The notes under the pieces are model-generated. The model worked only from the letters and a program-made list of their open reading frames with translations, was not told the origin of the DNA and ran no database searches. From NCBI GenBank assembly GCA_041697335.1, contig JBGUGD010000016.1, positions 128,001-192,000 of the forward strand: a stretch of 64,000 bases of DNA. The letters are read 5' to 3'. Both the position numbers and the translations under genes were made by a program. Origin of the DNA: Vampirovibrionaceae bacterium NZW_1234. GTDB taxonomy: Bacteria > Cyanobacteriota > Vampirovibrionia > Vampirovibrionales > JAGQHJ01. Shown piece after piece: positions 1-64,000 of the stretch (position 1 is its first letter; every line of letters starts with the position of its first letter).

Positions 1-2
1 CG

Positions 3-410
3 GCCATCCAACGCCAAAGGCACCCGGATTTGCGTCAGTCAGAACGCAAGACCGCAGAATTCCCGATTACCATTCAAGAATTGCCTGAAATCCGATTTAA
101 AGTGGTAGGGGGCTCTCCCCAAGGGCTAACCTTGAGCTATCGCGCATCCAAATTGTTTATCGGACTGGTCCTTGGCAACACTTACACTCTAAAGACAGAA
201 TACAAAACCGACGTGTTGGAATTACCCGGCAAGGTCACCCACATTCATTATGATTGGCGTACATTGGAACACCAGGTCGGCCTGCAGATTACCAATATTA
301 GTGCCATTCAAGAGCTTATGTTAAATCGTCTGATTGATCCCAACTATGAAATTACCATTAAAGCCGCCTCCACCATTGATACAGAAGAAGCTCGTATTCG
401 GGGAGATTAA
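3..410 (+). CDS. C-terminal part of a PilZ-like domain protein (5' truncated by the window edge)
   Basis: The frame is open from base 3. It has an RQSER (RxxxR) motif, a degenerate SxxG motif and PilZ-like strands (LPGKVTHI...VGLQI). Confidence 0.5.
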   Translation, partial: AIQRQRHPDLRQSERKTAEFPITIQELPEIRFKVVGGSPQGLTLSYRASKLFIGLVLGNTYTLKTEYKTDVLELPGKVTHIHYDWRTLEHQVGLQITNISAIQELMLNRLIDPNYEITIKAASTIDTEEARIRGD

Positions 411-482
411 GCCAAAAGGGCCGTTCGCTTTATCCTATCAGGGCCTATCGCTCTCATCCATAAACAATGTTAGGATAGTCTT

Positions 483-818
483 ATGATGAAACTCATTGAA
501 GATATTACCGTTATTGCGGCTGATGAATTTCTTTCCTTTGAAGGGGAAATGATCTTCGTCGATACAGAATGCCCCTTTAAGTCTCAACCACTGTCTCAGG
601 TCTTTATTGCCATTGGAGACTCAGAAACGGAATTACCCTCCATGTGGCAGGAATCTACCTTGTTTCAGGGAGATATTTTCAGCACCTTTGAAAATAATGT
701 CCTTCATACGTTTATCTCCCTCGAGTTTCAACAATATCTAGAGCCTGGGCAATATTTATTTATCAAGGTCATTACCATGGGTGAGCCAAACGATCGAAAA
801 GCTATCCGATTGACCTAA
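483..818 (+). CDS. hypothetical acidic protein
   Basis: 111-aa ORF with AGGA upstream, lying alone between neighbouring genes. No family recognised. Confidence 0.55.
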   Translation: MMKLIEDITVIAADEFLSFEGEMIFVDTECPFKSQPLSQVFIAIGDSETELPSMWQESTLFQGDIFSTFENNVLHTFISLEFQQYLEPGQYLFIKVITMGEPNDRKAIRLT

Positions 819-1141
819 GAAATTTGTTGAGCCTTCATGTTTTGAAACAAATCGAGGGAAAACCAAGCCGTCTCTACTAGAAACGAGTATGGGTTTTACT
901 TCGATCAATAGAATGTGGCTAATGATTTTACCCGCCTGGCCAATTCCTTATCGATGACACAGATTGAGACGATACTTACAGCTTAGTTTTTATGTTGCTT
1001 CGTCATGGACACAGGTTCAACTGATAGAAAAAATAGAAAATATGCTCTTTTATGCGTTTTTCTGATAGAATAGGTCAGCTCAATTAGCCCCTCTAAAAGT
1101 TAGACGTGCCTTAACAACCAGTGTAGATAGGAGATTCAGGG

Positions 1142-2839
1142 ATGGGATTCGGATCATTTGTCCTTATGTTGCATAGTCACTTGCCGTACTATCGCAAACA
1201 TGGGATGTGGCCCTTTGGTGAAGAGAATTTATACGAATGCATGGCAGAAACCTATCTGCCCTTGCTCAATGCCTTGACCGAGCTCAAAAATGAAGGCATC
1301 AAAGCGGGTATTACCGTGGGCATCACCCCGATTTTGGCTGAACAACTGGCCGACCCCCATTCCAAGGCCGGGTTTATTGCCTTCCTGGATGCTCGTAAAA
1401 AAGCAGCTCAAGAAGATACCCAGCGCTATCCCAATCCAAACGTAGAGCATTCAGAGCACCTAGCTTACCTGGCCAATTGGTACGTCAATTACTACCAGCA
1501 ATTAAAAGACGATTTTATCCAAAAATACAATCAGGACCTCTTGGCAGGGTTCAAAGCATTACAAGATGAAGGGTGTATTGAAGTCACCACTTCGGGTGCC
1601 ACGCACGGGTTTTCACCACTTTTAGGTACCGATGAAGCAGTCAATAATCAGTTTCATGTGGGCGTGGAATCTTACAAACGCCACTTTGGACGTGAACCTA
1701 AAGGGGTTTGGTTGCCGGAATGTGCCTATCGTCCAGAAGAAACTGAGCTATTACCCTCTGGCCAAGCCAAGGTTCGGCCTTCTGTGGATGCTTTCCTGTA
1801 TGAAAACAATTTAAAGTACTTCTTTACGGAATACCACGCCATTGAAGGGGGTGTCTCTTCAGGTGCGCGTCGTGTCATTGGTGTATACGGCAATATCCAG
1901 TACATCCCTTTACCGGCTAGACCAGCCACTGGCCTAACAACCTACGAAGCCTATTGGATGCGTAACTATCCTGTAGCCGTCATGGGGAGAAATGATCGGG
2001 CCAGCTTCCAAGTGTGGTCTGCAGCTGATGGCTATCCTGGCGACGGTTTATACCGGGAGTTCCACCGCAAGGACGACAAATCCGGCCTTCATTATTGGCG
2101 ACTCACTTCTAAAGAGTGTGACTTGGGGCACAAAATGCTGTATGACCCAGTTTTGGCAGAACAGCAAACCCATCTTAACTCCGATCACTTTGCCAATTTG
2201 GTCTACCATCTGCTGAAAGATAACCATGAAGCCACCGGCAAGCATAGTTTAGTTATGGTGTCCTTTGATACCGAACTCTTCGGGCATTGGTGGTTTGAAG
2301 GGGTAACGTGGCTAAAGCGGGTTCTACAAAAATTGCATGCCGCTGAAGGTGTGGACGTTTGCACTTCGTCCGCCTATTTGGAAACACACCCACCCGAAGC
2401 CGCCATTGAACTGCCAGAAAGCACGTGGGGTCAAGGAGGCCATTACTGGGTATGGCAAAACCATCATACCGAATGGATGTGGCCACAAATCCACAGCGCT
2501 GAGTTCAAAATGAAAGAACTGGTTGAAACCTATCGCAACGAAACGAATACCTTAAAAGTTCGCTTGCTGAATCAGACACTGCGCGAGCTGTTGCTACTAG
2601 AAAGCAGTGACTGGCCATTTTTGGTGACCACGTTCCAAGCAAAAGATTATGCCATTGAGCGCTTTAATGAGCACAAAGATCGTTTTTGGGCCTTGGTTTC
2701 GATGCTGGAGACCGGAGCCATTGATGAAGGCCAGCTGGCGCTTTTTGAAGATGAAGACAACCCATTCCCCAATATTGATTTCCGGGGCTATCAGTATCAA
2801 TTCAAGCCGCAATTGCAAGTGGCTGCCAATCCGGCCTAA
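1142..2839 (+). CDS. glycoside hydrolase family 57, 1,4-alpha-glucan branching enzyme type (DUF1957)
   Basis: Motifs LHSHLPY, ETYLPLL, WLPECAY (nucleophile), FDTELFGHWWFEG (acid/base) and ESSDWPF. AGGAG RBS. Confidence 0.93.
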   Translation: MGFGSFVLMLHSHLPYYRKHGMWPFGEENLYECMAETYLPLLNALTELKNEGIKAGITVGITPILAEQLADPHSKAGFIAFLDARKKAAQEDTQRYPNPNVEHSEHLAYLANWYVNYYQQLKDDFIQKYNQDLLAGFKALQDEGCIEVTTSGATHGFSPLLGTDEAVNNQFHVGVESYKRHFGREPKGVWLPECAYRPEETELLPSGQAKVRPSVDAFLYENNLKYFFTEYHAIEGGVSSGARRVIGVYGNIQYIPLPARPATGLTTYEAYWMRNYPVAVMGRNDRASFQVWSAADGYPGDGLYREFHRKDDKSGLHYWRLTSKECDLGHKMLYDPVLAEQQTHLNSDHFANLVYHLLKDNHEATGKHSLVMVSFDTELFGHWWFEGVTWLKRVLQKLHAAEGVDVCTSSAYLETHPPEAAIELPESTWGQGGHYWVWQNHHTEWMWPQIHSAEFKMKELVETYRNETNTLKVRLLNQTLRELLLLESSDWPFLVTTFQAKDYAIERFNEHKDRFWALVSMLETGAIDEGQLALFEDEDNPFPNIDFRGYQYQFKPQLQVAANPA

Positions 2840-2852
2840 GGCGGTTTAGGCG

Positions 2853-4955
2853 ATGCCACGGGACTTGGTTGTCGGCAATGGCAATCTGCTGATCTGCCTG
2901 GATAAATACCTGCATCTTCGCGATCTGTACTACCCTCGCGTGGGTGAACTCAACCATATCATTGGTCATTATCATCGCCTCGGATTATGGGTGGATGGTC
3001 AGTTTAGCTGGACCAGTTACGCTGAATGGGAAATTCAGACCGGTTACCTACCAGACTCACTCGTAACAAAGTCCGTTGCCATCAATTCTGCGTTGCAAGT
3101 TCGCTTAACCTTGCATGATACGGTTCTCCCGGATAAAGATATTTATCTCAGACGGATTATCATTGACGATCTTTCTGACAGCGATACACCACGCTCCGTG
3201 CGTCTATTTTTCTGTCAGGACTATTATCTTTATGAGTCGGATATCGGTGATACCGCCTTTTATGATCCACATACCCATAGCGTGATTCATTACAAGCGCG
3301 AAACGTACTTGCTCAGCTCCGGCTTGGTAAATCGTACAGGTGGCTTTAGTGACTATTGCTGTGGTACAAAGAAGTTTCATGGTGCAGAGGGGACTTGGAA
3401 AGACGCTGAAGACGGAGAATTGTCTCAAAACCCGATTACTCAAGGCTCTGTCGATAGCGCTATAGGGTTTCGAGCGTCCTTAGACGCCAGTCATCCTGTA
3501 ACTATTGACTATTGGATTGTGGCAGGCACAAGCCTCAAAGAGGTTCGAAATCTGCACCATTGGCTCAAATCCAAGGGATGTGATGCCCTGCTCCACCAAA
3601 CTGAAAGTTACTGGCGAAACTGGGTCGTAAGCCAAGTCAATCTGAATCTCACGGAGCTACCCCCGATGTTGGGGAGCCTATTCAAACGAAGTCTATTGAC
3701 GATTCGCACTCAAGCTGATAATGGAGGCGCCATTACAGCAGCCAATGATACGGATTATTTCTCCTTCTCTCGAGATACTTACAGTTACATGTGGCCTAGA
3801 GATGGCGCTTTTGTAGCCTACGCCTTAGATCAAACTGGGCATCAAGACCTGACACGGCGCTTTTTCCGATTTTGCCACCACATTTTTCAGGAAGGGTTTG
3901 ACCCAAGTGCCACTGTTGATGGTGAACCACAGGCTTTCTTCTATCATAAATATACCCCAAGCGGCTCTGTTGGAAGCTCTTGGCATTCCTGGATTACCCA
4001 AAAACAAGATTTGGTTTTACCCATTCAAGAGGACGAGACAGCTCTGATCCTTTGGGCGCTGTGGAACCACTACCAACAATACCGGGATATCGCCTTTGTA
4101 CGGAATATGTACGATGATATGATCTGCCCGGCTGCCAATTTTCTGGCGAGTTACCGCGATCCTAAGACCCATTTGCCTTTACCCTGCTATGACCTTTGGG
4201 AAGAGCGCCTGGGCATTCATACATTTACCGTAGCTACGGTCTATGCGGGTCTACAAGCGGCAGCGAATTTTGCCACATTGTTTGGCGACACAACACACTC
4301 GCTTCGGTACAGAGAAGCGGCAAGCCATGTCAAAACAGCTGCCTTAACTTACCTTTGGAGTGATCAACTTGGGTATTTCTATCGTTGTTTATTTCAAGAC
4401 CCCCAAACGGGTGAGCTCCAAGCGGATACCACCTTGGAAAGCAGTACTTATGCCATGTTTTTCTTTGAGCTGTTAACTCCCGATGACCCGCGCATGGTGA
4501 GCACTATGAAGGCCCTGCGCAACGCCTTGTGGGTTAAAACAGAGGTGGGGGGCATGGCCCGCTACATGAACGATTATTACCATCAAGTGTCCAAAGACAC
4601 ACAACAAATTCCTGGGAATCCATGGATCGTTTGCACCATGTGGCTTGCCCAATGGTATATTGCTGCTGCTCAAAGCAAAGAGGACCTGGAATCTGCACTT
4701 GAGCTTCTGGAATGGGCAGGCCGTGTTACCCTGACCAGTGGGCTGATGCCAGAACAGTTAAACCCCTACACAGGCGAACCTATTTCAGTGGCCCCTCTGA
4801 CCTGGAGTCATGCAGCCTTTGTCAGCACCATCAGTATTTATTTGGACAAATACAAAAAAATTGCCAAGCGTGAGCGCCTACGTAATATCACCAGTGCCCG
4901 ACGAGAAGGTATCTTGTCCGTCTCTTCTCTGAGTGAACAAGGCGAACTGTATTAA
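2853..4955 (+). CDS. glycoside hydrolase family 15 (glucoamylase-like)
   Basis: Motifs MPRDLVVGNG, YSYMWPRDG, PIQEDETA, YDLWEER and PEQ..P......APLTWSHA. Confidence 0.92.
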   Translation: MPRDLVVGNGNLLICLDKYLHLRDLYYPRVGELNHIIGHYHRLGLWVDGQFSWTSYAEWEIQTGYLPDSLVTKSVAINSALQVRLTLHDTVLPDKDIYLRRIIIDDLSDSDTPRSVRLFFCQDYYLYESDIGDTAFYDPHTHSVIHYKRETYLLSSGLVNRTGGFSDYCCGTKKFHGAEGTWKDAEDGELSQNPITQGSVDSAIGFRASLDASHPVTIDYWIVAGTSLKEVRNLHHWLKSKGCDALLHQTESYWRNWVVSQVNLNLTELPPMLGSLFKRSLLTIRTQADNGGAITAANDTDYFSFSRDTYSYMWPRDGAFVAYALDQTGHQDLTRRFFRFCHHIFQEGFDPSATVDGEPQAFFYHKYTPSGSVGSSWHSWITQKQDLVLPIQEDETALILWALWNHYQQYRDIAFVRNMYDDMICPAANFLASYRDPKTHLPLPCYDLWEERLGIHTFTVATVYAGLQAAANFATLFGDTTHSLRYREAASHVKTAALTYLWSDQLGYFYRCLFQDPQTGELQADTTLESSTYAMFFFELLTPDDPRMVSTMKALRNALWVKTEVGGMARYMNDYYHQVSKDTQQIPGNPWIVCTMWLAQWYIAAAQSKEDLESALELLEWAGRVTLTSGLMPEQLNPYTGEPISVAPLTWSHAAFVSTISIYLDKYKKIAKRERLRNITSARREGILSVSSLSEQGELY

Positions 4956-4988
4956 GAGCGCAACAACCCGTAAGTAGTAGAGAGTGCT

Positions 4989-6329
4989 TCAGCCTCTGGA
5001 TCTGGCCATTAGCAGATGTTGCATCGTGTCATAAAAACCAGGATAAGAGATGCCGACCCATGAGGTTCCCTCAATTGGCAAAGCTGTCTTGGAGCGGAGA
5101 TTCAAGATTTCCAATGCCATTACCAGGCGATGGTCATGATGGGTTTCCAAAGGTTTAGAAACAGAAGGGACTTCCCATACCGGGTTTCCGGTAAAAGACA
5201 TGCCATCCGGATAGGCTTCAACAGCAACACCGAACGTTTCTAACAAATGAATTAAGGACCCCAGACGATCGGATTCCTTGAAGCGAAGCTCTTCGGCACC
5301 GCGTAAGGTAAAGCGACCTGCCGTAAACAGACCCAAAATCGTTAAAATAGGAATTTCATCAATTAAAGCGGGCACTAATTCTGGCTCAATGACAATATCG
5401 CCTTTCAAAGGCTGACTTTCAAATACCAAATCGCCATAGGGCTCCCCGCAGCTGATGCCCTGATTTTCAATGTTTATGTGCAGCCCCATCCGCTTTAAGA
5501 CAGACAATAGACCCGTCCTGCCGGGATTGAGGGAAACCTGCTGAATCCGAAGGACTGAGCCAGGTAAAATAGCGGCCCCCACAAGCCAAAATGCGGCGGA
5601 CGAAATATCTCCCGGAACCACAATATCTTGTGCCACCATATCGGACTTACGTCCGTGTAACGTAATCGTATGGCCGACAGTTTCAACTCGGGCGCCAAGT
5701 GCGGTCAACATACGCTCTGTATGATCTCGCGAAGGTAAAGGTTCTTCCACTACCACCTGAGTCTGGGGATCCGCGAATAAGCCTGCCAGTAAAATAGCAC
5801 TTTTCACCTGGGCAGAAGCCATGGGCAGTGTGTAATGAACGCCAGAAATACCATGAGCTGCAGGTTCTAGCTTCAATGGCGCAGTTAGTGCATCACCTGT
5901 CGCGTTAATAGTAACGCCCATTTGGCTTAGGGGGTCTATCACGCGTTTCATGGGCCGCTTACACAAGCTGCTGTCTCCGGTCAGAGTTGCAGCAATCCCA
6001 GCCCCAGCAAGAATACCGCTCATCAATCGGATAGTTGTCCCGGAGTTACCGCAATCCAAAGGTTCAGAAGGAACGATAAATTGTTCCCTACCAGTAACTT
6101 TCCAGCGATTATCCCCTAAAGATTCTATTTGACAGCCTAAAGTACGCATACATGCCAGAGTCGACATCACGTCCTGCCCGGAAGATAAGTTTGAAATAAC
6201 AGCCTGTCCTCGTGACAGACCTAACATCATCAGTGCCCGGTGACTGATTGATTTGTCACCCGGCAGGGAAAGAGTGCCTTGAAGGTGTTTGGACACAAGC
6301 AGATCCTCTAATTTCAAATTGCGAGTCAA
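4989..6329 (-). CDS. aroA: 3-phosphoshikimate 1-carboxyvinyltransferase
   Basis: Motifs PGDKSISHRA, DCGNSGTT, ASAQVKSA, RDHTERM, KESDRL and DHRL. Confidence 0.96.
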   Translation of the reverse strand: MTRNLKLEDLLVSKHLQGTLSLPGDKSISHRALMMLGLSRGQAVISNLSSGQDVMSTLACMRTLGCQIESLGDNRWKVTGREQFIVPSEPLDCGNSGTTIRLMSGILAGAGIAATLTGDSSLCKRPMKRVIDPLSQMGVTINATGDALTAPLKLEPAAHGISGVHYTLPMASAQVKSAILLAGLFADPQTQVVVEEPLPSRDHTERMLTALGARVETVGHTITLHGRKSDMVAQDIVVPGDISSAAFWLVGAAILPGSVLRIQQVSLNPGRTGLLSVLKRMGLHINIENQGISCGEPYGDLVFESQPLKGDIVIEPELVPALIDEIPILTILGLFTAGRFTLRGAEELRFKESDRLGSLIHLLETFGVAVEAYPDGMSFTGNPVWEVPSVSKPLETHHDHRLVMALEILNLRSKTALPIEGTSWVGISYPGFYDTMQHLLMARSRG

Positions 6330-6361
6330 TGGCAGTCGCGTCTTTGTGGTAGGTTGGTGTT

Positions 6362-7639
6362 ATGAAGCAGTTTAGTCAAACCGACTCGGCTCTGCAAGCC
6401 TCAGCCTCGGGCATTCTGAATCCTCGAGCCGATCGGCTTATTATGCGCCCCTTGGGACTACCTTTAGCCGACACTCTGCCCACACGAAATACGGATCTGG
6501 TCCAACAGCAATGGGTAATTGCCTATCCGGATAGTGTCATGCTTTCAGCGCATATGGCACAACTGATCCAGTCCGGGTTTCCATCAGATTCTCTTGCGGC
6601 CATTACCCCTGAAACACCGCCTCATGAGGAACGATTCATCTGGGATGCCTGGAACAACCGTAAGGTGTCAACGGTACTCATCACAGGAGCAAGATTACAA
6701 GCCACGACAGTTTTAGAACGTCTCTATGATGCCTCTCCGTGGTTTACTCTCATTATCGAACATGCCCATTTGAGTTTAGCTCCTTGGGACGGCCCGGATG
6801 CCCATCATCCATATACAAGTCTAAGTCGGCTCATTAGTGAGCGTTGGCCCAACCGCCCTCCTCTATGGCTGGTTACTCCAGGTCTTGGCTCAGAGGATTC
6901 TAAATTACTTTATGACATCTGGGGCCTTCAAGTACCAGACCCAGTGTGGGCAAATGTCACAAGCCGCAACATAGAAGCGTTTCTTCACTATGAAGTTACT
7001 CAATACCAGAAGATCCGACGTCTCCAGCGTCTCTTAAAAAGCTCATTAGCGGAAGGTGTGCTTCCTATTGTCATTGTTCCCCACGGCAATGACATGAGCC
7101 GATTAACCCGATACTTATCTGCTCTACCCGTCCACACGCTCTCTCGTCAGCAATTAACTTCTTTCACACCTGCCGACGGGACATCTGCTTCCATTATTCA
7201 TCCTGAAGTAGCCCTCGTGATAGAGCAGCGGCTGCTAGATACATTACCTTGGTCATGGCTTCATTGTGGCCCGCGTCACGTGATTCATTGGCAAGTCCCA
7301 TGGTGCGTGGATCAACTTCGTCACCATGTGCATTTGGCCAACTCTACCCAGGCACAACACCAACTGACCGTTCTATATACCAAAGAAGATGTCCTTTCGA
7401 TGCAGGCATCCCTAAAGCGTCGACGCATTGAACACAACCAGGCACTCTTTGACAGAGCCTACGCTCGTTTACAATTCATGAGAGAACTCTGCCTGCAAGG
7501 ATTTCATGGATCCGAACTCCACTGGCCTGAACTGTCTCAACAGGTTGAGACTTCTCCTATAGCTATCGGAGAATCAGACGCCAGAACTTCCAAATTCTCC
7601 TCTCGATGGATGAATCTCTTGCGTCGCTTGGTCTTCTGA
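6362..7639 (+). CDS. degenerate RecQ-like helicase-fold protein, probably inactive
   Basis: RecQ motifs appear in order but eroded: LIIEHAH..APW (cf. IDEAH..SQW), VIHWQVP and LYTKED. No Walker A motif. Confidence 0.6.
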   Translation: MKQFSQTDSALQASASGILNPRADRLIMRPLGLPLADTLPTRNTDLVQQQWVIAYPDSVMLSAHMAQLIQSGFPSDSLAAITPETPPHEERFIWDAWNNRKVSTVLITGARLQATTVLERLYDASPWFTLIIEHAHLSLAPWDGPDAHHPYTSLSRLISERWPNRPPLWLVTPGLGSEDSKLLYDIWGLQVPDPVWANVTSRNIEAFLHYEVTQYQKIRRLQRLLKSSLAEGVLPIVIVPHGNDMSRLTRYLSALPVHTLSRQQLTSFTPADGTSASIIHPEVALVIEQRLLDTLPWSWLHCGPRHVIHWQVPWCVDQLRHHVHLANSTQAQHQLTVLYTKEDVLSMQASLKRRRIEHNQALFDRAYARLQFMRELCLQGFHGSELHWPELSQQVETSPIAIGESDARTSKFSSRWMNLLRRLVF

Positions 7640-7697
7640 CCCCAGCCACAGGATATAATAATTTCCTAGAATCAGGCATCTTACGGGTTTAAGCTCT

Positions 7698-8474
7698 GTG
7701 GATATTACCTCTCTGATCGGACTCATTTTTGGCATTGCGGCCGTTATCGGTGGTCAAATTCTGGAAGGCGGCAGTGTGATGGCCATCGTCCAGCCGACAG
7801 CTTTCCTCATCGTTATGGGTGGAACCGTGGGCGCGGTCCTTTTAAGTTTTCCCGGCAAAGACCTGATGAATGCCGTCAAAGGTCTAAAAGCCGTCTTTTT
7901 GGGTGCAGGTGGCAATTTCAAGGAAACCATTGATCTGCTGGTTAATTTAGCCTTGAAAGCCCGTAAAGAAGGTATCCTCGCACTGCAAGCCGAGATCAAA
8001 GACATTGATGATGTGTTTTTGAAGAAGGGCATGGAGTTGATGACGGATGGGACAGATCCAGCTCTTGTACGGGATATTTTAGAAACGGAATTATCCTTTC
8101 TTGAAGAAGAAGTACAGTCCGCCTCCAAGGTATTCGAGTCTGCGGGCGGCTTTGCTCCCACCGTAGGCATTCTTGGGGCCGTCTTAGGCTTAATTCACGT
8201 TATGGAAAACCTTTCCGATCCCAGCAAGTTGGGATCAGGCATTGCCGTTGCGTTTGTGGCAACCGTCTATGGGGTAGGATTTGCTAATCTGATCTTTATC
8301 CCCATGGGGAACAAACTCAAATTCAATATGCGAAAGTTTATTGTGATGCGGGAAATGATGATCGAAGGGATTCTCTCAATTCAAGCAGGAGAAAGCCCGA
8401 ACTTCATCCGGCAAAAACTCCAGGTGTTTGACGGCGGCGGAGAAGCCGGTGGCGAAGCCGCTGAGGCAGGCTAA
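7698..8474 (+). CDS. motA: flagellar motor stator protein MotA
   Basis: Motifs ARKEGILAL, GGFAPTVGILGAVLGLI and AFVATVYG. Confidence 0.96.
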   Translation: MDITSLIGLIFGIAAVIGGQILEGGSVMAIVQPTAFLIVMGGTVGAVLLSFPGKDLMNAVKGLKAVFLGAGGNFKETIDLLVNLALKARKEGILALQAEIKDIDDVFLKKGMELMTDGTDPALVRDILETELSFLEEEVQSASKVFESAGGFAPTVGILGAVLGLIHVMENLSDPSKLGSGIAVAFVATVYGVGFANLIFIPMGNKLKFNMRKFIVMREMMIEGILSIQAGESPNFIRQKLQVFDGGGEAGGEAAEAG

Positions 8475-8477
8475 GGC

Positions 8478-9695
8478 ATGGGGAAGAAGCACAAGCACCC
8501 CGAACACGAGAACCTTGAACGTTGGCTAGTCTCCTACGCCGACTTTATTACCCTGCTGTTTGCAACCTTTGTTGTTCTCTACGCATTGTCTCAGGCCGAT
8601 TTAGCAAAATTCAAACAGTTTTCTCAGTCCGTAAAGCAAGCCTTTTCACCAGCCAAAAGTATTATGCAAAACCCAGGTGGCGTGTTAAAAGGCAATCCCA
8701 ATGCCGGTATTCTGAAAGAAAGCGGCAATAGCATCCTGGACAAATTTGTTCCCAAGGATCCGGGCGAAGGCGGGGGTAGCACAGAAGGTAAAGGGCAAGC
8801 AAAGAACCTCTTGGTGGAGACCATTAAGGAAATTAACCAGCAAGTTGAGGCGATGAACAAACAAAACACGGCTCAAAACGGTGAATCTATTGGTGCAAGC
8901 AGCATCAAGGTTCAGGAGCGAGGGGTCGTCATCAGTTTGTCTAGTGGCCTCTTCTTTGAGCCTGCCAGTGCAGGATTGAAACCAGCCTCGTTTAAAGTTT
9001 TAAATCAGCTCGCTGAGCTCCTGAAAAAGACACCGAACATCATCCATGTTGAAGGTCATACTGATAACCAACCCATGACCTCCGCTATTTATCCCTCGAA
9101 CTGGGAATTATCCACAGCTCGTGCAAGCAGCGTGGTGCGCTATTTTATCAGTCGTCATGGAGTCCCGCCAGAGAGAATTGCTGCAGTTGGGTATGGCGAT
9201 ACCCGACCCATTGCCGACAACACTTCCCGTGAAGGCCGGCAAAAGAACCGTCGAGTAGATATCGTCATTCTTTCCTCGAGCGCAAGCAGTACGGCAGATG
9301 CAGGGGTTGCCCAAACCTCGGAACAGAACGTCATCCTAAACCATGAAAGCCAGGGCCCCTCCGCTTCTGATCATCCAGAACATTCACAGCACTTGCCTGA
9401 AGCTCACAAGCCTGCTGCAAAACCCGAACATGCCAAACCATCCGGTCAGATCCACACTGCTCCTTCAAGCTTTTCGACTCACACCCCGCAAGAACCAGCG
9501 AAAGAGTCTCATGAAGCTAAGGAGGAGAGCCCTGCCAAGCCGAATAGTATAAACATCATTCCTGAGAAACCCAACATCTTTAGAAGCAAACCCGATACCG
9601 CACCCATGCAAGAAAAACCCAACAAGGGCCGCTCGCGTATCCGGTTTTCAGACGAACCCAGCAGCCGGTCTGATCATACTCAAGCCATGCATTAA
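8478..9695 (+). CDS. motB: flagellar motor protein MotB with a long low-complexity C-terminal tail
   Basis: Motif WLVSYADFITLL plus an OmpA domain (EGHTDN, NWELSTARA, NRRV). Confidence 0.95.
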   Translation: MGKKHKHPEHENLERWLVSYADFITLLFATFVVLYALSQADLAKFKQFSQSVKQAFSPAKSIMQNPGGVLKGNPNAGILKESGNSILDKFVPKDPGEGGGSTEGKGQAKNLLVETIKEINQQVEAMNKQNTAQNGESIGASSIKVQERGVVISLSSGLFFEPASAGLKPASFKVLNQLAELLKKTPNIIHVEGHTDNQPMTSAIYPSNWELSTARASSVVRYFISRHGVPPERIAAVGYGDTRPIADNTSREGRQKNRRVDIVILSSSASSTADAGVAQTSEQNVILNHESQGPSASDHPEHSQHLPEAHKPAAKPEHAKPSGQIHTAPSSFSTHTPQEPAKESHEAKEESPAKPNSINIIPEKPNIFRSKPDTAPMQEKPNKGRSRIRFSDEPSSRSDHTQAMH

Positions 9696-9812
9696 ATTGT
9701 TTCAACAGCTCAGAACATATTCTCCTCTCCGCACCCCAGGTAATCTAGGGCGAGGTAATATAGTGAAAGTGACGTTCGATTCTTGCAATCACCTGGATGA
9801 TTCACTTCAACG

Positions 9813-11456
9813 TTGGAGGAGCGACTGATGAGAAGGCTTACTTTGGCAGTCACGAGAGCACTTTTGCTCGGCCAAATTCTCTTGCTCTTCACGTTATGGG
9901 GCTGTCAGGACAAGCGCTTCAAAGAGAAGCACCTGCCGCCGAAAAATGGTGTGTTTCGGATGAACATTGGAACAGAGCCACCCACATTGGATCCAGCCTT
10001 GGCCGATGATCTCATCTCGATGACGGTGTTATCCAACCTGATGCAAGGTCTCACCCAGTATGATACTCAAGGGCGAATCGCTCCCGGTGTTGCCTCCCAT
10101 TGGACTGTTAGCCCCGATGGCACCCATTACCGATTTCATCTTCGTCCTCAGGCCAAATGGAGTGACGGTAAGCCTGTGACTGCCCAGGACTTCGTGGATG
10201 CCTGGCGGCGGGTGCTGTCTCCTCAGACCGGCTCTCACTATGCTTTTCTCTTGTTTGATATTCAAAATGCAAAAGCCTATTATGACGGACAGATAACCAA
10301 TCCCGAGAAATTGGGGCTCAAAGCCATTGATTCTCGTACATTAGACGTGTCACTAGCGCGTCCCACGGCATTTTTCCTTCAGATTGCTGCCTTTTCGATT
10401 ACCTACCCCCAAAGGACAGACAATATCAAACACCATCCGGATACCTTTACAGAAGCCCAGTACAGCATTACAAACGGTGCCTATACACTTGCCCGGTGGG
10501 ATCACGAAAATCAAATCCTCCTTAAGCCTAATCCACACTATTGGGCCGGACCGCCCAAGGTTTCCGGCGTTCAGATGGTCATGATCCCCGAACCCAATAC
10601 CAGCCTGATCATGTACGAAAACAATGAGCTGGACTTTATTGAAACCACCAGCAGCCTACCCGCAAAAGAGGTGCGCCGATTAAAGTATCGCCCAGATTAT
10701 TATCAGAAACCTCTTCATGCGGTCTCCTATATGGGATTCAACGTGAGCAAAGCTCCCTTTAATGACGTTCGAGTCAGGAAAGCCTTTATCCAGGCCTTCG
10801 ATCGAACAGCTATTGCAAAAATCTTTCAAGCAGGAGAACAGCCGACCACCTCTCTGATCTCTCCCGGTATGGTCGCCCATAACCCTAACATTGGCCTACC
10901 TTTTAATGTTGAGGAAGCGAAAAAGCATTTAGCAGAGGCTGGTTACCCCAATGGAAAAGGCTTTCCACCTGTTGAGCTCCTATTTGCCAGTACCAGCCCA
11001 GAAACTCGACAATTGTCCGAATTGGCTCAATTTGAATGGCACCATCACCTGAATGTTCCCATTACTTTAAAAGCCGTCGAGTGGAAGGTATTCCTGAGTC
11101 AACTGGACAGCGACCCTCCCGCTTTATTTCGTCTGCAATGGTATGTGGATTACCCTGACCCGGATAGCTTTATGAATCTTATGCTGGCTGAGAACGGGAA
11201 TAATCATACACGCTGGCATCACCCCCAGTACGAACGCTGGGTCAAGGAAGCAGCCATTACGAAAGCCCCCGAAAAGCGCAAAGAACTTTACGACAAGGCA
11301 CAGCGACTCTTATTGGAAGATGAAGCTGCATTCATGCCGCTGTACGTCATCCCGAAAAGCTATTTACTCAAACCTTATGTACGAGGTTTCCGACTTAACA
11401 CCCTTAATGTGCCGTCATTAGAGGATCTTTACTGGCAAACCGCAGCCCTCAATTAA
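9813..11456 (+). CDS. oppA: peptide ABC transporter substrate-binding lipoprotein (OppA family)
   Basis: Lipobox LWGC and motifs EPPTLDP, WSDGKPVTAQDF and WYVDYPDP. The start may be the downstream ATG at 9828. Confidence 0.88.
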   Translation: MEERLMRRLTLAVTRALLLGQILLLFTLWGCQDKRFKEKHLPPKNGVFRMNIGTEPPTLDPALADDLISMTVLSNLMQGLTQYDTQGRIAPGVASHWTVSPDGTHYRFHLRPQAKWSDGKPVTAQDFVDAWRRVLSPQTGSHYAFLLFDIQNAKAYYDGQITNPEKLGLKAIDSRTLDVSLARPTAFFLQIAAFSITYPQRTDNIKHHPDTFTEAQYSITNGAYTLARWDHENQILLKPNPHYWAGPPKVSGVQMVMIPEPNTSLIMYENNELDFIETTSSLPAKEVRRLKYRPDYYQKPLHAVSYMGFNVSKAPFNDVRVRKAFIQAFDRTAIAKIFQAGEQPTTSLISPGMVAHNPNIGLPFNVEEAKKHLAEAGYPNGKGFPPVELLFASTSPETRQLSELAQFEWHHHLNVPITLKAVEWKVFLSQLDSDPPALFRLQWYVDYPDPDSFMNLMLAENGNNHTRWHHPQYERWVKEAAITKAPEKRKELYDKAQRLLLEDEAAFMPLYVIPKSYLLKPYVRGFRLNTLNVPSLEDLYWQTAALN

Positions 11457-14400
11457 GCGATGCATTTAATAACAGTGATTTTGCTTCTGCATAGCCCGGT
11501 TTCTGCAGCCACTGAGGTGTAACAGACTCTTGCCGCTCCAAATCTGTACGTAACAATTGGCGTTGTTCAGATGATAAAGCCAAGGCTTTTATGGCCTCGT
11601 GCATTGTTGATAGGTTAGCCAACTCAGGCCTTTTTCTCATCCATTGGAGCCACAGCTTGGCAACAGACAGTTTTTTCTCCGGTGAAATCCCTAACTGTGT
11701 CATCAAAGATGCTAAATTGCCCAGTGTTTTTGGGTCATGCGTCCGCTTACCAGTTCGAACCTCCTTTGCAGCATCGAAAATATGCTGCCTCACCAGCCGC
11801 TTGTGAACAGGAGCCGTCACCATGGCGAGATCCGCCTTGGCCAATGCTTCGATCGCCAAGGCTCGAATGCGGCTTGATGGACTGTCTGGCACTGTAACCC
11901 GATCCGTCTGCTGTAGAAAATACGTTACTCCTTGATGCAGTCGATCCAGCAAGGCTCTTTGGGCCAAATGCTCCTCAGGATTAAAACGCGACTTCAGCTC
12001 TGTAACCAGCCGGGATACCTGTCTTTCCACTCGCCGATGCTGCGATGCAGGGAGCGAGGGTAGAGCCTCAAGATGCCGACGTAGCTGAAGTAAACGTTTT
12101 AAGCCCTTTTGATCTGAAACAAGCCCTATCGGTAGGGTAAACCCTGTTTCCAACAAAGAAATTAACTCTTTCGGTGGTATGACCTGAAACTGAGGATAGG
12201 TTTGGAAGACTTGCAAAGACGCTTCAAAGTCTTGACGGCGCTCTTCTGGCAAGCGTTGACGATAATCAACGTTAGCAAAATCAGCAATCACATTGAGCTT
12301 ATGTAACCGCTTCAGCGCCTGATTGGTTAAAGGTGGCACCGTTAATTGGTGCGCCCAATCCAGCATTCTACTCTGAAACATCTTATCCAATTTTTGGAAC
12401 CCGGGTGACTCATAGTGAGTCAAGGCAACCAGTTGCTCGAAGCTCTTGGGATTGGCCAAACGACCATCTTCGTTTTTACGAATACCTATCTCGGCTATTA
12501 GGGCTGCAGCCGCCATCTGTTCAGCCTTATAGGCTTGGTAGGCTTGAGACCAATCCGTATCTCCCAAAGGAAGAATATCGGGCGCAAACAAAACAGCTTG
12601 CAAAGCTGGTAACTGTGCATCCGTAACACCAGCTGCTTTAGGGGATACCGATTGAAGCAACTGGCTACCTTGAGTCCGCAATAGGGTCAGCGCTTTAACA
12701 TAGAGTGCATTGGCCATAGTGGGACGCATAAGCGTTCCTCGCGTCAAGGCATACTGAGATTCACGATGCAAAGTAACCTGAGCCTCTCGGGCTTGCTGAT
12801 ACAGCTCTATATTCCACCCGGAATCCATAGCGGACCGGGGAATACGAAAAGGTTTTAAATGGGTATCTTCATCCGCTGCTTTTTCCAAGCCACCGAATCC
12901 ATCTTTCGACAGCGCTCTCAATCGTTCTAAGGTGGGGACAACGGCATTTGCATCACCTAAAGCCTGCTGCAGTTGAGATGAAGCAGTCTGCAAGTACACA
13001 TCGTCATCATCTGCATTGAAATAACCGTCTTCTTGAAAGACTTGAAACCACTCGGCCAAAAGCTTCTCCGGCGGCTCATCCAAGAGCTGCAACTGGGTCA
13101 ACGGCTGCAAATCTTTAATCACTGACTCATCAAACAACGCCTTGACCGACTTACCCTCCAATCGAGCCAGCAAGGCCTGGCGATAGAGATTACTAAAACG
13201 ATCCTCTGGATCCAGATAGTGGGAAACCGTTACATTTCCCGCTTTCGTCGGCAGAACCACTTCAGGTTTGGGATGCATCATCCCCTGGTTCAAAACCGTT
13301 TTAAGACGATTTGATAGATCCGGGGATGCTTTTATCCCAGCCAGAATGCGCTGGTCCATCAAGAGACCCATCAAGGTCCTCTCTGTGCAAGCTGCGTACC
13401 CAACAGCCTCGAATTTATCTGGAGTCGACGACGCCAGAAGATCAATTAATTGGGCTGCTCCTTCCGGCTTTGCCGCCAGAGCCTTTAAGAGAGAACGATC
13501 CAGGGGCTGAAGCAGGCCTGAAGAAGATGGGTTTAGTTGCGGGCCTTTTTTGAGAAGGGTCACCAAATGTTTCTGCATGGGCGCAGTCTCACCCAACACA
13601 GGCTGCTCTAAGTGTGCTAAGACTTGTCGTATCCCTTGCTCCAACAGAAGTCGATCATCACTCTCATGAGAGGGCTCAGATATGGCCGGTGTGGCCAAGT
13701 TGGCATTCAGGGAAGATACCAATCCTTGTTCAACGACCAGGGCTCGGGTCTCCGAGGTTAATAAACTATAGAGGGCCAAAGCTCGAATTCCCGGACTTGC
13801 GGGAGAGGCGGCCGAAGAAGTCAAGCCATGGTTCATTAAATCGCCCACCACAACAGCTAAGGCTTGAGGCATACCATTTTGCGCCATCCCAACAAGCGCA
13901 TTGGAAGCTGAAAGTGCCACATCCGGGTCAGGATTGTCCACTAAGGTTCTTAAAGCAGGGACAACTCGAAACGTACCTTCCTCAAAAGCCTGCTGAATCG
14001 TGTCCAACAAAGTGGCTTTAGGTTGATCAGGTTTCAAACGTTGCTTTATCGAATGATCCAAATAAATTTGGGCGGCGCGCCCAGCCAAACTGGATGCAAA
14101 AGCCTGCTGCTGTCGAAACTGCTGTTCTCGGTAAGCCTGAACATCACTTCCGGCAGAAAACGGCTCGTTGGGAGTATGGGCCGAGAGCACATTCTCCCGT
14201 AAACGTCGTAATTGGCTTTGTATATCTGCTTCAGGATAAACCTGAAGCGCATACCCACGAACATCGGACAAGGACGCATCCATAAAGACTTCAACAAAGG
14301 CCTCCAAAGCCCGAGGCTCCCCCCGTGCTGCCATCTCTACAATGGCGTCCACGGCATCAAAACGTTGCTCGGGCGTGAGGTTCGGATCTAAAGCCCAAGG

Positions 14401-15156
14401 TAAAATATCCGGAGTCAAGGCATCGCTGGCCTCATCGCTGGCTCTCTGAAAGATAGGGGCTCGCTGCGCTGGTGTGGATGCCCCTTGAAGCGCTTCACGA
14501 ATTTGTCGGTCTATAATTGTCTGACGGGCCTGACCCAAGAGACTCGATGCATAGGCCGGTGACTGACTGCGCAATCGCACATGACCAGGAATGTCTCGAG
14601 CTTTCAAGAGTTTATCTCGGGTCACCATGGATTCCGGCACCTTGGATTCCAAAGCTTCCAACAAGGCACGGTTAGTCACCATCGCCTGCTCACAATGGTT
14701 TCGAACAAAGCCTGGTGCATGGGGCAAAATAATGCGAACCAATGCCTCTTGGCTGGCCTCTTGCCCACGTCCTGCCATCATAATTAGGGCATCAGCCGTG
14801 GTCAAGGCAACATTCTGTTCTTCATGGGTCAGCAATGGCAGAAGAACATTCACCAGCTCTCCACTTCCCTCTTCACCTGCACGGTAAATGGCTGCCAACA
14901 GACCCATGTGCTCATGGTTATTTAAATGTCCTTTTTTTCGATAATGCCGAAGCTGTTGCTTTAATTGCTGATCCACAGTTACAGTTGAGGTCCCATGGCC
15001 TTCTGGAAGCCCGGACTCGGCTGTAGGCTCCTCAGGTAAAGATGGGTCTGAAGGGTTACTCCTAAAGCGTGGCACCCCCAAATCGGCCGCTTTTGTTTTT
15101 GTACCCAAGCGTTTCTCCAGAACACTTGTCAAACCCACATGCCACTGGCTCATCAC
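11449..15156 (-). CDS. large hypothetical alpha-helical protein with HEAT-like repeats
   Basis: 1235-aa ORF with AGGAG RBS. Repeated units: LLTHEEQNVALTTADALIMMAGRG, QRFDAVDAIVEMAARG, LVDNPDPDVALSASNALVGMAQNG. Confidence 0.75.
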   Translation of the reverse strand: MMSQWHVGLTSVLEKRLGTKTKAADLGVPRFRSNPSDPSLPEEPTAESGLPEGHGTSTVTVDQQLKQQLRHYRKKGHLNNHEHMGLLAAIYRAGEEGSGELVNVLLPLLTHEEQNVALTTADALIMMAGRGQEASQEALVRIILPHAPGFVRNHCEQAMVTNRALLEALESKVPESMVTRDKLLKARDIPGHVRLRSQSPAYASSLLGQARQTIIDRQIREALQGASTPAQRAPIFQRASDEASDALTPDILPWALDPNLTPEQRFDAVDAIVEMAARGEPRALEAFVEVFMDASLSDVRGYALQVYPEADIQSQLRRLRENVLSAHTPNEPFSAGSDVQAYREQQFRQQQAFASSLAGRAAQIYLDHSIKQRLKPDQPKATLLDTIQQAFEEGTFRVVPALRTLVDNPDPDVALSASNALVGMAQNGMPQALAVVVGDLMNHGLTSSAASPASPGIRALALYSLLTSETRALVVEQGLVSSLNANLATPAISEPSHESDDRLLLEQGIRQVLAHLEQPVLGETAPMQKHLVTLLKKGPQLNPSSSGLLQPLDRSLLKALAAKPEGAAQLIDLLASSTPDKFEAVGYAACTERTLMGLLMDQRILAGIKASPDLSNRLKTVLNQGMMHPKPEVVLPTKAGNVTVSHYLDPEDRFSNLYRQALLARLEGKSVKALFDESVIKDLQPLTQLQLLDEPPEKLLAEWFQVFQEDGYFNADDDDVYLQTASSQLQQALGDANAVVPTLERLRALSKDGFGGLEKAADEDTHLKPFRIPRSAMDSGWNIELYQQAREAQVTLHRESQYALTRGTLMRPTMANALYVKALTLLRTQGSQLLQSVSPKAAGVTDAQLPALQAVLFAPDILPLGDTDWSQAYQAYKAEQMAAAALIAEIGIRKNEDGRLANPKSFEQLVALTHYESPGFQKLDKMFQSRMLDWAHQLTVPPLTNQALKRLHKLNVIADFANVDYRQRLPEERRQDFEASLQVFQTYPQFQVIPPKELISLLETGFTLPIGLVSDQKGLKRLLQLRRHLEALPSLPASQHRRVERQVSRLVTELKSRFNPEEHLAQRALLDRLHQGVTYFLQQTDRVTVPDSPSSRIRALAIEALAKADLAMVTAPVHKRLVRQHIFDAAKEVRTGKRTHDPKTLGNLASLMTQLGISPEKKLSVAKLWLQWMRKRPELANLSTMHEAIKALALSSEQRQLLRTDLERQESVTPQWLQKPGYAEAKSLLLNASLN

Positions 15157-15408
15157 AACACTCCTATTACACCTTGCTCATTTTTACCGAGGTTTGCTCC
15201 TCGGCTCCTAACCTCGCAGGGTCAAGCCCCACGGCGGGTTTGAGATCAAAAGCGACCTCATGATGGCATAAACCCCGCACAAATACCATGGTTCTAAAAC
15301 AACGCCACAATCGAAAATGCCGTTTTCATTCTGAATATGACAAAATGTGACAGACGCCGTGGAAGCTGGCCCATGGTTTTCTAAAAATGCTTTGGATAGA
15401 ATACAACT

Positions 15409-16410
15409 ATGGAACGCTATAAAGTCACCCTATCGCCCCTGTTTCAGGATCAAGCCCGTGTGGCCCTCATGGATCTTGGAAACTGGCAGGAAAAAACCGA
15501 GCAGAATTGTCGTTACCGCCTGGACTGGACAACTCCCCAAGGCTGGGTTCGAGTTAAACAGTTTACGAACGGCACATTTTATCTTGAAGCGACAGACGCA
15601 AGCGCTTATTTGCAGGTACTTTCCAAAATTCAAGCATTGACCGGTCAATGTGTAGCCCCCGCCACCCCAGCATCTACCCTGAACACGAATCACTCAAACA
15701 AGGGTAAGGTGACCTCAATCCGGTCCGAAACCCGAGGTCTTATTGCCTTGGACGTTCCCTATATTGGCACGGATGAATCCGGCAAAGGGGATTATTTTGG
15801 GCCCTTGGTTATTGCCGGTGTTTATACTACTCCTGAAAACACCGAAGCCCTCTTACAGCTAGGTGTAATGGACAGTAAACTTTTGAAAGATGGCCAGATG
15901 GCTCAAATTGCCGTCGCCATTCAGAACCTGGTGGGCCCCACCGGCTTTGACATCATCGAAATTGGCCCCAAGCGTTACAACGAACTGTATGACAAGTTCA
16001 AACAGAGCGGGAAAAACCTAAATCACCTACTAGCCTGGGGCCATGCCCGAGTGCTGGAGAACTTGCTGAGTAAAAACCCCAACTGCACTCATGCAATAGC
16101 GGATCAATTCGGTAGCGAACATTACATCAAAACTCAGCTACAGACACGGGGCAAAGGGATTGAACTCCACCAAACCCCTAAGGCCGAAGCCAATCTTGGG
16201 GTGGCAGCAGCGAGTATCTTAGCCCGGGTCCGCTTTGTCCAAAAACTCAAAGCGCTTGGACATCAATACAATACAGATCTCCCGCCAGGCGCGGGTTCCC
16301 AGGTTCTAACAAGAGCCAAAAGTCTAGTAGCTACTTATGGACCCGATATTTTAAGCCAAATTGCCAAACTGCACTTTAAGACGACAGAAACGGTCTGTAA
16401 TAAAACGTGA
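15409..16410 (+). CDS. rnhC: ribonuclease HIII
   Basis: Motifs IGTDESGKGDYFGPLV, GVMDSK, DQF, VAAASILAR and AKLHFKT, plus an N-terminal extension. Confidence 0.92.
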   Translation: MERYKVTLSPLFQDQARVALMDLGNWQEKTEQNCRYRLDWTTPQGWVRVKQFTNGTFYLEATDASAYLQVLSKIQALTGQCVAPATPASTLNTNHSNKGKVTSIRSETRGLIALDVPYIGTDESGKGDYFGPLVIAGVYTTPENTEALLQLGVMDSKLLKDGQMAQIAVAIQNLVGPTGFDIIEIGPKRYNELYDKFKQSGKNLNHLLAWGHARVLENLLSKNPNCTHAIADQFGSEHYIKTQLQTRGKGIELHQTPKAEANLGVAAASILARVRFVQKLKALGHQYNTDLPPGAGSQVLTRAKSLVATYGPDILSQIAKLHFKTTETVCNKT

Positions 16411-16417
16411 GAACGCT

Positions 16418-17167
16418 TTAATGTACCGAGGATGGTAATAAAGACTCAATTACAATATCTCGGACAAACGATTTATCTGGTTGCTTGAGGGCATAGCGAA
16501 CTGCTTCGGCTACATTTTCCGGATCCAGCATCTTGCTGTAGTCCGGCGTGTCATGATCACGTAACTGATACTGCAATGGGGTATGGACCTCACCAGGGTA
16601 GATCCCCAAAACTTTGATATTATTCATCCGTTGCTCATCCGCAACACACTGGGTCAAGGCCTTCAACCCAAACTTGGAAGCACAATAGACGCTGGAGTAA
16701 GCAAAAGGAATAGAGCCCGCAATCGAGTTAATATTGACAATCGTCCCACCCTCACCTTGGTGAATCATGTGAGGAAGGACAGCTTTCATCAGATACATGG
16801 GGCCTTTCAAGTTGATATCAATGGTTTTATCAATATCAGAAACCGATAATTCCTGAAATAATTGGAATTTTGGGGCAACTCCAGCATTGTTCACAACAAT
16901 GTCCACACGACCCCAGAGATCCAATGTAGCGTGGACCAAGGAATGAACCGCCTCAGCATCACTTACATCAGCAGGAAAGACCATCAGCTGAGCCGTCGGA
17001 TGTTTGGCAAGTACATCGCGCTGGACTGCGTGTAAATCCGCTGCCGTTCTGGCAGTCATCATTACCTTGACACCTTCATCAGCCAACATGGCGACCAAAG
17101 CCGCCCCAATGCCCTTACCAGCGCCAGTTACAATGGCCACTTGATCCTGTAAACTGAGTGTCGTCAT
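16418..17167 (-). CDS. SDR oxidoreductase, likely bacterial sepiapterin reductase-like
   Basis: Motifs TGAGKGIG, RTAADL, NNAGV and SSVYCASKFG. Lies downstream of two PTPS genes. Confidence 0.8.
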   Translation of the reverse strand: MTTLSLQDQVAIVTGAGKGIGAALVAMLADEGVKVMMTARTAADLHAVQRDVLAKHPTAQLMVFPADVSDAEAVHSLVHATLDLWGRVDIVVNNAGVAPKFQLFQELSVSDIDKTIDINLKGPMYLMKAVLPHMIHQGEGGTIVNINSIAGSIPFAYSSVYCASKFGLKALTQCVADEQRMNNIKVLGIYPGEVHTPLQYQLRDHDTPDYSKMLDPENVAEAVRYALKQPDKSFVRDIVIESLLPSSVH

Positions 17168-17200
17168 CGTAATTTTTTATCCTCGTTCTGGTTTGCCTCG

Positions 17201-17614
17201 TTAAATACTATCCTGAGCAACCGCCTCAGCCCAGTTTTGATCGGATTCAAACAGGCGAACTCGAAATAAACGAGCCGGTTCAGGAATGGCGGGTTGAAGC
17301 CGTTCAAAGAAAATTACAACGACATTTTCCACCGTGGTTAAGACGTCCTTGAGGAAGGGAACATCCTGCTCCAAAAAGCGATGATCCACGTGAGTCAATA
17401 TGACCTCTTGCACAATAGCGTCTAAGACAGGCAGGTTAATGATCATCCCGGTCACTGGATCAGGCAGACCCATCACGGTCACTTCTAGTTTGTAATTATG
17501 GCCATGTGTGCGAATACACATGCCAAAGGCCTGTTCGTTTTCCTCGGATGATAACGCCGCATTCCAGAGGCGGTGGGCTGCAGAGAAACTGTAGCATTTT
17601 GTAATGGTCAACAT
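17201..17614 (-). CDS. 6-pyruvoyl-/6-carboxy-tetrahydropterin synthase (C-x3-HGH motif)
   Basis: Motifs FSAAHRL, FGMCIRTHGHNY, DH..L and TTVEN. Confidence 0.9.
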   Translation of the reverse strand: MLTITKCYSFSAAHRLWNAALSSEENEQAFGMCIRTHGHNYKLEVTVMGLPDPVTGMIINLPVLDAIVQEVILTHVDHRFLEQDVPFLKDVLTTVENVVVIFFERLQPAIPEPARLFRVRLFESDQNWAEAVAQDSI

Positions 17615-18058
17615 TCAAACCATCACCCCATCGTACTCAACAAATAAGTCGGGATTTTCTGTCACCTTGATACGATGCAAAATCAACCCTTTCTGGCCAA
17701 TAGCCGGTGCCAACTGTTCCCAAATATAACAGGCTATGTTTTCTAACGTGGGGATACGGGCGGCAAAAAAGGGCACCTGGGTATTTAAATTTTTGTGATC
17801 CAAGGGTTCAATAATCAAAGCTTTTAACAAGGGATCCAGCTCAAAAAAGTTGATAAGCATGCCTGTTTTCTGATGAATAGGTCCATCTAGAATCACATCC
17901 ACCAGATAATTATGCCCATGGCCTTCCTGGTTGGCACATAGACCAAAAATGTCATGGTTCTGAGCATCGGGCCAGCCCGGGTGCCAGTAATGATGGGCCG
18001 CCGAAAAGGCAATCTGCTTGGCTAAAAAGGGCATGACACGTCCTGACTCTGATGACAT
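17615..18058 (-). CDS. 6-pyruvoyl-tetrahydropterin synthase (C-x5-HGH motif)
   Basis: Motifs FSAAHH, FGLCANQEGHGHNY, LDHKNLN and PTLENIA. Start moved to the ATG at 18058; 18034 is also possible. Confidence 0.88.
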   Translation of the reverse strand: MSSESGRVMPFLAKQIAFSAAHHYWHPGWPDAQNHDIFGLCANQEGHGHNYLVDVILDGPIHQKTGMLINFFELDPLLKALIIEPLDHKNLNTQVPFFAARIPTLENIACYIWEQLAPAIGQKGLILHRIKVTENPDLFVEYDGVMV

Positions 18059-18185
18059 CGTCTTTCTAATTCTAGGGCAAAGCGGCCTCAAAGTCAGCAA
18101 AACCCTCAGACTTGATTTCAACCTATGTGAACGATAGAATTACCCACACTGATCTATTTGACTTACTATCAGGAGTGTCCAACCT

Positions 18186-18479
18186 ATGAAATCCGGGATT
18201 CACCCAGAATACCATGCCGTTGAAGCCACCTGCGTTTGCGGCAACGTTATCTTAACCGGCTCCACCAGCAAAGCCGTCAAAATGGATATTTGCAGCGCCT
18301 GCCACCCGTTCTTTACCGGTACCCAAAAGATTATCGATACCGAGGGTCGGGTTGAGAAATTCAAAAAGCGCTACACCCAATCAGAAAACCTTCGCAAATC
18401 CAATAAAAAAGGCGCGAAAGCCGAGCCTGCGGCGGATGCTCCTGAAACCCCGGCCGCTGAAACAAACACGGAAGCATAG
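18186..18479 (+). CDS. rpmE: 50S ribosomal protein L31 (Zn-binding type)
   Basis: Motifs [23 protein letters not shown] and GRVEKF. AGGAG RBS. Confidence 0.97.
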
Positions 18480-18584
18480 CCTTATTGCCGCTCCTGCCTG
18501 TTGCGACCACCCCTGGTCGTAATCTCTTGGGCCGGGTAGAATAATAAGGGTATGACGTGTTAACAGCAGATTCGGCGCCGCATA

Positions 18585-19676
18585 ATGCAACAACTGATTG
18601 ATAAAATGGAAGAGGTCGAAAAGACCTATCACGCCCTGGGTGAACAATTGTCTCAGCCGGAAATCTTGGCTGACTCCAACAAGCTTCGCGACATCTCTAA
18701 ACGTCGCGCCGCTTTGGAAAGCACGATGGAGGTCTTTCAAGACTGGAAACAAACCCAGGCAGACCTCAATGATTCGCGTGAACTGCTTCACGGCGAAACG
18801 GACGGCGAGATGCGAGAGTTTTTGCAAAACGAAATCGTTCGTCTGGAAAGCAAAATTGAAAACCTGGTTGAGAAGATGCGGGTCCTCTTGTTGCCACGAG
18901 ATCCGATGGATGACAAGGATATTATGTTGGAAATTCGCGGCAGTGCCGGTGGGGATGAAGCCAACATCTTTGCCGCCGACTTGATGCGAATGTACATGCG
19001 CTATGCCTCTGATGTAGGTTGGCGAACTGAAATCATCAGCGTCTCAGACAATGAGCTGGGCGGTGTTAGTGAGGTCATCATTGCGATTAAGGGTGACAAC
19101 GTCTATAGTCGTCTTAAATACGAATCCGGCGTTCATCGTGTCCAACGGGTTCCGGTTACCGAATCCCAGGGCCGGGTTCATACCAGCACTGCCACCGTCG
19201 CGGTAATGCCGGAAGTAGAAGATGTATCCATCGAAATTAACCCCAATGACATTGAAATTCAGACCACGCGAAGCGGTGGTGCTGGAGGACAGAATGTTAA
19301 CAAGGTAGAAACTGCCGTTCGCCTCTTCCACAAACCATCCGGAATCCAGGTACACTGTACAGAAGAGCGTAGCCAACTTCAGAACAAAGAACGGGCCATG
19401 CAAATTCTGAAGGCCAAGCTTTATGACCTGGAATTGCAGAAGCAGATGAAAGAAATTACGGACTTACGTCGCTCCCAGGTAGGCACCGGAGACCGGAGTG
19501 AGCGGATCCGCACCTACAATTTTCCCCAAGACCGGGTCACGGATCACCGGATTGGTCAAAACTTTCCGTTAACTCCGATTATCAATGGCGAACTGGCCCC
19601 TGTGTTAGATGCCTTACAACAAGCGGACCAAAAAGCGAAGCTGGAAAAGCTGGCTGAATCGGCCCCTGTGGGCTAG
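18585..19676 (+). CDS. prfA: peptide chain release factor 1
   Basis: GGQ motif, PVT specificity motif (VPVTES) and ERIRTYNF. Confidence 0.98.
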
Positions 19677-19688
19677 GAGCCCATCTGG

Positions 19689-20456
19689 ATGGGTATTCTA
19701 AAAAGCAGAACCGATATTCAAACCTTTACCCAAGCTGCCCATATTGCTGGCTTGGTGTGTGATGCCTTAATGGACGCCGCCCTGCCCGGGGTCACCACAA
19801 TGGAACTGGAGTCCTTGGCTAACCGCCTTTTACAGCAGCAGCGTTCTTCAGCGCCCTTTAAACTCTTCGAAGGGTTTAACCATGCCTGTTGCATTTCCAT
19901 CAACGACGAGATCGTCAATGGCCTGCCTGCACGCGATCGGGCCTTGCAGGAAGGCGATGTCATCAGTATCGCTGTCGGCAGCTGTTATCGGGATTATTAT
20001 GGAAAGGCAGCCCGAACCCGCTATTTGGGTGCCCATTGCCCTTCTGATATCCAGCAGTTGATAGAGGGCACAGACAGGGCTATTGCCGCCGTGATTGCTG
20101 CCTCTAAAACGACAACCTCCTTAAAACAGATGCTTCAGGCTATTGTCGATACAGCACATGCGTTTAATCTTCAAATTATCGATAGGTCCGCAGGCTGTGG
20201 CATTGGTAAGCAGCTTCATGATGCCCCGGCCACCTACAATCATCCGGATTGGTTAGACGAGGATGTCGAAGTGATCCCGGGAATGGCCTTTACATTAATG
20301 CCCATGATGACACTTGGGCCGACCGGCCAGTGGACCCTTCACGCGGATGGCTGGACCCAAGTGACCCAAGACGGAGCCACGGCTGCTCATATTGCCGACA
20401 GCTGCCTTATGACTGAAACAGGTCTGATTAACCTTAGTCGGATTCCTTCGGCCTAG
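19689..20456 (+). CDS. methionine aminopeptidase homolog lacking its metal ligands (pseudo-MetAP)
   Basis: Type I MetAP scaffold (PGVTT.EL, CISINDE, DGWT.VT.DG) with all five metal ligands substituted. Confidence 0.85.
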   Translation: MGILKSRTDIQTFTQAAHIAGLVCDALMDAALPGVTTMELESLANRLLQQQRSSAPFKLFEGFNHACCISINDEIVNGLPARDRALQEGDVISIAVGSCYRDYYGKAARTRYLGAHCPSDIQQLIEGTDRAIAAVIAASKTTTSLKQMLQAIVDTAHAFNLQIIDRSAGCGIGKQLHDAPATYNHPDWLDEDVEVIPGMAFTLMPMMTLGPTGQWTLHADGWTQVTQDGATAAHIADSCLMTETGLINLSRIPSA

Positions 20457-20607
20457 GAGGGACTAACTCCAGGATCAAGCCTGGTCGAGGGATTTCTTCC
20501 TGAGCTGGTCAGGTCGTGCTTGCATTGGCTATAATAAACGCGTATTCTGGGCTCAGGGACATTGCGAGTATCTTACTCGTGCTGGCTGTAGAGGGAGGCG
20601 AAAAACC

Positions 20608-20751
20608 ATGAGTCATAGGAACCATTATGACCCCTTGGCCATCCCTCACAAGAGGGACTCAACTTTTCCAGACAATCGTCGATACCCCCTCCATAGTGAT
20701 GAGGCTGTCCTGAAATCAAAAACCCGAGTAACCTCCCCAGGACAAGGTTAG
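20608..20751 (+). CDS. putative 47-aa small protein (MSHRNHYDPLAIPHKRDS...)
   Basis: The ATG is preceded by GGAGG and an upstream TATAAT. The ORF ends 11 nt before the next gene and is not in the supplied track. Confidence 0.35.
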   Translation: MSHRNHYDPLAIPHKRDSTFPDNRRYPLHSDEAVLKSKTRVTSPGQG

Positions 20752-20762
20752 AGGAAACGCTT

Positions 20763-21944
20763 ATGTTCTTAGTGAACCAGCCTTACGGACTCGAAATTCC
20801 TTGGGAAACCCTTGAAGGAATGTTAAAAGGCATATCGGCCATTGACATGAATCATGTCGGCCACACAAGCATAGAAGAGGCCGAGCAATTCATCTTGAAC
20901 TACGGCTATGATTATCATGACCCTGCAGATAGGGACGAATTAACCCGAATCAAAGCCGAAGCCATCTCCTTTATCCAACGTCGTTTTTTAGATGCCGACA
21001 TTGACTGGCAAGCTCTGGGCGAAGAAACCTTGGATTTAGCCATCCCTCCCTGCATCACTCAGAATGATGATATCCGAAAGCTCTTGCTTTTGGCTTCCCA
21101 AGGTGCCTCCATTGAACAACGCTGGGCCTGTGCCGTACTCAAAGTCATGCATATTATTTCTCATATTAACAATGCCATCTTGTACCGTTACTTTGAAGCG
21201 GCCAAAAGCCAAATATTAAGCCGGTATCAGAAGGTATTGTCCTACACCGACAGCGGCGAACTACTGCTGGGTAGCTCGGAAGATGTTCAGCTGGCTCTGG
21301 CTGGGTTTGAAATCAAGGACGAAAAATCCCGAGACAGTATCTTAATGAAACTCTTGTGCAAGCGTGAAAACGTGGCTGAAGAGGTCTTTGACATGATTGG
21401 GGTCCGTATTATTACCCATACATCGGCCGAAGCCATATTGGCCGTCGAAATCCTACGTCGGGCCAAAATTCTCCTGTTTCCCAACATCATCCCCAGCCGT
21501 AGCCGTAATTCACTCATGGATGTAGACGATTTTAAAATCCAGTACGATGAGGCCCTTGAAAAATACCAATGGGGTGAAACCCGGCTGGAAGATACCTTGC
21601 AGGCTATTTCACAGATCACGTCAGATACGCCTCCAGAAACGTTTAATCCCCAAAACGCCTCAACATTGGAGTCTTACCGCTCAATGCACCTGACGCAACG
21701 TCAGTTAATCCGGGTGCGCATGGACGGCACCGAAGAAGAGACTCGCTTTTTCTTCCCCTATGAACTCCAGATTGTGGATGAGGCCAATTACTTGCAAAAC
21801 AGTGCTGGCAGCAGTGCTCACAGCCTCTACAAGCAGAAACAACTGGTTCAGGCTCGCCGTCGGGTCCTAGGCCCCTTGTTTATCGCTCTTCGCAAACAAA
21901 ACCGCCATGCCACTGCCGATCTTGAGCCCAACGCCACGCCTTAA
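20763..21944 (+). CDS. TIGR04552/TIGR04562-like protein (RelA/SpoT-like nucleotidyltransferase fold)
   Basis: Motifs KSRDSILMKLL.K.ENVAEEVFDMIGVRII, YRSMH, FFPYELQIVD and H..YK.KQ...AR.RVL. Family recognised from memory. Confidence 0.75.
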   Translation: MFLVNQPYGLEIPWETLEGMLKGISAIDMNHVGHTSIEEAEQFILNYGYDYHDPADRDELTRIKAEAISFIQRRFLDADIDWQALGEETLDLAIPPCITQNDDIRKLLLLASQGASIEQRWACAVLKVMHIISHINNAILYRYFEAAKSQILSRYQKVLSYTDSGELLLGSSEDVQLALAGFEIKDEKSRDSILMKLLCKRENVAEEVFDMIGVRIITHTSAEAILAVEILRRAKILLFPNIIPSRSRNSLMDVDDFKIQYDEALEKYQWGETRLEDTLQAISQITSDTPPETFNPQNASTLESYRSMHLTQRQLIRVRMDGTEEETRFFFPYELQIVDEANYLQNSAGSSAHSLYKQKQLVQARRRVLGPLFIALRKQNRHATADLEPNATP

Positions 21945-22407
21945 AACGGCCTTATACAATACACTGGAGACAGAGTCTCCATGGCAGGCAACCTCTGACT
22001 GGGGTTGCTGGTACTGGCCTGATACCTTCTCAGGTGCTAGTTTTGCGGTTCGTTGGCAGCCACCCTCATCTCAACGAGCGCTAAACGCCCAAGGACTGCG
22101 TTCGCTGAGCTGGACACTCAGATCGCCAGCGTTTTCGGCTTGGCTTGACCAGAATGGCATTGCCCATGGGTATTGGATCATCACCTCAGCCGGCGCGGAT
22201 GTCCACGATCCTTTTGCCTCATTCAAAGCCCTCAACCAGCTGATTGAAACGGTTTTGGATCTCAAGCATACTCATTCCATGAGCTTTACGGGTGTTGTTG
22301 ATACACCGCTAGGCACATACGGCGGCGCCTCCCTCTTCCTGGCCACGGTATGTGACAGCCTGTGGTGTGATACTCCGACAGATCTTCACCTCCTTGGCAA
22401 CCATTAA
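21907..22407 (+). CDS. hypothetical protein resembling a truncated carboxyltransferase/malonate decarboxylase beta domain
   Basis: SAGADVHD...GVVDTPLGTYGG...CDSLW resembles the MdcD/AccD core, but the ORF is short. Confidence 0.4.
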   Translation: MPLPILSPTPRLKTALYNTLETESPWQATSDWGCWYWPDTFSGASFAVRWQPPSSQRALNAQGLRSLSWTLRSPAFSAWLDQNGIAHGYWIITSAGADVHDPFASFKALNQLIETVLDLKHTHSMSFTGVVDTPLGTYGGASLFLATVCDSLWCDTPTDLHLLGNH

Positions 22408-22442
22408 CACCAAAGCCCGTATCACCAAAACTCAGCTCAAGT

Positions 22443-24038
22443 TCAGCAAACTTGGGGCTGAACACGCTCCACACCTGCCAAGGCCAAGGGATGTTGTGGC
22501 TCCAGCGCCAACGCCTTTTGATAGTAGTCCAATGCCTGGGCATATTGCCCTAAGCCTTCATGGCTCACGGCGATATAACAGAACGCCAAACTATCATCAC
22601 GACCCAGAATGTACATATAGTGTTGAAAAGCTGCTTTGCAATCCTCATAAGCAGCCAGCTCCAGAAACACCATACCAAACCATTTATAGAACATAGCTTC
22701 CGTTGCTTCAGAAGGGAAAAACAAATTGGCTTCGACCCGTTTCAAGACTTGGACAATGTCCTGCTGCTGAAACGTCCATTCCACCGTACTGGCATGCTCG
22801 AGAATCTTGTCTTTACAGAGATTAAAGACCAAGGGATCCCAATGGCACAGCTTGAGCATACCGATACAGCTTTTCAGGATCTCTGCGCCAGGCTCATTGA
22901 GCTGGCCTTTCAACAAGGTCTGGGCATGGTAAAGACTGTTAATGGCGTTTTGATCACTCAAGACTTGTCCAAACGTATACTCGGCACGTTCACAACGTGA
23001 CTCCGCCTCTGGCCACAAGACCCCCATTGCGGTTTCCAAAAACAATGTATTATCCGCCGTAACCCACATCTGGCCGTGCTGGGCTGCCGCATAGCGTTGA
23101 AGCGCATCAAAGTTCACCATAAAGGACATAGCCCCCCCATGAATCCCATAGTGATGCTGGCGCTTGCCTCGAATCAGATCTGGGCTGACAAATCCTTTAT
23201 CCGTAGCCAGTAAAATGACCCGATTATCCGACAAGCACTGCAAATTCTGGAGGGTTCGAAATGCTCCAATAGGGAAGATAAAGCTGGCTTCAGGATACGC
23301 TCGGGCATAGTCGGCCAAAATCCCATCCAATACTGCATCCTGATAGTAGGGGAGGACAATAGGCAGGGCCCGCTCTTCTCGGCTCAAATCCGCAATGCGT
23401 AAGGTTTCCGGTGTCTTTCCCAAATGGGCAGGGGCATAAAAGTCCAAGCGGATCTCAGCCAACTGCCCCCCTTCCACACAAAAGAGATCATGCTTCAAGG
23501 TATCGAAACAGTAATTGGCCAGAGCCACCACCGGATTTTTTAGCTGCCCTTGGCCCAATGTCTTCTTGGACCATCGTAAGCAAAGTGACTCTTGATCTTC
23601 AGGCCGAAATACAGCGGCATCCAAGAGCCCGGCTTCAAAGTAGGGTTTCAGCTTAGGGTGCTGCTCCCAAAAGGTCACCAGATTTTCCGTAAAGTCGGTT
23701 AAAACATAGCAGAACTTGATGTTTTTAAGGCTCGGCAAACGGGTGTGCTTTTCCGCGAGGGCTTTAAGCACGTAAAACCCCAGGGTCCCGGACCCGGCAG
23801 CCAATTCCAGGAGGTAAACCGGCTCTTGGGACGAAAGCAGATCCCGCTGATCGGCCAGGGCATTCAAAATCAGATCGGCATAGATGCTTCCCAAGAAGGC
23901 ATTACTGGTGGGGTAAAACGGAATCTGCTCCTCCCAAGCCCCGATACTCTCCTGATCATAATAAGCCTCCATCAGGGGCCATAAAATCGACTCGGACAGT
24001 CGTGTGTTGTGACTGACACAGACCCGATCAGCGGACAT
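22443..24038 (-). CDS. SAM-dependent methyltransferase (MidA/DUF185-like) with C-terminal TPR repeats
   Basis: Motifs LELAAGSG, ANYCFD and VNF. The C-terminal TPR reads LGQYAQALDYYQKALALEP. Confidence 0.75.
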   Translation of the reverse strand: MSADRVCVSHNTRLSESILWPLMEAYYDQESIGAWEEQIPFYPTSNAFLGSIYADLILNALADQRDLLSSQEPVYLLELAAGSGTLGFYVLKALAEKHTRLPSLKNIKFCYVLTDFTENLVTFWEQHPKLKPYFEAGLLDAAVFRPEDQESLCLRWSKKTLGQGQLKNPVVALANYCFDTLKHDLFCVEGGQLAEIRLDFYAPAHLGKTPETLRIADLSREERALPIVLPYYQDAVLDGILADYARAYPEASFIFPIGAFRTLQNLQCLSDNRVILLATDKGFVSPDLIRGKRQHHYGIHGGAMSFMVNFDALQRYAAAQHGQMWVTADNTLFLETAMGVLWPEAESRCERAEYTFGQVLSDQNAINSLYHAQTLLKGQLNEPGAEILKSCIGMLKLCHWDPLVFNLCKDKILEHASTVEWTFQQQDIVQVLKRVEANLFFPSEATEAMFYKWFGMVFLELAAYEDCKAAFQHYMYILGRDDSLAFCYIAVSHEGLGQYAQALDYYQKALALEPQHPLALAGVERVQPQVC

Positions 24039-24067
24039 CTAGAAACTCCTACCCGGACGAAACACCA

Positions 24068-24556
24068 TTAACAGTGAAGCCCCTTCAGCCCGCGTTTTTG
24101 AAAGTACTGCTGGTGGTAGTCTTCAGCCGGATAGAATTGGGGCGCAGGCTTGACTTCGGTCACAATAGGTTTGCCCGCGTAGCGACTGGCTTGTAACGCG
24201 AGAATTGCCTCGTTCACCTGGGCTTGCTGTTCAGGGGCATGGTAAAAGACCGCTGAGCGGTACTGATGCCCAATATCCGGGCCTTGGCGATTCAGTGTGG
24301 TCGGGTCATGGATTTCCCAGAACACATTGAGCAACACGTCATACGAGACTGCCTGTGGATCAAAGGTTACTTCAACAGCCTCGGCATGCCCCGTATTTCC
24401 TGTACAGACCTCTTCATAGGTCGGATTTTCCTTGTGGCCGCCAATGTAGCCGACTTGCGTCGAAAGGACACCCGGAATTTCCTGAAATGCCGCTTCCACA
24501 TGCCAAAAACAGCCTGCCGCAAAGGTTGCTTTCTCACTCATCGGTATTTCCTCCAT
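24068..24556 (-). CDS. msrA: peptide-methionine (S)-S-oxide reductase
   Basis: Motifs AGCFW, PTYEEVC.G.TGHAE, HDPT and AEDYHQQY. The start may be 24541. Confidence 0.96.
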
Positions 24557-24709
24557 TGGCTATCCATCATTACCTACCCCGTAGGTTGCCATTTCTCCAT
24601 CATACCATTGGTGATCCAGCCTTGCATCGGCCACGCTGATCGCAAAAAGCCTGGCAATTTTTTGGCTGGCGCGGGTTTAGTATGAGCACGTGTGAGGAGG
24701 ACCCATGCC

Positions 24710-25279
24710 TTGTTAACACCCGGCCCAACATCCTATACCGCTTTGCCCGGATGGCCTTACATTCCCGCGCAACCCTACCTGCCCGCCGCTCCCATGCCCT
24801 CGACCCAGGCAGGGCCAGCGCCGACATTATCACCGGTGCCCATTCCCTACCCCTACCCTGCCTTTTTGTTACCAAGATCCCCAATAGCACCTGTGAATCC
24901 CTTACCGGTGAATGCCTCCTCAACACCCACGCAATCCAACGTGTCGGCACCACGAGACATTGAAGAAGTGCGGGCCAGCCATATTCTTGTCAAAACGCAG
25001 GCTGAGGCAGCCCAATGGCGCCAAAAGATCCTCTCCGGACAGATTAGCTTTGAAGAGGCCGCAAAACAGGTCTCGACATGCCCTTCAGGCAAAAAAGGAG
25101 GCGACCTGGGCTTTTTTGATCGAGAGCAAATGGTGGAAGCCTTTAGCAAAGCCGCATTTTCGCTACCCAAAGGCCAACTCTCGGAGCCCGTGGAAACGCC
25201 CTTTGGCTGGCACCTGATCAAGGTTGTGGATCAAAAACTGGCTAACCCCAATGCTGCTCAGATCGCTAGCGAGCGTTAG
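24710..25279 (+). CDS. parvulin-type peptidyl-prolyl isomerase with a Pro/Tyr-rich N-terminal region
   Basis: Motifs VRASHILV, S.CPS...GGDLG.F and TPFGWHLI. Start set at the TTG 9 nt after AGGAGG. Confidence 0.88.
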   Translation: MLTPGPTSYTALPGWPYIPAQPYLPAAPMPSTQAGPAPTLSPVPIPYPYPAFLLPRSPIAPVNPLPVNASSTPTQSNVSAPRDIEEVRASHILVKTQAEAAQWRQKILSGQISFEEAAKQVSTCPSGKKGGDLGFFDREQMVEAFSKAAFSLPKGQLSEPVETPFGWHLIKVVDQKLANPNAAQIASER

Positions 25280-26501
25280 GCAGCGGGTAGGCCCGAACCA
25301 CCCAATCCACCTTCGTGGTTCTGCCATGGGGTAGCACCCGTGGCTGAATGGCAACATAGGCCGGATGTTTTAAACCCAGGATTTCAACATTGACCGGATG
25401 GCGACGCTCGGGATCGGCGGGTATCAGATAGGCCTCACCCTCTGATGCATCGTTCTGCTGGGGCTTAAGAATATGGATGTTCCCCTGGGAATCGGTGACC
25501 TTCAACCGCACCTGACGGCCCATATTCGTAATTTTGAGCCCGGTATTGAACATATCTTCAATGTCCCCAAAAGCTTGGGTCCGAATCACGCCATTCATCA
25601 CTTCAAGCTTGAGATAATGTCGTTCTCGCCCATGATTATCATCATAACGGCCGATGGCCACCTGATCGAGGTGATCTGTCTCCTCCCACCCTTCTAACTC
25701 ATCATGGGTATACCCAAAGGATCGCCGAGAACCGGATTTGGCCAAGCGATCATCGTCGTCCTCCTCACCGTCATCCCCACCCCGAGTGGGATCATAGTCC
25801 CGATAAGGTAAGAATTTCGAGGAGTCCGACTCTTCATCATTATTGTCAGCGTGATACGACTCATCCGAAGCATCGTCAAAACGCGCTCCTGTGCTTGAAA
25901 GGTCTTCGTCATCCTCCTCATTCACACTCCGGTCATCGTCTTGCAAAGGCATCACAGGCTTGCTGATGACCAATTCCCGGCGATCTTTGTTCAAGACCCC
26001 ATCATAGAAATAACCGGCAACGGCATGAAACAAGGGAATCCGGATCTGGCTGGCACTGGAGACCACGAAGAGCTGCCGAAAGGTTTCATCCAAATGTCCC
26101 AGTGTCTTTTTATCCCTTGCTGATCCCATTACCTTGGCTTTCACCATCTGGGCACGGGGATCGGTGTGGAGGAACATCGCAAGTGTCCAAATCGGATCAA
26201 GCCCATCCGAGTCGTACCCGATGTGCTTGGCATTGGCCATTAAATGAGCCAAATCCTCAACGTTTAGCCCCACCGCAGCCATCACTCGTTTTCGCTCAGC
26301 GTCAGAGGGCACATTCAGCGGATACTCATTAACCCACGCGTGCCATGAGGGGTAGAGAGCCCCCGAGAATACAACCTGATCCTGTTTCAAAGCCTGTTTA
26401 GACAGACCCACAGGCAGAGTCCCATGGCCAACCTTGAAAGGCGGTCGCTCGAAACGCATCAGCCGAAGCCCGGAAGCCTGAATCTTCATAACCGTCTCCA
26501 A
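25266..26501 (-). CDS. hypothetical protein with an acidic central region
   Basis: 411-aa ORF with a D/E-rich tract. No family recognised. Confidence 0.7.
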   Translation of the reverse strand: METVMKIQASGLRLMRFERPPFKVGHGTLPVGLSKQALKQDQVVFSGALYPSWHAWVNEYPLNVPSDAERKRVMAAVGLNVEDLAHLMANAKHIGYDSDGLDPIWTLAMFLHTDPRAQMVKAKVMGSARDKKTLGHLDETFRQLFVVSSASQIRIPLFHAVAGYFYDGVLNKDRRELVISKPVMPLQDDDRSVNEEDDEDLSSTGARFDDASDESYHADNNDEESDSSKFLPYRDYDPTRGGDDGEEDDDDRLAKSGSRRSFGYTHDELEGWEETDHLDQVAIGRYDDNHGRERHYLKLEVMNGVIRTQAFGDIEDMFNTGLKITNMGRQVRLKVTDSQGNIHILKPQQNDASEGEAYLIPADPERRHPVNVEILGLKHPAYVAIQPRVLPHGRTTKVDWVVRAYPLPNAR

Positions 26502-26718
26502 TCACACACAAGGCCGCTACAGGGGCATTCAACCACAAATTCATTTATTTCAAAAGCGTCATTCTCAGCGTAACCCATGCTTGTTGGAAACAAAATGCAT
26601 TTTAAGCGTCTTCAGCCATAATAGAGATGTACCGGCCCCGCATTTCGTCCAGCACACGAAATGGAACACAGGTTGGCGCAATCTGGAAGTCGACGTGTTG
26701 AACAATAGGAGTTCTCCA

Positions 26719-28221
26719 ATGGCATTATTGAATCACCTTCCCCGTATCCTTGCAGCCACTTTGCTGCTGACCACGGCTGTTTCCTGGGCCTTTCATGAAA
26801 GCCCTTCAGAGCGGGATCAACGGCTGAAAGAAGCCTTTGCCGAGGAAAACATTGCCTTAAATCCTGCCCAGATCAAGGCCATTCGAGATAACGTACGCCT
26901 GGGGGTACAAGAATCCTGCCAACACCGGGCCGGGAACAGCAAGGTCAAGTTTACCGCCGTAGAAATTGCCCAAGAACTCAGGCTGGATCCTGCCCTTGAC
27001 ACCTCCCTGGTGGATCGCATCAGCCGTGCCCTGGATAAACTGGCTCACCAAAGCGACGACTGCCATTTGCAAGTCCTTCGCGAGGACAGTTGGGAGACGT
27101 ACTACAACAACACCCTTTCATTAACCAACAATGCCGCCTTCTTGACCTTGCTGGAAGACAAGCAATTTTTTCCAGTTAAAATCTCCTGGGAAGACATTGG
27201 ACGATATGAGAACAGTGTCTGGGGTGACCGGATCAGCGATGTGGGTATCTGGGTCCGCAAGCATGAACCGGATCCAAGTTCTGCGGAGCTCGCTTTATCC
27301 GTCCGACGGGATAGTAATTTTCGGGATAAAGTCCTTGTCGTCCCCGCCAACCAAATCAAAGTCCACCTCAACCGAGGAAATCACACCGATGAAGTGACCT
27401 TGCCCGAACGATTGGCCCAATTGGGGCTGAGCTCCAACCACCGGGATCGCAATGTCATTGTCTCCAACCAGTTCGCCATTGTCCCTGTTCCAGCAAAAAC
27501 CATGGATGTTGCTCGCAAAACGGGGCAAGCACCGCGAGTCGCCTTTAACTTCAGTATTTACCCTTACGGCTCCACCAACTATGTCATCACCGATGTCATT
27601 GAAGGCAGTTCAGACGCCATTGTCGGCCCTGGGAACCACCAATTGCTGTTTACCAATATCAACGGCAAAAAAGCCCCGTTCACTGCCAGCCGAGCCGCAG
27701 AGCGCCCGGATCTGTTAAAGCTGGAACGCGATCTCAAAGCCAAGGGCATGGATGTGGATGTGCAGCGCTATTACTTAATCCAAATTCCGCTGAAGAAAGA
27801 TGCTAAAGGCATTACCCTGGCCAATATGGGAACGCCACCCGCCATCCGTTACCCCGCCTATGCCGATGTAGCTCCCTCTGCCGGTGGTGTGGGCAGTGGC
27901 TATGATATGGAAGAGAATGCCCAGAATGTCATGGCTCCGAGTCCGGCCCCTGGCATGGCCAAGAAAGCCGCTGAATCCCGAGCGAAAGGCCTCAGCAAAG
28001 TGGCTATCGGCCATGGAGAGGCTGAAGGCATCTATCGAACAGGAAGCGGCTTCCGAGGTCAGCGGGCCGATGAACCCATCCGGGTCACCGTGGTCTACTT
28101 CGTTACCCCCGTGGGTCAAGTGACTGAAAACGATATGGACACCTTTACCCGAGCCTTTGAAGCCTGGGATGGCCAAGCCCTATGGAACGGCTCATTTGTG
28201 GTTAAAGAAAAAACCATGTAG
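26719..28221 (+). CDS. hypothetical exported protein
   Basis: AGGAG RBS before the ATG at 26719. Sec-type signal peptide (RILAATLLLTTAVSWA). Confidence 0.75.
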   Translation: MALLNHLPRILAATLLLTTAVSWAFHESPSERDQRLKEAFAEENIALNPAQIKAIRDNVRLGVQESCQHRAGNSKVKFTAVEIAQELRLDPALDTSLVDRISRALDKLAHQSDDCHLQVLREDSWETYYNNTLSLTNNAAFLTLLEDKQFFPVKISWEDIGRYENSVWGDRISDVGIWVRKHEPDPSSAELALSVRRDSNFRDKVLVVPANQIKVHLNRGNHTDEVTLPERLAQLGLSSNHRDRNVIVSNQFAIVPVPAKTMDVARKTGQAPRVAFNFSIYPYGSTNYVITDVIEGSSDAIVGPGNHQLLFTNINGKKAPFTASRAAERPDLLKLERDLKAKGMDVDVQRYYLIQIPLKKDAKGITLANMGTPPAIRYPAYADVAPSAGGVGSGYDMEENAQNVMAPSPAPGMAKKAAESRAKGLSKVAIGHGEAEGIYRTGSGFRGQRADEPIRVTVVYFVTPVGQVTENDMDTFTRAFEAWDGQALWNGSFVVKEKTM

Positions 28222-28268
28222 GTCTCAAGAACTCGGATCCGTTTTTCCACAGGCGAGCCTAAGCCGGA

Positions 28269-29309
28269 TTGACATCCCTGGAAAAGGTCCTTAGAGTGGA
28301 TGACAAGACCCTAAGTCTTGTTTCAGGAGTTGTCGTGCTTTTAGGCTCCCCCTTTGAACAGCCTTCGTTTCAGTCCTGCTGGGTAACCCACTTCACACCC
28401 AAATTCGGATTAGTGAGCCAGGTAGGGGACTTCGTGGTTCACCCCGAACGTCGGGCCAAAGGATTACTCCGTCTCAGGGCTTTACGCTTGAAAGGCTGGA
28501 ATGTGGCGTGGTCACAACGACTCAACGAGAACCACTGGACCGCCTTTGATGCGGCGTTAGACCAAAAGTCGTGGGACTATTTCCGCCTGACCTGTGACAC
28601 CTCGGAACCGGCCTTAGACGAGACCAAAGCAGCATTACTGGAGCGAAAACTCCTCCTGTATCTATTTCAAGCCCCAGTTCACTACTCAGTGGACCTGTCA
28701 GAAGGCTGGGAAGCGTATTTCAACAGCCGCAGTGCCAATACCCGTAAAAACATCCGAAAAACCTTACGCCAGGCCAAGGCCTTTAAGCCACATCGTGTGT
28801 TCTTCGAAGGGACTGAGGGAGTTGACGCTTTCTGTGATGCTTTTTTCCCTTTACACCAGCGCTATTGGCAAGAAAAATCAGGCCAGAGCTATTTTAACGA
28901 CCCCCAGGAACAAGCCTTTACCCGGGCTTGGCTCAAGCAGCTTCAAGATCAAGGAGTATTGACCCTGGAAGCCCTACACCTTGACAAAACCCTGGCCAAT
29001 CTGAGTGCCAGCTTTCAATGGGGAGAGGCAAGTTATTGCCTTTACACCATGAATACCGGCCATCACCTGGAGCTTTCGCCCGGGGTGCTCAGCCTCTATC
29101 TGCGTTTTCAACGGGCACAGGAAGAGGGCATCACGACGTTTTTACTGGGTCCGGGTGATTATCCCTATAAACGCCAGCTGGCCAACCACACCATCGCCCA
29201 TGAGGACTGGCTTGTTGTTCCTCAATACTCTTGGGCTGGCCGCCTCTATGCCCTTGGTTTAAGCCGTTGCATGCCCCCAGTCCCCCCCCAGCAAAGCCAG
29301 ACGATATAA
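28269..29309 (+). CDS. GNAT family N-acetyltransferase (CelD/BcsL-like)
   Basis: Motifs W..YF..RSANTRKNIRK, LSPGVL and F.LGPGDYPYK. Confidence 0.8.
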   Translation: MTSLEKVLRVDDKTLSLVSGVVVLLGSPFEQPSFQSCWVTHFTPKFGLVSQVGDFVVHPERRAKGLLRLRALRLKGWNVAWSQRLNENHWTAFDAALDQKSWDYFRLTCDTSEPALDETKAALLERKLLLYLFQAPVHYSVDLSEGWEAYFNSRSANTRKNIRKTLRQAKAFKPHRVFFEGTEGVDAFCDAFFPLHQRYWQEKSGQSYFNDPQEQAFTRAWLKQLQDQGVLTLEALHLDKTLANLSASFQWGEASYCLYTMNTGHHLELSPGVLSLYLRFQRAQEEGITTFLLGPGDYPYKRQLANHTIAHEDWLVVPQYSWAGRLYALGLSRCMPPVPPQQSQTI

Positions 29310-29398
29310 GGCCTCCGAGAAGAGGGAAGCCGATTGCTGATCCTCTATCTTTGGCGGACAATCAAAGCCGAGTGGATGATGGTGGATGAGGAGACGCC

Positions 29399-30715
29399 GT
29401 GGTGAACCTGTCTCAAATCAAAACGTATTTTGGCATTGATGACGCCCAAACCAGCATCCGGCGTGAGATTCTGGGAGGCATCACCACCTTTGTAACCCTG
29501 GCCTACATTATTGTGGTCAACCCCAAGATCCTGGAGGCAGCCGGCATTCCCTTTGGCCCTTCCATGGTGGCCACCATCCTCACGGGCTTCCTGGGCACCA
29601 TGCTGATGGGAATTTACGCCCGCAGGCCCTTCGCCATTGCCCCCTATATGGGCCAAAATGCCTTTGTGGCTTTTACTCTGGTCAAAATCATGGGTATCCC
29701 CTGGCAAACCGCCCTGGGTCTGACCTTTATTTCCGGCCTGATCTTTGCGCTCCTGACCCTCAGCCACATTCGTCCCTGGCTGGTGAATGCCATCCCTCAG
29801 CAACTCAAGTTGGCATTTAGCGGGGGCATTGGTCTCTTCTTAAGCTTTATTGGCCTCAACATTAGTGGCTTAATCCGTTTGGGCGTGCCGGATGCCCCTG
29901 TGACCTTGGGTTATCTGAATCGCCCGGAAACCCTTCTGGCGGCTCTCGGATTTATTCTCATCAGTCTGATGATGGTCCGGCGACTCAATGGCGCATTGCT
30001 CTTGGGCATCCTCGGCATCACCGGCCTGGGGTTTCTCTTGGGCAAAGTGCCCTTGCCGCCTCAGTGGATCAGCATGCCACCGGACATTCGTCCCATTCTT
30101 GGCCAATTAGACCTGCTAGGAGCGTTGAATCCGGCACTCCTTCCCATCCTTTTGGTGTTCTTGGTGCTCATCTTTGTCGATACCATGGGCACCCTGATCG
30201 GCATTGCCTATAAGGCCAACTTCCTGGATTCACAAGGCCGCCTGCCGGATGTGGAAAAGCCCATGTTGTGTGATTCACTGGCCACCATGGCGGCAGCAAC
30301 CCTGGGCACAACCACGGCCGGGGCCTATATTGAATCCATTGCCGGCATTGAGGCCGGGGGGCGCACCGGCCTTACCGCAGTGGTCACAGCGTTGTTGTTC
30401 TTGTGCGCCTTGTTTTTTGCCCCGCTTTTTTCCAGTGTACCCGCCTTTGCCTACGGCCCTGCCCTGGTGGTGGTCGGCATGATGATGCTGTCTTCACTCA
30501 AAGACCTGGATACTGGGGATCTGACAGAGCTTATCCCGGCATTTACAACGCTCGTGATGATTTGCTTTACATATAACCTGGGCATTGGCATGGCGGCAGG
30601 CTTTATTGTTTACCCGCTGATTAAAACCCTCAGTGGCCGCTCCGGCGATGTTGCCCCGGGTTTATGGGTGTTAAGTGCCCTGTCTCTGGCGTTTTTTATC
30701 TTCTACCCCTATTGA
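29399..30715 (+). CDS. NCS2/AzgA family purine permease
   Basis: Motifs REILGGITTF...AYIIVVNP, APYMGQNAF, DTMGTL and YIES.AGI.AGGRTG. Confidence 0.93.
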   Translation: MVNLSQIKTYFGIDDAQTSIRREILGGITTFVTLAYIIVVNPKILEAAGIPFGPSMVATILTGFLGTMLMGIYARRPFAIAPYMGQNAFVAFTLVKIMGIPWQTALGLTFISGLIFALLTLSHIRPWLVNAIPQQLKLAFSGGIGLFLSFIGLNISGLIRLGVPDAPVTLGYLNRPETLLAALGFILISLMMVRRLNGALLLGILGITGLGFLLGKVPLPPQWISMPPDIRPILGQLDLLGALNPALLPILLVFLVLIFVDTMGTLIGIAYKANFLDSQGRLPDVEKPMLCDSLATMAAATLGTTTAGAYIESIAGIEAGGRTGLTAVVTALLFLCALFFAPLFSSVPAFAYGPALVVVGMMMLSSLKDLDTGDLTELIPAFTTLVMICFTYNLGIGMAAGFIVYPLIKTLSGRSGDVAPGLWVLSALSLAFFIFYPY

Positions 30716-31422
30716 TAGGCAGCCCGCAGGGCCGCCATATCCATGTGTTGTGGCATTAAGCAATGGGTTAAAAAAGCTTGCCCTAGACGAATGGCCTCTG
30801 GATCAATCCCATGCCCCAACCCTGAAATGCAATGCGTCACCAGGGGCACCCCATGATGCTCCAGGGTCTGCGAAGCATCCTGCCATTCCGAGAGGGGGAT
30901 CACCGTATCCTCATCCCCATGGATCAACGCAACGGGGGGCTTGGAGCGAAGCTCATCGGCCAGGGTTTCAACGCCAGCCAAGCGTCCGGAGTAACCCAAA
31001 ATCCCAGCACATGGGTGAGGCCGCCGCAGCGCCGTATATAAAGCCATAATGGTGCCTTGGGAAAAGCCCACCAAGACCAAGCGTGACTCGGGCAAGCCGC
31101 GTTGGGTCAATTGACTGTCGATAAATGCGTCCAGAATAGGAGCCACTTCCTGGACCCGTTGCGTGCGCACCTCCGGCGTAATCCCGTCCAGACTAAACCA
31201 TTGATAGGCATCGGTCATCCAGGGTATCCCGCCATCAAAAGGATACGGAGCATTTGGAGAAACGAATTCGGTATTAGGCAAGGCTGGTGCCCAAAACTCG
31301 GCAAGAGAAATCAGATCGGCCCCACTGGCGCCCACCCCATGAAGCAAAATCACCAAGGAGTCGGCAGCCTGTCCGGAAACAGGTTTTTGGTAATAATCCG
31401 GCTGCAATTGGGGTTTTATCAT
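30709..31422 (-). CDS. phospholipase/carboxylesterase (alpha/beta hydrolase)
   Basis: Motifs LHGVG, GFSQG, HGDED and GHGI. Confidence 0.92.
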   Translation of the reverse strand: MIKPQLQPDYYQKPVSGQAADSLVILLHGVGASGADLISLAEFWAPALPNTEFVSPNAPYPFDGGIPWMTDAYQWFSLDGITPEVRTQRVQEVAPILDAFIDSQLTQRGLPESRLVLVGFSQGTIMALYTALRRPHPCAGILGYSGRLAGVETLADELRSKPPVALIHGDEDTVIPLSEWQDASQTLEHHGVPLVTHCISGLGHGIDPEAIRLGQAFLTHCLMPQHMDMAALRAAYQ

Positions 31423-31556
31423 CAGGTGTCGATCCTTTTCGTATTAACGTATCTGATTTTAAGCGTTCTGCTTCTTTGCCATTCTGGACAATAATGTCTT
31501 GTTATTGTACCGGCACCCAAGCGCAGTGTCATTGCCTGAAGATTGCGAAGTTCAGT

Positions 31557-32531
31557 TTAAATCCATCGCTGAGATCGAAAGTAACCAAGCATCCCTAGAG
31601 CCACCAAGATCATGGTCCAAATGGTGAGCCAAAAGCCCCATGGGTTATGCAAAAAAGGCATATGGTCAAAATTCATCCCATACACCCCGGTAATCACATT
31701 GAGCGGCAACATAATGGTGGCCAGCACCGTCAAGAACTGCACAACCGTGTTCACCCGGGCCGCACTAATCGCATATTGAATCTGCATCGCCCCTTGCAAA
31801 GCCTGCTGGTGATGAGCCGTAAAATCCACCACCCGAACCACGTGATCATAAATATCCTTGAATCGTCTCGCCTGGTCTCGGTCGATAAAAGCCATATCCG
31901 AGTGACTCAGTTCATAAAACACGTCTTGGTTTTTCATCGACAGGCGGCGCAATAATAAAACCGCTTTGGTCAATTGGAAATACTGATCCGATAGAGACGC
32001 TTCGGAGGAATACGCTTGAATCGCATCTTCCAGGGCTTCTATGCGGGCATCCATGTCATCCAAAGCCGGCAAATAACTGTCAATCATGCCGTCCAGGACC
32101 TCATAGGCCAACGCGGTTGTCCCGTACATCAAGCGACCTTGCCCTTGGTCCGCACGATGCTTTAAGGTTTCCAGCACAGGAATAGGCCCGTCATGAACCG
32201 TAATAAGAAGCCGCTCACCCAAGAACCCATCCAATTCAACCGGTTGATACTCTGTCTGCTCAAGCCCCAGTTCTACGCCCAAGACAATAAAAAAGTGGTA
32301 ATTGCGAAAGGACTCTAACTTGGGCGATTGACGCGGGTGCATGCAATCCTCCACGGCCAAGGCGTCCAAATGAAAATCGTCTACCAAAACCGCCGAATCC
32401 TCCAGCGTCGGGTTGGTGACGTCCACCCAAACATACCAGGTCGGATCGGCTAGCCGACTGAGCACATCGACTAACGGCACATTGCGCTGCCATGTGTTTT
32501 CGACCGTATTAAAGGCAATACACTCCATCAT
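31557..32531 (-). CDS. corA: magnesium/cobalt transporter CorA
   Basis: YGMNF signature, two C-terminal TM helices and WVDV..P. Start set at ATG 32531 to give a CorA-sized protein; the frame stays open to 32735. Confidence 0.9.
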   Translation of the reverse strand: MMECIAFNTVENTWQRNVPLVDVLSRLADPTWYVWVDVTNPTLEDSAVLVDDFHLDALAVEDCMHPRQSPKLESFRNYHFFIVLGVELGLEQTEYQPVELDGFLGERLLITVHDGPIPVLETLKHRADQGQGRLMYGTTALAYEVLDGMIDSYLPALDDMDARIEALEDAIQAYSSEASLSDQYFQLTKAVLLLRRLSMKNQDVFYELSHSDMAFIDRDQARRFKDIYDHVVRVVDFTAHHQQALQGAMQIQYAISAARVNTVVQFLTVLATIMLPLNVITGVYGMNFDHMPFLHNPWGFWLTIWTMILVALGMLGYFRSQRWI

Positions 32532-32833
32532 GGTCTCATTGTCTTGGGAAGAGACTGTCTTGACAAGCTCTGCCTCTTGAAGCTCGATATCAGGCGATTT
32601 AAACGCAACCCAGAATTCCCCATCCAGGGAATGACGTTTTTGACTGGGCATCGTATGCTGAAGATGTCCCGGAATGCCGAATGTTGCAGTAAGCACTCCG
32701 GGACTTTGGCATTTCATGCCCCAAAAAGCGCCCAATATCTTGAGCGGAGGTTTAGAAAGCCTTCAAATTGGGAATAATAGGCAATAAACGCCCTGAACAT
32801 ATTCCCTTGATAGGATTATAGACCTGAAACTCA

Positions 32834-33025
32834 AAGACAAAATCGACAAATCTCGACAAAACGCGTCGAATCGCCCGCATTGATACACAAAAAGCCCGAA
32901 AACGCTTTCAGACAGGCTTTTTACGGTTCAGCACAAGCTTAAACGTCGCAAAAAAGACGCGTCACCATCGCAAAATATTGCGCAGGCGACGATCTTTTTG
33001 TCGACCTTTGTCGATCGAGTCGCTA
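32834..33025. repeat. intergenic element with inverted arrays of TCGACAAA direct repeats
   Basis: TCGACAAA at 32843 and 32853, TTTGTCGA at 32997 and 33007, and an internal AAAAAGCC..GGCTTTTT hairpin at about 32889-32922. Confidence 0.7.
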
Positions 33026-33035
33026 TCAATCTTTT

Positions 33036-33572
33036 CTAGGGCATTAATGGCGCACAAAGCACACGGCCACCAGCATCCCCAGCCGGATCCGTCCGGTAGT
33101 CATCGGCTTTTTCATGAACCATCAGTGCTGAACCATTGTCATCCAGAATACTGTTGGGTTTTCCAGCCTCAAGAGTAACTCCTGGCGCCAGGACATCCAC
33201 ATGGGCTTCGCCCTGGGCATTGGCAAAGACATTGGGCATATCCCCGGCATGGGCCCCACTGGCTTGAGCAAACCCATGGACCTTTTTATCGGGGTTAAAG
33301 TGCCCACCGGCAGCCTTGAAATCCGGGGTCGTGCATTGTCCGGTCTCATGGATATGAAAGGCATGCCATCCTGGCGTAAGACCCTTTAATTGAGCTTGGA
33401 TAAGCACGCCATGCGGTGTTTCCCGAAGCGTCGCTTTTCCAGCACATTGGCCCTGGGCATTGATAAAACCCGCCGTCCGCTCCTGCGGAGTGCTCTGAGC
33501 CATGCTGTCCTGGAATTGGGTAAGCAGGGTCACTAAGATCATGGCGACACCGAAGAGATATTCTTTACGCAT
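33036..33572 (-). CDS. sodC: Cu/Zn superoxide dismutase family protein, exported
   Basis: Motifs HAFHIHE, AGGHFNP, HAGDMPN and VHE..DD...DPAG.AG.R. Signal peptide after ATG 33572. Confidence 0.88.
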   Translation of the reverse strand: MRKEYLFGVAMILVTLLTQFQDSMAQSTPQERTAGFINAQGQCAGKATLRETPHGVLIQAQLKGLTPGWHAFHIHETGQCTTPDFKAAGGHFNPDKKVHGFAQASGAHAGDMPNVFANAQGEAHVDVLAPGVTLEAGKPNSILDDNGSALMVHEKADDYRTDPAGDAGGRVLCAPLMP

Positions 33573-33789
33573 AGCTGTTCCTCTTTCTCTGGATCGGGTT
33601 GACGCATATCGCTTTACCCTACCGGGAGCTACAGGAAAAATCAATGCCCCGTGTCATCAAACCCCTTCTCTGATTACAGCCATTGTAAAATCCGTATGTC
33701 ACCTTTAAAATATCGGTGAACTTGCCCGGGAAATGTCCCTGTATGGGCACTGAAATCTGTATCAACCAGTGATGAAAGAGGGAAGGTTT

Positions 33790-35202
33790 ATGTCCAGCCA
33801 AGTTTTAACACCCAACACGGCTACTCGCATCGAATCCGACAGCATGGGGAATATCGAAGTTCCTGCCGATCGCTATTACGGAGCCCAAACAGCCCGGTCG
33901 CTGATTCACTTCAACATTGGTGAGGATATTATGCCACGCCCCATTATTGAAGCCTTTGGTGTTTTGAAGAAAGCAGCAGCACTGGTTAATCGGGATCTCG
34001 GCAAACTCGCTCCCGAAAAAGCCGACTTGATTGTTCAGGCTGCCGATGAAGTCATTGCCGGAAAACTGGATGATCATTTTCCGCTTCGCATCTGGCAAAC
34101 TGGCAGCGGCACACAGACCAACATGAACGCAAACGAAGTCATCTCCAACCGAGCCATTGAGTTGGCTGGTGGCCAGATGGGCAGCAAAGAGCCTATTCAC
34201 CCCAATGACCACGTCAATATGTCCCAATCCTCCAACGACACTTTCCCTACGGCCATGCATATTGCAGCTGCCGCACAAGTGAAAAACGTTCTGATTCCGG
34301 CTGTTCAAGAAGTCCGAGATGCCTTGAATGCCAAAGCCCAACAGTATGCCAATGTCGTCAAAATTGGTAGGACCCACTTGCAAGATGCCACTCCTTTAAC
34401 CCTGGGGCAAGAGATTTCGGCTTGGGCCAACATGCTCGATCGCGACATTGAGCGCTTGGAAGCCGTGCTTCCTGGATTGTATGACCTCGCCATCGGCGGA
34501 TCTGCTGTTGGAACCGGTCTAAATACGCACCCGGAATTTGCCGAGCGAGCTGCAAAACAAATTGCTGCGCTTACCAGCCTACCTTTCCGCTCGCATCCCA
34601 ACAAATTTACGGGCCTGTCTTCCCATGACGAACTGGTCTTTGCCAGCGGCGCCGTGAAAACCTTGGCCGCATCCCTGATGAAAATTGCCAACGATATCCG
34701 CTGGCTGGCTTCTGGCCCTCGGTGTGGTTTAGGAGAGCTGACCCTCCCGGAAAATGAGCCCGGCTCCTCAATTATGCCTGGCAAAGTCAACCCAACCCAA
34801 AGTGAAGCGATGACCATGGTGGCTGTTCAGGTCTTCGGCAATGATGCTGCTATTGGCTTTGCCGGTTCACAGGGGAACTTCGAGTTGAACGTCTTTAAAC
34901 CGGTTATGATCCATAATTTTCTGCACTCGGTTCGCCTTATCGCTGATGCCTGCCATGGCTTTGTCAAATACTGCGTAAACGGCATCGAAATCAACGAGGA
35001 GCGCATTCAATACTACGTCAACAACTCGCTCATGCTGGTCACGGCACTGAACCCCAAAATTGGTTATGACAAGGCAGCTAAAATTGCCAAAACCGCCCAC
35101 CAAGAAAATCTGAGCTTGAAGGAAGCCTGTCTGAAACTGGGGTACCTGACGGCAGAAGAATTTGATGCCATCGTGGTTCCCGAATCCATGACCCATCCTT
35201 AA
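33790..35202 (+). CDS. fumC: fumarate hydratase class II
   Basis: Motifs [19 protein letters not shown] and [13 protein letters not shown]. Confidence 0.98.
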
Positions 35203-35226
35203 GAGTCCTGTTTACGCAGGGAATGC

Positions 35227-36195
35227 TCAAATGACCGTTGCCGGATTGGAAGCGGTCATTTGCTTTTGGAACACACGTTCATAATAGGCCCAGGCAGCTT
35301 CCATACCTTGATAGCATGAGGTTAAGACCTGTTTATGCCCGCGACTGACCATATCGCCTATGGCAAACACGTTTGGCACGGAGGTCTCAAAGTGCTCATC
35401 CACCTCCACATAGCCTTGGGCATCTTGCACCACACCGAGTTGAGCCACAAGCCCGATATTGGGTTCCTGGTGTAAGGGAGGAATAAATAAAGTAGACACT
35501 GGGATACGCTGATTATCCTCGACTATTATTGCCTCCAGATGGTGCTCATGACTCACCACGGTCTTAATGCGCTGAGAATAAATGGGGATTCCTGTGTGCT
35601 TTAAATGGTTCAGTAAGCGCGGATCATCGCAAGCCAAGACATTGCCATGAGTGAAAAGAGACACCGTGGGACTGAACCGTCGTAATCGCAGGGCCTGTTC
35701 CACAGCATGGGCATCATACCCCAATACGGCAGCAGGCTGGCCCACCGCCTCTTTACCATTACTCTCCACCGACCAGAAAATAGACTGACCCACCGATTGA
35801 TTCAGCCCTGGAATTTCAACCCACTGATTGCGCACCCCAACGGCGAGAAACAAGGCCTCGGCCGTATAGTTTCGATCTTCTGTAATCACTCGAAACCGGG
35901 TATCTTCTCGACTGATGGCGGTGACAGAACCAATATGATAATCACATCCAGCTTGCTGGGCATGCTGGATGCCCAGCCATTTCAGTTCATGGCGCTCAAT
36001 GCCATTAGGAAACCCGGGCACATTAGGAAACTGCCCGGGTGTTTCACTACGCCCAGCCCCTTGCTCAAAGGTTTCTGAGACCAAAACCAGCCGATCCAGA
36101 AGGAGGGTCCGGACCAAAAATCGCCCGAGATATATCCCCGCCGTAAAACCGGCTGGGCCAGCTCCCAGAATAATAGCTTCATAATGATTATTCAT
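35227..36195 (-). CDS. thioredoxin-reductase-like FAD oxidoreductase lacking CxxC
   Basis: GAGPAG FAD motif and TSVPNVFAIGD. WSVESNG stands where CxxCDG is expected. Confidence 0.82.
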   Translation of the reverse strand: MNNHYEAIILGAGPAGFTAGIYLGRFLVRTLLLDRLVLVSETFEQGAGRSETPGQFPNVPGFPNGIERHELKWLGIQHAQQAGCDYHIGSVTAISREDTRFRVITEDRNYTAEALFLAVGVRNQWVEIPGLNQSVGQSIFWSVESNGKEAVGQPAAVLGYDAHAVEQALRLRRFSPTVSLFTHGNVLACDDPRLLNHLKHTGIPIYSQRIKTVVSHEHHLEAIIVEDNQRIPVSTLFIPPLHQEPNIGLVAQLGVVQDAQGYVEVDEHFETSVPNVFAIGDMVSRGHKQVLTSCYQGMEAAWAYYERVFQKQMTASNPATVI

Positions 36196-36210
36196 CTGGC
36201 AAGAGCCCCC

Positions 36211-36771
36211 CTAAATTTCACTGTCATACTCCGGGGCACGCTGGGTGTCATGGCGGTGAGCTTGATCTTGATGGGGATGCCCTGCCCTTCCCATGTGTTG
36301 TGTATTTACCGGTGTTTCCTGAGGTTTTTCCATTGATACCAGACGTTCCGCATGGGCTTTGAAGGCCTGCAAATCCTCAAACAACATCTGCTCCACCCGT
36401 TTTCCGAAGAGTTCACCCACAAATTCCCCTGACTTAACGGGCGGATTTAGCATAATCTCAACATGAAGCCGGGTACGCTCCTCACCCAGCGCTTCAAATT
36501 GAATCGCCCCTGACGCATCCACAAGGGCACGTTCAGCACTATGCCAGGAAATCACCCGATCTTCATCCAGTACATCCAAGACCGTCTCCCATTGAATCGG
36601 TTTCTGCAAGTGGGGATCGGTAATTTGCCATTGCCAGAATGTTTGGTTCCCTCGCGTCAAGGAACTTTCAACCACCCGAAAAAAAGGGCTGGGGCATTGC
36701 GAACAAGTCCACATCTCAAAACACAGGTGGACAGGTGCATCCACCTCCATGGTTGTCTCCAGATACCCCAT
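36211..36771 (-). CDS. SRPBCC/cyclase-dehydrase family protein
   Basis: Motifs VDAPV...F..W, ISWHS, G.I.F and EDL..FK. Confidence 0.8.
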   Translation of the reverse strand: MGYLETTMEVDAPVHLCFEMWTCSQCPSPFFRVVESSLTRGNQTFWQWQITDPHLQKPIQWETVLDVLDEDRVISWHSAERALVDASGAIQFEALGEERTRLHVEIMLNPPVKSGEFVGELFGKRVEQMLFEDLQAFKAHAERLVSMEKPQETPVNTQHMGRAGHPHQDQAHRHDTQRAPEYDSEI

Positions 36772-37096
36772 GTCACTTCCTCCATTACCCAGACCTTAAG
36801 TCCCTCATTAGATTTTGCCAAAGCATTCCACCATTTACCATCGCCTAATCAGGGAAAGAGGAGGTAAACAGACCCATCTCTCTGCTTGGACTGGGAGCGT
36901 CCGAATTCTTGTGATCAATCCTGCATGAGACCGATCTGGACACCCCTTTCTGAAACCGGATTCATCAGAGACCGAATCATGTCAAAACCACAACGTACAG
37001 ACTCTTCTTACCCAATCCCAGCTTTGTCTCTCACCTGAAGGTAGTACTCCTTTTGACTCATTCCTTTAGGGGGGTGGTATTTTGACCTCACGACTA

Positions 37097-37122
37097 TCAA
37101 GACCTAACAAAAACGGTCGATG
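37097..37122 (+). promoter_or_regulatory. putative sigma-28 (FliA)-type promoter of the che operon
   Basis: TCAA-N15-GTCGATG compared with the consensus TAAA-N15-GCCGATAA. Lies about 43 nt before the STAS ATG. Confidence 0.4.
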
Positions 37123-37164
37123 CTTTTCTATAACGGGAACCAGAATCATGGGAGACTCGCACAA

Positions 37165-37476
37165 ATGACTCAGCCCTCTCAAGGATTGACCATCGAGGTG
37201 TCCGAAATCCTCCGTCAGAATCAAGCCAAACTGCTTCAAGAACATCTGTGCCACAGCTTGGCGACTAAAATGCCTTCGAGTATTACATTGGATTTAACCC
37301 GGACCACCGACGTGGATATGGCCGGAATTCAACTCTTATTGGGGCTCTTTAACACCTGCCAGGAGCGTGGTTTAACGGTCCAAATTGACATTGCCTCGCC
37401 CAAACTCCGTGATCTGTTCAAGACGTTGGGCTTAACCAAACGTGTGGCCATTCGGGAGGTAAGCCTCCATGGATAG
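37165..37476 (+). CDS. STAS domain protein
   Basis: Motif LDL..T.DVDMAGIQLL. GGAG precedes ATG 37165. Confidence 0.8.
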   Translation: MTQPSQGLTIEVSEILRQNQAKLLQEHLCHSLATKMPSSITLDLTRTTDVDMAGIQLLLGLFNTCQERGLTVQIDIASPKLRDLFKTLGLTKRVAIREVSLHG

Positions 37477-40351
37477 TTTAATGGATGAAAGCCTGATACA
37501 AGAGTTTTTAACGGAAAGCCGCGAACATCTCTCATCAATTGAGCCTGACTTGCTGACACTGGAGAAAGATGGCGCCAATACCGATCCGGAGATTATTAAT
37601 CGGGTGTTTCGCGCGATTCATAGTATTAAAGGCGCTGCTGGCTTTTTCGGCTTCGAGGCCTTGAAAAAGTTGAGCCACGTTATGGAAAACCTGCTGATGC
37701 AAATTCGTGAACATCGCATCAGCCCTAACCCCGCTGTGATTGAGCCGCTGCTATTGGGTGTGGATAAACTGAACCTGATGGTTGGCGACATTCAAAACAG
37801 CGAAACCGTTCCTTACATGGATGTTGCCGAACGCCTTGAGACAATCCTGGCCAATGGGGGAGCATCCGACACCTCTGCCCCGTCTACCTCAAAAACGTCC
37901 AATAATGCAGCACAGGAACCGCAAACCGCTTCTACCATGTCTGGTCATTCGAACGAATTTTATGCCGAACCCGATCAGCTAGAAGGGTGCAAGTCCCGAG
38001 GACAGTCGCTTTTTGCACTGGAATACCATACGTCGGACTTAACCCAAAATCAGCAATCTCCCTTCACTCTGATGGAACAACTCCACTCCTTTGGGGTCGT
38101 CCTGGATTGCATGTGGGAAACAGAAACCTTTGGTAATTTGGAAACCTGCCTGGAAAAAGATGGCACCTTTCAAATCCTGTTTGCATCGGTTCTGGAAGCC
38201 GATCTGTTATCCCAAGCCTTGGGACTTCCAGAAAATCGCATTAAGGCCTTAACCTTTTCGATGGTCGGTTCTAATCCGCAAACCCCACCCTTAGTCACTG
38301 TCAGTGCCGCCTCGACCAATGGCACTATGGCCAATGCCGCTGCCAGTGAAGGGAGCTTAAAAACCGAAACGGCAGCCATTGGCTCTGTTATGATGGCCCC
38401 GGAATTACCAGAAACCCCTTCCCAGGAAAGCCCTCGTGCATCAACGCCGAATCAGCCTCCTCCAATGTCCACAGATAATTCATCTGTGCATGAAGAACCC
38501 AAAGCCAAAGTCGATCCGCAACCCCAGCGCAAATCCCCCAATCCCGGATCAGAATCCATGGAAAGCGTGCGCGTTCGGGTTGATTTACTCAATAAACTGA
38601 TGGATTTGGCCGGTGAAATGGTGCTGTCTCGCAATCAATTGCTACGAACCGTCAGTAAAGACGAGACTCAAGGCTCCGGTCTAAGCAATATTGTTCAGAA
38701 CATCGATTTGATTACCTCTGAGTTGCAAGAACATATTATGCAAACTCGGATGCAGCCCATCGGATCCGTATTTGGCAAGTTCCCTCGCGTGGTGCGGGAT
38801 ATGGCTCGCCAACTGAACAAAGAAATTGAACTCCAGATGAGCGGCGAAGATGTCGAACTGGATAAGTCGATTATTGAGAGCCTCTCGGATCCCTTGACCC
38901 ACCTCATTCGCAACTGTTGTGATCATGCTTTGGAGCCTCCGGAAGAGCGCAAAAAAGCGGGAAAACCCACAACAGGCACAATCATCCTCAGGGCATTTCA
39001 TCAGGATGGCCAGATTAATATCTCCATTACGGATGATGGCCGCGGTATTGATCATCACAAGATCGGTCAAAAGGCACTCAAGAATAATCTGGTCACGGAA
39101 GCCGAATTAAACCGGATGTCGCCTCAAGAAATGGTGAACTTGATTTTCTTGCCGGGATTCTCAACAGCAGAAACCATTTCTGAAGTCTCTGGCCGAGGCG
39201 TCGGGATGGACGTGGTTAAAACCAATATCACCAAATTGGGTGGCCACATTCATACCGATACGGAGATTGGCAAAGGCACCACGTTTACCTTGCGCCTGCC
39301 GTTAACACTGGCCATTATCCCATCGCTTATTGTGGGTGTCAGCAATCAGCGCTTCGCCATGCCACAAATCAATCTGGTCGAACTGGTCTGTATTCGGGCA
39401 ACCGAAATTGCCTCTCGAATTGAGCGTGTAGGCTCGGCTTCCGTTCTTCGCCTCCGGGGCAAATTGTTACCCCTGATCCGTTTAGCCGATATTCTGGGCT
39501 TAGAGCGCACCTATACCGATCCTGCCTCTGGACAGCCGAAACCGGATAGACGGCGCGAAATTGGTGACAAACGTAAAGCCACTGAGCACCATCTATTGGA
39601 GATGCTGGAAAAACGAGATACCAATCGTCGTCGCCAAAACAGTGATTACAATATTCTGGTTTTGAAGGTTGGCGTCAACCAATTCGGTCTTATTGTGGAT
39701 GAACTCTTTGATACCGAAGAAATCGTGGTTAAACCCTTGTCCGGTTATCTCAAGCAATGTAAATGCTTCTCTGGCGCAACCATTATGGGCGACGGTCGTG
39801 TGGCCATGATCCTGGATCCGGGTGGCATTTTGGCATACTCCGGTGTCAGCCTGGAAGAAATTGATGCCGAAAAACGCCGACTGGAAGAAGCTCAAAACAA
39901 CAAAGCAGCCAATACGACAAAACGGACGCTGCTCCTCTTCCACAACGCGTTAGATGAAATTTTTGCCGTCCCGCTTTCCTCCATTCTGCGGCTTGAGAAA
40001 TTCAACATGGATCGGATTGAGCGCATCGGTCATAAGGAATTCCTGACCTACTATGGTAAAGGCCTGCCTTTAATTCGATTAGAGCATTATTTATCGGTGA
40101 ACCCAATGCCACATACTCAAGAAGATGCCTACCTGATTATTCCCAAAGATGGCAATGGTGCAGCCGGGATAATTGCCTCTCGCATTATCGACACGGTGGA
40201 AACCGACGTTGTACTGGATTCGTCACTCGCCACGGATCGCGGTATTGAAGGTTCAGCCATTGTCAATGATCATCTCACCTTATTTATTGAACCCAACGGC
40301 CTATTGGAACGAGCCGGTATTTCGACACACGGAGGTACTCATGGCCACTAG
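37469..40351 (+). CDS. cheA: chemotaxis histidine kinase CheA with two CheW-like domains
   Basis: Motifs FRAIHSIKG, HLIRN..DH, DDGRG, GFSTA and SGRGVGMDVV. Confidence 0.96.
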   Translation: MDSLMDESLIQEFLTESREHLSSIEPDLLTLEKDGANTDPEIINRVFRAIHSIKGAAGFFGFEALKKLSHVMENLLMQIREHRISPNPAVIEPLLLGVDKLNLMVGDIQNSETVPYMDVAERLETILANGGASDTSAPSTSKTSNNAAQEPQTASTMSGHSNEFYAEPDQLEGCKSRGQSLFALEYHTSDLTQNQQSPFTLMEQLHSFGVVLDCMWETETFGNLETCLEKDGTFQILFASVLEADLLSQALGLPENRIKALTFSMVGSNPQTPPLVTVSAASTNGTMANAAASEGSLKTETAAIGSVMMAPELPETPSQESPRASTPNQPPPMSTDNSSVHEEPKAKVDPQPQRKSPNPGSESMESVRVRVDLLNKLMDLAGEMVLSRNQLLRTVSKDETQGSGLSNIVQNIDLITSELQEHIMQTRMQPIGSVFGKFPRVVRDMARQLNKEIELQMSGEDVELDKSIIESLSDPLTHLIRNCCDHALEPPEERKKAGKPTTGTIILRAFHQDGQINISITDDGRGIDHHKIGQKALKNNLVTEAELNRMSPQEMVNLIFLPGFSTAETISEVSGRGVGMDVVKTNITKLGGHIHTDTEIGKGTTFTLRLPLTLAIIPSLIVGVSNQRFAMPQINLVELVCIRATEIASRIERVGSASVLRLRGKLLPLIRLADILGLERTYTDPASGQPKPDRRREIGDKRKATEHHLLEMLEKRDTNRRRQNSDYNILVLKVGVNQFGLIVDELFDTEEIVVKPLSGYLKQCKCFSGATIMGDGRVAMILDPGGILAYSGVSLEEIDAEKRRLEEAQNNKAANTTKRTLLLFHNALDEIFAVPLSSILRLEKFNMDRIERIGHKEFLTYYGKGLPLIRLEHYLSVNPMPHTQEDAYLIIPKDGNGAAGIIASRIIDTVETDVVLDSSLATDRGIEGSAIVNDHLTLFIEPNGLLERAGISTHGGTHGH

Positions 40352-40823
40352 AAGCTTTGCGACCTTTTTTATCAATGATCAACTCTTTGGCCTGGATATT
40401 CTGATGATCCGGGAAATCAACAAACATCTTGATCTCAGCCCCGTCCCGCATGCGCCGGATTACATCCGTGGATTGTGTAACCTGCGAGGTCAAATTGTGA
40501 CTGTCCTGGATCTCAAACATCGATTGGGCTTGGGACATTGCGAGCTCACCAACAACTCACATAACATTATTATTAAAACCGATGCCGAGCTTTTGGAGTT
40601 ACGCAATCGTGATGAATGTGATGACGACACTCATATCCCCGACAAAGTAAGTTTACTGGTTGACGGCATTGGCGAAGTTGTCTCGGTCAATGACAAAGAG
40701 ATTGATCCACCACCCCCCAACATGGGCCAAGTGGATGGCAAATATATTGATGGCGTCATCAAACTGGAAAACACCTTATTAACCATCCTTTCCATGAAAA
40801 ATGTACTTGAAAACCTGAATTAA
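40341..40823 (+). CDS. cheW: chemotaxis adaptor CheW
   Basis: Motifs PVPHAPDYIRGL.NLRGQIV and LLVD. GGAGG precedes ATG 40341. Confidence 0.93.
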   Translation: MATRSFATFFINDQLFGLDILMIREINKHLDLSPVPHAPDYIRGLCNLRGQIVTVLDLKHRLGLGHCELTNNSHNIIIKTDAELLELRNRDECDDDTHIPDKVSLLVDGIGEVVSVNDKEIDPPPPNMGQVDGKYIDGVIKLENTLLTILSMKNVLENLN

Positions 40824-40869
40824 TTCTTCGCGTCTCAACTTACGTATTACGTTCTCTCGAGGAAATCCC

Positions 40870-41970
40870 ATGGATACGTCCAACCCCATCAAAACGCTTG
40901 TTGTGGATGATTCGGTTACATACCGGATGATTATGTCTAATGTCGTTAAATCTATCCCCGGTGCAGAATTATGCGGCACAGCGGCCAATGGTCGCATCGC
41001 CCTGGATATGTTACACCAAAATCCGGTGGAATTGGTTTTAATGGATATTGAAATGCCCGTCATGGGTGGTATGGAAACTCTTCAAACCATTTTACGAGAC
41101 TTTCCCAAAACCAGTGTCATTTTAATCAGTGGCGCCAATCGCGATCATGCCGATTTAACGATTAGAGCACTTGAAGCCGGTGCTTTGGACTTTATTTCTA
41201 AACCGGATGAAGGATCCATGACAAATAACATGGATACCTTACGCACACGGCTGAGTAATGTCATGCAGGCATTTCGTTCCAAGCGAATCCTGCCTCGTTC
41301 CATTACGCCCAATCGAAGCGCTATTGCCGTTACACCTGCCACTGCCGAACCTCCAATTCGGACAGCAAGCTCAATACCGAGCCGCTTCGATGTCATTACC
41401 ATCGGCATCTCCACAGGCGGCCCAAACGCCTTAACTGAACTAATTCCGGCCTTACCCGCAAATATTGGCGTCCCCATTCTTATCGTTCAGCACATGCCTC
41501 CTATTTTCACAGCATCACTGGCCAGCTCGCTAGATCGAAAATCCGCTTTGCTGGTTAAAGAGGCGGAAGCGGGGGAAAGAGTGCAACCCAATACTGTATA
41601 CATTGCTCCAGGCGGACAACACATGACGGTTAGCACAGATTTTTGTATCGGTTTAAACTCCGATCCCCCGGAAAACAGCTGTCGCCCTGCCGTAGATGTC
41701 CTATTTCGCTCCGTTGGCCAAGCCTATAAGCGAAATATCCTAGCCCTCGTCATGACCGGGATGGGGCGTGACGGTGCAAGCGGTGTCGAAGTTCTCAAAA
41801 AAACGACAAACTGCTACTGTATTACCCAAAGTGAACAAAGCTGTACCGTCTACGGTATGCCCCGTTCTGTAGATGAACTCGGTTTATCCGACGAGCGGGT
41901 GGATTTAAGTCAGTTAAGTACTCGGATTCAAACGCTGCTTAAAGGCAGTGGCGTTCGGGTGGGCCTATGA
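40870..41970 (+). CDS. cheB: chemotaxis response regulator methylesterase CheB
   Basis: REC domain plus GISTGGP, QHMP and MTGMG.DG. Confidence 0.96.
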   Translation: MDTSNPIKTLVVDDSVTYRMIMSNVVKSIPGAELCGTAANGRIALDMLHQNPVELVLMDIEMPVMGGMETLQTILRDFPKTSVILISGANRDHADLTIRALEAGALDFISKPDEGSMTNNMDTLRTRLSNVMQAFRSKRILPRSITPNRSAIAVTPATAEPPIRTASSIPSRFDVITIGISTGGPNALTELIPALPANIGVPILIVQHMPPIFTASLASSLDRKSALLVKEAEAGERVQPNTVYIAPGGQHMTVSTDFCIGLNSDPPENSCRPAVDVLFRSVGQAYKRNILALVMTGMGRDGASGVEVLKKTTNCYCITQSEQSCTVYGMPRSVDELGLSDERVDLSQLSTRIQTLLKGSGVRVGL

Positions 41971-42812
41971 TAGCAACCATTTCCACAGAAGAATTTAAGC
42001 AACTGCGAAATTATATCGAGCGCGAGTGCAGCATCGTTATCGGTGATGAAAAAGTTTATCTGATTGAAAGCCGTCTTGCAAAGCTTTTAGTCCAATATGA
42101 CTGCAAAAGCTACGGTGAATTCTATCAAAAACTCGTCAGTGCCAATAATGCGAAACTGAAAACCGAAATTATCGATGCCGTAACCACCAATGAAACCCTC
42201 TGGTTTCGAGACGAATCACCTTACCTGGCCTTAAAAGAACAGGTTTTGCCAGAGCTTGCACAACAGATTCAACGTGGTCAAAAAAGCAATCTTCGTATCT
42301 GGTCGGCAGCCTGCTCGACAGGTCAGGAACCCTACTCTATCGGGATGACCGTCCATGAATTTGCACGATTGAATCCAAGTCATCAAACGTTGGTTGCCAA
42401 AACAACCATTATGGCGACGGACATTTGTTCATCTGTTCTTGTCCTGGCTCAATCCGGACGCTATGACCCCATATCCATGTCCAGAGGTATGTTGCCAGGT
42501 TATAAAGAACGTTACTTTGAAGAGCAAGGTCGGGTATGCGCCATTAAAGACAGCATTAAAAGCATGGTGAGCTTCCAACAGTTTAACCTGCAGCAACCCT
42601 TTACCCCGATGGGAAAGTTTGATGTTATTTTTTTGCGAAACGTCGCCATTTATTTTTCACCCGAATTCAAAACAGAGTTGTTTCAAAAAATTGCCAATGC
42701 TCTGAACCCGGGTGGGTACTTGTTTATTGGTGCCTCTGAAACACTCAACGGCTATAGTACAGACTTCACGTTACGAGAATATGGCCGTGCTATGTATTAT
42801 CAAGTGAAATAA
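41967..42812 (+). CDS. cheR: chemotaxis methyltransferase CheR
   Basis: Motifs TTNETLWFRD, IWSAACSTGQEPYS and RNV.IYF. Confidence 0.95.
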   Translation: MIATISTEEFKQLRNYIERECSIVIGDEKVYLIESRLAKLLVQYDCKSYGEFYQKLVSANNAKLKTEIIDAVTTNETLWFRDESPYLALKEQVLPELAQQIQRGQKSNLRIWSAACSTGQEPYSIGMTVHEFARLNPSHQTLVAKTTIMATDICSSVLVLAQSGRYDPISMSRGMLPGYKERYFEEQGRVCAIKDSIKSMVSFQQFNLQQPFTPMGKFDVIFLRNVAIYFSPEFKTELFQKIANALNPGGYLFIGASETLNGYSTDFTLREYGRAMYYQVK

Positions 42813-42826
42813 AATAAGAGGGCTCG

Positions 42827-43204
42827 ATGATGAAAATTCTTTCGGTAGACGATTCAGCCATTATGCGCAAGATCATACGCGGGGCTGTCGATATGTTGGG
42901 TCTGGAGTTCCTGGAAGCCGAAAACGGGCAAATTGCCTTAGATATTCTCAATCGAGATTATTTGGATATTGGTCTTGTTTTATTGGATTGGAATATGCCG
43001 GTCAAAGATGGGTATGAAACACTGGTTGCCATTAAAACAGATCCTCGTCTGAAACATATTCCCGTGATGATGGTCACAACCGAAGGGGAAAGGACCAATG
43101 TGATTCGGGCTATTCAAGCCGGAGCACAACATTATCTGATGAAACCCTTTACCCAGGAAGATTTGCTAAAACGGATTATGGAATGCATCGGAACCACCGT
43201 TTAA
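42827..43204 (+). CDS. cheY: CheY-like response regulator
   Basis: Single REC domain: VDDS, LDWNMP, MVT.E and KPF. Confidence 0.9.
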   Translation: MMKILSVDDSAIMRKIIRGAVDMLGLEFLEAENGQIALDILNRDYLDIGLVLLDWNMPVKDGYETLVAIKTDPRLKHIPVMMVTTEGERTNVIRAIQAGAQHYLMKPFTQEDLLKRIMECIGTTV

Positions 43205-43264
43205 CCCCATCAGCTCAGTTTTTAACCACTATTACATTAGAACACACGGAGGTATCATCCTGAC

Positions 43265-43780
43265 ATGTCCCAAACAACACACGAGCCCGTTATTGACGCC
43301 CGGCTGGTTAACCCCATTATTGCGGCCACCGTCGAAGTCTTGGGCACCATGGCCAATCTGAAAGTTGCGTTGAAAAAATTTGATGCCCATACGGATTATC
43401 ACCCCAATGGGGATATTTCGGCTGTCATTGGTATTCTCGGAGAAGGTGGCGAAGGCATGATTGCCATTTCCTTTTCCATTCCCCTGGCGAGCCTTATTGT
43501 CTCTCGGTTATTAGGGATGAAGCCGGAACATCTGTCCGCCGATGATCGGTCCGATGGCATTGGCGAGCTTGTCAACATGATTTCAGGCAATGCCAAAACC
43601 GCCTTGTCTCAAGGGGAACAAACACCTTATAAACTCTCTTTGCCGACCATCATTTTGGGTGCCAAACATGAAATTTATGCACGTCCTCGCCATGTGCCCT
43701 ATCTGGTGTTGGAGTTTGAAACAGAAGAAAATCACACGTTTAATGTTCAAGTGGGTTTTAAATCATTTCAGGGTCGATAA
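43265..43780 (+). CDS. cheX: CheX-type CheY-P phosphatase
   Basis: Motifs DISAVIG, D.IGELVNMISGNAK and LSLPTII.G. Confidence 0.9.
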   Translation: MSQTTHEPVIDARLVNPIIAATVEVLGTMANLKVALKKFDAHTDYHPNGDISAVIGILGEGGEGMIAISFSIPLASLIVSRLLGMKPEHLSADDRSDGIGELVNMISGNAKTALSQGEQTPYKLSLPTIILGAKHEIYARPRHVPYLVLEFETEENHTFNVQVGFKSFQGR

Positions 43781-43861
43781 AGGAAACACTCAATCCTGAT
43801 CTCTCCCGTTAAAGGAACACACAACGAGCAGACAAATGAAGAACAGAAGGAATACTTATCC

Positions 43862-44275
43862 ATGAAAGTACTGGTAGTTGATGACTCAGGCGTCATGAGA
43901 AAAATGGTCATCCGGGAACTTCTAAAAATGAATGTCACGGAAGCCATGATTGATCAGGCCGAAGATGGAGAACAAGGGCTTCAAAAAGCTCTCATCGGCA
44001 ATTACGACCTGATTCTGATGGATTGGAACATGCCAGCCATGTTGGGAATTGATGCCCTGAAAGGCATGCGCCAAAACGGGGTTACCTCTAAAGTCATCAT
44101 GGTTACCACCGAGGCTGAGCGCTCTCAGGTCTTACTGGCCATTCAATCCGGTGCCAATAATTATTTACGTAAGCCTTTCACGTCTGAGGATTTTTCTGAA
44201 AAAGTAACCGCGACAATGGGCGGTCCTGAAGCCTGGAGTAACCTCGTCGGAGCAACACCGACCACTCACGGGTAA
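43862..44275 (+). CDS. cheY: second CheY-like response regulator
   Basis: Single REC domain: VDDS, MDWNMP and KPF. Confidence 0.88.
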   Translation: MKVLVVDDSGVMRKMVIRELLKMNVTEAMIDQAEDGEQGLQKALIGNYDLILMDWNMPAMLGIDALKGMRQNGVTSKVIMVTTEAERSQVLLAIQSGANNYLRKPFTSEDFSEKVTATMGGPEAWSNLVGATPTTHG

Positions 44276-44305
44276 GTGCGCCTCTAGAGTCGCTACCTAG
44301 CGTGC

Positions 44306-44761
44306 CTATGCCTGGAGTGCTGACGGATAGGTTTTCCAATTCCGTCTGGCATCATACAGCAGGCCGCCTTCCGGGGTGGGTCTTACCACTTGTGTGACAG
44401 CTTCGAGCGGATAGACGTCTTTCATGGCTCGGTAAGTTGTCACCATGGCTTGGTGAAGTTGATCGTCGGTAAATCCATAGCGGCGAACGCGATCCATGTA
44501 TTCTCCAACGGAGGCCTCGGTAAACACGCCAACCAAACCACACAACAGGCGAAATTGAATCCGGTTATCCGTTTCATCAGGTGTGCTTCCAGGCGCGATG
44601 CGCAACGTTTCCAACCAGTAGGCGCGACGTTCCGGAGTCGCCAGCGGCTGAACACTCGGCTTATCCACAGTCCCAAGAGAAGCAAATCGGGTCTTTGAAG
44701 GATAGCCCAGAGTACTAGGCCGGTAAGATAGGGGGCTGAGCATATTGAAAGTAACTCCCAT
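44306..44761 (-). CDS. hypothetical protein
   Basis: 151-aa ORF with a Ser/Pro-rich N-terminus ending in TRFAS. The start may be at the second Met. Confidence 0.55.
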   Translation of the reverse strand: MGVTFNMLSPLSYRPSTLGYPSKTRFASLGTVDKPSVQPLATPERRAYWLETLRIAPGSTPDETDNRIQFRLLCGLVGVFTEASVGEYMDRVRRYGFTDDQLHQAMVTTYRAMKDVYPLEAVTQVVRPTPEGGLLYDARRNWKTYPSALQA

Positions 44762-44834
44762 TTCTCATTCACTGAAATAGATAAACACGGCACAGACCCA
44801 AAAGTTGCGTGAACGAAAAATGAGGTTTTAATAA

Positions 44835-45065
44835 TTAAAAACCCGACGTCTCATTGCCGCCTACGGGCATGGAGACTAGGGTATGCATTGGAATCGTCAT
44901 TCCTCTGGATGCAACACCCTTGGCAAAGCGTTGTGCATCAGCCAGTTGTGTAAACCACACTTGTTGAGCCCCGACCAAAACAAACCACTGTGGGGTGTTT
45001 TCAATGGCAAATATCGCAACGGCAGGTCCCAGTCGTGTGCGATCCGCATTTATAGGGTCTTCCAT
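44835..45065 (-). CDS. small hypothetical protein
   Basis: 76-aa ORF preceded by AAAGGAG. Confidence 0.45.
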   Translation of the reverse strand: MEDPINADRTRLGPAVAIFAIENTPQWFVLVGAQQVWFTQLADAQRFAKGVASRGMTIPMHTLVSMPVGGNETSGF

Positions 45066-45223
45066 ACTGGATAGGCTCCTTTCCGATTAGTGTGCATTCG
45101 GTGCGAGTCTACATGGCATGATATCCATTAATATATCATTCTGTCATCAACTGCATGTGGGAGATCCTGGAGGTGAGTCTGTGCTGTGCAGTTGAGCAAC
45201 CTCTTGTATAATAAAGAGAGTGC

Positions 45224-45715
45224 GTGAAGGAGCAACCCGTGATCAAAGAAAACTCTGTCGTCACAATGACCTATGTCTTGAGAAATGCACAGCGCCTTAT
45301 TCTGGATGCCTCTGTGGGACAACCGTTTTTATTTTTGGTCGGGCATAAAAATGTTATTGCCGGCCTCGAAAAAAACGTCATTGGCCTAAAGCCCGGGGAT
45401 CGTAAGTCGATCGAGGTGCCTCCTGAAGAAGGCTATGGGCAATACGATCCAAGCCTCCGCATTAGTATTCCCACACAACAATTCGGAACACATAACCCAG
45501 AGCCAGGCCAACAAGTGCAAATGAAATCCCCTGATGGCCAACCGTTTTTAGCCACCGTCATAGAGCTTCAAGGTGGCAACACCTTACTGGATGCCAACCA
45601 CCCTTTGGCAGGTGAAACTCTTTATTTCGATCTGGAAATCTTGGACGTCCGAGACGCCACGACAGAAGAGATCCGTCACGGCCACCCTCACCACCCAGGC
45701 ATGCCCGCTCACTAG
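45224..45715 (+). CDS. slyD: FKBP-type peptidyl-prolyl isomerase SlyD
   Basis: Motifs VPPEEGYG, DANHPLAG..L.F, VRDAT.EEI.HGH and a His tail. Confidence 0.93.
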   Translation: MKEQPVIKENSVVTMTYVLRNAQRLILDASVGQPFLFLVGHKNVIAGLEKNVIGLKPGDRKSIEVPPEEGYGQYDPSLRISIPTQQFGTHNPEPGQQVQMKSPDGQPFLATVIELQGGNTLLDANHPLAGETLYFDLEILDVRDATTEEIRHGHPHHPGMPAH

Positions 45716-45758
45716 GTTGTCATTAATAACAGCACTGGCAACCTTGTCACTAACCTTG

Positions 45759-47099
45759 CTACGAATTACTCTGCTGCTTTAAATGCGTTGAAACCGATTT
45801 GGATTTGGGTTTCGGCTCGGTCTTCGTCTTGGCCTGAGACAGATGCCGCATGGCCTCTGTGAGTGACACCTTGGCCAGAATCTCCCGACTATAGGGGCGA
45901 TAAAAAATTAGGTAATGCCGTAAATCGGGACTCATGACGGAAAACGTGGCCTTGCCCGAAAACGATTCTTGGGGCTTGAGCTGAAACACAAACATATCTC
46001 CATCCCCAAACGGCGATAATGCATACACTTGGTTATACTCATCCATAAGTGCCACATCCAGACTTCCAAATGTATAGCTGGTCTGATTATCAATGGCCAA
46101 CTTCAAGACAACCTGGTTTTCGACCTTAAAGGGATCACGGCCCAAGGCCACCCCTTGGACCTGCACCTGAAGCCCAGGAACATGGATTTCGGCTTCACTA
46201 TCCAAAGGCCGCTCAAAAGCAGGCAAATTTAAGGGCTGTTGCAGGGCCACACGAATCTGATCACCTTCGTTTAAAACCACATGGGCCCCATCCCGACCAA
46301 GGCCACGCCCCAAACCCACCACAGCACCAACCCCACCGCCAGCCATGAGTGTCGCCCCATGCGTTAAGGCAGCAGCACCAAGACCACCAAATTTCAGTCC
46401 CAGCAATACGCCTTTAACAGCACCACCTACAGTCCCGGCAAGGCTATTGCCAACGGCCCGTCCAGCAGCCTGTAGACCACTATCGCCTTTGTTATAAAAA
46501 GAATTCAACGGAACCTTACGGCCATCAGGCATCAGAATATAGTCCAATGCCAATGTGATGTGGCCTCGCTTGGACATAGAGCGTCCTGGCGTATCGGCCT
46601 CTTCAATATGACCTTTAATTAAGGCGCCCTTGGGGACAAGCACCTTTCCATCGCGCTGAATTTCTTGTTTTAACCGGGCATGAAATACATCCCCATGCTG
46701 GCTATACCCTGTGGCCAGGGTGTCCATAATCGTCAGCACCAAGACCTCGCCTTTTCCCAAGGTATGTACATCGTCAAAGACCACATCTGGAACAAATTCC
46801 CGCTCTTCCCGGATAGAGCCCTTAAGCACCATCCCCGATGCTTCAGCGCCAGGGTCATGAGATCGCCTGCTGAAGACAGGTGCTTCAAAATTGGGCCGAT
46901 CGGATTGCAAGCTTTCTACCCGAACCAAGTCGGGCTCATCGGTCTGAGTATCAACATGTAAAACAGGCCACTCCAGATTCATCTCTGGAGCCCGACGCTC
47001 AGCGTAAGCCAAAGGAGCCATCAGCACAGGACCGAATGCCATGGAGACTGCCAAATAAACTTTCATCACCCAAGCACTGGACCTTATGATGATCACCAT
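45759..47099 (-). CDS. exported protein with a TrbI/VirB10-like beta domain, glycine zipper and C-terminal Ig-like domain
   Basis: Signal-like N-terminus, GDVFHARL...VLVPKGALIKG..., and a GxxxG-rich segment. Confidence 0.6.
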   Translation of the reverse strand: MVIIIRSSAWVMKVYLAVSMAFGPVLMAPLAYAERRAPEMNLEWPVLHVDTQTDEPDLVRVESLQSDRPNFEAPVFSRRSHDPGAEASGMVLKGSIREEREFVPDVVFDDVHTLGKGEVLVLTIMDTLATGYSQHGDVFHARLKQEIQRDGKVLVPKGALIKGHIEEADTPGRSMSKRGHITLALDYILMPDGRKVPLNSFYNKGDSGLQAAGRAVGNSLAGTVGGAVKGVLLGLKFGGLGAAALTHGATLMAGGGVGAVVGLGRGLGRDGAHVVLNEGDQIRVALQQPLNLPAFERPLDSEAEIHVPGLQVQVQGVALGRDPFKVENQVVLKLAIDNQTSYTFGSLDVALMDEYNQVYALSPFGDGDMFVFQLKPQESFSGKATFSVMSPDLRHYLIFYRPYSREILAKVSLTEAMRHLSQAKTKTEPKPKSKSVSTHLKQQSNS

Positions 47100-47273
47100 T
47101 CTCTCCTCGTCATCAGCAATCTATAGCTAGTGTAGTAGAAGTTTTTCCGGCTGTCATCCCTTAAACACGTTAGGTCTTCTGAAAAAACCTCTCAAATCCG
47201 TCATACCTATAATACACCCAAACAACAGAAAGGCTTTTTTCAGGACACTCAATGCATATAATATTGTCAAATC

Positions 47274-47349
47274 TGGAGCGGGCAACGCGGCTCGAACGCG
47301 CGACCCCCAGCTTGGGAAGCTAGTGCTCTACCAACTGAGCTATGCCCGC
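47274..47349 (-). tRNA. tRNA-Gly (anticodon CCC), CCA encoded
   Basis: GCGGGCATAGCTCAGTTGGTAGAGC...CTTCCCAAG...GTTCGAG...TGCCCGCTCCA folds as a 76-nt cloverleaf. Confidence 0.97.
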
Positions 47350-47495
47350 AAGGTCAATGGCATCATAGTGTAAATACGGCTTTGTGGCAAGAAAAACCCA
47401 GGGAGGCTTTTCTAGGTTCACACAAAAGCCCCGTTGTCTGGAATTCAAACAACAGGGCCAATCTTGTATTGGGCGTTTCAGCTAATGGCTGCTAT

Positions 47496-48179
47496 CTAAA
47501 TGACTGAGGGATAATTAAACCCTTGACGCTGTAACCAATCTTGGATGCCACCACCAGCACCCCCACTCCAGGGATTGCTATCAAAATTATTCTGAGCCCG
47601 CCATTGATTCATACCCATCCCGGCCCAAGCGGGTTGAGCACCCATCATGCTATTGGCAGGCATTTGGGCTGCCATAGAATTATCTAAACCTTGACCAGGT
47701 AAGCTCATGCCATTAGACGCCATCCAGTTTGGCATCCCACCACCAACGCCCCCACTCCAGGGATTGCGATCAAAATTATTCTGAGCCCGCCATTGATTCA
47801 TACCACCTGGCCCCCCTTGCCAGGATGAAGCAGCGTTCATCGACATAGCAGCATCAGAAGCCAATGGACTCATCATAGGACCGGCAATCTCATCTGTGGG
47901 AAAAAACATTCCGTTAGCCTGCGCCATATTATTCATAGCCAACGGATTACCTTGCAACTCACGGAACTTCGCCATACCCATTCCCGCCCAAGGAGCGCCG
48001 GAGCCGGTTGTGAAAGAATCATCTGGGATTTGAGAGGCCTGAGAAGCTATCGAACCAACAGTGCTGAGCACACTTTGCTGAATATTTTGCGCCATGCTGG
48101 CCACATCGGGCCGCATCATCATACCCGCACGTCCTCGATTCATCTCATTACCCATTGCTAGCATATCTGTGCTCCACAC
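47496..48179 (-). CDS. Met/Gly/Asn/Gln-rich low-complexity protein with an internal repeat
   Basis: 227-aa ORF containing MNQWRAQNNFD[RS]NPWSGG twice. The start is uncertain (GTG 48179 or a downstream ATG). Confidence 0.7.
   Translation of the reverse strand: MWSTDMLAMGNEMNRGRAGMMMRPDVASMAQNIQQSVLSTVGSIASQASQIPDDSFTTGSGAPWAGMGMAKFRELQGNPLAMNNMAQANGMFFPTDEIAGPMMSPLASDAAMSMNAASSWQGGPGGMNQWRAQNNFDRNPWSGGVGGGMPNWMASNGMSLPGQGLDNSMAAQMPANSMMGAQPAWAGMGMNQWRAQNNFDSNPWSGGAGGGIQDWLQRQGFNYPSVI
47561..47804. repeat. 55-bp direct repeat (47561-47615 and 47750-47804, one mismatch) within the CDS
   Basis: Read directly from the sequence. The 189-bp offset keeps the reading frame. Confidence 0.9.
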
Positions 48180-48296
48180 GTTTGTTGCTCTCTATATCAA
48201 CAAAAACATGGAAATCTAACTTATTTCCTATTTATATCTATATATTTATCTTTGTAAACAGAAGAGTCCGTCTTTAACGCCTATCAGTCCCAAGCA

Positions 48297-48336
48297 ATAG
48301 GTAAAACTCCCCCTTGAATGAGGGAGTTTTACCTAT
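48297..48336 (-). terminator. perfect 15-bp inverted repeat, likely intrinsic terminator
   Basis: ATAGGTAAAACTCCC / GGGAGTTTTACCTAT, just after the stop codon of the AAA gene. Confidence 0.8.
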
Positions 48337-48352
48337 AGTATACTATTACGCC

Positions 48353-50989
48353 TTAGGAATCCCGATGCGCTAAAGCGTGGAAGCCCATTTGACCTTTATC
48401 AGGATCGTGATCTTCCTTCTGCATTGCTGCCAGCTCCGCTTCCAGGGCCGACTGAGTCACCACAGGCAAGGCGGCAACTAATTTATCCAAATCCGGTTCA
48501 GCGTGCTGGCTATACTCCTCCAATAAGGACGCCATGGGAGCAAGTGTTTTGTTGATGGCCCGCTGTAAGAGCATCGCGAGGTCACGACCCACAAAGCCTT
48601 CTGCCTTTTTGGCCACGGTCTCGAATTGAATGTCTGGGCTGAAGGGATAGCCGGAACGCTTGGCGTGTTGGGCCAGAATCTGGGTTTTTTGCTCTAAGTT
48701 GGGCGCTTTAAACCGGACTTGCTTGATCTGTCGGCTCTTTAAGGCTTTATCCAAAAGTTCCGGCATATTGGTGGAAACAATGGTGGTAACACCTTCACGC
48801 TCGGCAAAACCATCCAGTTCAACCAGAATCTGGTTCAAGGTGCTTTCGACTTCTTGCCCACCGTCACTGGCCCCGACACGCTGTTGCGCAACCGAGTCCA
48901 CTTCGTCCAGGAAGATAATTGAAGGGCCGTTTTCATAGGCATCTCGGAAGATATCACGGACCTTTTGGGCCCCTTCGCCCAAATACATTTTGCGAAGTTC
49001 CACCGCACTCAAGGGAATAAAGTTCACCCCGACTTCATTGGCAAAAGCTCTTGCGGTAAAGGTCTTCCCAGTTCCAGGATCACCCACAAAGGACATTAAT
49101 TTGGGCATATCAATTCGGATATTTTTCTTCTGACGAAGCTCTTGCCGCAATTGAGAACTTCTGGCCAGTGCTGCGAGGGTTCTCAACTCAGTAACCGCTT
49201 CCTCTTGGCCCACCACCGCATCCAGTTTCAACGTCGGATCCGGCTTGAATTTAAAGCCTTTCCCATCCTTGCCTCCAGTTGCAGACAAGAGATCCTGGAT
49301 ATAAGACTGACGCTGTGAATCGAATTGGGTCACAAAGTCAGATGTAATAACAAACACGCCTTCGTCCTGGTGCCGTCCCTCAGCACCCTGGTTCAGTGCT
49401 TGCGCTTTCTTTGCGGCTTGAGAGGCAACCTTATCCATCATACTGATCATGTGATCCCGGCTGGGTGCACGGCCGGAAGATTGCATCAGGGTTTTGGCAA
49501 TCATCGTTACAGCATCGTCTTCAAAGCGAACCTTATATTCTTTTTCCAGGTCTTCGCGCAGACTTTGTCCCGAGAGCCGGAAATTCATCAGAGCTTCAGA
49601 CAGAGTCGGGGGTTTTAATTTGATAATAGCCGCAGAATCTTGAATTCCACCGTCTATGTTGGCAGCAAGTGCCTCCATACCACCTACCACCAGCTTAACA
49701 TTAGGAAATGCTTTGGCCAGTCGACCCAATTGGTTAAATAACGGCACTTGAGATTCATCCGCCAGAATAAAAAGCAAGGCATTTTTGCCGATGGGGGTTT
49801 TCTGCTGAATTTCACTCATGGTTTTCTTCAAGGCTTTCAATACATCAGGCTTCTCAGCCGACATATAGGAAAAGGTGGTTCGGGTATTCACCTGTAGCCC
49901 TTCCCATTGATGGTGAAAGGCTTCATCAAAATCACTTTCAATGACAAAGCTATGGACGTTAGCCTGACCATTTACGTCTTTGTCCATTTGCGGATTAACC
50001 GCCATTTGAGCAATCAAGCTACGTTGATCATCGACATGCCCCAATATAAACCCGGGCCGGGGCGCGCGTTCAAACCGATATATCCGGTGATAAACGGCAT
50101 CGGCAGCCTCCAAATTCATAAACTCCAGGGCTGGTACCATGGACTTGGTAACCACCGCTTTTTCTGGATTTACAGGTGTTTCTTTCTTCGAAGGCTCTGC
50201 TTTGTCTAGTTTCTTGGCCTTCGGTTTAAAGGCGGGTTCCGGAACTACCACTCTGTCTCTGACATACTTCTGAGTAATTCGCTCTGGCGCTTTCAAAAAC
50301 AAGCGACCAAAATGCATTAAGACATCATCATGCGGTGTTTTGGCTTGCTTCATAGCCACTGCACCCTGGAAAAGCGCACTATAAAGATGGTCAGACTCAA
50401 GTGGAGCATCCTGCCATTGGGCGGCACGATTTAAGCTCTTGAGCAAGGCTTTACGATCCGCATTCAAGGAATTCGGGCCTTGGTAGCGACTCAATTCCGC
50501 AAGGTTAATTTTTAAGGCACTAATGAGCTTGAGAAAATACTGATCAAAAGCTGCTAACATCCGGTTATCCAAGGCCGTCTTGGGCTCAGCCAAAGGCAAT
50601 GTCTTTTTTAAGTTATCACGGAAAGCCACCAGGGCCGGACGATTATTGGTCCGATCGTAATACGTCCATTGTTGAAGTTTCTTGAGCCAGGTTGGTCGAT
50701 TCTCATAGGCTAAAAACGTGCTGATGTCATGCATCAAATAGGTGCTAAAGCGACGTTGTTCAGGCCCTAACGCGTGCCATTGTTTTTTTAGTATAGGTCC
50801 TAAAGTATTGTCTGCCAGCACGGTCTGGGGTTTGCCTGCATCATGGGCAGGTTTACTCGTCCCAACCGAAACTGTGTCTTCAACTGCGTTTTGAGGCGGC
50901 TTGATCTGTGGATTGGCCTGAAATCGAATCTGACTCGACAAATTCAAAGCAGCAACATGTGTCGATAAAGTCCCAACCGGCATTGTCAT
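48353..50989 (-). CDS. AAA+ ATPase: FtsH/CDC48-type C-terminal module preceded by Clp-like remnants, no protease or TM domain
   Basis: Motifs GDPGTGKT, MYLGEG, IIFLDEVD, TLNQILVELDGF and STN.PELLD.AL. No HEXXH. Confidence 0.85.
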   Translation of the reverse strand: MTMPVGTLSTHVAALNLSSQIRFQANPQIKPPQNAVEDTVSVGTSKPAHDAGKPQTVLADNTLGPILKKQWHALGPEQRRFSTYLMHDISTFLAYENRPTWLKKLQQWTYYDRTNNRPALVAFRDNLKKTLPLAEPKTALDNRMLAAFDQYFLKLISALKINLAELSRYQGPNSLNADRKALLKSLNRAAQWQDAPLESDHLYSALFQGAVAMKQAKTPHDDVLMHFGRLFLKAPERITQKYVRDRVVVPEPAFKPKAKKLDKAEPSKKETPVNPEKAVVTKSMVPALEFMNLEAADAVYHRIYRFERAPRPGFILGHVDDQRSLIAQMAVNPQMDKDVNGQANVHSFVIESDFDEAFHHQWEGLQVNTRTTFSYMSAEKPDVLKALKKTMSEIQQKTPIGKNALLFILADESQVPLFNQLGRLAKAFPNVKLVVGGMEALAANIDGGIQDSAAIIKLKPPTLSEALMNFRLSGQSLREDLEKEYKVRFEDDAVTMIAKTLMQSSGRAPSRDHMISMMDKVASQAAKKAQALNQGAEGRHQDEGVFVITSDFVTQFDSQRQSYIQDLLSATGGKDGKGFKFKPDPTLKLDAVVGQEEAVTELRTLAALARSSQLRQELRQKKNIRIDMPKLMSFVGDPGTGKTFTARAFANEVGVNFIPLSAVELRKMYLGEGAQKVRDIFRDAYENGPSIIFLDEVDSVAQQRVGASDGGQEVESTLNQILVELDGFAEREGVTTIVSTNMPELLDKALKSRQIKQVRFKAPNLEQKTQILAQHAKRSGYPFSPDIQFETVAKKAEGFVGRDLAMLLQRAINKTLAPMASLLEEYSQHAEPDLDKLVAALPVVTQSALEAELAAMQKEDHDPDKGQMGFHALAHRDS

Positions 50990-51146
50990 TCTTGTTCACC
51001 TACTAACCCAAAATTGTAAACATCCCCAACAGAGGGGTACCAAATTCACATTGCCCTTTATATCAAAAGAGTAATCAAATTACAACTTGTTTAAGAAATA
51101 TGTCGAGCAGTTGTTCTGAGTTGTCCGAAACACTCGTCCGTTATAC

Positions 51147-52055
51147 CTACGCCCCCAACTGCAAGGCTATTTGGCTGGCAGAGGATTGCAAGGCCGGAGG
51201 TACAAACAACGCTAGAACTTCAGAAGCTTTCTCTCGCTTATCGCCTTTGCAACTAATAAAGCGCTGAACCGATAAGGAAATTTGGCAGGCTGGGGCGTAC
51301 CAATGTCGAGTCAATGACGTGTCGTGATTGGAAATGACCACAATAACACCTTGCTGTGACAAGGCAATTGCCGTCTCAGCTAACTGTACTTGCTGGTCCT
51401 GGCTAAACCCTCCGGCACTGTAGCTGGTAAAATTTGCAGTGGAAGATAAAGGAACATAGGGCGGATCACAATAAACCACATCACCGGCTCGGGCTTGGGC
51501 CATCACGCTCAAAAAATCCATGTGCTGCCACGTTACCGATACCCGCTGGACTTTGTGATAAAACGCCAACATCTCCCGCTCGGGGAAATAAGGTTTCGTA
51601 TAACGGCCAAAGGGGACATTAAACCCCGCTCGACTATTATAACGGCACAACCCATTAAACCCATGGCGATTGAGGTAGACAAAAGCCATCGCACGAAAAT
51701 AGCTTTCGGAACTTTCATTGAAAGCATCCCGAAGTGAGTAATAGCCTTCCGGCGTGTTGTTTTGTGGTGTAAACAACGTTTTACAATCCTGGATAAAGGC
51801 TGTTCCATGAGTGGCTAAAGTCTGGTAAAGCCCTATCAAATCTTGATTGCTGTCGTTCAATATGTAGCGGGAATAGGGTGTATTCATAAATACAGCCCCA
51901 GACCCTACAAAAGGTTCAATCAAGCGGGAAGTTTCCGGCCATTTGCCTAACGCATGCTGTAGGGCAGAAACAATCCTGAATTTATTGCCCGCCCATTTTA
52001 AAAACGGTCTCTCTAACGGTTCATCCACAGCTATCTTTGCTGGATGGAGCGCCAT
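51147..52055 (-). CDS. dam: Dam-family DNA adenine methyltransferase
   Basis: Motifs FLKWAGNK, EPFVGSG, YLNRHGFNGLCRYN..FNVPFG and YCDPPY. Confidence 0.93.
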   Translation of the reverse strand: MALHPAKIAVDEPLERPFLKWAGNKFRIVSALQHALGKWPETSRLIEPFVGSGAVFMNTPYSRYILNDSNQDLIGLYQTLATHGTAFIQDCKTLFTPQNNTPEGYYSLRDAFNESSESYFRAMAFVYLNRHGFNGLCRYNSRAGFNVPFGRYTKPYFPEREMLAFYHKVQRVSVTWQHMDFLSVMAQARAGDVVYCDPPYVPLSSTANFTSYSAGGFSQDQQVQLAETAIALSQQGVIVVISNHDTSLTRHWYAPACQISLSVQRFISCKGDKREKASEVLALFVPPALQSSASQIALQLGA

Positions 52056-52207
52056 CCCCGGTTACCAAACACCACGAACATCATCGAACAACGATGATGT
52101 GTTATAGGCCATTATATCTTAAATCCAGGCTCTGATCAGAGCCTTATGCTTTTTCCAACCACTGGTCCTGTTTCCCAACATCATCCTGAACCCTGAACGG
52201 GTTATGG

Positions 52208-52537
52208 CTATTGTCGAGTGCCGAACTCTTCTTGTGCGGCTTTTTGGGCTTTTTGTGATTGTTCTTGCTCTTCCTTGTGAATCGCCTCTTGGCGAAGCTG
52301 CAGACTACGCATACGGGTATCCAGCAGTTTTTCCGCTTCATTTAACTGGCGGATCCTGGCTTCCAACATCTTGTCGGCCTTGGTACCAGGCTCATATTCC
52401 ACCTTCAAGTTCATAAAGGTACTGACTGCTTTCGCCAGATAATGCTTATGCTGCATCAAGAATTGCATCTGAAGATCCAAATCGTACTTCATTGCAATGA
52501 GCATCATTAATCTAGGTTGACTGGATGCGAAAGGCAT
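52208..52537 (-). CDS. hypothetical coiled-coil protein (N-terminal ASSQxRL motif)
   Basis: 109-aa helical ORF with GGGGG upstream. Confidence 0.7.
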   Translation of the reverse strand: MPFASSQPRLMMLIAMKYDLDLQMQFLMQHKHYLAKAVSTFMNLKVEYEPGTKADKMLEARIRQLNEAEKLLDTRMRSLQLRQEAIHKEEQEQSQKAQKAAQEEFGTRQ

Positions 52538-52628
52538 TTATTGCGTTCCCCCAAATACCCCTTGGTTATATAAAACCCCGTTCTACCAGTTTTATGACAA
52601 ATTATTAACAAATATTTAAGAGTTGGCG

Positions 52629-52868
52629 TTAGAATTTCCGATCAATCTTAACGCCACGATGCGTATATGGACTGGAATTGGTCAGAAACCCTTCCATCCG
52701 ATTCAGTTGCTGCATGTATAAATTATGCCGAAAGCGGTTCAGCTTGGCGTTGCTTTTGTAGTTTAAAATCATCGATACAAAGGCGTGAAAGCTTTCAACC
52801 ATCTCTCCGATGGGATTACTCCGCTGGAATGCTTGAATGGCGAGATTTAAATATACACTTGCGCTCAT
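52629..52868 (-). CDS. small hypothetical protein
   Basis: 79-aa ORF with GGTTAGGA RBS. C-terminus HRGVKIDRKF. Confidence 0.6.
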   Translation of the reverse strand: MSASVYLNLAIQAFQRSNPIGEMVESFHAFVSMILNYKSNAKLNRFRHNLYMQQLNRMEGFLTNSSPYTHRGVKIDRKF

Positions 52869-53044
52869 ACACTATCCTAACCACAATTGAGTCTACTACC
52901 CCTATTCATGAAAAAACGGCGAAAGGGCAAAAATTGCTTTTTTGTAACAGAAATTTACAGTTTCCAATATACTAAAGAAGTGATTTTGATATACAAAACC
53001 CTTTTAAAGCCACCCCAATGGATTCCAGAAATCCGTAAAACAAA

Positions 53045-53935
53045 TTAGCCTAAAGGAAAGACTTTTAAAGGTTTGAGACGTCCAGAAGGCTCCCCAGAAG
53101 CGACACCAACAGGATAATCGCCAGAAATTAGAACATAGGTCCGATTTTGCTGTACCGTCCCAACGACTTCCTCCTGGAGCAACTTCATCCCATTCGAAAG
53201 CTTCCCAAGGGCCTGGGGTGTCACGACTATCGAAGGAATCGCGAGATAAGGCGTCGGGTTCATGACATACGTTTCAGGATGTGGAGAGTCCAGGAAATCA
53301 TCCAGTGAGATGCTCTGTTCTAAGGTAAATTGGCCATGATGCGTTCGAACAAGACCTGAAAGGTAAGCCCCATAACCTGTGGCTTGACCCAATGCTTGGG
53401 CAATTGAGCGAACATAGGTGCCACTCGCACAGTGGATATCGACAGTAAGTTCAGGATGGTCCGTCCCTTCTCCCAGAAAGGAGACCAAGGCCATGCGATA
53501 AATGATGGCCGGGCGAATGGGTAATTCAACGGTAATTCCCTTTCGAGCATACTCATACAGCTTCTTCCCATTAACATGCACAGCCGCATGAGGAGGAACC
53601 TGTTGCTGGATAGGCCCTTCTAGTTTAGACAACTCTGCGGTAACCTGCTGCTGTGTTAATGCTGCAGCAGAAACATCGCTTATCCAGTCGCCTTCGGCAT
53701 CCCAACTGAGGGTAGTCCTTCCAAACGTTATGACAGCACGATATTGTTTGTCGCTGGGAAAATACTCAATCAATCGAGTTGCCTGGCCAACACAGACAGG
53801 CAATACACCTGAAGCCAGAGGGTCTAAAGTTCCGCAATGCCCCACACGCCTTACTCCCAATTTGCGACGTACTTTGGCCACAACATCATGAGAGGTTAAG
53901 TGCAAAGGCTTATCCATATTAATCACGCCGAACAT
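53045..53935 (-). CDS. truB: tRNA pseudouridine(55) synthase
   Basis: Motifs TSHDVV, GH.GTLDPLASGVL, GKKLYEYAR and GTYVRS. Confidence 0.96.
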   Translation of the reverse strand: MFGVINMDKPLHLTSHDVVAKVRRKLGVRRVGHCGTLDPLASGVLPVCVGQATRLIEYFPSDKQYRAVITFGRTTLSWDAEGDWISDVSAAALTQQQVTAELSKLEGPIQQQVPPHAAVHVNGKKLYEYARKGITVELPIRPAIIYRMALVSFLGEGTDHPELTVDIHCASGTYVRSIAQALGQATGYGAYLSGLVRTHHGQFTLEQSISLDDFLDSPHPETYVMNPTPYLAIPSIVVTPQALGKLSNGMKLLQEEVVGTVQQNRTYVLISGDYPVGVASGEPSGRLKPLKVFPLG

Positions 53936-54020
53936 CCGGTCAACATCCTAGCCACTGTCTTATGACCAGTTTACTGTAAAGACTCAGATGTCACCAATTC
54001 ATAGCCACGAAACACACACC

Positions 54021-54049
54021 AAAAAACCCGCTGATTTCTCAGCGGGTTT
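54021..54049 (-). terminator. intrinsic terminator
   Basis: AAACCCGCTGA/TCAGCGGGTTT stem with a U-tract on the minus strand after the 54068 stop. Confidence 0.8.
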
Positions 54050-54067
54050 AATTCTGTACCTGGGTAA

Positions 54068-55804
54068 TTATTTACGAACCACCATGGTACTGCTGACAGG
54101 ACGCGGGGTCTGGTTGTTGCCACCACCTCCGGAAATCGTACCCTGTGGAGAGGTTTTAAGGGTTTGGACCCGATCGTTCACCGCCTGCTGGGTCTGGTTA
54201 ATGACCGTTTGGGTGTTGAGCGGTTGCGTGCCTGTATTTTGCATCACAATAGGACGAGTCGTCACCTGATTTGTTGGCTGGGTTGAGACAGGATTAATGG
54301 GCCGAACACCACCGGTAACCGTGGTAGTCTGAGTAACGGTCCCACCTACACCGGTTTGACCTGTGGTCTGGGTACCCATACCTGTTGGATTAATGACAGT
54401 CGTGGTGGTTCCCACACCGGTTTGTTGTCCGGTGGTTTGGGTTCCTACGCCGGCTTGCTGACCCGTGGTTTGAGTACCAACTCCAGTTGTGGCTCCCACA
54501 CCGGTCTGCTGACCCGTGGTTTGAGTACCGACTCCCGTTGTGGCTCCCACGCCGGTCTGTTGCCCGGTGGTTTGGGTTCCTACGCCGGTATTGTTACCAA
54601 CGGTTGTTGTGGTTGTACCAATACCATTCTGAGTTGTCACTTGAGTACCGTTACCACCACCTTGAGTGGTTACCTGACCATTGTTGGGATCCACCTGAGT
54701 TTGCGTGTTGTTATTCTGGTTCAGATTGGCCAAAGTGGTATTGATTTGATTCAAGGTTTGTTGAATCTGAGCCTGAAGAGCGGGATCGGTACCTTGGGTT
54801 GCTGTGGTTGTATTGTTTCCGGTCCCTTGGGTAACACCGTTACCATTGGTGTTTGTCACCGTGGTTCCTTGGGTGTTGGTAGTGGTTCCATTCCCTTGGG
54901 TAACTCCATTACCATTAGTGTTTGTCACCGTGGTTCCTTGAGTACCACCGGTACCGGCGCCATTGGTTGCTGGCTGCTGAGGCTTATCCTTCTCAGCTTT
55001 CAGCTTGGCCACTTCCTCGGTCAGTTTGGCAATGGTTTCAGACATCTGTTTTATCATTTCAGCCAACTGATTATCGGCCGCAGGTTGATTGCCCTGACCG
55101 CCTTGGGTTGTTGCAGTGGTAGCGGTAAAGGTTGTATCACCGGTTTGGCCTACTTGATTAGCACCACCATTCGGGGCAGCTGTGCCCGCTTGAGCATCTG
55201 TCTTGGGCTTATCTTTTTGATCTGCATCAACCTTAGCATCTTCTTTATCTTGCTTTTGTTGCTCCAAGACAGTACTAATCAGTTTTGTAAACATGGCTAT
55301 GCTTGCAGTGTCATTGGCTGGAGAAGCTTGAGGTGCAACTGTTCTTTCGAACTCTTCCTGTCGAGCATCGGCACCGAAGATATTGCTAAGCAAACTGAGA
55401 CTTGCCAAATCAGGACCAACGCCAAGAGGCGAAGCACTTAAGAGAGGATTCTCTAAAGCAAGTGCAGGAAGACCAATAGCGCCGGTACCAAAAGAGGTGC
55501 CTAAAAGACCAATGTCATTCAAGCTTTGGTTAAGCAGCGGGCTCGAAAGCAAAGGAGACGCTGCGATTGGCGCAGAAGCTGAATAGTCAAGGGCATAAAT
55601 TGGAACGGCCACTACCGGGCTCTGAACCTGGGGTAAACTACCCCACATTGCTGCAGAACCATAAGCGCTGGGCCAAAATGTACCTTGAGAACCTACTGAA
55701 AAATTGGGGTTCGAATTTGACGTAAAAACACTGTTGTCAATAAATCCGGAATCCCCGTAAAACCCAAAGGGCATTGAGGATACACCACCAATACTGTAAC
55801 TCAT
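54068..55804 (-). CDS. Gly/Thr/Gln-rich repetitive low-complexity protein
   Basis: 578 aa, no Cys seen. Contains GVGTQTTGQQTGVGATT and TQGTTVTNTNGNGVTQG repeats. AGGAG RBS and its own terminator. Confidence 0.8.
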   Translation of the reverse strand: MSYSIGGVSSMPFGFYGDSGFIDNSVFTSNSNPNFSVGSQGTFWPSAYGSAAMWGSLPQVQSPVVAVPIYALDYSASAPIAASPLLSSPLLNQSLNDIGLLGTSFGTGAIGLPALALENPLLSASPLGVGPDLASLSLLSNIFGADARQEEFERTVAPQASPANDTASIAMFTKLISTVLEQQKQDKEDAKVDADQKDKPKTDAQAGTAAPNGGANQVGQTGDTTFTATTATTQGGQGNQPAADNQLAEMIKQMSETIAKLTEEVAKLKAEKDKPQQPATNGAGTGGTQGTTVTNTNGNGVTQGNGTTTNTQGTTVTNTNGNGVTQGTGNNTTTATQGTDPALQAQIQQTLNQINTTLANLNQNNNTQTQVDPNNGQVTTQGGGNGTQVTTQNGIGTTTTTVGNNTGVGTQTTGQQTGVGATTGVGTQTTGQQTGVGATTGVGTQTTGQQAGVGTQTTGQQTGVGTTTTVINPTGMGTQTTGQTGVGGTVTQTTTVTGGVRPINPVSTQPTNQVTTRPIVMQNTGTQPLNTQTVINQTQQAVNDRVQTLKTSPQGTISGGGGNNQTPRPVSSTMVVRK

Positions 55805-55807
55805 GGA

Positions 55808-55936
55808 CGAAAACTCCTAACTCAATAACTCCGAAACTCCCTTGTTTTCAGGGAGTGAGACAACACATCCTATTTATTCTTATATGCATAAAAACAATCA
55901 TTAAGATTTTATTGATGCATTCTAACAATTTGTAAC
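55808..55936 (-). promoter_or_regulatory. shared upstream cassette, copy A
   Basis: Minus strand: GTTACAAA-TT-GTTAGAAT (55919-55936), TTGTTTTTAT (55888-55897), GAGTTAGGAGTTTTCG (55808-55823). Confidence 0.7.
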
Positions 55937-56165
55937 AAGCAAGATACTAAAAGGCGTCATCGTCCAAATAGCAACATCGAGCTGCCAATAGGCGTCAAGA
56001 GAGATAATAGACTTCCAAAATTGCTGATTAACATCTATTCCAATTTCTGAATAATCATGCCCTGAATCACAGGGACATCGGCACTTCACTTCTTAAAGAC
56101 TACGGAATGATCCCAAGTCATCCAACACCCACATTTTTAGAGTGATAAAGACCCCTTGCATAAAG

Positions 56166-56193
56166 AAAAAGCCCGCCCACACGTGGACGGGTT
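56166..56193 (-). terminator. intrinsic terminator
   Basis: AACCCGTCCACGTGTGGGCGGGCTTTTT on the minus strand, about 170 nt after the 56360 stop. Confidence 0.65.
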
Positions 56194-56359
56194 AAACGTT
56201 AGATAGAGAGAGTTAGAGATGAAGCGATAGGGATAGTGAGTTGAAACATTGGATACATTTTCTAAAGTGTTCTCGCCAGTTCAACACCTATAGGCATCGC
56301 GGTTATTAAGCGAGAGATACACTTCGCAGGATACATGAATTTATAACGACGATATCGTT

Positions 56360-58174
56360 TTACTGATCAAAGGCCGTTTGTTTGATTTCATCAAAGCGAC
56401 TGCGAATATTCTTCTGCAAATCGTCAATGAAGGAACCCACATTCGCACCGAGGGTCGATGCCGGAGATGGCGTTGTAAAACCAGTCGGTTCAGAAGATTG
56501 GGCCTTAGGCTCAGTCGTCTTTTCCTCTTGTTTTGTTTCGACCTTGGGCGCAGGCTCTGTAACTTTAGCAATAACTTCTGCAACAGCTACTGGAGCACTT
56601 GCGACCTGACTTTTAACGTTATTTTCATTGGATGCCTCGGCCGTATTTTTATTGGTATTCTCAATAACCGGGGCACTTACGGACTGATTTTTATTATCGT
56701 TTTTACTGGATGCCTCGGCGGTGTTTTTGTTTGTACTATGAGCCACCGGGACATTGGTATTGCGATTATCGTTTTCGGATACCACTGTGGTTTCCGTATT
56801 CGTGGTAACCACAGGAATATTCGTATTCTCATTCTGACTAAACGTTGTGGCTTTTGCCTCAGACTGAGTCTGGTTCTTATTGGCATTTTCATTTTTGCTG
56901 ACAACGTTGGTTTCAGTCTTCGATTCGTTGACGACAACCGGCTTATTAATGTCTTTGTTATCATTTAAATTGACGTCCTTGTTGTCAACCACGACAACAG
57001 GTTTATTATCGTTCTGAACCGTGTTAACCTGAACCGGCTTATTATCATTATTATTGGTTGCCACAAACGAGGATTTATCTTCGTTATTGTTATTCACAAC
57101 AACCGTGGGCTTATTGTCGTTAGTCACCTTAATTTCAGGTTTCACTTCGATTTTCGGATCCACGTTTACAGTCACCGTCACGTTCGGGGTATTGGTAACC
57201 GTGTTTGTATTCGTGTCCTTATCCGTATTCACAAAGCTGGTTTGAGCACCAGGGCTCACAGCCACAGCCTTGGGGACTCCGGCAACTGGCGAGGTGAAGT
57301 AGTTATTAATGACATTATTATTTCCAGTAATCACCTGAACAATACTATCAGCTATATTTTCCAATTTGGTGGTTTCCACCGTATTGTTGTTGCCGTTCAC
57401 CGTGCTGGAGACAACAGTAGCAGCACTACTACCCCATCCCGTGGATGCGACAGCACTGGGCTGTTGTGTCGTCACAACCGTGGAACTACCGGGCCGAGGT
57501 TGAATTGCAATGGTAGAACTCGACTTTGAGGGTAAGATGCGTGATACTGGGGAAGGACGTGAAGAAATACCGTTACCGGGGCCTACACGACCATCACCAG
57601 GGCGACGTCGACTGGAACGATCATCGCCAAAATCAAATAAACTACCTAAGCCATCGCCTCCGGCCATCATCAGCATCATCATAATGAATGATAATAAACT
57701 GTTCTGCTGCCCTTGCGGTTGCGAAAGGGATGCAAAAGTGGGCGCATAATTTACATTATACTGAACCGGGGGAACACCGCTAAAGGAGGGTGCTTTTGGC
57801 TGTTGAGGAAATTGATAAAAATTATTGTATTGCGGAAAAGTATACGTGGGTTGCGAGTAGTTGTACTGGGGAAACGTATACGTGGGTTGCGAATAATTGT
57901 ATTGGGGATAGCTATATTGCGGAGAATAGCTATACTGGGGAGAATAGTTATAAGTCGTTTGTGGCGCATACGTATTATTAGGCGCATAGGTATAACTTTG
58001 CGCATACGTTGGGGAATAAGAATAGGCATTTGCGGAATACGCGTTCGCTTCATTTCCTCCGGTGCTCGGCCAAGCCATCTGCGGCGAACTAGGGTACGCT
58101 TGTTGCTGTACCGGTGCCGACTGCTGGCCACCTAGAAATGGCTGCTGTTGAGCAAAGCTGTAATTCGTCACCAT
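56360..58174 (-). CDS. Tyr/Gln-rich and Asn/Thr/Val-rich low-complexity protein
   Basis: 604 aa, no Cys seen. Contains PQYNYSQPTYTF repeats, an FIMMMLMM segment and NDNKP repeats. Confidence 0.8.
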   Translation of the reverse strand: MVTNYSFAQQQPFLGGQQSAPVQQQAYPSSPQMAWPSTGGNEANAYSANAYSYSPTYAQSYTYAPNNTYAPQTTYNYSPQYSYSPQYSYPQYNYSQPTYTFPQYNYSQPTYTFPQYNNFYQFPQQPKAPSFSGVPPVQYNVNYAPTFASLSQPQGQQNSLLSFIMMMLMMAGGDGLGSLFDFGDDRSSRRRPGDGRVGPGNGISSRPSPVSRILPSKSSSTIAIQPRPGSSTVVTTQQPSAVASTGWGSSAATVVSSTVNGNNNTVETTKLENIADSIVQVITGNNNVINNYFTSPVAGVPKAVAVSPGAQTSFVNTDKDTNTNTVTNTPNVTVTVNVDPKIEVKPEIKVTNDNKPTVVVNNNNEDKSSFVATNNNDNKPVQVNTVQNDNKPVVVVDNKDVNLNDNKDINKPVVVNESKTETNVVSKNENANKNQTQSEAKATTFSQNENTNIPVVTTNTETTVVSENDNRNTNVPVAHSTNKNTAEASSKNDNKNQSVSAPVIENTNKNTAEASNENNVKSQVASAPVAVAEVIAKVTEPAPKVETKQEEKTTEPKAQSSEPTGFTTPSPASTLGANVGSFIDDLQKNIRSRFDEIKQTAFDQ

Positions 58175-58178
58175 ATCA

Positions 58179-58278
58179 CGAAACTCCTAACTCTACGATG
58201 AAAAGAGAACATTAACTTCTTGTATTTATATAAAAACAATTATTTAATAATTGCTGATACTATGTTTCTATTTGTAAA
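58179..58278 (-). promoter_or_regulatory. shared upstream cassette, copy B
   Basis: Minus strand: TTTACAAA-TA-GAAACATA (58261-58278), TTGTTTTTATAT (58228-58239), CGTAGAGTTAGGAGTTTCG (58179-58197). Confidence 0.7.
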
Positions 58279-58366
58279 CGAAAATATTTAGATTTTATTA
58301 ATTCGGATAAGATAACGCTAATAGAGGCATACTGCTTTTTTAGCGTTTAATAAAAATGACAAAAAT

Positions 58367-58402
58367 AAAACAGATCTCTTGCATTGCGAAGAGATCTGTT
58401 TT
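58367..58402 (-). terminator. intrinsic terminator (14-bp stem)
   Basis: AAAACAGATCTCTT / AAGAGATCTGTTTT after the 58438 stop. Confidence 0.8.
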
Positions 58403-58437
58403 GAGTTTTATCCGCTTACAATCGGTGCTAACCTTGT

Positions 58438-59541
58438 CTAAGCCTCAAACTGCCGAAGCTTTTCATTGGTAGCACTTGTGAAGAGATCGTCATTGATAGT
58501 GTAATAATCGTTGACGGTTAGACCTGGAGCAAGGGCCCCTTCACCGGTTCGTTGATTGACTTTGGCCGGATCAATATCCTTAAAGACGATCGATCCGAGC
58601 AACCCTTCAGGCGGTTTATCAGGATCATAGCCTTCGGGAGCTTTAACACTGACATCAAAGTAATGTTTTCCGGCCGCAATCGTTCGCTTGATATCGCCAT
58701 CAAAGACATCGGTATCATAGACCATGGTTGCGGTTTCTTTATCCCATTTAACGGAATCATTACCATCGGTATACACTTCATCATCCTGAAGTTCACGAAC
58801 CACCTGGCCATCGTTATCAACCAAGACAGGTTTTTCGTCTATCCATTTGATGCGTGAGTTACCGATACGAACACCAATTTCTGCATAAACAGTTGGGTCT
58901 GGCTTTCCAGCACCACCATCGGCCCATTTGCCGAGCTTACCGTTAATCAGAATGTCATCGGTATCAACAATACTGGTGGTTTTTCCGGCCGGTGGGTGAA
59001 TATCCACTGTTTTACCGTTTGCCAGGACAAAGTGGGGATCACCCCATACTTTACCACCTTTACCCTTATCGATGGGCGGTTTTGGTTTCGGCGGCGGTGG
59101 TGGCGGCGGTGGTGGCGGCGGCGGTGGCGGGGGGGGTGGGGTCGGAACCGGCGGTTGAGGAACCGGCGGTGGACAAGGACAATAATCGTCATACTTAGAG
59201 TTATTGGCCTTTTTACCTTTAAAAATTTGCATTAATAACATCATCAACATAAACCCTTGGATACCATCACCACCAAAACCGAAGTCTTGGCTGGATTCCA
59301 CAGAAGGGTTGACGCCACCGATGGAACTGCCAAAGGCAGCACCACCAATAGCACCTAAGGGCTGATTGATAAACGTCACAGGGCTGCCACCCAATCCAAA
59401 GGTCGAACCAATGATGGGCCCAGATGAGATTAAATTATCCAATCCACCGTTCCACGAAGGTCTTGGCTGGGGCGCAAATGACATTGCGGATTGCAAGCCC
59501 GACTGCAAGCCAGATTGTAAAAATGGAAACAGACTATTCAT
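58438..59541 (-). CDS. polyproline protein with a GDPH (VWD-like) domain
   Basis: 17 consecutive Pro (59089-59139), then VWGDPHF and a later PEGLLG motif. Confidence 0.8.
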   Translation of the reverse strand: MNSLFPFLQSGLQSGLQSAMSFAPQPRPSWNGGLDNLISSGPIIGSTFGLGGSPVTFINQPLGAIGGAAFGSSIGGVNPSVESSQDFGFGGDGIQGFMLMMLLMQIFKGKKANNSKYDDYCPCPPPVPQPPVPTPPPPPPPPPPPPPPPPPKPKPPIDKGKGGKVWGDPHFVLANGKTVDIHPPAGKTTSIVDTDDILINGKLGKWADGGAGKPDPTVYAEIGVRIGNSRIKWIDEKPVLVDNDGQVVRELQDDEVYTDGNDSVKWDKETATMVYDTDVFDGDIKRTIAAGKHYFDVSVKAPEGYDPDKPPEGLLGSIVFKDIDPAKVNQRTGEGALAPGLTVNDYYTINDDLFTSATNEKLRQFEA

Positions 59542-59545
59542 AGGG

Positions 59546-59652
59546 CGAAACTCCTAACTCTACGGGAAAACACATCACGAAATGAGAGACTTACATACAA
59601 ATATAAAAACAACCATTTGAACGCGCTGTGACAGATTGTTTCCAAATGTTAA
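59546..59652 (-). promoter_or_regulatory. shared upstream cassette, copy C
   Basis: Minus strand: TTAACATT-TG-GAAACAAT (59635-59652), TTGTTTTTATAT (59601-59612), CGTAGAGTTAGGAGTTTCG (59546-59564). Confidence 0.7.
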
Positions 59653-59771
59653 TAATTTCTTAAATTCTCGCCAGAAGTATGTCTGCTCTGTCGGGGGCGA
59701 CTCATTTGCCTTTCAACACCTATCAGCCTTGAACCAAAAGGAATTGACACTCTTCTCCCAGATCTGTAGGG

Positions 59772-60179
59772 CTAGCGTGAGCATACAAACTGGTGCCACT
59801 CCAGCATCTTGGACCAAGGGTCGACACCGGATGCATGGGTCTGGTGATGGACCAAACCAAGTTGCTTGCCTTGTGCGTCTAAAACGATGCTGTAAAGCGG
59901 TTTATAAATCCCGTTTCGGCAGTCTTCAACTGCAAAGGTCTGAACCGAATCGACCTGTTGGCCGAATTGCTGACGAAAGCCATCAGACTCTGAAGTCACC
60001 ATGGCTTTTTTCCAGTAATAGAGCAGCTCTTTTTCCTTTCGTAAACTTTGGAGATCCAGAAAATGAACCTCGCTCGGATCTCCCAAATCAACTAAAAACC
60101 ACTGCGCAGCTACGGCGAAGCTACTCAACATCACCCCAATAAGCGCCACCGCAAAGATGATCACGCGCACCGATACCAC
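59772..60179 (-). CDS. exported hypothetical protein (surface-adhesin E-like)
   Basis: Signal peptide, W.......FLDLQSL....YW and DC. GGAGGAG RBS. Confidence 0.6.
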   Translation of the reverse strand: MVSVRVIIFAVALIGVMLSSFAVAAQWFLVDLGDPSEVHFLDLQSLRKEKELLYYWKKAMVTSESDGFRQQFGQQVDSVQTFAVEDCRNGIYKPLYSIVLDAQGKQLGLVHHQTHASGVDPWSKMLEWHQFVCSR

Positions 60180-60275
60180 ATCTCCTCCGTTTCGTCATCA
60201 ACTCGTCTTCGTTTATTCTAACAGGAGCGAACAATAAAAATGGCCTACAGACCTGCTGTAAGCCGAATCAAAAAT

Positions 60276-60348
<73 letters not shown>

Positions 60349-60404
60349 CTATCAAAGTGTTCCCATTATAGTGGGAGATGATGAGGACGTCAAAACGTAG
60401 CCCA

Positions 60405-60890
60405 TCAATGGGTCTCATGCCCTTTTTGCTGGGTCAGGACAGACGTCATCATCGCCTCATAATGCTCAGGGTTGGTATCGTTCTCCAGCATGGCCAATGG
60501 CATACCATTTAACGTGTTCAGCACCGCAACCAAGCCAGGTCGGTCCAAATGACGTTTGACAAAAGCACCACAGTTATAGGCCTGTGCCGTTCGCTGAGCA
60601 TACTCTCGATCATGGCGGTTGGAGATATCCAGCGTTAAAAACCGAATACGGCGCTTATACTTCATTTTCAGGTCTTGGATAATCTGGTGAATATCACGGC
60701 AAGCTTCACAATCTGAAGCCGTCAACTCAATCACCACAATGCGAAGCTGCTTTCTTGGCATAGAATGCTCGGAAGGTTGGGATTGGCAACCCGTGAACAC
60801 CAGCCCCAGACACCATAGCAATAAAACGCCCAGAAGAATCAAGGCCCATGATTGATGCTGTGACCGGTGTTGCTTTCGTCGAAGCCACAT
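60405..60890 (-). CDS. thioredoxin-fold lipoprotein
   Basis: Lipobox FTGC, A.DCEAC (CxxC) and FLTLD. Confidence 0.7.
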   Translation of the reverse strand: MWLRRKQHRSQHQSWALILLGVLLLWCLGLVFTGCQSQPSEHSMPRKQLRIVVIELTASDCEACRDIHQIIQDLKMKYKRRIRFLTLDISNRHDREYAQRTAQAYNCGAFVKRHLDRPGLVAVLNTLNGMPLAMLENDTNPEHYEAMMTSVLTQQKGHETH

Positions 60891-61055
60891 GGTGTTACCC
60901 TCTTTGCTGCCTCTTGCTTGATGAGAATGATTCTATCGTAGGACAGCCTCCATGTTTACGATAAATGTCATAATCAAACCGGTCTTTTTCACGGCAACCT
61001 CCTGCGAATCGGGGTTTCCCCCAACCGAAAACTTGACTACAATAAACCTCAGTGG

Positions 61056-62282
61056 ATGGTTAAACACACGGATAAAGTCGAGTTTGTTATAATGAGCCCG
61101 CCAGAAAATACGCTACTGACTGAAATCTTGTCACAGCCACATTGCCTGAGACAGCTTTTGGCCGGATTTCCTGGACATTTTGACCATATCAACCTGCCTG
61201 GCTACTTTACACAAAAACTCATCGGTATTGGGGAAGGCTCCAGTTATAACGCCCTGAAAATTGCAGCCCCTTTTATTGAAGAATTTACTGGGCTCAACAA
61301 CTTTACGTTCGATCCGGAATCGTTGGAAAACAAATTCGAAGTCGCAGACTTCGTGAATCATCCCATTAAGCGGCTTTTTGAGCGAAGTTATTTCCTGACC
61401 GTCAGCCAATCCGGCCAAACCGGCAGTATCTTGTCAATATTGTCGAGCTTACAGAAATGCCTGGGCTTTTCCGACAAGTATTCTCCCTTGATTTCCTTTA
61501 CCAACAACCCGGAAGGTACCTTGGCCCAGCGCTTTGGAAACCATTTCTATCTCGAAGCAGGCAAGGAAGAATCCATAGCAGCTACAAAGTCCATGACTGC
61601 CTCCATCATGGCACTGCTTCTTTTTGGCTTAAAACTTGGGCAAAAACGCTCCTGGCTACGCCGTGGTGTCTACCAAACTCTCTTAAGCACCTTTGAAGAG
61701 ATTCCCGATCAGCTCGAAGCATTCTTACAAGACCTGGCCATGCGGGACAAGATTGATGCCTTTGCTGGTCGCCTGTGCGATACAAATCAATTTGTCATCT
61801 TGTCTCGAGGACCTATGGCCTCGATTCTGCCGGAAATCGGCCTGAAGTTAACCGAAACCTCTCGCAATATCGTCTGGACGGATAATACGGAGAGCTTTAA
61901 ACACGGACGTAAAGTTATCCTACACGGGGTTAAAGGGGTTCGACCCAATTGTCTGTACCTCATTCCGCCCAACCTGCCAACCCAAACCGCCGATCGGCTG
62001 TTCCAGGATATCTATTCTCACTTTTATTCCACCGATGATGAAGCTCTGTTTAGCACCGACGGGGTGTTTTTTACGATGTTCGAGAACAGCCCCCCCTTGC
62101 CCGAATCACTCAAGAAAGCCTTGAACCTGGCTGAAGAAGACATCCTGGTCCTGCCTCAAAGCCAAGGGATTGCCAGCTTGTTTCTGGGGCTCATTGCCTT
62201 TCAGCTGATATGCTATTATCTGGCCTTGGCCAAAGGGGAAGACCCCAATAATCCGGCCCTTCAAAAAGCCGTTACTCGCTAG
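61056..62282 (+). CDS. SIS-domain sugar-phosphate isomerase/deaminase (GlmS C-terminal-like, no glutaminase domain)
   Basis: Motifs EI.SQP, GEGSSYNA, SQSG.T, AATKS, LKL.ETS, FKHG and LQKAVT. Confidence 0.82.
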   Translation: MVKHTDKVEFVIMSPPENTLLTEILSQPHCLRQLLAGFPGHFDHINLPGYFTQKLIGIGEGSSYNALKIAAPFIEEFTGLNNFTFDPESLENKFEVADFVNHPIKRLFERSYFLTVSQSGQTGSILSILSSLQKCLGFSDKYSPLISFTNNPEGTLAQRFGNHFYLEAGKEESIAATKSMTASIMALLLFGLKLGQKRSWLRRGVYQTLLSTFEEIPDQLEAFLQDLAMRDKIDAFAGRLCDTNQFVILSRGPMASILPEIGLKLTETSRNIVWTDNTESFKHGRKVILHGVKGVRPNCLYLIPPNLPTQTADRLFQDIYSHFYSTDDEALFSTDGVFFTMFENSPPLPESLKKALNLAEEDILVLPQSQGIASLFLGLIAFQLICYYLALAKGEDPNNPALQKAVTR

Positions 62283-62355
62283 ACTTTTGCGTTCGAAGGG
62301 CATATTAAGTAAAATGCCCATAGGACAAACTCAGATCCGAGAAAGGAGTTTTTTG

Positions 62356-62730
62356 ATGACAACACCCTCCTCGACCCGCCGTGGAAAAACCTTTCAAGAC
62401 TTAGTTCAGGACGCAAAAAGCCGAATCCAAGAAGTGACGGTTGAGCAACTCAAACAATGGCAAGCGCAAGGCAAAGCTATTGCCCTGATTGATGTTCGTG
62501 AGCCCAATGACTTTGAAGCCGGACATATTCCTGGGGCCATCAATGTTCCTCGCGGCCTTTTAGAACTGGACATTGACGAGGTGGTTCCCGATCAGGATGC
62601 GGTTGTCGTGGCGTATTGTGGCGGCGGCAGCCGATCGGCCCTGTCCGCAGACACCCTCCAGGTGATGGGGTACGCCCAAGTATACTCCCTGGCCCAAGGT
62701 TGGCGGGGTTGGAAACAGGCTCAAGGGTAA
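62356..62730 (+). CDS. rhodanese-like sulfurtransferase
   Basis: Motifs IDVREP, GHIPGA and YCGGGSRS. AAGGAG precedes ATG 62356. Confidence 0.9.
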   Translation: MTTPSSTRRGKTFQDLVQDAKSRIQEVTVEQLKQWQAQGKAIALIDVREPNDFEAGHIPGAINVPRGLLELDIDEVVPDQDAVVVAYCGGGSRSALSADTLQVMGYAQVYSLAQGWRGWKQAQG

Positions 62731-63428
62731 TGTCAGAAACACTTGTCACGGTCCAGGACACCTTTGATCAGTGGGCGCTTGAAGGGCAAGATGCTCGTAT
62801 GGAGCAGGGTCACTGGCCAACTGCCAGTCAGCTTATAAAGTGCCTGGACATCAAACCGGGCCAATGGGTTCTGGACATTGGTTGTGGCAACGGCTATGTC
62901 ATTCAGTGGGCCTCTGAACAGGTTGGCTCCCAGGGTCGGGCCGTAGGGATCGATATCTCTCCGACCATGGCGGCCCATGCCAAATTGAAACTGAAAGAGA
63001 CAACCAACACCAGCATTATGGTGGCCGATGTGCAAAATATGCCCTTTGCACCGGAATCGTTTCATCATGTTGTCTCGGTGGAATGCCTGTATTACACCTC
63101 GGATGTTCTTTCTGCTCTTCAAAAGATTGAATTCATTATGGCTTCGGGCGGTCAGTTGGCGGTAATGGTGGACTTTTACAAGGACAACCCCTATTGCGCT
63201 ACCTGGCCCGAGCTCTTGGGACTGCCGATGGCAGCCTATTCAGAAGCAGAATATCGAGATCTCTTTGAAGCCGCTGGATTTTCACAGGTTGAAACCAAGC
63301 GCCTATACAACCCAACACCTGTCGATGCATCGAGTTTTACCCCAGGCTGGGGTTTTAACTCCGTCTCGGATGTAGAACACTTTCGCCAGCAGGTGGGTTC
63401 CTTGGCCATTCTGGGGCGTAAACCTTAA
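62730..63428 (+). CDS. class I SAM-dependent methyltransferase
   Basis: Motifs VLDIGCGNG and GIDIS. The start overlaps the rhodanese stop (TAATG). Confidence 0.88.
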   Translation: MSETLVTVQDTFDQWALEGQDARMEQGHWPTASQLIKCLDIKPGQWVLDIGCGNGYVIQWASEQVGSQGRAVGIDISPTMAAHAKLKLKETTNTSIMVADVQNMPFAPESFHHVVSVECLYYTSDVLSALQKIEFIMASGGQLAVMVDFYKDNPYCATWPELLGLPMAAYSEAEYRDLFEAAGFSQVETKRLYNPTPVDASSFTPGWGFNSVSDVEHFRQQVGSLAILGRKP

Positions 63429-63438
63429 TCGCTTGAAG

Positions 63439-64000
63439 TTATTGCGAATCGATTAATGCCATGGGGTGTACCGGCCAATCGTCCCCTAAGGAGGCTTGGC
63501 ATTGCATTACATAGGCTTGAATCTCTCGGGTTAACTCGGAAAAAGGACGGGTTAAATCCCACATGGTAACCGTATCATCTCGGTCAGGATTACGAAGCCA
63601 GGAGGCAATGATGCGAATCTCCTCCAACTCCCGCTGGTGAATGATGTCGCGTTTGGTTTCGGCAGAAGCTGAAAGCATCCGCTGGATCATGGCCACTCGT
63701 TCGGTAATGCTGTCCACATCATCGGTTCTCGGGTCAAAGACCTGCTTTTGGATCGGTCGCCCTTTATAGACATACAACAACAATGACCGAGGCGGATCTC
63801 GATCGGGCAAAGCCAAGAGCATATGATTTTGGTGAACGGCTTGGGCCAGAAAACGGGTATTGCTCTGGAGTTTTAGCAAATCCAAGAGACGATCATGAAT
63901 TTGCTGGGCCTTTTCAAAAGCCATTTCTGCAGAATAAGCCTCTCGTTTGGCAATCATTTTTGCCGTCAGTTCCGATACCCGCCCCTCCAGAAAATTGACG
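63439..64000 (-). CDS. C-terminal part of a UVR-domain protein (UvrC-like or DnaQ-GIY-YIG fusion), 5' truncated
   Basis: AYSAEMAFEKAQQIHDRL matches the UvrB/UvrC coiled-coil motif. The gene runs off the window edge. Confidence 0.55.
   Translation of the reverse strand, partial: VNFLEGRVSELTAKMIAKREAYSAEMAFEKAQQIHDRLLDLLKLQSNTRFLAQAVHQNHMLLALPDRDPPRSLLLYVYKGRPIQKQVFDPRTDDVDSITERVAMIQRMLSASAETKRDIIHQRELEEIRIIASWLRNPDRDDTVTMWDLTRPFSELTREIQAYVMQCQASLGDDWPVHPMALIDSQ

Follow-up and report, generated by a model that had tools for sequence, protein, structure and literature searches.

The window analysed here is a 64-kb stretch of contig JBGUGD010000016.1 (positions 128,001-192,000; assembly GCA_041697335.1) from Vampirovibrionaceae bacterium NZW_1234, and all positions below are those of the window. 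Three genes on its minus strand, A, B and C, are each followed by a terminator-like hairpin of their own and preceded by a common upstream cassette, an arrangement described in an earlier note on this DNA and confirmed here by the open reading frames, the hairpins and the motif scores. These features, together with two neighbouring genes, are as follows.

47496..48179, minus strand: further motif-led gene of the same regulon, Met/Gly/Asn-rich product of about 222-227 aa, motif at 48207 (score 22)
52208..52537, minus strand: member of a 109-aa helix-turn-helix hairpin family, weak motif at 52577 (score 12.6)
54024..54049, minus strand: terminator-like hairpin 3' of A, with T tail
54068..55804, minus strand: gene A, ORF of 578 aa
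55811..55823, minus strand: ribosome-binding stretch of A (GAGTTAGGAGTTT), common to A, B and C
55888..55916, minus strand: two-part promoter-like motif of A, score 31 (-10-like box 55888-55897, -35-like box about 55910-55916)
56172..56191, minus strand: terminator-like hairpin 3' of B, with T tail
56360..58174, minus strand: gene B, ORF of 604 aa
58181..58193, minus strand: ribosome-binding stretch of B, common to the three genes
58230..58258, minus strand: two-part promoter-like motif of B, weight-matrix score 30
58367..58402, minus strand: hairpin 3' of C, with T tail, terminator-like on both strands
58438..59541, minus strand: gene C, ORF of 367 aa
58441..59070, minus strand: Cys-free von Willebrand D (VWD)-like domain of C, from profile search and structure model
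59032-59043, minus strand: GDPH, candidate self-cleavage site of C (residues 167-170)
59548..59560, minus strand: ribosome-binding stretch of C, common to the three genes
59603..59631, minus strand: two-part promoter-like motif of C, weight-matrix score 25

Terminator-like sites number 23 per 8 kb, compared to 8.5 ± 3.2 in shuffled sequence. Protein A has a Ser/Gly/aromatic N-terminus, amphipathic helices (the one first noted at A169-183) and Thr/Gly/Gln repeats; B has Tyr/Gln/Pro repeats, a Met-rich helix (B160-170) and Asn/Val/Thr repeats; neither contains Cys. In C, a Gly/Ser/Phe N-terminus is followed by a Met-rich helix (C97-107), a polyproline linker and the VWD-like domain. The term Met-rich, which had been applied to all three helices, is limited here to B and C because the helix of A has a single Met, and the reported lack of Sec signal peptides agrees with a crude charge/hydrophobicity rule, not SignalP. 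No Pfam or NCBIfam family matched A, B or C. Homologues of A were found in 0 of 48 relatives from the order, and its residues 1-280 gave no usable ESM Atlas hit; whole B was found in 0 of 5 relatives and its middle part in 0 of 48; BLAST detected no paralogue of any of the three elsewhere in the genome. That they are unrelated, as first thought, is nevertheless doubtful since a same-family relative carries, at the same place beside truB, motif-led genes arrayed in tandem, of which several encode a VWD domain. A likeness in layout, seen by eye, between B and a VWD protein of G308 was left uncounted because its BLAST E-value was only 0.30. Harpins and translocators (HrpZ/HrpN/HrpW, Hpa1) are rich in Gly, lack Cys and a signal peptide, and have short Leu/Met-rich helices; A, B and C resemble them by composition only, with no harpin family match in Pfam or NCBIfam.

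The cassette consists of TTGTTTTTAT, 63-91 nt upstream of the ATG, and the ribosome-binding stretch GAGTTAGGAGTT, of which the 3.7-Mb genome has seven copies, three at A, B and C. The upstream element takes the two-part, promoter-like form CAA...TTGTTTTTAT. At a score of at least 18, a weight matrix found it in 143 of 3228 upstream regions in sense orientation compared to 25 in antisense and to 1-3 in each of three block-shuffled sets. The sense count is partly circular because the matrix was trained on the same regions that it scored. In an untrained count, TGTTTTTAT lay upstream in sense of 100 genes and in antisense of 18, while ten 9-mers of like composition gave 6-15. A sigma-70 consensus scan showed no excess (9 compared to 11.1). 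Sigma-54 and canonical sigma-28 readings were rejected because spacing and sequence do not fit their usual consensus; the genome has nine canonical sigma-28 sites, which mark other genes. The cassette is probably an undescribed promoter common to A, B, C and about 140 other genes, a prediction from sequence.

A system of three genes, as the earlier note had proposed, was thus not borne out, the genome-wide cassette scan giving about 144 genes. Most of the 144 motif-led products are signal-less, Cys-poor and of no known family. Signal-like N-termini, by the charge/hydrophobicity rule, were found in 3 of 118 motif-led proteins compared to 336 of 2862 others, and 80 of the 118 were Cys-free compared to 621 of the 2862. 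The set is enriched in N/G/Q/S/P-rich composition. In a Pfam scan that left out 23 of the 144 genes, 100 of 120 proteins had no family, about 8 were regulators or ordinary enzymes, and none was ribosomal or central-metabolic, so that the cassette does not mark the housekeeping genes that would have spoken against a dedicated regulon. The claim of a co-regulated, signal-less set that is probably exported without Sec is supported by these predictions, and type III-like export genes are present in the genome (see below).

The payload of C could be assigned to a fold. The structure model of its domain (pLDDT 90) superimposes on VWF with Z 14.3 and an rmsd of 2.7 Å over 157 residues; the 19 best matches of the structure search (Z 8.9-14.3) were VWD-type by title (18 recognised, one pigment protein), and the next had Z 4.5. 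A profile of the domain family matched FCGBP at E 5.5e-23. C itself gave no hit to PF00094, falling below the Pfam gathering score, while 11 of 14 aligned homologues hit it at E<=0.05 and several homologues were above the cut-off. GDPH was invariant in all 14 aligned sequences, which were picked by that motif. Like VWD domains of FCGBP, MUC2, MUC5AC, VWF and RGM in fold and GDPH motif, C differs from them in being bacterial, lacking Cys and a signal peptide, and carrying a single domain after a polyproline linker. We had also considered an identity with MIIA/DUF1521 (PF07481; NopE, VIC_001052), with which C shares GDPH, an acidic domain (37 D/E, 22 K/R) and a link to type III secretion (PMC6506597, excerpt). 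It was dropped in favour of VWD: C and 57 of the 58 homologues that phmmer found from representatives had no PF07481 match, and the one match was below the cut-off. As modelled, C is a proline-linked, Cys-free VWD domain with GDPH as a candidate self-cleavage site. Excerpts of published work place self-cleaving domains with GDPH in proteins secreted by type III systems (PMC6506597), and report for FCGBP that the GDPH anhydride was hydrolysed, with no cross-link seen (PMC8267560).

The 109-aa hairpin family, most members of which have a central Pro-x-x-Pro turn, is also largely motif-led (15 of 21 genes), with a canonical sigma-28 site before 1 of the 21. Searches for needle proteins in Pfam, PDB sequences and Foldseek returned nothing at E<=0.001, and flagellin gave no significant match; the top Foldseek match, an IpaB fragment at E 0.022, was rejected as a generic coiled coil. 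This family is a candidate filament subunit.

The genome encodes two divergent sigma-28-like paralogues that could read the motif. The gene for sigma2a lies directly behind flhB2, and that for sigma2b stands two genes behind a motif site. On the FliA/WhiG model TIGR02479 (cut-off 189.6) the pair scores 75.0 and 73.6 bits, both being above the sigma-70 superfamily cut-off. A sigma2 gene immediately follows flhB2 in 44 of 57 loci; among families with FlhA2, all 32 genomes have it (FlhA2 itself was found in 31), compared to 0 of 9 from the two families without, and sigma2a is 55-67% identical in 99 of 99 genomes of family f2. Enrichment of the motif is confined to genomes in which sigma regions 2.4 and 4.2 hardly vary. 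A strict pattern gave 59 hits in this genome, 2-21 in the order and 35-43 in f38 (controls, 0-1), and a second pattern gave 2-14 hits in 14 of 14 f2 genomes compared to 0-2 in f3, f40, f41, f43, f39, f42 and the sister class. Two motif subclasses (Fisher p about 1e-14) match the two paralogues, which share region 2.4 and differ in region 4.2. Taken together, these patterns make it very likely that the motif is a promoter read by sigma2a and sigma2b. A SigF-like factor on C28 is an unlikely reader, as all 5 motif-poor genomes have it at 47-54%. FliA may share control, since 4 of 5 genomes without flagellin retain canonical FliA and a sigma-28 site precedes one hairpin gene. The co-occurrence of sigma factor, motif and machine follows kinship and is therefore not independent evidence; motif, sigma residues and hairpin family mark one clade.

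FlhB2 (C29) belongs to a second set of flagellar-type export genes, which also comprises FlhA2, FliI2, FliH2, FliF2, FliE2, FlgB/C/F/G2 and a lytic transglycosylase on C32, FliO/P/Q/R2 and a FliM/N-like protein on C8, and FliJ2, a weak FliK-like protein and a short FlgE/F/G-like protein on C30. No motif precedes the genes of this machine itself. The set recalls the flagellar FliA/sigma-28 class 3 regulon in its FlhA/B, FliP/Q/R/O/I/H/J/F/E and rod homologues, in the FliA-like sigma by flhB, and in late genes placed, here by prediction, under a dedicated two-part promoter. It differs in sigma2, with altered regions 2.4 and 4.2 and a far lower model score, in the promoter, which is not TAAA-N15-GCCGATAA, in having about 140 non-flagellar genes, and in lacking a dedicated flagellin, L/P rings (no second FlgH or FlgI here, and none at all in four flagellin-less genomes), and, by phmmer, a second FlgK, FlgD or clear FliG. 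One could still see in it a second (lateral-type) or decaying flagellum, the motif marking an unrelated regulon of disordered cytoplasmic proteins for stress or stationary phase: every part scores best as a flagellar gene, this genome also has a canonical flagellum with two MotA genes and three flagellins, with which the second set may share use, and genome reduction is the published reading of the flagellar genes of flagellin-less relatives (PMC3787301, PMC4040986, excerpts). Such a reading is already weakened by the conservation of the machine without flagellin and strikes us as highly improbable. FlhA2 and sigma2 are present and flagellin absent in 16 of 16 f2, f3 and f41 genomes tested, FlgI is absent in 4 of 4 flagellin-less genomes and MotA in 2 of 2 f2 genomes (which also lack FlgI); in flagellin-less f2, FlhA2 is intact (63-65% identical) and the missing copy is the canonical FlhA. 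Gut-type non-flagellated relatives have the same motif and machine, so that the tie to a pad on algal prey suggested in the earlier note is conjectural.

Compared with injectisomes (NF-T3SS, including the secretin-less one of Myxococcales; PMC3459982, excerpt), the set is alike in being an export gate without motility parts in several lineages, with homologues of the core (sctJ/N/Q/R/S/T/U/V) in the second FliF, FliI, FliM/N-like protein, FliP/Q/R, FlhB and FlhA, and with signal-less, Cys-poor, low-complexity candidate substrates that include a GDPH domain as in NopE/MIIA. It differs in keeping flgB, flgC and fliE, all in the C32 cluster, which the same excerpt treats as flagellum-specific markers, and in lacking a linked secretin and a recognisable SctF, for which the hairpin family is a candidate; no dedicated SctC was found in this 95% complete genome, whose two secretins sit in type IV pilus/T2SS-like and Tad blocks. 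FlhA2 fell outside SctV in all four trees, which were quick trees (a sister relation to SctV was not rejected, AU p=0.34); FastTree placed it between FlhA and SctV, and a mixture model, likewise in quick trees, joined it to the second FlhA of the sister class (SH-aLRT 95-97).

A shared promoter and a sigma factor tied to the second export machine suggest that the machine is a secretion system and the proteins its cargo. We favour, at a little better than an even chance, the reading that A, B and C are late substrates of a second, flagellum-derived type III export system in Vampirovibrionia. That the regulon products leave through this machine by N-terminal signals is, by analogy, fairly probable. 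They might instead exit by type I secretion, the motility flagellum, vesicles or lysis, the link to the machine being one clade's shared ancestry. A HlyD adaptor scores above its family cut-off in this genome, relatives of the VWD domain of C also occur in RTX/Ig adhesins, co-occurrence tracks kinship as noted, and f3, f40, f41 and f43 have the machine without the motif. No RTX family was found, however, in A, B, C or the 120 scanned motif-led proteins; 12 of 17 VWD genes of relatives have the motif, and what these genes conserve in layout is the N-terminal low-complexity segment and helix; the sigma gene is physically tied to flhB2; and f2 genomes have the motif without a motility flagellum. 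We regard another exit route as quite unlikely.

A developmental role has a similarly low standing in our view: sigma2 would control a real regulon of a cyst or resting-cell coat or an envelope layer, with A, B and C as coat proteins and the machine as a periplasmic translocation device or channel. FliA-family WhiG and FliF-like rings have been co-opted for sporulation; we know of no described spore in Vampirovibrionia. The regulon includes collagen-like, Pro/Tyr/Gly-rich and EF-hand proteins, and two sigma paralogues, one behind the motif, resemble a cascade. The search for an outer-membrane ring belonging to the second machine found none, so its exports may get no further than the periplasm, and the secretin-less system of Myxococcales is believed to release nothing from the cell (PMC3459982, excerpt). 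Against this, the retained rod, hook-like, FliK-like, FliJ and lytic transglycosylase genes suggest an axial structure that crosses the wall, and VWD/GDPH domains work outside cells in published cases, as excerpted.

Under the favoured reading of a second type III export system, sigma2a and sigma2b would read the motif as the promoter of about 140 late genes, A, B and C among them, and their products, like those of flagellar class 3 genes, would pass unfolded through the second machine, directed by N-terminal signals. Once outside, they would assemble into a layer for contact or adhesion, in which the hairpin family is the candidate filament; A and B would serve as extended scaffolds or harpin-like proteins that their short hydrophobic helices hold together, and C would fold and cleave itself at Asp-Pro, a step that could free its N-terminal half or tether it covalently. 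A layer of this make-up is plausible but falls somewhat short of probable. More tentative still is a third, ancient type III branch in Vampirovibrionia, including the gut Gastranaerophilales, with the rod kept, a hairpin filament in place of flagellin, a two-sigma cascade and >100 secreted proteins that include self-cleaving mucin-type VWD adhesins.

Type IV secretion has been invoked, without experiment, to explain the attachment pad and spike of Vampirovibrio, and VirB4 was not found in this genome. In the excerpt of PMC4451040 the pad is "of unknown composition" and the word "fibril" does not occur. Titles in the open literature, outside subscription journals and supplements, gave nothing relevant on type III secretion or sigma factors in Vampirovibrio, Melainabacteria or Gastranaerophilales. 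If the proposal of a third branch is true, predatory Vampirovibrio would owe its still unexplained spike and pad to this machine, "non-motile" gut Melainabacteria would be host-contact secretors whose "partial flagellar gene sets" reflect a conserved second export machine instead of decay, and the system would represent either a conversion of flagellum to injector that came about independently and is shared with the sister class, or an early stage of injectisome evolution that survives today. With sigma factors of its own, a readable promoter and a candidate substrate list, it would add a new case of a flagellum turned secretion system; the motif would permit substrates to be predicted from genomes alone, and how a poorly cultured class contacts its hosts or prey would become directly testable.

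The three same-strand genes claimed in the earlier note were confirmed by ORF calling as open reading frames of the minus strand, and each is followed by a terminator-like hairpin:

54068-55804, minus strand, gene A
56360-58174, minus strand, gene B
58438-59541, minus strand, gene C

Pfam and NCBIfam family searches gave no match for any of the three products. A and B contain no cysteine, and C contains two, both outside its von Willebrand D-like (VWD) domain. TTGTTTTTAT lies 63-91 nt upstream of each gene and the same 13-nt ribosome-binding stretch precedes all three; three of the seven genomic copies of its 12-nt core are found here, hinting at local duplication. In a relative of the same family, G306, at least five genes that carry a VWD domain or are led by the same promoter-like motif stand in tandem adjoining truB, and three more motif-led units on another contig lie beside a SIS-domain gene. 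Since truB and the SIS-domain gene are flanks also found in the window, the A/B/C locus is a fast-changing array. Homologue searches among the relatives detected none for A or B, which are best seen as payload variants of this array. Just past it is a putative tRNA gene, by eye tRNA-Thr(CGT) (window 60278-60350, minus strand), and a putative stand-alone Dam-like DNA adenine methyltransferase, recognized by eye (NPPY-type DPPY motif), lies at window 51147-52055 (minus strand).

The domain of C (residues 158-367) has relatives in 24 of 48 genomes of the order and in 58 representatives. A 14-sequence profile of it matches FCGBP (E 5.5e-23), and 11 of the 14 members matched PF00094. The domain model (pLDDT 90) resembles the D domains of mucins and of VWF at a Foldseek E of 3e-6, with Z 14.3 and an rmsd of 2.7 Å over 157 residues against VWF. 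The layout of C, namely a low-complexity N-terminus, a Leu/Met helix, a Pro linker and the domain with its GDPH site, is repeated in the relatives' VWD genes, 12 of 17 of which have a motif score of at least 18; three score 13-15 and two lack the motif, one of these being truncated by a contig end. In the sections available of PMC8267560, FCGBP self-cleaves at GDPH with no cross-link seen, unlike ITIH3, which cross-links. Passages of PMC6506597 describe Ca2+-dependent self-cleavage at GDPH sites of type III-linked MIIA proteins, and diatom adhesive proteins contain GDPH domains according to part of bioRxiv 10.1101/2023.03.06.531300. Two more proteins of the source genome (G000:C14:20548-23436 and C23:2064-3887) each carry two proline-linked WGDPH domains; BLAST gives no link to C, and the gene on C14 has a motif score of 15.

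The CA/TTGTTTTTAT-type cassette of A, B and C is an instance of a genome-wide motif. Among the 3228 genes called within this analysis, TGTTTTTAT was found upstream in sense orientation of 100 genes and in antisense of 18, ten control 9-mers giving 6-15. The position of a CA dinucleotide has its peak 19 nt ahead of the G, at 64/105 upstream sites. This gives the motif a two-part, -35/-10-like shape, and we infer that it is used as a promoter. An iterated matrix (score of at least 18) yielded 143 sense regions, a count that is partly circular because the matrix was trained on the same upstream regions, compared to 25 antisense and 1-3 shuffled regions. Only three of the 272 genome sites scoring at least 16 fall inside called genes. 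The source genome holds two motif subclasses (27/31 versus 15/113).

The resulting putative regulon comprises 144 genes. Its proteins are enriched in N, G, Q, S and P, are often Cys-free (80/118 versus 621/2862 for others) and, by a crude rule, seldom have signal-like N-termini (3/118 versus 336/2862). We scanned 118 of the 144 proteins and those of two related genes with Pfam, and 100 of these 120 matched no family. The 20 that did include four EF-hand, three C39 peptidase and two collagen proteins, as well as a microviridin-type precursor, pentapeptide repeats, a coiled coil, a thioredoxin, an M16 peptidase, a GGDEF protein, a cyclase, three DNA-binding regulators and the sigma factor paralogue sigma2b. 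From this make-up, the cassette is not a mark of housekeeping genes; had it been one, the regulon proposed in the earlier note would have been refuted. A Leu/Met-rich helix is enriched among the regulon proteins (7/102 versus 24/2232 others) but confined to a minority. Multi-core microviridin-type precursor genes (G000:C30:129196-130406 and C28:12076-13371) stand behind motifs scoring 23, 27 and 14, which ties these peptides to the same regulon. Four paralogues (G000:C29:93156-96492 and C13:143070-143963; motif scores 7-20) share a C-terminal part that is 72-87% identical and have unrelated N-termini. Genome-wide, the tripeptide RFG occurs within residues 2-40 of 111/2489 proteins versus 17-18 in control windows, and of only 2/95 regulon proteins. 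These N-termini are Pro/Ser/Thr-rich (for example window 48353-50989, minus strand, and G000:C2:10943-13102), and their bearers include an AAA ATPase and a sigma-70-like protein, both with RFQ/RFS-type variants; a second export or host-targeting signal is possible.

Of two full FlhA genes in the genome, the copy on contig C2 passes the FlhA cut-off, and that on C32 passes neither the FlhA nor the SctV cut-off. The C32 cluster reads flgF/G-flgB-flgC-transglycosylase-fliE-fliF-(385 aa, no family)-fliH-flhA-fliI and belongs to a second flagellar-type export set (the second machine; FlhA2 and so on are its copies). C8 carries a second fliO/P/Q/R and a fliM/N-like gene, C30 fliJ, a weak fliK-like gene and a short flgE/F/G-like gene, and C29 flhB; the C32 and C30 parts are united in one cluster in G251. 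Searches of the genome found no second FlgH, FlgI, FlgK, FlgD or FliG. The 385-aa family-less protein (G000:C32:14371-15528) occupies the position expected for FliG, and a 294-aa MgtE_N-like repeat protein near fliPQR2 (G000:C8:61797-62681) may be another C-ring part. There are two motA genes, at window 7698-9695 (plus strand) and G000:C4:11960. Directly behind flhB2 lies sigma2a, a 233-aa sigma factor missed by the Pfam region-2 search, whose best named subfamily is FliA/WhiG, though far under cut-off. Its paralogue sigma2b, on C16, is 45% identical and lies downstream of a small motif-led gene.

In every tree FlhA2 is a clade on a long stem (SH-aLRT 100) that falls outside SctV. The trees were quick or FastTree runs on subsets of 45, 110, 32 and 22 rows omitting five partial loci and most redundant loci of family f2; grouping with SctV was not rejected (AU p=0.34). 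By the markers given in passages of PMC3459982, the second machine is not an injectisome, as it retains flgB, flgC and fliE while lacking a secretin. A sister class, probably Sericytochromatia, has two full FlhA copies in 4/5 genomes, and one copy groups with FlhA2 under a mixture model (support 95-97). In the sister class (L196-L200; G016, G004, G010, G046, G100), genes of a second FlhA clade have fliF or fliG a short distance upstream, and several FlhA C-terminal fragments occur as well.

Named records 62-67% identical to FlhA2 are mostly from Melainabacteria, Gastranaerophilales and 'Vampirovibrio sp.', two of them grouping with f2. A survey of 70 relatives from the class found FlhA2-type genes in families f36, f37, f38, f2, f3, f40, f41 and f43, and none in ten f39 and two f42 genomes. 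In a 41-genome subset, sigma2 was present in 32/32 genomes of FlhA2 families (FlhA2 itself in 31) versus 0/9 of f39/f42. Sigma2a is 55-67% identical in 99/99 f2 genomes and lies behind flhB in 44/57 loci (1.5-kb flanks). Flagellin was not found in any of the 16 f2/f3/f41 genomes searched, and 4/4 genomes tested lacked FlgI and 2/2 f2 genomes tested lacked MotA. In flagellin-less lineages the second machine is not a working flagellum. Canonical FliA is kept in 4/5 flagellin-less genomes and so may share control. Flagellin-less f2 genomes also encode a second protein whose match to FlhA, at about 27%, is limited to the cytoplasmic half (frames about 490 aa; for example G003:C6:10721-11812). The literature interprets such partial sets as a loss of flagella. 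A passage of PMC4040986 speaks of 'only a subset of genes', and sections of PMC3787301 describe MEL.A1 as without filament, cap, junction and L/P rings; their list of ACD20 genes follows the order of the second cluster and has two flhA.

The motif covaries with sigma2a. A strict pattern occurs 59 times in the source genome, 2-21 times in each of eight relatives from the order, 35 and 43 times in f38, 0-7 in f2 and 0-2 elsewhere (controls 0-2). A second pattern occurs 2-14 times per genome in 14/14 f2 genomes (controls 0-1), 13-22 in f1 and f38, 0-12 in f36/f37 and 0-2 in all others. It is exactly in the motif-rich families that sigma2a regions 2.4 and 4.2 are near-invariant; in f3, f40, f41 and f43 they differ. 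Sigma2b has the same region 2.4 and a different region 4.2. As the motif-rich families form one clade, this covariation counts as one evolutionary event rather than many independent ones. Of twenty f2 sites (14/14 from G215, 6/10 from G021), 15 had an ORF start 30-110 nt downstream, many of these 15 ORFs having low-complexity N-termini; at four sites the start was further away and at one there was none.

A 109-aa family with one member at window 52208-52537 (minus strand) has 1-18 copies in 17/17 genomes of motif-rich families and in 0/30 others, and in G003 one gene lies about 5 kb from fliE2. The new motif precedes 15/21 copies and a canonical sigma-28 site one. Sequence and fold searches against known proteins gave no significant match. 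The modelled fold is a hairpin of two helices (pLDDT 92), and most members have a Pro-x-x-Pro turn, as in needle subunits. The family is a candidate filament.

The missing outer-membrane channel is the weakest point of the reading of export through the second machine. Type I secretion is present in the genome, and VirB4 was not found on searching it (95% complete). Passages of PMC4451040 call the composition of the V. chlorellavorus pad and spike unknown, and the assignment of both to type IV secretion is a proposal. Judged by titles in the open-access literature, no description of this system was found.

In the flagellar hierarchy, the machine is assembled before late genes are activated. By analogy, the second machine would be built first, sigma2a and sigma2b would then activate the late genes, and the disordered, Cys-free late products would pass through the gate and, once outside, assemble or fold. 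We lean slightly towards A, B and C being late substrates of this flagellum-derived second export machine.
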